Program-made: the position numbers and the translations under genes
The notes under the pieces: model-generated
Told to the model about the DNA's origin: nothing
Seen by the model: only the letters and a program-made list of their open reading frames with translations
Databases searched by the model: none
DNA from: Collodictyon triciliatum
Lineage: Eukaryota
Length of the DNA stretch: 33,003 bases
NCBI GenBank assembly: GCA_043381765.1
Contig: JBHJMP010000903.1
Location: forward strand, 1-33,003
Direction: 5' to 3'
Shown: positions 1 to 33,003 of the stretch, one piece after another
How positions within the stretch are numbered: the stretch's first letter is position 1
Layout of the letters: each line of letters begins with the position of its first letter

Positions 1-282
1 ATACATACAGAAATACATACATACAGAAATACATACATACAGAAATACATACATACAGAAATACATACATACAGAAATACATACATACAGAAATACATAC
101 ATACAGAAATACATACATACATACATACATACAGAAATACATACATACATACAGAAATACATAAATACATACATACATACATACATACATACATACATAC
201 ATACATACATACATACATACATACATACATACATACATACACACATACACACATACATACATACATTACATACATACACACA
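1..282. repeat. (ATAC)n microsatellite with 16-bp ATACATACATACAGAA higher-order units
   Basis: Tandem ATAC units directly visible; regularly spaced AGAA interruptions in 1-160. Confidence 0.97.
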
Positions 283-430
283 TATAAACAATTAATGCCG
301 CAAAACACAGCCAAAACAAACACCGCAAACACCTGTCAGTCACCGAATCCAACCAGTCAAACAAACCGCAGAACAACTAAAGAAAAAATGGCCAGGATAA
401 CAACGCGGGTGCTTTCAGAAACAGGCGCAG

Positions 431-3406
431 ATGTTCGGGCACTCTAGCCTCTCGCGAGACGCTGAAAGCAACAGTAGCCGCCGCCCAAACCTCGCCCTTC
501 CGCGCCCAACTCAGGGCTTTTCGTTTGCTTCGTATTCGCCGCGCCGACTGCGACTCCCGCGCCAAACACAAGGGACCATCGAAACCCGCACAGCGCCTTC
601 CTCACTGACCGAATCGGCGGATTCGCAGGCGTCCACCGACTCAGCGGGGGAAATCGCTGTGCAGCCACTAACAGAGTCTGCGTCTCAGGCTGTTCTTTCG
701 CCAGATGTAGACACACATACGTTATCCTCAATCAGCACAGAGATCGTTCCCCACGAAACGCCGCCGCCTGCCCTGCAAAACGAGTCCCATAGAGGCAGAA
801 TGGGCGCAGGACGCAAAGCACATCGACTCGCGCTTTACCGGCGTTCGCCTCGGGTCTTTGCATCTGTCCGGGAAGTGCGCGAGTGGATGCAAATCATCCA
901 GGCCCGAATCCATGACTTGAAGGAGACTTCCATCCTCTACACAGTCGGTCCGGCTACACCATCCCCTTCTGCCCCGGGCCAGTCTGATGTGTCTCCCATC
1001 CGTAAGGTTCTGATGGGATTTCGAGCAATGTCTTCCACACTCGATGTGCTTTTGCATCTCACAATCACTTTCCAGTTGCTTCTCAATGGGCACTATGATT
1101 GGTATGAATTCCTGAATCTTGTCTGTCTAGTCATTCATGTTCATGTTCCTCCTTTTTTATTGTATTTGTATTCGTATAATTTGTATTTATGTACTTGTGT
1201 ACTTGTGTATTTGTGTATTTGTGTTTTACTTTTATTTCTGGCTCAGGTTTCCAATCGCCGCAGCAATTGTTTTCTTTCGCACTTTGGTTACTGTAATTGT
1301 TTCAAAGAGTGTGGCCCGTGTTTCACCCTGGTATAGGCTTATGATAGCGTTCCAACTAAACTTCTTGTATGATGGGTATTTATCCATCAAGAGTGGCAAC
1401 CTGACACCTCTTTTTCAGGTACATTTCACTTTAACTTTTTTCATCAATATACTGAGTCTATTTTTTTTTTTGTAATGTCAATTTGGTAGACTGGTGTGTA
1501 CCTTTTTAATAATAAATCAATAAATCACTCATAACTTATATTTGTATCTTCGCAGGTCGGAAAATTCATCAAAGCCATTCTAGAATCTCTCCCCTTTTCC
1601 CTCATGGTTCTTTGCTTAGCATTTGAAGAGGTTAACAAAAGTTATTTTAATATTTTATTGATGTCTCGTCTGATTTTTCACTCATTCGGTACAAGGAATG
1701 GAAAATATCTGAAATAGACCTTTCGACTTCTACATAAACCCTCTTTATTTTGTATTTTATTTTTGAAAGGATGGAGAATCATTAAAATAGTCCATCATTG
1801 ACTATTCTATGGGAACCCCTAGTGATGAGATAACCAATTTTAACAAAATGTATAATATTTTAACTTCCTATGCTAGGGCTCATGGAAGCCTCTGTACTTG
1901 GTATCCCTGTCAATATCCATCATCTCATCAACCTTGAGTGCATGGGAAGTCTCCTGTCGGGATGCTCCTTCATACGCCAGCGGACCTAGGTTCTATATTG
2001 ACTCCTTCGAGATTCATACATATTCCAANNNNNNNNNNNNNNNNNNNNNNNNNNNNNNNNNNNNNNNNNNNNNNNNNNNNNNNNNNNNNNNNNNNNNNNN
2101 NNNNNNNNNNNNNNNNNNNNNNNNNNNNNNNNNNNNNNNNNNNNNNNNNNNNNNNNNNNNNNNNNNNNNNNNNNNNNNNNNNNNNNNNNNNNNNNNNNNN
2201 NNNNNNNNNNNNNNNNNNNNNNNNNNNNNNNNNNNNNNNNNNNNNNNNNNNNNNNNNNNNNNNNNNNNNNNNNNNNNNNNNNNNNNNNNNNNNNNNNNNN
2301 NNNNNNNNNNNNNNNNNNNNNNNNNNNNNNNNNNNNNNNNNNNNNNNNNNNNNNNNNNNNNNNNNNNNNNNNNNNNNNNNNNNNNNNNNNNNNNNNNNNN
2401 NNNNNNNNNNNNNNNNNNNNNNNNNNNNNNNNNNNNNNNNNNNNNNNNNNNNNNNNNNNNNNNNNNNNNNNNNNNNNNNNNNNNNNNNNNNNNNNNNNNN
2501 NNNNNNNNNNNNNNNNNNNNNNNNNNNNNNNNNNNNNNNNNNNNNNNNNNNNNNNNNNNNNNNNNNNNNNNNNNNNNNNNNNNNNNNNNNNNNNNGCTGT
2601 CATATTCACATCTGCCATGCTCCCAGGAAGCAACCGACCTTCGAGTGTTTGTTATATATTAAAACGCATTTTCTTTCGCTCTCTCGCTTTATCGATGATA
2701 TGATATGGAATTGAAAGTCCCATTACAAAACACGCTATGCCAAACAAGAATGTTATGCGTTTGTGATGGATTTTGTAAACAAATACTTTGAAAATGTATA
2801 AATTGGAATAGGATGTCGAATATTTCATGGTTGCAGATGCGTCTGTCTGGTCTTTTGGCCAGGCTATTATCGCATCCGACCTGGTGTCCATTGTTGTCAT
2901 TGTTTTGCTCGTATTTGGTCCAGCTGACGGTTATTTCGGTAAGGAACCTAATTGAAATGCATTTTTTTTTATAAAAAAAAAAACGTATTACACAGAACCC
3001 ATATTTGTGTGGACGTCATGTCTCCTTTATTACACCATTTTGAAAGATTTTGTTAGTCAGTTAAGTACATGCAGGCGAATCCAATAATGAAATCAAGATT
3101 GCGTTTGATATACTCTTTGCTTCTTTCGTCGCACAACACATTCTGTATGCTGTATTAACTCTCTTCAATGTTAAGGAGACGAAAAGTTTTGAAATGAGGT
3201 TGTTTAATCATATATTAATATTTCAAAAAAATAGATGTTTGTTGCTGTTTTGAGAACTATAAATTGTTTGTTGAAGCACCACCGAAAGATATATCGTAAT
3301 TTTATATTGTTTGGGATTCAGCAACCTCGGCTCAAGTTTGGGAGAGTCCCTGGACGAATCCCACGGTGAATCATCCCAGAACAAATCTCAAGGCGTCATC
3401 AGTTGA
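431..3406 (+). CDS. Multi-exon multi-pass membrane protein, XK-related (XKR/CED-8)-like; interrupted by assembly gap
   Basis: Frame-consistent GT-AG exons 431-1101, 1247-1418, 1556-1630, 1877-1989, then the gap, then hydrophobic exons from ~2838 to a tentative TGA at 3404-3406. A disordered S/P-rich N-terminus is followed by DVLLHLTITFQLLLNGHYDWF, FIKAILESLPF and LVSLSISIISSTLSAW, which resemble the XK-family D..D...Y..G..WF, ESAPQ and SL.S.AW motifs. The 3' end is uncertain. Confidence 0.5.
2029..2595. other. Assembly gap (N run)
   Basis: Run of N. Confidence 1.
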
Positions 3407-3840
3407 TATTATATCATAATAATCACACAATTATTTTCTAGCACACAAGCAAAACAAAACAAAACAAAAATTGATGAATCTTGTTTCACCGGTGTCCGAA
3501 TAAAAATAAAGACAAAAACATAATCTTTGTTGGTTATCGAGATGCGGTTTGCCGAGCAAAAAAAAAAGTGTAATATTTCTATATTCGGAAAATATACTAT
3601 TTTACATAAATTTTGTCATTTTAGCAAGAATGAATTGGGAAAAAGGACATTATGAATAACGGTATATATTTTTGTTTGATATAGAGTTATGTGAACCAAG
3701 TCCACACAGAATGTTCGATCAAGCAGCATAATTCCATTTGATCGGCGGCAGAGAATCATCCACTCGAAGTCGTGGAGTTAACCTGATCGAAGCAGCTTCC
3801 TGTCCCACTCAACCCGACTAACCAGCGCGTTTATGTCTCG

Positions 3841-4082
3841 TCTTTCTCGAATCTTTCTTTTTTCTTTTTTTCTTCTCTTCTCTTTTTCTTTTTCTTTTTC
3901 TTTTTCTTTTTTCTCTTTCTCTTTCTTTTCTTTTTCTTTTCTTCTCTTTTTTTTCTTTCTTTTTCTTTTTTCTATTTTTCTATTTTTCTTTTTTTCTTTT
4001 TTTCTTTTTTTTCTTTTTTTCTTTCTTTTTCTTTTTTCTTTTATCTGTTTTTATTCTCTTTTCATTTCTTACTTTCTCCTTC
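3841..4082. repeat. Long polypyrimidine (T/C) low-complexity tract upstream of PSMA2
   Basis: ~240 nt almost entirely T/C on the + strand. Confidence 0.95.
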
Positions 4083-4394
4083 CTCGTTGGTTGTTTTTAC
4101 CCAAAGGACTTGGCTACCAAATAACTCAAGAGGCACAAGGACTTGATCCTCCATTATTTGAATATAAACTCTCCTCCAAAGACGACGTTTCCTCTATCTC
4201 TGTTTGCCTCTCTCACTTTTCTCTTTCTAGTCCACGAATTTGCTTTTTAGAATAAAAAAAAAAATAAACAGTCAAATAAACCGAAACCCCTTCGAACTCC
4301 TTTGCAGCTCTCGAAAGACTAAAATCCAAGTAATCCTATGACGATACAGGCATGATCACAACTAACTCGAATCTCCCACGCAGACTCCAAGGCC

Positions 4395-5484
4395 ATGGGC
4401 GAAAGTGACTATTCTTTCTCACTCACAACATTCTCACCCTCCGGCAAACTCGTTCAAATCGAGTACGCACTAAATGCCGTTGCAGCCGGGGCAACTGCTC
4501 TTGGGATCAAAGGTATGTAAACCCCCCTTTTTTTTTTGCAACAAAACGAATCATAAAAAATGAAAAAAAAAATAGAGGGGTATACAAGAAAAAGTGAAAT
4601 ATGTTTTCCTTCGCAACCTCTAAATTAGAATAGTACATTTAATAAGGCTGCCTAATAATGTCAAACAACCCAACAAACTTACAAATAAATGAATAAATAA
4701 ATTAAAACAATCCAGCGCGTAACGGTGTTGTGATTGCATGTGAGAAGAAGCTTCCCTCCACTCTCGTGGATGGCTCATCTGTCCAGAAATCCTTTGCTTT
4801 CACCGACTCCATTGGAGGCGTTTATGCCGGAATGGGCCCCGACTTTCGCGTCCTTGCAAGGAACGGGGTAAAGAGTGCGCAGCAATATTATCGTACATAC
4901 CAGGACCCCATCCCGACAAAGGAGCTTGTCAAGGAGCTTGCGTCAGTGATGCAAGAGTTTACTCAATCCGGGTGCGTTTGTCTATATTATCTCGGTATCT
5001 CACGTCATGTGCCGGATTCATATACATTTACTTAATCATACTGCAGCTATTTCAGCCTGAATGATTTGTTCTCCGCTTCCTGATTGTTAATCTATAAGAT
5101 TCATTTCCTTATTTAAAGGCAAATCGAGAATGGCATTGTTGTGGTGTTTGTATAATGTCCCTTTTTATGTCCCTATTCCTCGACCGATTGAGTACTAAGA
5201 TATTCTATCGCATCTGCAGAGGTGTCCGACCGTTTGGGGTGTCCCTCCTCATCGCTGGCTATGACGACAATGGACCGCAGCTCTTCCAGGTAGCTCATTT
5301 GATGTCGCATTATCGTGCCCTTCTATTCTCTCTGTTCTCATTCATCTTATTTTTTTTTTTGGTTTGTATATAACTATATGGTTTCCCATGTAGGTCGACC
5401 CATCGGGCTCCTTCTGGGGATGGAAAGCATCAGCCATCGGAAAGGGTGCCACCAATGGAAAAACCTTCCTGGAGAAGAGGTCAA

Positions 5485-5551
<67 letters not shown>

Positions 5552-5915
5552 TCTCTCTTTTATATATATTAGATTTTTCTCTATTTCCCACCAATAACGT
5601 TCTCATTCTTTTCTGTTCGTTGTTTTTAAATCCATCGGATACCAAATAAGCTCCCTACGTCATCATTGTCCTCTCCCTTTTCTCATTCCTCTCACCACAA
5701 TCTAACCCTAATCCATATCCCACTCCAAATACCGCAGATACAACGACGACATCGAGCTGGAAGACGCCATCCACACTGCAATTTTGACTCTCAAGGAAGG
5801 CTTCGACGGGCAAATGACTGAACACAACATCGAAATCGCTATTGTCTCGGACACTCGCAAATTCACCGTTCTCACGCCGAGCGAAGTCAAAGACTACCTG
5901 GAGGAAGTCCAGTAA
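4395..5915 (+). CDS. PSMA2: 20S proteasome subunit alpha type-2, 5 coding exons, 235 aa
   Basis: Exons 4395-4512, 4716-4971, 5220-5289, 5394-5479, 5738-5915 (708 nt, all GT-AG). They give [26 protein letters not shown]...[22 protein letters not shown]...[18 protein letters not shown]...[16 protein letters not shown], diagnostic of alpha-2. Confidence 0.98.
5488..5557. repeat. (CT)n microsatellite in PSMA2 intron 4
   Basis: Direct dinucleotide repeat starting a few nt after the donor at 5480. Confidence 0.97.
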
Positions 5916-6345
5916 CTGCGCAGTCTGCCCAAGACATACTCCTTTGCACCTGCCCACCCATCGCTCCTTTCCCGCTCGTCTTACTTTCACTCTCTTTTGC
6001 TCCCATCCGCCCTCACGAAATAAACGAAAAGAAGAAAAAAAAAACAAGGAAAAAAAAAGAATGAGAAGGGAAGGGAATACCTTTGGTTTGGTTTGGTTAG
6101 TCAGCACTGATTCATGGATTCTACACACTGATGACGCTTGTGTATATACTGATTGAACTTTTATTTTTCTCATTCTATATGCTATTCTTCACTCTCTTAA
6201 AAAAAACATCCAAAAGCCAGACCAGACTTTACAATTTTTTTTTTTAATAGTGTGCTATATTTTATCTTGCTTGTTTGTGGGTGGAGACAAGACAACACCC
6301 GGGATTCCAAACAGGCGAGAGTCTCTTGTTTGCCGCAGGCCGAGG

Positions 6346-9300
6346 CTAGTAGCCTGTTTGCTGCAGCTTGTAGAGATAGACTTTCCCTGTGGCGCTTGTG
6401 CCGGGCTTGCGGCCAAACGGCGCAGACACAATTGCTGTTTTCTCATCAATCGCAACATCAAAGCCGAAGCCATCAGAGCCATCGGCTGTGGGTGATTCAT
6501 ACCGGCGCCACTCGCCCCAAACGCCAGAGTCCAGCGTGAAGATGTAAGCTCGACCTGGATACATATCAGCCCGGAAAAAAAAGGGATGAAGTGAAAAAAA
6601 AAAAAAAAGTGAAGCAGGAAAAGTGAATTATTTCCAATACGCCCAGCCGATACGCACTCAATCGCCCCAGTTTTTTCAGACATAAAAAAAAATAAACTAA
6701 AAGAAAAAAAAACCTCCACCGCAATAGCAGAATAATAACAAGAGCAATAACGTTGACAAACCTGCAATCCCACACGTGCTTTCCTCATCACATGACCTTG
6801 CTCCCACCACCATCCGGCCGCCAAGCACATCCACACTGTATCCAAAGTGCCGCCCGTCCTCCGCATTGGCAGCTCCGATTGAATATTGATACGCAAAGAG
6901 CCCGTTTACATCCATCTCGTATATGCAAATGCTGCCTGCATCTTGCCAGCCAGTGGAGTCCGAGACGGCCGAGATGAAAAGCGTCTTCCCAAGGGCAATC
7001 ACCTTCCAGCCAAACCCTCGCCGTGTGGTGTACGCAATTGTCTGCGAGAGGCCCCAGTTCCCGTCGGCATAGTGGAATACATAAACCGCTTCAAGTGCTG
7101 TATTGTCAGGGCGGTTGGAGACAACAACGCGGGTCTCGCTTTGCATAGAGACACAGAATCCAAGGTATTCATGGGCGTTTGGGTGCTGTCTTTGGACGAT
7201 TCTTGACTCTTTAACCACACGGTTTTCGACCCGAATGACATAGACTGCGCCTGAGTTTGGGTGAAGAGCTGCATCTCCAAACTTTGGAGCTCCGATGGCA
7301 GTCACGTTGTTCACGGCCCACACAGACGTGCCGAAGTTTGCATCGCCATGGAAATCAACCGACCTGAGTGTGCGATATTTTCGGAAAGCCAGGGCTTCGG
7401 CGTTCCACTTGAATATCACCACAGCCCCCATGAGGCCGCCGGTCATGGTGGACTTTGGGACGGTGACAAAGAGCAAGTCATTATGCAGATGAATGGCAGA
7501 TCCGAATCGAGCATCTTTCTTCTGGAATCGGTGGGAGAGCCTTTTGAAGAAAGTCCACACACCATCCACCAGAGTGTAGAGCATGATATAGCCGCCATCA
7601 CACGATGCCGATGGATTCAAGCAAAAAGGCACGCTGATAACTGCGTAGCCGTTCCACAATGCCACTTGGTGTCCTGATTTTCCTGATAGCCAATTAATTG
7701 GAGGGTTTAACTCTTGACTATTCAAGGAATGAAATGGACTTTTTGATATCGTCTTAGATGGGCTTCGTGTCTGCAGTATCGATTTCGAGCTCGTCTTAAA
7801 CATGGAGTTAGATTTTGACTTTGGCTTGGATTTGGATTTGGATTTGGATTTAGATTTGGATTTTGACTTGGATTTGGATTTGGATTTGGATTTGGATTTG
7901 GATTTGGATTTGGATTTGGATTTGGATTTGGATTTGGATTTGGATTTGGATTTGGATTTGGACTTTGACTTGGGTTTGGACCTGGACCTGGATTTGGACC
8001 TGGATTTGGATTTGGACTTGGATTTGGACTTGGATTTGGATTTAGATTTGGATTTAGATTTGGATTTTGACTTGGACTTGGACTTGGACTTGGATTTGGA
8101 CCTGGACTTGGATTTGGACCTGGATTTGGACCTGGATTTAAACTTGGACTTGGACTTGGATTTGGACCTGGATTTGGACTTGGATTTGGATTTGGACTTG
8201 GATTTGGACCTGGACTTGGATTTGGACCTGGACTTGGGTTTGGATTTGGACCTGGATTTGGATTTGGACCTGGATTTAGATCTTGTCTTTGAACGGCTTC
8301 GAGAACGTGAAGAGGCTATTATTCAAGAAAATGAAATGATCAGAAAATTATCATCAGGTAGCCAAAATCATAAGCATATAGTATTGCAACATACATACTC
8401 ACAAGTATTTTTTTAATACTTACACATTCCATAAGAAAATGCAAAACACGCTCCGGACGGATAATATCCAGAGTACGACCAATAATCACCAATGACCCCA
8501 AAATTCTTATATATTGCCAGGCTAAATCCGTACATGCTGGTTGCTGGATTCAAAGCATCACCGAAAATGATTTGAGAGGGTGTCGACCAACCGCTTCCGT
8601 AATTTGCAAATACAAACACCTTTCGCGAACTTCCATCACCAACGAGTAAATTTGGATAAGAGAATGCTATCGAATTGCCAAGTCGCGAGGTTGATGGAGC
8701 TGTCAACAACTGGTTAAAGCTCCATACAGAAGATGAGTAGGTAAAAATATAAACCCCATTACAGGCTGTCCAGCAACTAACAGCAACACTTACATCAGAT
8801 ATTATAGCCACATAGTTTCCAAAGGAAGAGGAGGGAGGAATGGAGGACGAAAAAAGCCGAGAAAAGCTTGTGGAAATTACATCCCCACTCCTACTGAAGA
8901 CATAAGCTGCCCCTTGGTAAGAGTTCTCTCCAATAGCGCCGACAAGAACAAGTCTGGGGCTAAGGCTTACTGCTCGTCCGAATCTAGAAACTGCCCAGCA
9001 TGATAGCGTATTGTACTGACTCCATGCGCCACTCGACAGAGTAAATGTATAGACAGCACCCATGTCATTGGAGACTGACCACGCCCCTGCCAGTAAAATG
9101 GTGCTATCCATCGCCATCGAAATACCCAACCCCAGTGCCGAGGTGATTGAAATAGCACTTTGAGAAACCCATTGGGAACTTTGGTAGGTATATGGGTAAA
9201 TGGTTGTAATCGTGGATGACTCGCCCATGGACACGATCAATCTGTCGTCTGTAACTGCAACAGTGTATCCAAAATATGCATTTGACGAAGGACTTGGAGA

Positions 9301-10887
9301 AATAACCTTTGACTTATACACCCATGAAAAGCCAGACCGGGTGTATATTCTTACAGAACCGGCATTCAGCATGGAGGCCACGGAATCTTGGTTTGCACCA
9401 ACAGCGAGTGTGTTCCCAGAGGGAGAAATGGAGACAGATATCCCATACTGTGCACTAGAGGCGAGCGACTCTGTTGTTGAAATCATGTTTGCAGTACTCC
9501 AGACACCAGACCTGTATGGGCTTCTTGAACGGGACCATGAGGTTGATTGTGGAACTATGAAAATAGATAAATTGAGTAGTATAGAAAAAGTATGTTCTAT
9601 AGTGTAGAATGAAAATAATGGCATAATGATAAATCAATAAACAAGTTCTTATCACTTAAGTTTCATTCGGTTTTTTCTAATTGATGGTATTAAATTCATT
9701 ATGAAATGCTTTACATACTTCAATAAAAAAAAAATATTCAATCATAGTTACATACCGTTTAATCGATAGGTGAAGAAAGCACCTGATGGATATGGTGTAC
9801 TCTGCATGGTATCACCGACAGACACGATATTTCCAACTATAGAAACCGAGGTCCCATACCTACCATATGTAATTGATGGTGTAATCTCTGTGGGAGTTGA
9901 AAATGCCAGCCCTGAAATTGTGTAAACATAGGCCTTGCCTGAGGCATCACCAACAATTAAAAAGGACGAAGAGGACGCAACAGATGCTCCCAAGTTACTC
10001 GACCCAGTAGCTGTGAGTTTTTGAGAGTAACCCCATGATGAACCTCCAAATGTGAATATCGCAACAAACCCACACTTATTACATCCCAAAGCAACCATGG
10101 CACTTGATACAATTGTAGTACACGTTCCTACTTTACTCCCCCAACCAAGTCCTGGAGCATTCAAACGAGTACTTAAAGTGCTGGTAGCTGTGGTTGACGT
10201 TCGAGAGTATATATATGCAGAACCCTCGTTCAAATTTTCTCCATCGGCTCCAACAAGCAATATTGATTTTGAGACTGAGACACTGGAACCGTACCCACTC
10301 GTGCTACCTGCAATACGTTGTGCATAACCCCATTGAGACACATTCCATGTGTAAAGGTACACAGCAGGCTCCCCTGTCGCTGTAACTGCGAGATAGTCAT
10401 CACTTATTGAAACACTTACACCGAAAGTACCAGACATCGATGGACCAGTGATTTTTACTTGCAATACCCAGAGCGTCCCCGATAATGTGAAGGGATAGAT
10501 GGACCCCACTCCAGATGGGTCATTAGGGGCGGCAATAACAAGCCGGCTGTCATCCATAGCGATTGCTTGTCCAAAATTCGACAAGGACGATGTTGACCCT
10601 GTTATCTTTGTCTGATAGACCCAAGTGAAGCTTTGCCTAGTATACATTAACACAGACCCAACTCCACTCACTGTGCCTCTGTTTTCAGTATGGGCACTGG
10701 CGGCCAGGTATTTCCCGTTTGGAGATTGACAAATGTTTGAGGAAAATAGTGAATTGGAAGCTACCGTGCTGGAGTCTGGCCCGAGGGCATTCTCATAGAT
10801 CCACAGCTGTCCTTGTGTCACTGAGTCGGGAAAACGGACTATCAGGCATATTGCAATGCTGATGAACAGAAGAGACCTTTGGGTCAT
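6346..10887 (-). CDS. Predicted secreted ~1341-aa protein: signal peptide + FG-GAP beta-propeller x2 + (K/R-S)n tract + third FG-GAP propeller
   Basis: Exons 10887-9756, 9554-8424, 8315-6762, 6554-6346 (4026 nt; three phase-1 GT-AG introns) join four ORF-track ORFs into one frame. N-terminal hydrophobic core LLFISIAICLIV. Many FG.SV.I....L.VGA(P)....G.VY.F repeats (e.g. FGTSVWAVNNVTAIGAP, FGRAVSLSPRLVLVGA, FGFDVAIDEKTAIVSAP). No C-terminal TM segment. Confidence 0.85.
7804..8313 (-). repeat. Coding hexanucleotide repeat (AAR/AGG-TCN)n encoding ~80 Lys/Arg-Ser dipeptides
   Basis: After the acceptor at 8316 the frame reads SSRSRSRSKTRSKSRSKSKS...KPKSKSNS into MFKTSS at 7803 (510 nt, no stop). 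Confidence 0.85.
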
Positions 10888-12270
10888 CTGTGGGCGGTTA
10901 AATATGTTGATATATTGCCAAAGCTACAAAATATGCGATTCAATTTTGCAGCAGTTTTTAATCCGTTTTTTGGTTTAAAACTAGATTGGCTTGCACAACC
11001 AGTCAGGGTAATAGGGCGAGACATACCATGCTTGGTCACACGCTCCCCTACTTAGAATCTCTTCTTTGTGGCCCAAGAGTATCCTTCTTGCTTTCGCCTT
11101 TCCCCTGAAACTGGTATGCTAACTTTGGTCGTGTTTGTCGCTGTTGTTCTTTTATTTTAAAAAAAAAATATCAGAACAAAACGTGTGAGTGAAAAAATAA
11201 AAAAAAATCGGAAAGAGAAATAGAAAGAGAAAGAACTCAGAACAAAGAAAAAGGGAGACTCGAAGTTAGAGCAAAGAAAAAAGGGTAAGTCGAAGCCACT
11301 CGAAGCGAGTTCCAAATAGATTTTATCTGGAGTAAGTAGCTTAGGCCTTTTTTTGATCTTCTTTATCGCAATTACTTCACTTTCCAAAAGTAATCTTGAG
11401 AATCCAACATCCTGTTTTTATCAACGTTTTTTTGGATGAATCTCGTGTGTTATTTTCATGTGTTTTTTTTAAAAAAAAAAAAAATTCTATAATGCAAACA
11501 AAAAAAAATATCACTCTTTATAGCAGCATCTTCTACTCGCGCCTGCTTTCCGCTATGCGCACCTCCCTCGCTCCCTCTATGCCTTTGCCCTCTTACAATT
11601 TGCATCGAATAAAGGGGTGAAAAAAAGAGTACGAACAAGCTTCTCAGTCTGAGAGAACCAGTCAAAAGACACAAAAGTGGGCTCTAGTTTCTTGTCCCGA
11701 TCATCAGAGTACACAGCAGTTTTTCTTCCTCCAACGCGACACAATCCTGTCAGTCTTGCAGACAACAATCACCATGTTCCATCACGCCGTTTTGTCATCC
11801 TGTTCTTGGACGTGAATGAAGCCAATTTTATTCGAACTTGTCTTGGTTGCGTGCTCAGGAAAACCGGTTGGCAACCAACCACAATATTCGACTTGCGTTA
11901 AGTCCGAATAAATTGAGACTGTGCGAAAATCAGAATTTCTTTTCTGATATATCTTTCCAAGCTATTATGATTACACTATTAGATGATAAAGCACATATTT
12001 GTTGCATGTACCCTTTGTTTAAAATTTAACAAAGAATTTAAAATAATATTATATTTTCCATAAATGGTATTTCTATGATGTTCCAGCAGGTTCATGCTGG
12101 CTGGGACTTCCGAATGTTGGATTTTGCAGTTTTGCTTGCATTACATGCGTTCAGTATGGACCATTAGAGTCATCACATTTAGAATCGAGACTTCCCCACC
12201 GATTAGATTAGGAGTTGAATGAAGCTCAAAATAAATATATTTGCTACGTAAAATATCACAGGGTGGGATA

Positions 12271-13223
12271 TCACGGCTTTATCTTTTTGGACTTTGGCGA
12301 TGGAGAGGTAACCTCCACTGAATCTAGCTGACCAGAACGTGTGCGCAGCTTTCTCTTTTCTGGAAAGAAATAACATAATCAGCATATGCTAAATTAATCT
12401 GGAAATAATAAAGGAGATAAAATGTAAAAACTAAAAGAGAAAATAAATAATGCAACTTTATAATTCGATTCAATCAGCGCGAAAAACAAAGCATAGGCCA
12501 GATTACCTTCGGAGTCGTCCAGCTCGGAGCTTCGAGCGAGACTCTTTGTTGTGTTGGATGGGGACTTTGGATCTTCAGGTTTCTTCGGGGCTGTTTGGGG
12601 TGATTTCATGCCACCTAGGTAATCTACGCCTCAGTTTTCTTTTCTTGTCATTTACGATTTTCTCTATTCCATTTGATATAGTAATATAATTTTGGCGTAT
12701 ATCAAGGTTCAGATGAGTCAGGCTATATATTAACGAGGCTGGAAGAAATCACAATTCTCTCACCCGTCACTTTACTTCCTTCAAATGGCTTCTTGATATC
12801 CTCAGGGAGCTCAAAGTCAACCGGGTCTAGGTCCTTGACTATGTTCTTGAAAGATAGACCAAATGATGTAATAATCATAACAACCATAATAATCATAATC
12901 ATACTCATAATAATTATAATAATACTGATAATAATAAGTATAATAACTATAATTATAATAATACTGACAATAATAATATTTATAATAAGTATTATTATCA
13001 AGTCATAGTCAAGATATGAAAAATGTTTGCTGTATAAACGAATGAATGAATTCTATTAGTATTATTGTATGAGAAGAAAGGGTACGTACAGAGAAGATAT
13101 TGTCCATGTCGTAGAGAGTGCGAAGGTATCTATCGATTTCTGCCGTGTCCAAGCGCAAGCCTGACTTTTTGTACACTGCCTCCGATATACTCAGTAGCCC
13201 AAAGGCGTAGTTGGGTGGATCGA
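12271..13223 (-). CDS. MRGBP: MRG-binding protein / Eaf7 (NuA4/TINTIN subunit), 5' end in gap
   Basis: Exons <13223-13090, 12845-12764, 12614-12507, 12359-12271 are frame-consistent. YAFGLLSISEAVYKKSGLRLDTAEIDRYLRTLYDM...DFELPEDI parallels MRGBP HFHMICI...IWDHLSTMYDM...NFVLPEEI. The basic tail KRKLRTRS...SPSPKSKKIKP resembles the MRGBP C-terminus. Confidence 0.7.
12868..13000. repeat. Degenerate (ATA/AAT)n trinucleotide tract in MRGBP intron
   Basis: AT-rich triplet repeat that produces the spurious poly-Ile ORFs. Confidence 0.9.
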
Positions 13224-14158
13224 NNNNNNNNNNNNNNNNNNNNNNNNNNNNNNNNNNNNNNNNNNNNNNNNNNNNNNNNNNNNNNNNNNNNNNNNNNNNN
13301 NNNNNNNNNNNNNNNNNNNNNNNNNNNNNNNNNNNNNNNNNNNNNNNNNNNNNNNNNNNNNNNNNNNNNNNNNNNNNNNNNNNNNNNNNNNNNNNNNNNN
13401 NNNNNNNNNNNNNNNNNNNNNNNNNNNNNNNNNNNNNNNNNNNNNNNNNNNNNNNNNNNNNNNNNNNNNNNNNNNNNNNNNNNNNNNNNNNNNNNNNNNN
13501 NNNNNNNNNNNNNNNNNNNNNNNNNNNNNNNNNNNNNNNNNNNNNNNNNNNNNNNNNNNNNNNNNNNNNNNNNNNNNNNNNNNNNNNNNNNNNNNNNNNN
13601 NNNNNNNNNNNNNNNNNNNNNNNNNNNNNNNNNNNNNNNNNNNNNNNNNNNNNNNNNNNNNNNNNNNNNNNNNNNNNNNNNNNNNNNNNNNNNNNNNNNN
13701 NNNNNNNNNNNNNNNNNNNNNNNNNNNNNNNNNNNNNNNNNNNNNNNNNNNNNNNNNNNNNNNNNNNNNNNNNNNNNNNNNNNNNNNNNNNNNNNNNNNN
13801 NNNNNNNNNNNNNNNNNNNNNNNNNNNNNNNNNNNNNNNNNNNNNNNNNNNNNNNNNNNNNNNNNNNNNNNNNNNNNNNNNNNNNNNNNNNNNNNNNNNN
13901 NNNNNNNNNNNNNNNNNNNNNNNNNNNNNNNNNNNNNNNNNNNNNNNNNNNNNNNNNNNNNNNNNNNNNNNNNNNNNNNNNNNNNNNNNNNNNNNNNNNN
14001 NNNNNNNNNNNNNNNNNNNNNNNNNNNNNNNNNNNNNNNNNNNNNNNNNNNNNNNNNNNNNNNNNNNNNNNNNNNNNNNNNNNNNNNNNNNNNNNNNNNN
14101 NNNNNNNNNNNNNNNNNNNNNNNNNNNNNNNNNNNNNNNNNNNNNNNNNNNNNNNNNN
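13224..14158. other. Assembly gap (N run)
   Basis: Run of N. Confidence 1.
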
Positions 14159-14451
14159 TTTATTTTATTATATTTCACTTTACTTTGATTTTCATTTTAT
14201 TTCATTTTATTTTGCTTTATTTCACTTTACTTTGATTTTTATTTTATTTTATTTTATTTTATTTCACTTTACTTTGATTTTATTTTATTTCACTTTACTT
14301 TGATTTTATTTTATTTCACTTTAATTTATTTCCCTTTATTTTATTTTATTTCACTTTAATTTGATTTTTATTTTATTTTACTTACCTTTGATTTTCATTT
14401 CATTTCATTTTATTTTGCTTTATTTCACTTTACTTTTATTTTATTTTATTT
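14159..14451. repeat. (TTTTA/TTCAC/TTTAC)n pentamer-based low-complexity repeat
   Basis: Degenerate tandem pentamers flanking the gap. Confidence 0.9.
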
Positions 14452-14479
14452 GAAAGCGTTCTCCTGTAAACACCTAGTC

Positions 14480-16612
14480 ATGACTTTTTGTTTAAGCAAA
14501 GTCAAAATATATTCACCCATCGAAATATATCGAATGATAAAAAAGAATAAGAAAAAAAAAATGATCGATACGACAAACATCTAGGGTTCAGCAGGTTCGT
14601 CTCAAGGGAGGTTCGAGCGACCGCTTTCAACGGGTTCACGTAGATTCAGAGGGGTGACCTTTTTTCTTACTACTGACAATACCCAAAGCAACTTGAATCA
14701 TAAAATTAATAGATAGTTGATTGGATGGCTAATTAAGGACTCAGTTATCATCTCATGGGGCCTTTATTTCTATATTTCTTTCTAGGAAATATCATTGTCG
14801 TCTCTTCGAAACCAACCCAATATATACAAAGACTTCCTTCAAGCTCCATCAGTAATAATTACCGATTCTAGATCGCCGATTTTTTTCTTATCCAAATAAA
14901 ATGATATGCCTGTCAATTACAGCGTTTAAATAGAAAATATTCATAACTACAAGTATTTTTTTTTGAAGTTTGTCTAAGACTTCATAATTTGTTATTTACT
15001 GCATAATTTCTACAGAGTAGAGAATGGTTAGTAAGAAATCAGACCTCCAGGCTCAGTTCAGTAAGATTTTTAAGGAACCTCTTATTCGTTTTTATTTTTC
15101 AAGTTGATTCTCACAAACATATAGTATACATTCCCGAGCAACATGACACGTATTTTCTAGTTCATGCTGTTTTTTTATTTAATATATTTCCTAATGTAAA
15201 AGAGTAGGGACGGGCACTCTCAAAGTGATGGGTTTTTAGAGAAAGATTTAGAAGAGAAGGCACAGAAAATAAGCAATATCGAGAAAAAGTTTTTCTTTTT
15301 CCATTATCTGAAGTTTATTTCCCCGAGCCACTCTAATTTTCGTTGGTCTCTGGCGTTACTTTACTTGATTGCATTAATATAGATTTACACGTCTAATCAA
15401 TTATTCTCAAAAAGGCTCTTGTTCAGCTCTAAAGACTCAAAAGAGCGCGCAAGAACAACTCGTTTTTTGTTTGAGAGACACGGAAAGAATCTTGAACATC
15501 ATAGATTGATACGCACAGTGAGGATATCATATTATTTTTGTCTAGGAAACAAAAACCTGAAGCATAATGGAAATGATGTTTATACATATTTTTAAAGTTA
15601 GTAGAATGCGTCATAATTTTCTTTGTGAATTAGATGGTCAGGAATTTACTGGAAGAAAAAGAGAAACACTTTAGAAAACAAATGATGGATGAGTATCTAC
15701 CTCAGTTAGATAAAGAACTGGCTAAGCTAAAGGTTTTTTCCTCCCAATACCAAAACACTTCATTTCTTTTGGTCGTTCATGTGACAGGATAATCAGAGCG
15801 ACTGTACTATTAGTTATTCATTATATTTCATCCTTTCTTTTTTTTTTCTTCTAGTTTTCGGTACTTGCTCTCACCTTAGTGTACTTTTTAGTCTACCACA
15901 GATGCGTTTTCCTCCAGGACGCAAGAAGTGCTGTACCGCAGTTGGAAAAAGAGTCTTGATCGGCGTATTCACGTTGAAATCGAAAAGAAAAAGATTAATG
16001 AGTGGTCCACAGAGAGCGTAAGTGCAAACTCATGCAATATAAGTGTACTATCCGCATCCGCAGTCAGACATTTTTTTTTTTGTTCAAACCTGTGATGATT
16101 AACCTAAGAAACCATGATTTTCTCGCCGCCGCCAAAAGCTGACCATCGAAGCAGAGCGTCGATTGCTTGAAGACCGCGAAAGAGAAAGGAGAAAGTCAAG
16201 AGAGTCAGAAACAAAGCCATACTTTGCCATCTTCCGCCAGCAAATACAAGATCGATTTGAGCATTTATCTGCGTCGTCGTCTCCACCGCGAATATCCCCA
16301 TCTCATTTATTTATTCCAACCACCCAAAACCCAAACGCTCCAAGTAGCGTATCGAGAAGCAATTCAACGTCTTTCCGTTCCTCCAGTAACCCACTGCAAA
16401 GCGGACGCATGGCTACTCCTCCTGCAGATTTCACTTTGTCCGACAAAGCTGCTCAACCCCGGCTTGTTTCGTCTGCAGGCCCGCGGTCAAGGAAGATGGT
16501 TGACTCTCACCGAGAAAGCATCATAGACGCATCAAAAAACAATTTGGGACTGGGCCAAAAACCAGAGTCAGCTCGAAGTTCATCACGGGGCGGTTTGCAG
16601 AATCATTCGTAG
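14480..16612 (+). CDS. Hypothetical multi-exon charged/coiled-coil protein (weak resemblance to FAM228)
   Basis: Frame-consistent GT-AG exons 14585-14653, 14786-14851, 15016-15060, 15203-15288, 15427-15517, 15634-15732, 15788-15803, 15902-16017, 16139-16612; tentative first exon 14480-14500. The core YLPQLDKELAKLK...RTQEVLYRSWKKSLDRRIHVEIEKK loosely recalls FAM228. Confidence 0.6.
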
Positions 16613-16621
16613 TCTAGTCAA

Positions 16622-16745
16622 AAACAAACAAACAAACAAACAAACAAACAAACCAACCAAACAAACAAACAAACAAACAAACAAACAAACAAACAAACAA
16701 ACAAACAAACAAACAAACAAACAAACAAACGAACAAACAAACAAC
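16622..16745. repeat. (CAAA)n microsatellite
   Basis: Direct tetranucleotide repeat. Confidence 0.97.
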
Positions 16746-17300
16746 GAGATGCACTCTGAGTCTGGTATGCAAAGCGGGCTCCATCCTACATGTGCAAGAA
16801 CTCCTGTATATAAATAATCAACTGATGTGATAACAAAGTCTGTTTCTTCGTATCGTGATTAGTAGATACATTGGAGAATACATCTCATTCGACATGATAA
16901 TCGAGTTCTCATGCAAGCGCTTTTCTTTCTTTTTCATTTTATTGTTGACAGGCTTGTGTCTCGAATGGCCGCTGATAAAGCACATAATCATACTCGTTTT
17001 TACACCGCATTGGTAATGTATTCTGTTTCGCACTGGTTTTTTTTAATAGGCTGTGTGAATAAACGCAATAGAACCGCACCCACAGCAACCGAGAAGGGCC
17101 GATCCAACTTGCTCCAAAAACATAAAAGAATACAGTGATATCAGCACACACCCCTGGAAAAGAGACTGTCAGTTACCCAAGCAGGTAAGTTTGTGGCTAT
17201 TGCGACGACCTAACGAAAGAAAAGGAATTATTAAAAAAAGAAAAGAAAAGAGAAAGGAACAACAACTTTGTTGAAAACACCCGACCAACAAGTAGCGTCC

Positions 17301-19165
17301 ATGCAAACGATTCCACGATGCAAAACTCACCCTGGACGAAGGTTTCTGCATCGTCTCCTTGTGTCTATCATGGTGCTCGTCCAGACAGCTCCTTATATTT
17401 GCTCAGCCGCCCAGTCAATCTCCCAAAAACCACTGCAATGGCACACACCGGACATAAACCGCGTTCGTTTGCAGACAGTTTGGAACGGATTGACCGGCTC
17501 CTCGGTCTCCATCTATAACGGATATGCTTTGGTTGCAAGTCCAGGCTCACCTGACTCAGTTACTGGTGGGTCTGTCCATCTGTACGAGATTCCAAGCACA
17601 AAAGCACCTGCTTATGGTTCTCTCTGGCTATATACAAGCAAATACTTTCAACCAAATGCAATTTCAAACTTCTTTGGCTCTTCTGTGAAGTTGGTTCCCT
17701 CCTCTAAGATGGTTGCCATCGTGGGTGCGCCAAGCGGTATCCCTGAAGGTACGATGTCAAAGACAGGGTTCGTCGCATATCTAAGAGACCCAAAGATTGT
17801 CTTTGAGTTTATTACGATGCCTATGTCCAGCCCGGCGAAAGGAGAAAAAACTGGGTGCTTAGTTGGCGCATCAACCAAGTTGATAGGTTATGTATCTTGT
17901 GGAATAAATGCGGTGACACTTGTTCGTGTCAATTACCTTACAAGCTCTGGGGAGTATTCACCTCCAGGTAGAGTCATTAAAAAGGTGAGATATCCTCTGC
18001 ATTACGGATCTTTCAAATCTTTTTCCATGAGTGAATCTCACTACGTTATCGGTACCAGCGATACATGGATGGTGATAGTAGGGGCATATAATCTAACAAC
18101 CTCAAAGGTGGACGTAGTCTCGTCGGTTTTGGAATGGCCCAGCGTATTATCAGACCAGCCCAACACTAAGAACTCTTCATATTTCGGTCATTCCGTATCA
18201 GTAACAGAGGATTTCATCGCTGTCGGAGCACCTGGCTACAACCAAAAATCAGGGTTGGTTATCTTGTATGATGTACACACACTTGATTTCACTAAGATAA
18301 TATATCCACCGTCATTTGAAGCGCGCCGTTTCTTTGGCGTCTCAGTCTCCATGGAAGGCCCATTTATTGGGATTGGAGGGTCAGGGTGCGGATTTATGTT
18401 TGAAATGTGTTTGCCTGGGAGAGCATTTGTGTACCACACAAACGGAACTATACTTGCCACCTTTAAACCTAATGACGGAATGACCGGAGACAACTATGGT
18501 ATATCTGTTGATATCACATACAACTTTTTTATTGTCGGAGCAGACCGGTTCTACGCAGACCGAAGCGGTCTCGCATATATATACCCATCAAATCTTACCT
18601 CCTGGGATGGAATATATATTCCAACAGTCCCTACTAATTCAGCATCAAAGTCGGCAAGAAGGACACACTCTGTTAGTCCGTCGAAAACCCAACAACCTTA
18701 CTCCATGGAGATGTATCAGAAAGGTGCTTTTCTTTTGGTTTATTTTTCTTCTTTAATCTGCCTTCGTTTTCTTCGGTTTGTGAAAAAATCGAAGTATTTA
18801 TAAGATGAATGTATAATCTAGAAATCAGTTCGCACAATAACCTCCAAATGTATTATTATGACCTTCTCTGATGCAAATTTCTTTTTTCATTTGTCTTTTA
18901 TGACATATCACAGAGGGAGAAGGAGGTAGCATGGCCCCAATCATCACAGGTGTATGTGCTGGTATTTTTGTCATCATATTATGTATTTTTGCTTGGGTGA
19001 GGAGAAAAAGAGTGATGAACAAGGTTAGCTCGTATGAGATACAACAGAAAGATACGCAAATAAAGTTAAAATGAAATAAAGTTTGAACCAACTACCCCGC
19101 ATTTCGCCTTGCAGAAAACTCTTCTCAAATCAATACAACATGACGAGAGAGCGCATCAGAACTGA
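17301..19165 (+). CDS. Single-pass type I membrane protein with FG-GAP (integrin alpha-like) beta-propeller, 527 aa
   Basis: Exons 17301-18723, 18914-19023, 19115-19165 (1584 nt). Signal-like LLVSIMVLVQTAPYICSA. FG-GAP repeats FFGSSVKL..VAIVGAP, YFGHSVSVTEDFIAVGAPG, FFGVSVSM, YGISVDITYNFFIVGA. S/T/P stalk, TM helix IITGVCAGIFVIILCIFAWV, stop-transfer RRKR and a short tail. Confidence 0.85.
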
Positions 19166-19626
19166 TATCTATCTAAATGGTAGCATACATAGTAAAAGCA
19201 AGTCTGTAATTCAATCTCACCCATAGTATCCTGCCTTACTTACTCCGCACTACTTTGACACTTCGTTATGCGCATTGGCTCACTCGCCTGCTCTTCATCG
19301 CTCCCCAAAGCATCATCCTTATTTCACACCTACGACTGCAGCGCCCTTCCGCAGAGAAAGCAAACGGTTTCTTCTGGAGATAAATTACTATATGTATCAA
19401 TGTATATTTAATGTTCAGTAAAAGAATCCCGAATTGGATATCACCGTTGGTCTTTGTCTTGTGAGGCACAAACAATTACTGAGCAGATAACTTGGCCAAG
19501 GAAGGCTGCGCTTTGACGGCCCGTGGGAGTGTGTAGAGAAGCGAAGGGAGAGGGAGAGAAGGAGGGAGAAGGAGAGAGTCGGCTCTTTGGGACGGCGTTG
19601 CATATATGTTGTGGAAGAGGCGCCGC

Positions 19627-20000
19627 TTTTGTTTTGTTTTGTTTTGTTTTGTTTTGTTTTGTTTTGTTTTGTTTTGTTCTTTTGTTCTTTTGTTCTTTTG
19701 TTCTTTTGTTCTTTTGTTCTTTTGTTCTCTTTTCTTCTTTTGTTCTCTTTTGTTCTTTTGTTCTCTTTTGTTCTTTTGTTCTCTTTTGTTCTTTTGTTCT
19801 CTTTTGTTTTCTTTTGTTTTCTTTTGTTTTCTTTTGTGTTCTTTTGTTTTCTTTTGTTTTGTTTTCTTTTGTTTTGTTTTCTTTTGTTTTCTTTTGTTTT
19901 CTTTTGTTCTCTTTTGTTCTCTTTTGTTCTCTTTTGTTCTCTTTTGTTCTCTTTTGTTCTCTTTTGTTTTGTTCTTTTGTTCTTTTGTTCTCTTGTTCTG

Positions 20001-20031
<31 letters not shown>

Positions 20032-20101
20032 GTTTTTTGTTTTTTGTTTTTTGTTTTTTGTTTTTTGTTTTTTCTTTTTTGTTTTTTGTTTTTTGTTCTT
20101 T
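19627..20101. repeat. Compound (TTTTG)/(TTTTGTTC)/(TTTTGTTCTC)/(TTTTTTG) repeat array
   Basis: ~475 nt essentially A-free on the + strand; source of several spurious ORFs. Confidence 0.97.
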
Positions 20102-20169
20102 GCTTGCACGGATGGCCGCTCTAACCTGCACGTTTGTGTGCGTCTGTACCGAACAACACCATTCTGTAG

Positions 20170-21173
<1,004 letters not shown>

Positions 21174-21828
21174 GTCGGCTTCCCAAAAGAAAAGAACAGA
21201 AAGGAGAAAAAGAAAGAAAAAGAACCTCCCCAGTGGCACTTGTTGTGTGGTTTGTGACTTTCTTTGTTTTTCTTAATGAAATGGGACTTTTGTTAAGGTA
21301 GCATAAGCAATTTGCTAGCAATTTGATGTACCTCTGAGATTGTTTAACATCATACTAGTGTTTTGTTCACAGAGGCAATCCGATGGTGCTCCTCAAAGAA
21401 TCTTCTAGTGTACATATTGCTGCCGGAATATGCTACGAACTCAAACTCATCCCAATCTCCCTTTCTTCTTTACCCCTGCTTGATATAACTCAACTTTCCC
21501 GTCCTTCGGCATTCTTGTCAGAAGGAAACCCCCATCCAATTCACATCCATAAAGGCAGGCGCGCTTCTGTTCCATTTCTCACCCCTCCCATTTTCATCAC
21601 CGTTTGAACTAGATTACTTTCACGTTGACTCTTTAACAAACTGCTACTGCGCCAATCACATTTCCACTCTGATGGTGACATCCTTGCGATATGCTCTACC
21701 TTTCTATGCTTTTCTGTGCTTTCTGCCGTTTCCTTTGCGCTTTTCTTTTCTTTTTTTTCTTTTACTTATTTTTTATTTGGGCTTTTTGTTCTTGTTTTTG
21801 TTTATTTAATGGACACCACCTCAGCCTC

Positions 21829-24800
21829 TCACTTGAACCTGGTCTGGTGGGAACTCATGGACCGGGCTTCGTCTTCCTCTCCATCGAGCGCCTTGACACT
21901 CGCCCAGAATTCATCCTCCACTTGGCGCAGAATATCATCCGACGCACCGTCCTTCTTCTCGGCCCGCGATGCGAGGGCAGACGCCTTCTGCTTCTCTTTC
22001 ATCTTCATCTCCTTTGCCCGCAACCCGAGGTTCTTTTCCTTCTTGGTTTCTCGGTCGAGCATCTGTCAGCGGCACACAAGATTCGACAGGAGTTTTCAGA
22101 TGATGTCACGATGCTTCAGCGATAGGGAGTAATAGAAAGTAAAGAGTATGACGGATGGGACGTAGTTTTCATGGCGAGGGTTATATCGGCTTTGTTGCGT
22201 GCCTGCGAGATGGACTGCTTCTCGTTGGCTTGGAGCATGTGTAGCCCATCGCAGAGCTCAAGCAGTGTAGTGGAGCCGTCCGACCCTCCCACGGCCACGA
22301 ACCGCCCTTGCTCATGGATACGGATGGATTGCAGCGAGGAGTCTCCCACCTAAATATGCGGTGGTGTATCAGGACTAATGTTTTTTTCTGGGTGATTATA
22401 AATGGGGGGAAAAAAAAAAACAATTAGAAAATGAGGATGAGAAAAAACGACATATATGAAGAAGGCGTAAGTATGCTATTCTTCATGGGCTTGGGTGTGT
22501 ACCTTCATAGTCAGGATTGGGTCGTTTTGCTTATACAGTAAGTCCCAGAAGTCAACGGTTCCGTCTGACTTTGTTGAAAGGAACACGCCTGGTCGAGATG
22601 GGCTCCAGCTTCCAGATGTGATGTAGGACATGTAATACTTTGTCATCATAATGGGGCTTCGCACGTCTTCATTCCAAATCTTTCAGGTATGTCGAGATAG
22701 TGATTGAATCAGGTAAGATGAACTTACTTTTTGATAAAGATTCGAAAAGATTTATAGTTTTCTAACAATAGTGAAAAAAAAATAGATGAATTAAAATATT
22801 GATTCAACACATATATTCTCAAACAAGAATATATGTGCAAAATTATTATCTTTGTTATCATCATCATTTTAAAGTTTTTGAAATCAGTACCCTTGTTGTC
22901 CAGTCACCCGTGGTCATAAAGTACTTCGGGAAGAATGGGTTGCGCTGAAGCGATGTGACTGGCCCATGGTGTCCATGATACTGCACTCCGACTTTTTCAA
23001 CAGGCTTGCTGGCTTTCCGGTTACAGGATATCACCGTACCTTGTTCTGTTCCCACCATGAACTTTGTTGGCTGCGAGTGAGATGAAAGTGAGAACATATT
23101 GAAGGCCAATAAAAAATCATAATAAATATACATTTTTTAAAAAAAGGTATTTGTGATGGAAAATACAAAACATAATTTGAGCTTTCGTGAATGAATCAAG
23201 TCAGGAAACATACCGTTGATGCGTCGTAATCCATTACAATCCCTCCATACTGCTTTCCCTCTGGTTCGGGATTCAATGAAAGCATATCTGAAGGCTCTCC
23301 GAGCTTTCGAATATCCCACCAAAGAACCTGCCCGTCTGTAGACACGGAAAAGCACTCTGTGCCGGTCTTGTTGTTTACCCAAACAACATCATAGATTGGG
23401 TCGCGGTGGCTTTTTTCTATCGAGGATGAATCTACTGGCAAAGACCCTCTTCTGACATCCCAAAAAGCTTTTTTTTCCCCCGACATATATGAATTGGTTA
23501 AGGCAGAGTAGTGCATAAGTTAGGTACAAATGTGAACCCAAACAGGAAATAATGAAAATATGTATATGTATGTATATGTATGTATGAAAATCAATCTACG
23601 AATAATAATAAAAAAAAAAAAAACAAACCAATCAGTCCATTATACGAGCCACCAACCAGAATATTAGAATCTTTTGGATTGTACTCTAAGCAATAAAGGT
23701 GTGATGCAGACTGAATTTCGAGTTCGGGATAGTTTGAGTTTTCCAGATCCCATATATATGAATTGAGTGATGAGCCATCAAACGACTCCTGAAACTGCGT
23801 GAACGAATATGATATCGCGAGTTTCCTTGCTCCGTCTGGATACCAACTCAGAGACGAGGCCACCCTCTTAGTTGGGCATGGGTCCCTGCAAAAGTGCGTA
23901 GTTGGAATTGACTTTTTGAGGGAAAACAAAAAGATGAAAGGTAGAAGAAAAAAAAAAGGGGACGACATGAATCCAAGGACGGCACAGTAAGTATGAATCA
24001 TGATTTTCATGCCATAAAATTTAAAATAAGAGAAAGCGAACTACTGAAGAGAAAAGCACACACTTGAAGACGATGATGGGTTTTGCTGACGGAGGTTCTC
24101 CAGAGTGATCGACTTCAACACCAGAAAAATAATTTTCATAAATATCGATGGCGTAGTTCTGGCGAATAACATCCTCAAGTACAGACCCCAGCGATTTCAC
24201 ACTCTTTGCAAATTCATCGGTCTTTTCGATCTAAACGTCCAAGTAAATATACTATTCAGAATCTACTATATAAGTCCCTTGGAATATAAAAGAACCAAAG
24301 AATGATTCCAAAGGTAAGAAATGTGCTACATGTGAGACCTAAATTAAAAAGTGAGAACAAGTATGCCTTTTTTCTGTGTCGGGTCATTGATTCTGCTTCG
24401 GCCACATCAACATCTTTCGGCCAACCTCCTTCAACATGATTGATGCCGGTGTTGCATTGGACAAAACGTTCTGTATTCATCTGGCACACAAAGGAGTGTA
24501 TAAGAGTGGGTTTAAAAAGGCGCATCTATTTATCTTTTAATGTATTTAGACAAAATGAAGAAAAATCATTCATTCTCAAAATCCTTATGGAAGCTTTATA
24601 ATTATTTCTATCCTCTTTTTTTTTCTCCCTGCGATTATTGTCATTGGTATTATTGTCATTGTTGTTGGCATAAATATATCATTTTCATTATTGTTGTTCA
24701 TCTTAAATGTTGAGGTATTTCACCCGAGCTAAAGTCGAATATAACCGACCGAATCAAAGTATGAGGTTTCAAACTTTGAAATAAAAGGCAAGCGAGGTCA

Positions 24801-24995
24801 AAAACTCACATCATGTTCAGACTGCTCAGGCACAGCCTGGACTTCCATGGAATTTGGGTTCCGATAAATAAACTGTGCGGTAAGCTCACGGTTCGGCTGA
24901 ATATCGGTGATCAACTCCGCAAACTTGTCTTTGAAGTAACAAGGCCGACCAAAGTTGCGGCGTTGCTTGGAGTACGAGTAGGTAATATCTGCCAT
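21829..24995 (-). CDS. DNAI2: Axonemal outer-arm dynein intermediate chain 2 (IC69/IC2 type, WD40), 9 exons, ~571 aa
   Basis: Exons 24995-24810, 24480-24367, 24230-24064, 23885-23629, 23467-23214, 23070-22891, 22679-22503, 22349-22203, 22062-21829 (1716 nt). Diagnostic motifs [63 protein letters not shown]. Confidence 0.96.
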
Positions 24996-25494
24996 TCTTT
25001 GGAGACTGGTTTCTGTACAAAAAAAAAAGTCAGCAACGTTCGTTCATACCTGCGATGTGCGCTATACAAACTGTTCAGCTTTCAGTCAGGGCTTTTTTTC
25101 CCCTCGTTTTTAACAAAGATGTGGTATATACTGTTCATTTGGAAGAGGGGGCACGGTTCTTCGATTGGGATGCGATGAGATTGCTTTCAGAACCCCAGAA
25201 ATTGTCAGTGTCTCCGTTCAGACTCTCGTTCGTCTGCTTGTGTGAATTCGTCGCGTCCTCGTCACCCACAGTTTTCCGTTTAACATCAAAAAAAAAACAT
25301 TTATATGTGTGCTTGAGTTGCGGTTGCCGATCTACTCTGCCATCGCTGCGGAGGATTCCGTCGAAAAGGCTGATTCATCTACCGAAAAAACCGTTTTCCA
25401 GAAACATGGTCCGTTGATCGAAAAAGGTAAAATTCAACGAATATCTTGATTATCCCACATCGTTGAGCTCCGGTGCACTTAAGTTCTGGATTGA

Positions 25495-26009
25495 ATGAAT
25501 CCCATATCAATTGAGCTCCAGACCACAAGACCACAAGCTCTTGGCACTATAAACCCAGAAAACCTTTCTGTCACGCAAATTAATGAGTTTATCAAATACA
25601 TATCAAAGCTAAAGCAGAGAATCGACTCCAGCATCCACACATTGCCCCGCGCACCAGCGTCCACCAGTCAGGTACTTGCCGTCAACTGGAATCTTATGTT
25701 ATGTACTTTTTATCTGTATTGTACCATTGCGAAGCAAAACCACACGCACCGCGCATTGGGAGGTGATGATTACTGAGCCTACATAAAATGCCGTTTTGGC
25801 CGATGATGAATATACAGTTCGTCAACACCCATCTGATCCCTTTTGTCCGCCTCTGCTTCTCTCGCCCGTCTGCCTCCCTGTTGCAACAATCTCTAGCTGT
25901 CATTCTTTCAACCGCCCTGACTCATACTCTGCCTATAGATCTTACAGTCGACCAGCAGATGACCGAGGATCAGCCACAACAAGCCTCACGGCTGAATAAA
26001 AAAATTTGA
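25495..26009 (+). CDS. Small hypothetical two-exon protein, head-to-head with DNAI2
   Basis: ORF from ATG 25495 with an amphipathic helix (QINEFIKYISKLKQRID), donor CAG|gtactt near 25671 and in-phase acceptor TACAG near 25817. No family recognised. Confidence 0.35.
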
Positions 26010-26098
26010 AAATGACGATAATTGTGTCTGTCTCGTTTAACTGTGGTTCCATGTTGAGCAGGCTTTTTTTTTTTATTATTTTAATTTTATTCAACCTG

Positions 26099-29000
26099 TC
26101 AATGGAGTGGTAGTGCGCAGTCCCATAACACGATGTAGGACAAATAATCAGCGACCGGAACCTTCCGCACTGTGGCCTGTCTCGCTGCCCGCTCCAACGC
26201 AAACTGGTAAGTTAGATAAGTATCCTGCTGCGCTTAAGGGCGAAGCTGTACGCCATAATGCCCGCAATTAGTGACCTACCTCAGTTGTATGGGGCGAACT
26301 CGAACCAACTCGAGACTCAAGTGTGGCTGCCGTCTCCAGCAACATGGCCGACTCGCTGCAACTGGTCCGCAGGCTGAAGGAGAGTGTTCTTTGTCACAAG
26401 ACGAGGGGCTGATTAGTCGGGTGAAAGCGAGAAGCTTAGAGGCAAAAGGGGTATTGAGGAGAGTGTACTTTTTGGAGCTGAAGGTGAGGCCCAGCATGTC
26501 TGGCGTCCGTGTGCAAGCAACAGCTGCTCTTCTTGAATGGTGCTGTATCTGAGTGAGAATCTCGTGCAAGATGACCCGAACAACATTGTGGAGTAGCTCG
26601 CTTGTGCCTCGCCACGCCTGGGTCTGAGCGCGTAACGTGGACTGCAGGTCGATCTTTGAATTATTGTTGATATTGTTACGATTTGCAATGGTTTGCCAGG
26701 GTCATTGATACAGGGCGGTAATTGCTCATTTGTGTATTGTGTTTGTATGTGTATTCTATTGTAATTTATACTCCAGTAGTTGTAATCTTGACTTGTCCAC
26801 AAAACCTAATCCCAGAGAGCACAGAAAATTATTTAATATGTTTGTTTTTTGTTTTTTGTTATTTTTTTTTTTAAAAAAAAAGGGGGTAATTTTGCGGTGG
26901 GAGTGGGTATTTGTTTGAATATGGATTGGTATAAAGGTGTGCAACATCCTGCTACATTCTCGTTTGTACCAAACCAAATAAATAGAGGGGAAAAAAAGGT
27001 GCATACTTGTTTTCGTAGGTTAAGGTAAATGCAGATTCGAGGTTATCCAAGGGAACAAGTTTGAACCGAAAAGCAGTGAAAGTCTGGTGTATGTGTGTGA
27101 GAATAGCAAAGACCTGGTGATGCAGGCGTTGCACACGGGCAACGATTGACATTTGTGTCAAGGCAGTACTCTGTCTGGAAGTAAGCCTTAGTACTCAATC
27201 CCGCACAAACATAAGATTGAATAAAATCTCTATCCTACGAATATCATTCTCTTTTCTTTTCTTTTTATTTTTTTTTTAAAAAAAAATTAAATCAGGCAAA
27301 GTGTACTACCTCGTCAGGATATCTTTTCCGATTGATTGGTTTAGGTTGGGCTGGGTCGAGTAAGGGTATTGGTTATGGCGACAAAGACGATACACCAAAA
27401 GCAATAAAAGGTTCTCAAGGGAACTAAATTCGGAGTCATCTGGTTTTTTCTCAATCATTCCACTGCCCTCGTTATCCTCATTGTCTTCTCCCTTTTTAAA
27501 AAATAAAATAAAATAAAAAAGTCTAATAAAATGTACCCTAAAACAATCAATAAAAGGTGATCCGAATTACACAACCAAATGCTTGCTCGGCGTAAGTAAT
27601 AATTTATTTATTTATTTATTTTTTTGGTTATGATCGATGTGATTACCGGTATGAAGCTGTCATCTCGACGAAGCTGAATCTGAAACATTCGCTCGCCTTG
27701 GTATACAATGGTGCACAGATTGGGAGAGATGGAAATCACTCTCAAAGTATCCGATGTATTTGCTTGGTTGTTAAACAGCTGCATAAAGAAAATACCGATG
27801 GGCAGATTATAAAAAAAATATATTCGAATGAACCTTCTTTTGAATAAATCGATAATTTATTTAGTTAAAAAAAAGTTGTGTTAGATAAATGTGGTGGCTG
27901 AATAAATATGAGCCTAATTGTCCATATTTTGAAATGGTTCATGGTAGTCTGTTGGCCTAGTATCAAGTAGGTTCTTACCAAGGTAAAAATGTTTTCGTTG
28001 TATTGAGACATCGATATTTTGAGAATTGTATGGAAAAGGGGTGAAAGTGGGTGGTCTACATCCATGACAAGTGCTGCAGAGGGAAATTTTCTGGATACTG
28101 GATAAATGAAATATGTTACTATAAAATGATTATCCTTTGTAGAAACTTTTCTTTTTATTCACAATAATAGAGGTACCTCTTGTGAGATGGAAAATGAAAT
28201 AGTATATAAAAATTGAGTTAGACCTCCAATGTGATGTAAAGAGTCTGGCATTTTAACCGCCAGATAAGTAGGTCTGAATGTGCTTTTCACATGAAGCTCG
28301 ATCTTTTTCTTAAAATGTATTTGCATCGAATAGCTGGGGTCATATATTGATCCTTTTTCCTCTGTTAATAATTCACGGGACGAAGGAAAAAAAGGCAGAG
28401 CATAAGATTGAAAACATCTCAAATTATTTTGTATAATCCCTTGGTTCCACATTATTATCGGGCTCATTAGCGAAGGCTTACTGTCGATGGAGTGTGGTCC
28501 GTTGATTTGCAATATTCTATCGCCAGAGACAGACCACCTTTTAACCAACTCTTGAAGTTCATGTAAGTCTTTTGCAGAATCACTCCGCTTTGCTTCAACT
28601 GCCGCAATAGACTTGCTGAGCATATCAGAGACGATATTTTGTTGCTGTAATTTAAAACAAACTTTAGGAATTCCTTCATCAAAGAAAGGACATTTTGATA
28701 TTCTGCTTTAATAATTGAAAAATAGGAGTCAAAAAGCATTTTAGAATCATATAATGCATTCGAATAAATATCCACAAAACAAATATTATGACATCAGTTT
28801 TGAATGAAAGGGGAAAGTGAGAGAAATTTGAATTTGCGGACTTAAAGACTGTAGAGACCTGAAGTCGCTTCTTGAACTTATATGTATTATCCTTGGGTAT
28901 TTCATGTGGATTTGTTAATCTCATGCAAGCGAACATTCCGTCATGAATACCGTGTATCAGGGCATTAAGTTGTTGAAGCTCATCTAACGTATATCTGAAT

Positions 29001-29822
29001 ATTGTATTTTCCCCTTATTTTAGCTGCAGCTCAAAATATTTTAGATTCAAATATTCTACTCATTTTCATAGGATTATTGGAATAGTTTCAAATGAATGTG
29101 GTACCAAAAAAGTGCTGTAGAGATAGAGAAGAAGGAAAGAAAAGAAACGAAAGAACTACTTTAAAAATTTCTCTGGTTCTGGGTCATATTCTTGTTTCTT
29201 TCGGATTACTCCAAGCTTTTCAATCTTTTGAGCTTCCTGTGCAAGTGCGTATCGAGTCAAAATAAAAGGAGATATATGTATATTGAGTTAATGATGTCTA
29301 ACTCATTTGGATGTATTACACAATCAGAATGTAATAAATTTAGTTCTAATGTGTCACTCGCTTCTTTCTTTCTTTCTGGTATTTGAATACAAATTGAATA
29401 TTATACTTCCTTCAGCCTGCTATCAAAGTCATTAGCTCGATTTCGTTCCTCTGATATCAGGTGGTTATAGAACTTCCTGACTTCGGTGGGCTCGCTAGAA
29501 TTAGAATGTACAGAACAATAAATAGCTTAATAGGTAGCTGAATGAATGTATTGAAAAAATAGATATTCTGATAGATGCAGGGTTCTATGATCTGTGTGTG
29601 TATAATTAAAATATCTGCTCGGTATTGCTGATAACAAAATCGTCTGTTGCGAGGACCTCGAGTGAAGTTTTTTTATTGTGTTGCTATGGGATCGGACTGG
29701 TTATTTGAAACAAACCTGATTTCCTTCTTAACGCCTTCGAAGTACCGCAGAGTCTTTTTTCCGTAGTACGGCTCCAATGTCACTTTCACGCGCTTTGCAA
29801 GGGAATCGCCATCTCGGTCCAT
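26099..29822 (-). CDS. MED17: Divergent Mediator head subunit 17-like, ~13 exons
   Basis: A frame-consistent GT-AG path runs from ATG 29822 to TGA 26099-26101. Segments fall in the order expected for MED17: KRVKVTLEPYYGKK (cf. VRISIESACEKQ), SDMLSKSIAAVE...LHELQELVKRWSVSGDRIL (cf. ILLKGAERL...ELLRLRQHWKLRKVGDKIL), YNENIFTLL, SSLENLLLLLVYRL (cf. VLEHNLHLLIREF), ARVQRLHHQV. Identity is low. Confidence 0.55.
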
Positions 29823-29861
29823 CCCCAACTTGAAGACAAGCAGTCGATGAGCAAACATTCG

Positions 29862-30136
29862 GGTGTTTTTGTGTGTGTTTTTGTGTGTGTTTTTGTGTGT
29901 TTTTTTGTGTGTTTTTTTGTGTGTGGTTTTGTGTGCGTTTTTGTGTGTGTTTTTGTGTGTGTTTTTGTGTGTTTTTGTGTGTTTTTGTGTGTTTTTGTGT
30001 GTTTTTGTGTGTTTTTGGGTTTTTGGGTTTTTTTTGTGTGTTTTTTTGTGTGTTTTTTGTGTGTTTTTTGTGTGTTTTTTTGTGTTTTTTTTTGTGTTTT
30101 TTTGTGTTTTTTTGTGTTTTTTTGTGTTTTTCGTTT
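29862..30136. repeat. (GTGTGTTTTT)-type G/T-only repeat upstream of MED17-like start
   Basis: ~275 nt of almost only G/T on the + strand (A/C on the coding strand). Confidence 0.95.
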
Positions 30137-30196
30137 CAGTCTTAGTTTTAGTTATCTTTTCGAGGGTGCTTTAGGTATCTTTTTTTATGGTATCGT

Positions 30197-30574
30197 TCAC
30201 TCGCCAAACCAAACAACAGAAGGGTCTTCATAACACGTTATGTTGCTTGCATCTCGCAGGGCGGCACTCAACTCCCTGGAAAACTGCTGCTGGCGGGAAT
30301 CAGATTGTTTTTCCATGATATCGATAACTTTCTGCACAAGATGTGTCTTGTTTCTATCATTTGAGAGGTAGAGCAAAACACTTGTTTGAACGTCGTTGGT
30401 TGCAGAAAAATGAAGAAGAGAACTCCCAGGGACACAAAACGGGGATGTGGCATTTTTGAGCTCGTTGCTTGTACAGTTCCTGAATGGAAATATGAGTAAA
30501 TAACGATGCAGTTGTGTTGGCCTCACATTTCTTCGATTCATCTGATATTCGTAGAGGTCCACTAATAGATTGCA

Positions 30575-30605
<31 letters not shown>

Positions 30606-30620
30606 GTAATAGTAATAGTA

Positions 30621-30651
<31 letters not shown>

Positions 30652-31648
30652 TGATAGGAAGATTAGAATATGTAGATTTAATTCAGGTCTATACAAACTG
30701 TGTGCATCCTGATACTCGCGCTTTTGCCAACGACAGATAAGGCTGGATACCCAAGTCCTCAAACAAAGCTGGTGTCGTTTGGTTCATATATAGGATTTCG
30801 ATGTCTCTCCAAACCGGGTTGAAGGGTTGGAAAGCTCGTTTGTTTGTGAGAAAGGATGGCATGGGTTCTAAGTGTGGCTGTGTTAGTATAGCAGATTCGT
30901 AGAAAGTTTTCAGCCGAGTGGCCTTTCTCTTCGGATTCATAACTCGCTCTTTCATGATGTACCATGCTTGTTTAATCAGCGCCGCATCTGGATTTTCCAA
31001 ATACCGCATATGAATCAAAGGAAAGCTAATTCCTGACACATATATTATGGATGATAATGGGCGAGTAGAAATCCCAGGGCACCTAGGGACGTGAATTTTG
31101 TGGACACATGACTCTTTTGTAGTACACCAGTCCAGTCCTGGTGCGTCAGCCCAAGTTATGCATTGACGTCGAACATTGGGCTGAAAACCTCTTCCCGAGT
31201 CAAATCGGTAGAATTGAGGAGTTCTGTAGACATGCACCCATGGCAACATAATCATTTGACCAGATTCAAGACCTCTAACTAACCTACCGAAACTCACCAG
31301 GTCGTCTATTTGCCCATTTCCGATTGATTCATCAACGTCCATGAACAAAAAATGAGTCCCGCCAAACTTTCTTCCCTCCTCGAGAAGTCTTTGCTTCATT
31401 CTTAATTCCTCGAAGTTAGTCTCCCCGTCTAATATGTCTTTTTTGTCATCAGAAAATTCGGTCCACCGCATTATGTGTACGTTTGTATAGTTTTGGTCTT
31501 TAATAACTTTTTCAGCCAACTCAATACAGCCATCTGTAGAGTTATTATCGAGAATTATTACCTCGTCACAAACTATAGACAGAATTCCAAGAAAGGTATT
31601 GATATGGTCAACCCCATTTCTTACGTGAGATAACCCTATAACCTTCAT
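30197..31648 (-). CDS. Glycosyltransferase family 2 (GT-A fold), bacterial-type; probable second exon 30561-30197
   Basis: MKVIGLSHVRNGVDHINTFL...CDEVIILDNNSTDG...GRKFGGTHFLFMDVDE carries the GT2 N-terminal motif, D..S.DG and DxD. The ORF is open upstream to ~31831, so the start is uncertain. A phase-1 donor TTG G|gtatcc can join the 30561-30197 ORF. Confidence 0.8.
30575..30655. repeat. (TAA/TAG)n trinucleotide repeat in the probable GT2 intron
   Basis: Direct repeat; source of the poly-Leu ORF. Confidence 0.95.
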
Positions 31649-32189
31649 TTTTTCACTGTTTTTGAAAAAATGAGCCGAAAATCTGTCTGTGATTCGGTTA
31701 GTTACTCCATCAACTTCCAGAGATATTTGGTTCTCTTTCTTGAGCCTTTCTTCTTTTAAGAATACTCTTCTGGCAAGACTCATTATGGATTCTTGTTTCG
31801 GCAGCACTAAATTGAGATTCAAGATTTGCGCCTTTTGAGTGGCATAATAAAAAGGGAATGATACCGGTATGTCAATAATCTATCATTTAGTATTACATGT
31901 CTTGCACCCCTCAATCATGTCTGCTATCTTGTAGTAATATATTAGGCCAGAGGCTCGCCTATTGCCTCTGTCATTCATGTCCCCGATAAGCCTTATATTC
32001 GAATTTAAGTTATAATTGATTTGTTCTATAGAATTAACATCATATGTATTGAATTTATTTGAATCGAATAAAGGGAAAAATTATATATGTTAAATTTATT
32101 GCCTATATGATTCGGCGATTCCGTTCCTATATTCATTCGTGGAGCTGTCTTCGTAAAAGAAGTTGAAAAGGATTGTTCTTGAGAGTTGA

Positions 32190-32640
32190 AATGCTCCTAA
32201 GGCAGTAGATGGGTCTCTCTTCTAAATTTGTGGAAATTAGCTCGGTCGTGTGAATCCTAAAATGCATCCAATTATGAAGAAACCTTGAGTTTTTTTCCAA
32301 TTTTTCTTATGGACGATGCTATATCCAGTATTACTCGCTCATTTTCTTGATATGTCTTGTTGTCTGTATGTGATGCGTCGCTTGAAAATAGCTCATGACC
32401 TGTCCTGTTGTTAAGTTTATTGCACCTTTTACTGGCAGCACTATGCATCCCTATTCGATGACAATATGTTAGATGGTATGCTTTGGTACAAATTACATCA
32501 AAACATATGTATTGATAAACAATTACTTGAAACACATCATAAAGAATAGTAATTTTTAACAAACACCGCCTATGTCCGTTCAGTATAGCTTTTGTGTCTA
32601 CCCATATGTCCTCATCAGTCTTCCATAAAGATTTCTGGTG
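32190..32640 (-). CDS. Possible exons of a hypothetical gene entering from the right edge
   Basis: ORF 32272-32562 ends at a donor-like AAG|gtttct, with a TTTAG acceptor near 32257. No family recognised and the structure is unresolved. Confidence 0.3.
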
Positions 32641-33003
32641 TGTGTACCCTTGGTTGTTAAAATTTTATAAAGTTATTAAAATTCCCGGCTGATGTTGAGA
32701 GCACATAAGGAAAAATATGATCTATATCGTCTTCTATTGGCCATAGAACTTCGTGCCATCTATGTTAAAACACACTTTTTGAAATATACCTATGAAGTTA
32801 AAAATCACGAAAAAAGCGAACGTAATAACAAGACTTGCCATTTGATAGTAAATGAAAACTACCTAACCTGTATTGCAACAATTGAGAAGTATTGTTAATG
32901 GGGGAAGGGGGGGGGGGGGGGGGGGTTTTGGGGGGTTTTGGGGGGTTTAGAGGTTAAAAACCTTCAGAATGTATTTAGATTTGGGGCAACCAGGAAGGGA
33001 AAA

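Follow-up and report, generated by a model that had tools for sequence, protein, structure and literature searches.

Four open reading frames on the minus strand of a Collodictyon triciliatum contig raise the question of whether they encode a single secreted protein, and what a protein that combines FG-GAP propellers with a long alternating Lys/Arg-Ser tract might do. The window is the whole analyzed stretch, 33,003 nucleotides of contig JBHJMP010000903.1 (GCA_043381765.1). An earlier note, made from the sequence alone, had spliced the four frames into one protein of about 1341 aa, and the computed join bears this out: exons 10887-9756, 9554-8424, 8315-6762 and 6554-6346 give 4026 nt, that is 1341 aa plus a stop, free of internal stops. 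Introns 1–3 are all GT..AG, phase 1 and AT-rich (GC 0.22, 0.26 and 0.35, respectively). Apart from RNA splicing of introns 1 and 3 in the gene's own lineage, the gene structure (Table 1) is established, as is transcription.

Table 1. Features of the triple-propeller gene in window coordinates, from the 5' to the 3' end of the gene.
Feature	Position	Strand	Basis
Upstream exon, 5' UTR ending in ATG at 11029-11027	at least 11027..11100	-	X1 contig 2 covers 11027-11100, joins 10887
Intron 0, 139 nt, GT..AG, phase 0	10888..11026	-	skipped in X1 contig 2
Predicted signal peptide (residues 1-26 in the 1341-aa numbering)	10810..10887	-	hydrophobic core, mean hydropathy 1.88
Head propeller 1, FG-GAP_2, 7 blades, Ser/Thr/Gly-rich	9756..10809	-	PF14312 E 1.8e-14
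Intron 1, 201 nt, phase 1	9555..9755	-	GT..AG, GC 0.22, stops in all frames
Exon 2: head propeller 2, preceded by a short remnant of a Ser/Arg linker	8424..9554	-	Pfam match, spliced frame, tree
Intron 2, 108 nt, phase 1	8316..8423	-	skipped in X1 contig 1, short side 33 letters
(Lys/Arg-Ser)n stalk, 168 aa, strictly alternating	7804..8307	-	spliced translation, repeat analysis
C-terminal FG-GAP propeller constant across the family: blades 1 to 5 and part of blade 6, two invariant Cys pairs	6762..7704	-	AlphaFold2, fold search, paralogs
Intron 3, 207 nt, phase 1	6555..6761	-	position kept across family and D. rotans isoforms
Last exon: rest of blade 6, then blade 7 carrying the family motif DGSDGFGFDV, and the stop codon	6346..6554	-	Pfam, family alignment

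Transcripts of the gene are present in X1 and in two freshwater metatranscriptomes. Runs X2 and X3 contribute only 167 and 163 matching bases, without differences, which indicates presence and says nothing about level; run X4 contributes none. X1 RNA contig 1 has the intron at 8316-8423 spliced out, in agreement with the proposed junction 8424/8315, and joins propeller 2 to the (Lys/Arg-Ser)n tract. The junction 9756/9554 is upheld by its splice-site pattern (GT..AG, open join) but not by RNA, as intron 1 (9555-9755) is unspliced, without any joint, in X1 contig 1, the sole RNA contig across the region. Translation of a form retaining this intron would end after propeller 1. Because of this retention, the three-propeller form remains a prediction at the RNA level. 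X1 carries three indels within intron 1, and a phase-1 donor stands at the corresponding place in 9 of 11 paralogous heads. An in-frame alternative acceptor for intron 1 at 9596 was set aside, as a one-base X1 deletion at 9585 lies within the stretch that it would add; an internal ATG at 9624, as the start of a separate propeller-2 gene, was set aside over the same deletion. A one-base deletion of X1 also falls within a homopolymer of five in exon 1. Between propeller 1 and X1, 31 differences are synonymous and 9 non-synonymous (pN/pS about 0.10), and the gene is under purifying selection. The upstream exon at 11027..11100 is absent from the earlier model; with its ATG, the protein may start one Met earlier than the 1341-aa form.

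The signal peptide predicted earlier is supported by its hydropathy and by the x-x-G/A↓Q end common to the paralogs. Cleavage is likely before Gln27, and Gln occupies the same place in 20 of 24 paralog leaders (read by eye) and in the Diphylleia rotans homolog. Past the leader no TM helix was found, the mean hydropathy of 19-residue windows across the protein reaching at most 1.62, and the tail encoded by the last exon contains no TM or GPI-like segment; the stop follows directly after the last blade. The description of a secreted, TM-less protein built from three FG-GAP propellers plus a basic, flexible tether, and probably serving in adhesion, is supported. All four ORFs match Pfam FG-GAP_2 (PF14312) above its curated cut-off (34-68 bits versus 23), and seven FG-type motifs per propeller were located by regular expression, supplemented by eye wherever the expression missed one. 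Single-sequence AlphaFold2 modeling of propeller 2 yielded no usable fold (pLDDT 33.5), and the seven blades of the heads are sequence-based. Propellers 1 and 2, which are 34% identical, group in a head clade (SH-aLRT 100 in a quick tree). The earlier note had treated all three propellers as binding heads. Their FG-GAP nature and seven motifs each are retained, but their equivalence is not supported: propeller 3 groups with a D. rotans domain apart from the head clade and represents a distinct, family-constant module.

The tract between the heads and propeller 3, previously given as about 170 aa, measures 168 aa (aa 758-925). It contains 79 Ser, 68 Lys and 15 Arg, giving 83 basic residues, and no Asp or Glu; Ser occupies 79 of the 84 even positions. 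Neither a dibasic nor an R-x-K/R-R protease site is present. The tract is kept as protein, because variation of its coding hexamer (n = 84) is mostly synonymous or a Lys–Arg exchange and includes no indels: 34 and 14 deviations fall at third positions and 15 are of the K/R type, versus 3, 5 and 2 elsewhere. In two other genes a basic tract of the identical kind lies directly outside a TM helix, on its N-terminal side, and in L083/L109 the same tract lies between head and TM helix. This juxtamembrane location argues for an extracellular stalk rather than an SR domain. The likeness to SR splicing factors raised in the earlier note is therefore not supported, all the more since (Gln-Ser)n replaces the tract in paralogs. 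SR splicing factors consist of one or more RRM domains and an RS domain, without a signal peptide. In the present protein the leader is present, Lys exceeds Arg in the tract by 68:15, and no RRM was matched at E<=0.1 in a Pfam search of the four ORFs. Among 11 ORFs with (X-Ser)n tracts, Pfam recognizes no family in nine, TIG in one and an Ig/cadherin-like domain in one. The open-access literature yielded no report of Lys-Ser repeats with a signal peptide, nor of the C-terminal propeller family. A basic Ser dipeptide stalk of this kind is a caution against labeling RS/KS tracts as nuclear splicing domains.

AlphaFold2 models the part of propeller 3 encoded in exon 3 (314 aa) as an all-beta domain with a pLDDT of 87 and a pTM of 0.88. 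This C domain recurs at 46 loci in the genome at E<1e-19, this gene and 45 others, which differ in their heads. The family is defined here by two invariant Cys pairs, a DGSDGFGFDV-like last blade, a phase-1 intron after the second Cys pair and a C-terminal position, all of which are found in the triple-propeller gene. The C domain is the last before the stop in all 34 paralogs whose last exon was found, and the intron 3 position is kept in 34 of 34 (6 of 40 loci have no last-exon match). The assignment of intron 3 is based on this conservation and on the D. rotans isoforms, the RNA evidence covering parts of the gene outside intron 3 and the tract. Among 30 upstream-ORF heads, 23 are WD40, five Ig/cadherin-like, one Cys-rich only and one low-complexity only; FG-GAP heads occur besides (L049, L062 and L063). 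The heads range from arrays of up to 41 scored WD40 repeats to Ig chains and Cys-rich rods. The spacer before the C domain is optional: in 34 paralogs it is basic in nine, (Gln-Ser)n in five, mixed in one and absent in 19. The combination of propeller, (K/R-S)n and C propeller recurs, for example in L063 and L062, and is thus not the one-off without described counterpart that the earlier note took it to be. In L083/L109 and L090, and probably in a neighboring gene at 17235-19065, heads and stalks of the same kinds lead to a TM helix instead. Mean identity is 0.37 among C domains versus 0.31 among heads, only a small difference, so that the constancy of the C domain lies in its position and ancestry rather more than in its sequence. 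In 20 sequences, the pairwise identity of its top-face loops is 0.36 (131 positions), versus 0.19 (27 positions) for the bottom loops. Top-face conservation partly reflects the generic FG/P/G pattern of every FG-GAP blade.

Uncharacterized homologs are present in D. rotans (EukProt EP00002_P015508-P015512, TRINITY_DN3004; P0189 and P0197-P0199). They share the leader, an FG-GAP head, a Ser/Thr/Arg linker and the C propeller with both Cys pairs, as well as the identical last-intron position and the absence of a TM helix. They differ in having one head of another FG-GAP subtype and a short linker, about 30 aa compared with 168 aa here, and their C domain is only about 27% identical to that studied here. 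Isoform P0199 departs from P0189 at the residue matching intron 3, and both read-through and truncated isoforms exist at the head end, P0197 (421 aa) stopping right after the head propeller. The present C domain and that of D. rotans fall on one side of a branch with an SH-aLRT of 92, which lies below the starred level in this quick tree of 52 rows, with 19 of the 35 rows of alignment A1 and the D. rotans domain among them. The C-domain profile scores 206 bits against D. rotans, the highest score of any unrelated FG-GAP protein in a set of 320 being 125 bits, and among proteins above 90 bits the signature P-x-C-x(4-10)-C-x-x-G occurs only in those of the same lineage and of D. rotans. A C-domain search of the 90% protein collection returned only generic FG-GAP_2 proteins with 20-33% identity and missed the true relatives, and an ESM Atlas search returned bacterial FG-GAP clusters only. 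The true relatives came from an unindexed search, among the best 150 of 74,745 matches by summed score; further single-domain relatives may be hidden in the remainder.

Taken together, there is about an even chance that this predatory freshwater flagellate, a relative of Diphylleia, makes the protein as a secreted and surface-displayed adhesin or recognition molecule of modular build, composed of variable heads, a stalk and a constant docking propeller. The leader would direct it into the secretory pathway, and the C propeller, through its conserved top face, would bind a single shared partner (membrane protein or glycan) on the surface or coat of the producing cell, in place of a TM helix. 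At 0.35 nm per residue for an extended chain, the alternating tract could form an extended, disordered stalk of at most about 60 nm; its Ser residues are probably modified, and it lacks convertase sites. The two Ser/aromatic-rich head propellers may bind prey, microbes or a substrate. The basic charge of the tract may add electrostatic stickiness, although the family does not need charge.

Against docking, a cyst-wall cross-linker would account just as well for a conserved C-terminal binding domain; further points against it are the retention of intron 1 in the one RNA contig across it and the exon 1 deletion of X1. In a cyst wall or extracellular matrix, the C propeller would be a wall-polysaccharide lectin, the heads would bind other wall components, and the basic spacer would resemble the Thr/Lys/His spacer of Acanthamoeba Leo lectins. 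Diphyllatea form thick-walled resting cysts (PMC11603278), Acanthamoeba wall lectins are secreted multigene products with or without basic low-complexity spacers (PMC6541295), and integrin-like propellers cluster with PVL lectins and tachylectins (PMC8023676). We nevertheless consider this role rather unlikely, since the diversity of the heads is more receptor- than cement-like, and transcripts were found in X1 and the two freshwater metatranscriptomes with the life stage unspecified. A freely secreted or discharged multivalent glue or prey-capture matrix, which is close to the earlier note's view, is unlikely. Every propeller would then bind foreign surfaces, and the unmodified polycation would stick to anionic prey walls or condense with polyanions in a secretory granule. 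The lack of an anchor of any kind, the +83 charge of the tract, the net basic C-domain part in 29 of 35 members and the predatory life style (PMC11603278) fit such a glue. However, 24 of 34 paralogs have either a neutral (Gln-Ser)n spacer or none at all, and the same basic tract is a juxtamembrane stalk in TM proteins, both of which indicate that spacing, not charge, is its common job.

The retained intron raises a different alternative, in which the main product is a free single-propeller protein of about 380 aa, intron 1 being often retained, and the longer form makes up a minor share or derives from other isoforms. X1 contig 1, unspliced across 9555-9755 while intron 2 is spliced, and D. 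rotans P0197, which ends right after its head propeller, agree with it. It is quite unlikely in view of the intron 1 region itself, with its X1 indels, stops in all frames and GC of 0.22, and of exon 2, which is left with no separate leader once the X1 deletion at 9585 is taken into account. Equivalent phase-1 donors occur in 9 of 11 paralogous heads, and a read-through form exists in D. rotans. In addition, the X1 contig starts 30 bases ahead of the donor, which is probably where assembly with 31-letter words would begin a contig if the sequence forked at that site. Lys/Ser-rich tracts are reminiscent of diatom silaffins, as RS dipeptides are of SR proteins; a silaffin-like biomineral template or a nuclear SR-type protein is nonetheless already disfavored and very improbable. 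The protein has a leader, conserved Cys pairs and no RRM match in the Pfam search, the tract lies outside the membrane in TM paralogs and has Gln-Ser substitutes, and the accessible text of PMC11603278 describes no mineral covering for Diphyllatea.

Returning to surface display, a broader form of it is tentative and considerably less than evenly probable. The C propeller might be a eukaryotic surface-display tag, comparable to dockerins or bacterial sorting domains, in a lineage next to Amorphea; the CRuMs are neighbors, in the tree of eukaryotes, of the group comprising animals, fungi and amoebae. A single receptor or coat polymer would then display dozens of interchangeable secreted heads (hypervariable WD40 rings, Ig chains and FG-GAP propellers) on adjustable (X-Ser)n or Cys-rich stalks, as a modular prey- or pathogen-recognition coat built by exon shuffling. 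If so, the use of integrin-alpha-fold propellers as a common tail, not a head, would be another use of this fold in early adhesion biology and would explain how the many anchorless secreted WD40 proteins of the genome stay on the cell. The C domain would be one concrete bait for finding the docking partner.

Among known systems, bacterial secreted FG-GAP_2 (PF14312) repeat proteins share the blade family and account for nearly all database matches (20-33% identity), but they lack the P-x-C-x(4-10)-C-x-x-G signature, and the gene here is intron-split and eukaryotic. In fold searches the C domain comes closest to integrin alpha propellers (TMq up to 0.66, about 15% identity), with a weak profile match to integrin alpha-6 (E 0.009). 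Integrin alpha is characterized by a cation-binding motif between FG and GAP in some of the blades, a membrane anchor, an Ig-like leg and a KxGFFxR tail (bioRxiv 2020.04.29.069435). The Ca-binding DxDxDG motif occurs nowhere in the protein and in 0 of 35 C domains; leg domains, a TM helix and a GFFKR tail were likewise not found in the protein, whose conserved propeller is C-terminal, without legs or membrane anchor. Integrin beta (PF00362) had no match in the genome, which is a fragmented assembly, and control genomes were also without matches; the accessible text of bioRxiv 2020.04.29.069435 reports an integrin beta and no alpha for Rigifila. An ecological parallel is the alga parasite Pirsonia diadema, with a lineage-specific expansion of mostly secreted FG-GAP proteins bearing varied extra domains (60% with signal peptides, 20% also with TM), up-regulated in zoospores (PMC13524835); Diphyllatea prey on algae and cyanobacteria (PMC11603278). 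Pirsonia, however, is a stramenopile that combines FG-GAP_3 with EGF domains, and the accessible part of its description mentions no common terminal domain or (X-Ser)n stalk (PMC13524835). The Acanthamoeba lectins Luke, Leo and Jonah are secreted multigene families with optional, sometimes basic low-complexity spacers between binding domains; they are built from CBM49, 8-Cys and CAA domains, not propellers, and the demonstrated cellulose binding is theirs (PMC6541295). Staphylococcal Sdr/Clf adhesins combine a binding head, a strictly alternating X-Ser stalk of variable length and a C-terminal anchor, and their Ser-Asp stalks are extended and disordered, with glycosylation as a staphylococcal feature (PMC9881980). 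They are bacterial and non-homologous, with an acidic stalk and an LPXTG anchor, whereas in the flagellate Lys, Arg or Gln takes the X position and a propeller would be the anchor; the same layout, an alternating X-Ser stalk between a head and a putative anchor, is found in the present protein.

The propeller gene is real, and less singular than the earlier note held. Its four ORFs, all above the Pfam cut-off for FG-GAP_2, are joined across three AT-rich, GT..AG introns of phase 1 into a continuous reading frame, which bears out the in-frame splicing that had been claimed for a protein of about this length. The protein begins with a hydrophobic leader, followed by propeller 1, a short Ser/Arg remnant, propeller 2, a 168-aa Lys/Arg-Ser tract and propeller 3 (the C domain), after which it stops. 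Propellers 1 and 2 share 34% identity, while propeller 3 is about 24% identical to either. The predicted lack of a transmembrane (TM) helix likewise stood when the hydropathy of the whole 1341-aa protein was examined. An 85-aa exon of the neighboring proteasome subunit gene shares 89% identity with a Diphylleia rotans protein, versus at most 69% in the other eight matches, so the host is a relative of Diphylleia (Diphyllatea, CRuMs), which does not imply the same species.

Features of the window around the propeller gene
Feature	Positions	Strand	Remark
Propeller gene, exons	10887-9756, 9554-8424, 8315-6762, 6554-6346	minus	joined open frame of 1341 aa
Introns 1, 2 and 3	9555-9755, 8316-8423, 6555-6761	minus	
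Intron 0	10888-11026	minus	additional intron; an ATG ends its upstream exon
Proteasome alpha-type subunit gene	about 4396-5916	plus	several introns; convergent with the propeller gene
Second, divergent FG-GAP_2 gene	17235-19065	plus	E 3.4e-14; predicted intron 18725-18913
WD40 exons	23196-24040	minus	weak propeller matches only in Pfam; presumably resembling axonemal dynein intermediate chain
396-aa ORF without introns	30689-31879	minus	glycosyltransferase family 2 matches, weak and below cut-off

The C domain matches 73 places in its own genome (96 candidates scored), 46 of which, itself included, lie at E<1e-19; these are minimum counts, and alleles may account for some near-identical pairs. 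The last exon was located in 34 of the 40 loci examined, and in all 34 a phase-1 GT..AG intron directly follows the second Cys pair, with the stop right after the last blade (at L062, the donor is one codon off the extension used). Upstream ORFs (n = 30 scanned) encode WD40 propellers (23), Big_9/cadherin-like chains (5), or only Cys-rich (1) or low-complexity (1) sequence. As many as 41 repeats scored in the WD40 heads, and Ephrin_rec_like rods carry some of these heads; separate-exon FG-GAP heads precede the C domain at L049, L062 and L063. Ahead of the C domain, 9 of 34 loci have a basic spacer, 5 a (Gln-Ser)n spacer and 1 a mixed one; the other 19 have none or one shorter than 20 residues. 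The gene is therefore not the one-off it had been taken for, since its C domain is common to dozens of loci with varying heads. Of 11 paralogous heads, 9 have a phase-1 donor after their last strand, and in the remaining two the script failed to place one; such a pattern would be expected of exon shuffling. The family revealed by the gene is a more interesting object than the gene alone. One member (L037, G000:C949) has a 2715-aa open frame, mainly of WD40 repeats, ahead of the conserved C domain. Two others (L032 and L040) bear DUF4114, SibA-like and cadherin-like Ig heads, all of a kind that is characteristic of proteins secreted by bacteria. A bacterial-looking FG-GAP_2 ORF with the top PF14312 scores in the assembly (L068, G000:C1099) may lie on a contaminant contig.

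In a quick, midpoint-drawn tree, the 20 sampled C domains form one side of a branch (SH-aLRT 92), and propellers 1 and 2 group with N-terminal heads in a separate clade of 11 rows (SH-aLRT 100). A second C-terminal subtype, C2 (L072, L075, L069 and L082; G000:C5639, C2742, C1125 and C3395), adjoins the main C group as its sister (SH-aLRT 95 for both together) and comes after Tyr/Trp-rich FG-GAP heads; the head at L081 carries an inserted DGYW-type repeat. The second FG-GAP_2 gene of the window has a long branch; beyond its predicted intron come a short stalk of Ser and Thr, a TM helix and a brief basic tail, apparently making it a type I membrane counterpart. For the exon 3 part of the C domain (314 aa), an AlphaFold2 model built with 35 sequences (pLDDT 87, pTM 0.88) has its best fold matches in integrin alpha propellers, with TMq reaching 0.66 at about 15% identity. 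Integrin alpha identity was rejected by features described in bioRxiv 2020.04.29.069435: the cation motif is found in 0 of 35 C domains, and the leg, TM helix and GFFKR are missing, although the fold is common to both. Conservation is 0.36 in the top-face loops, where both Cys pairs lie along with conserved Asp, Asn and Pro, a value that in part reflects the generic blade motif; it is 0.19 in the bottom loops and 0.41 in the core. Overall likeness differs only slightly between C domains (0.37) and heads (0.31).

The gene is transcribed and under selection, and it encodes an anchorless multi-propeller protein ending in a family-wide terminal module. Four sequencing runs (X1–X4) were compared with it over 8283-11100, with the repeat and intron 3 lying outside this span. 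X1, which is probably RNA, yielded two contigs 95–99% alike to the gene. One lacks intron 2, splicing propeller 2 onto the tract start and confirming the proposed 8424/8315 junction; the other lacks intron 0. Exon 1 holds all 40 of the differences listed, out of 67; 31 are synonymous and 9 non-synonymous (pN/pS about 0.10). Two freshwater metatranscriptomes matched 167 and 163 bases with zero differences, and X4 matched no bases over the span. The proposed 9756/9554 junction fared otherwise, as the X1 contig covering intron 1 retains it, with three indels inside. This retention counts against the triple-propeller model, as does the loss of one base at 10139 in exon 1, within five identical bases in a row. 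The contig that retains intron 1 starts 30 bases ahead of the donor, as would be expected from a fork there with 31-letter words, which we take to be the assembly word length. A profile search of 1.84 billion representatives was flooded with multi-repeat FG-GAP_2 proteins. When the 320 proteins fetched were ranked by best single-domain score, only seven JGI/Logan-contig near-copies (363–464 bits) and the D. rotans TRINITY_DN3004 isoforms (203–206) rose above the rest (at most 125). Isoform P0189 (836 aa, from a transcript) runs in a single frame from its leader through an FG-GAP head and a short Ser/Thr/Arg linker to a complete C domain; P0199 diverges from this sequence precisely where the conserved last intron lies, and P0197 ends directly after the head. 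Thus, the head–linker–tail join is real in this relative, which also has contigs that retain introns. Whether a short one-propeller isoform is the main product is a separate question, and we consider it unlikely.

The tract comprises 79 Ser, 68 Lys and 15 Arg with zero acidic residues. Its encoding hexamer shows zero indels, and deviations over the 84 units number 34 and 14 at synonymous positions and 15 at the Lys/Arg position, versus 3, 5 and 2 elsewhere, which argues that the tract is maintained as protein. Owing to the strict alternation, it contains no dibasic or R-x-K/R-R sites. Such (X-Ser)n tracts are used throughout the genome, with 168 matches, overlapping ones included (150 scored of 2460 candidates, own genome). 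Over the 29 loci read, Gln takes the X position in most cases, and Lys, Arg or Glu in others. At L109, whose FG-GAP head is carried by L083, and at L090, a basic tract is immediately N-terminal of a TM helix (hydropathy 1.84 and 2.24) with basic residues after it, and hence lies outside the cell. The suggested link to SR proteins did not hold, because the tract is extracellular next to TM helices and X is exchangeable; the resemblance is superficial, and an SR-type or silaffin-type role is highly improbable. Very long (Gln-Ser)n coding tracts occur at L102, L113, L114, L116 and on many small contigs; several fill whole contigs (>400 aa), neighbor TIG, cadherin-like or unassigned domains, and probably break the assembly. 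The domains following Gln-Ser tracts at L104 and L111 gave no Pfam match at E<=0.001; by eye, we take them to resemble cohesin.

We propose, at roughly even odds, that the protein is secreted, and that its terminal propeller would dock on one partner, at its own cell surface or coat, replacing the TM helix used by similar heads and stalks in other genes. The tract would keep the two heads at a distance from the cell, where they may bind prey, microbes or substrate. Diphyllatea are freshwater organisms that prey on algae and cyanobacteria and form thick-walled cysts (PMC11603278). A cyst-wall cross-linker, by analogy with the spacer-bearing lectins of Acanthamoeba (PMC6541295), would be a less probable role, and a freely released cationic glue appears somewhat less probable still. 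Compared with both, docking by the terminal propeller remains our preferred reading.

In the open-access literature, no paper was found on the family, a common C-terminal FG-GAP module or Lys-Ser repeats with a signal peptide. Expanded secreted FG-GAP families in protists and dipeptide stalks in bacteria are already known. The protist Pirsonia has an expanded, mostly secreted FG-GAP family (PMC13524835), and expansion is seen here too. The constant Ser and exchangeable X suggest a spacer with modifiable Ser, which by analogy points to the extended, disordered and glycosylated Ser-Asp stalks of staphylococcal Sdr adhesins (PMC9881980); both alternate a dipeptide with constant Ser, but its partner is Asp in Sdr and Lys, Arg or Gln here.
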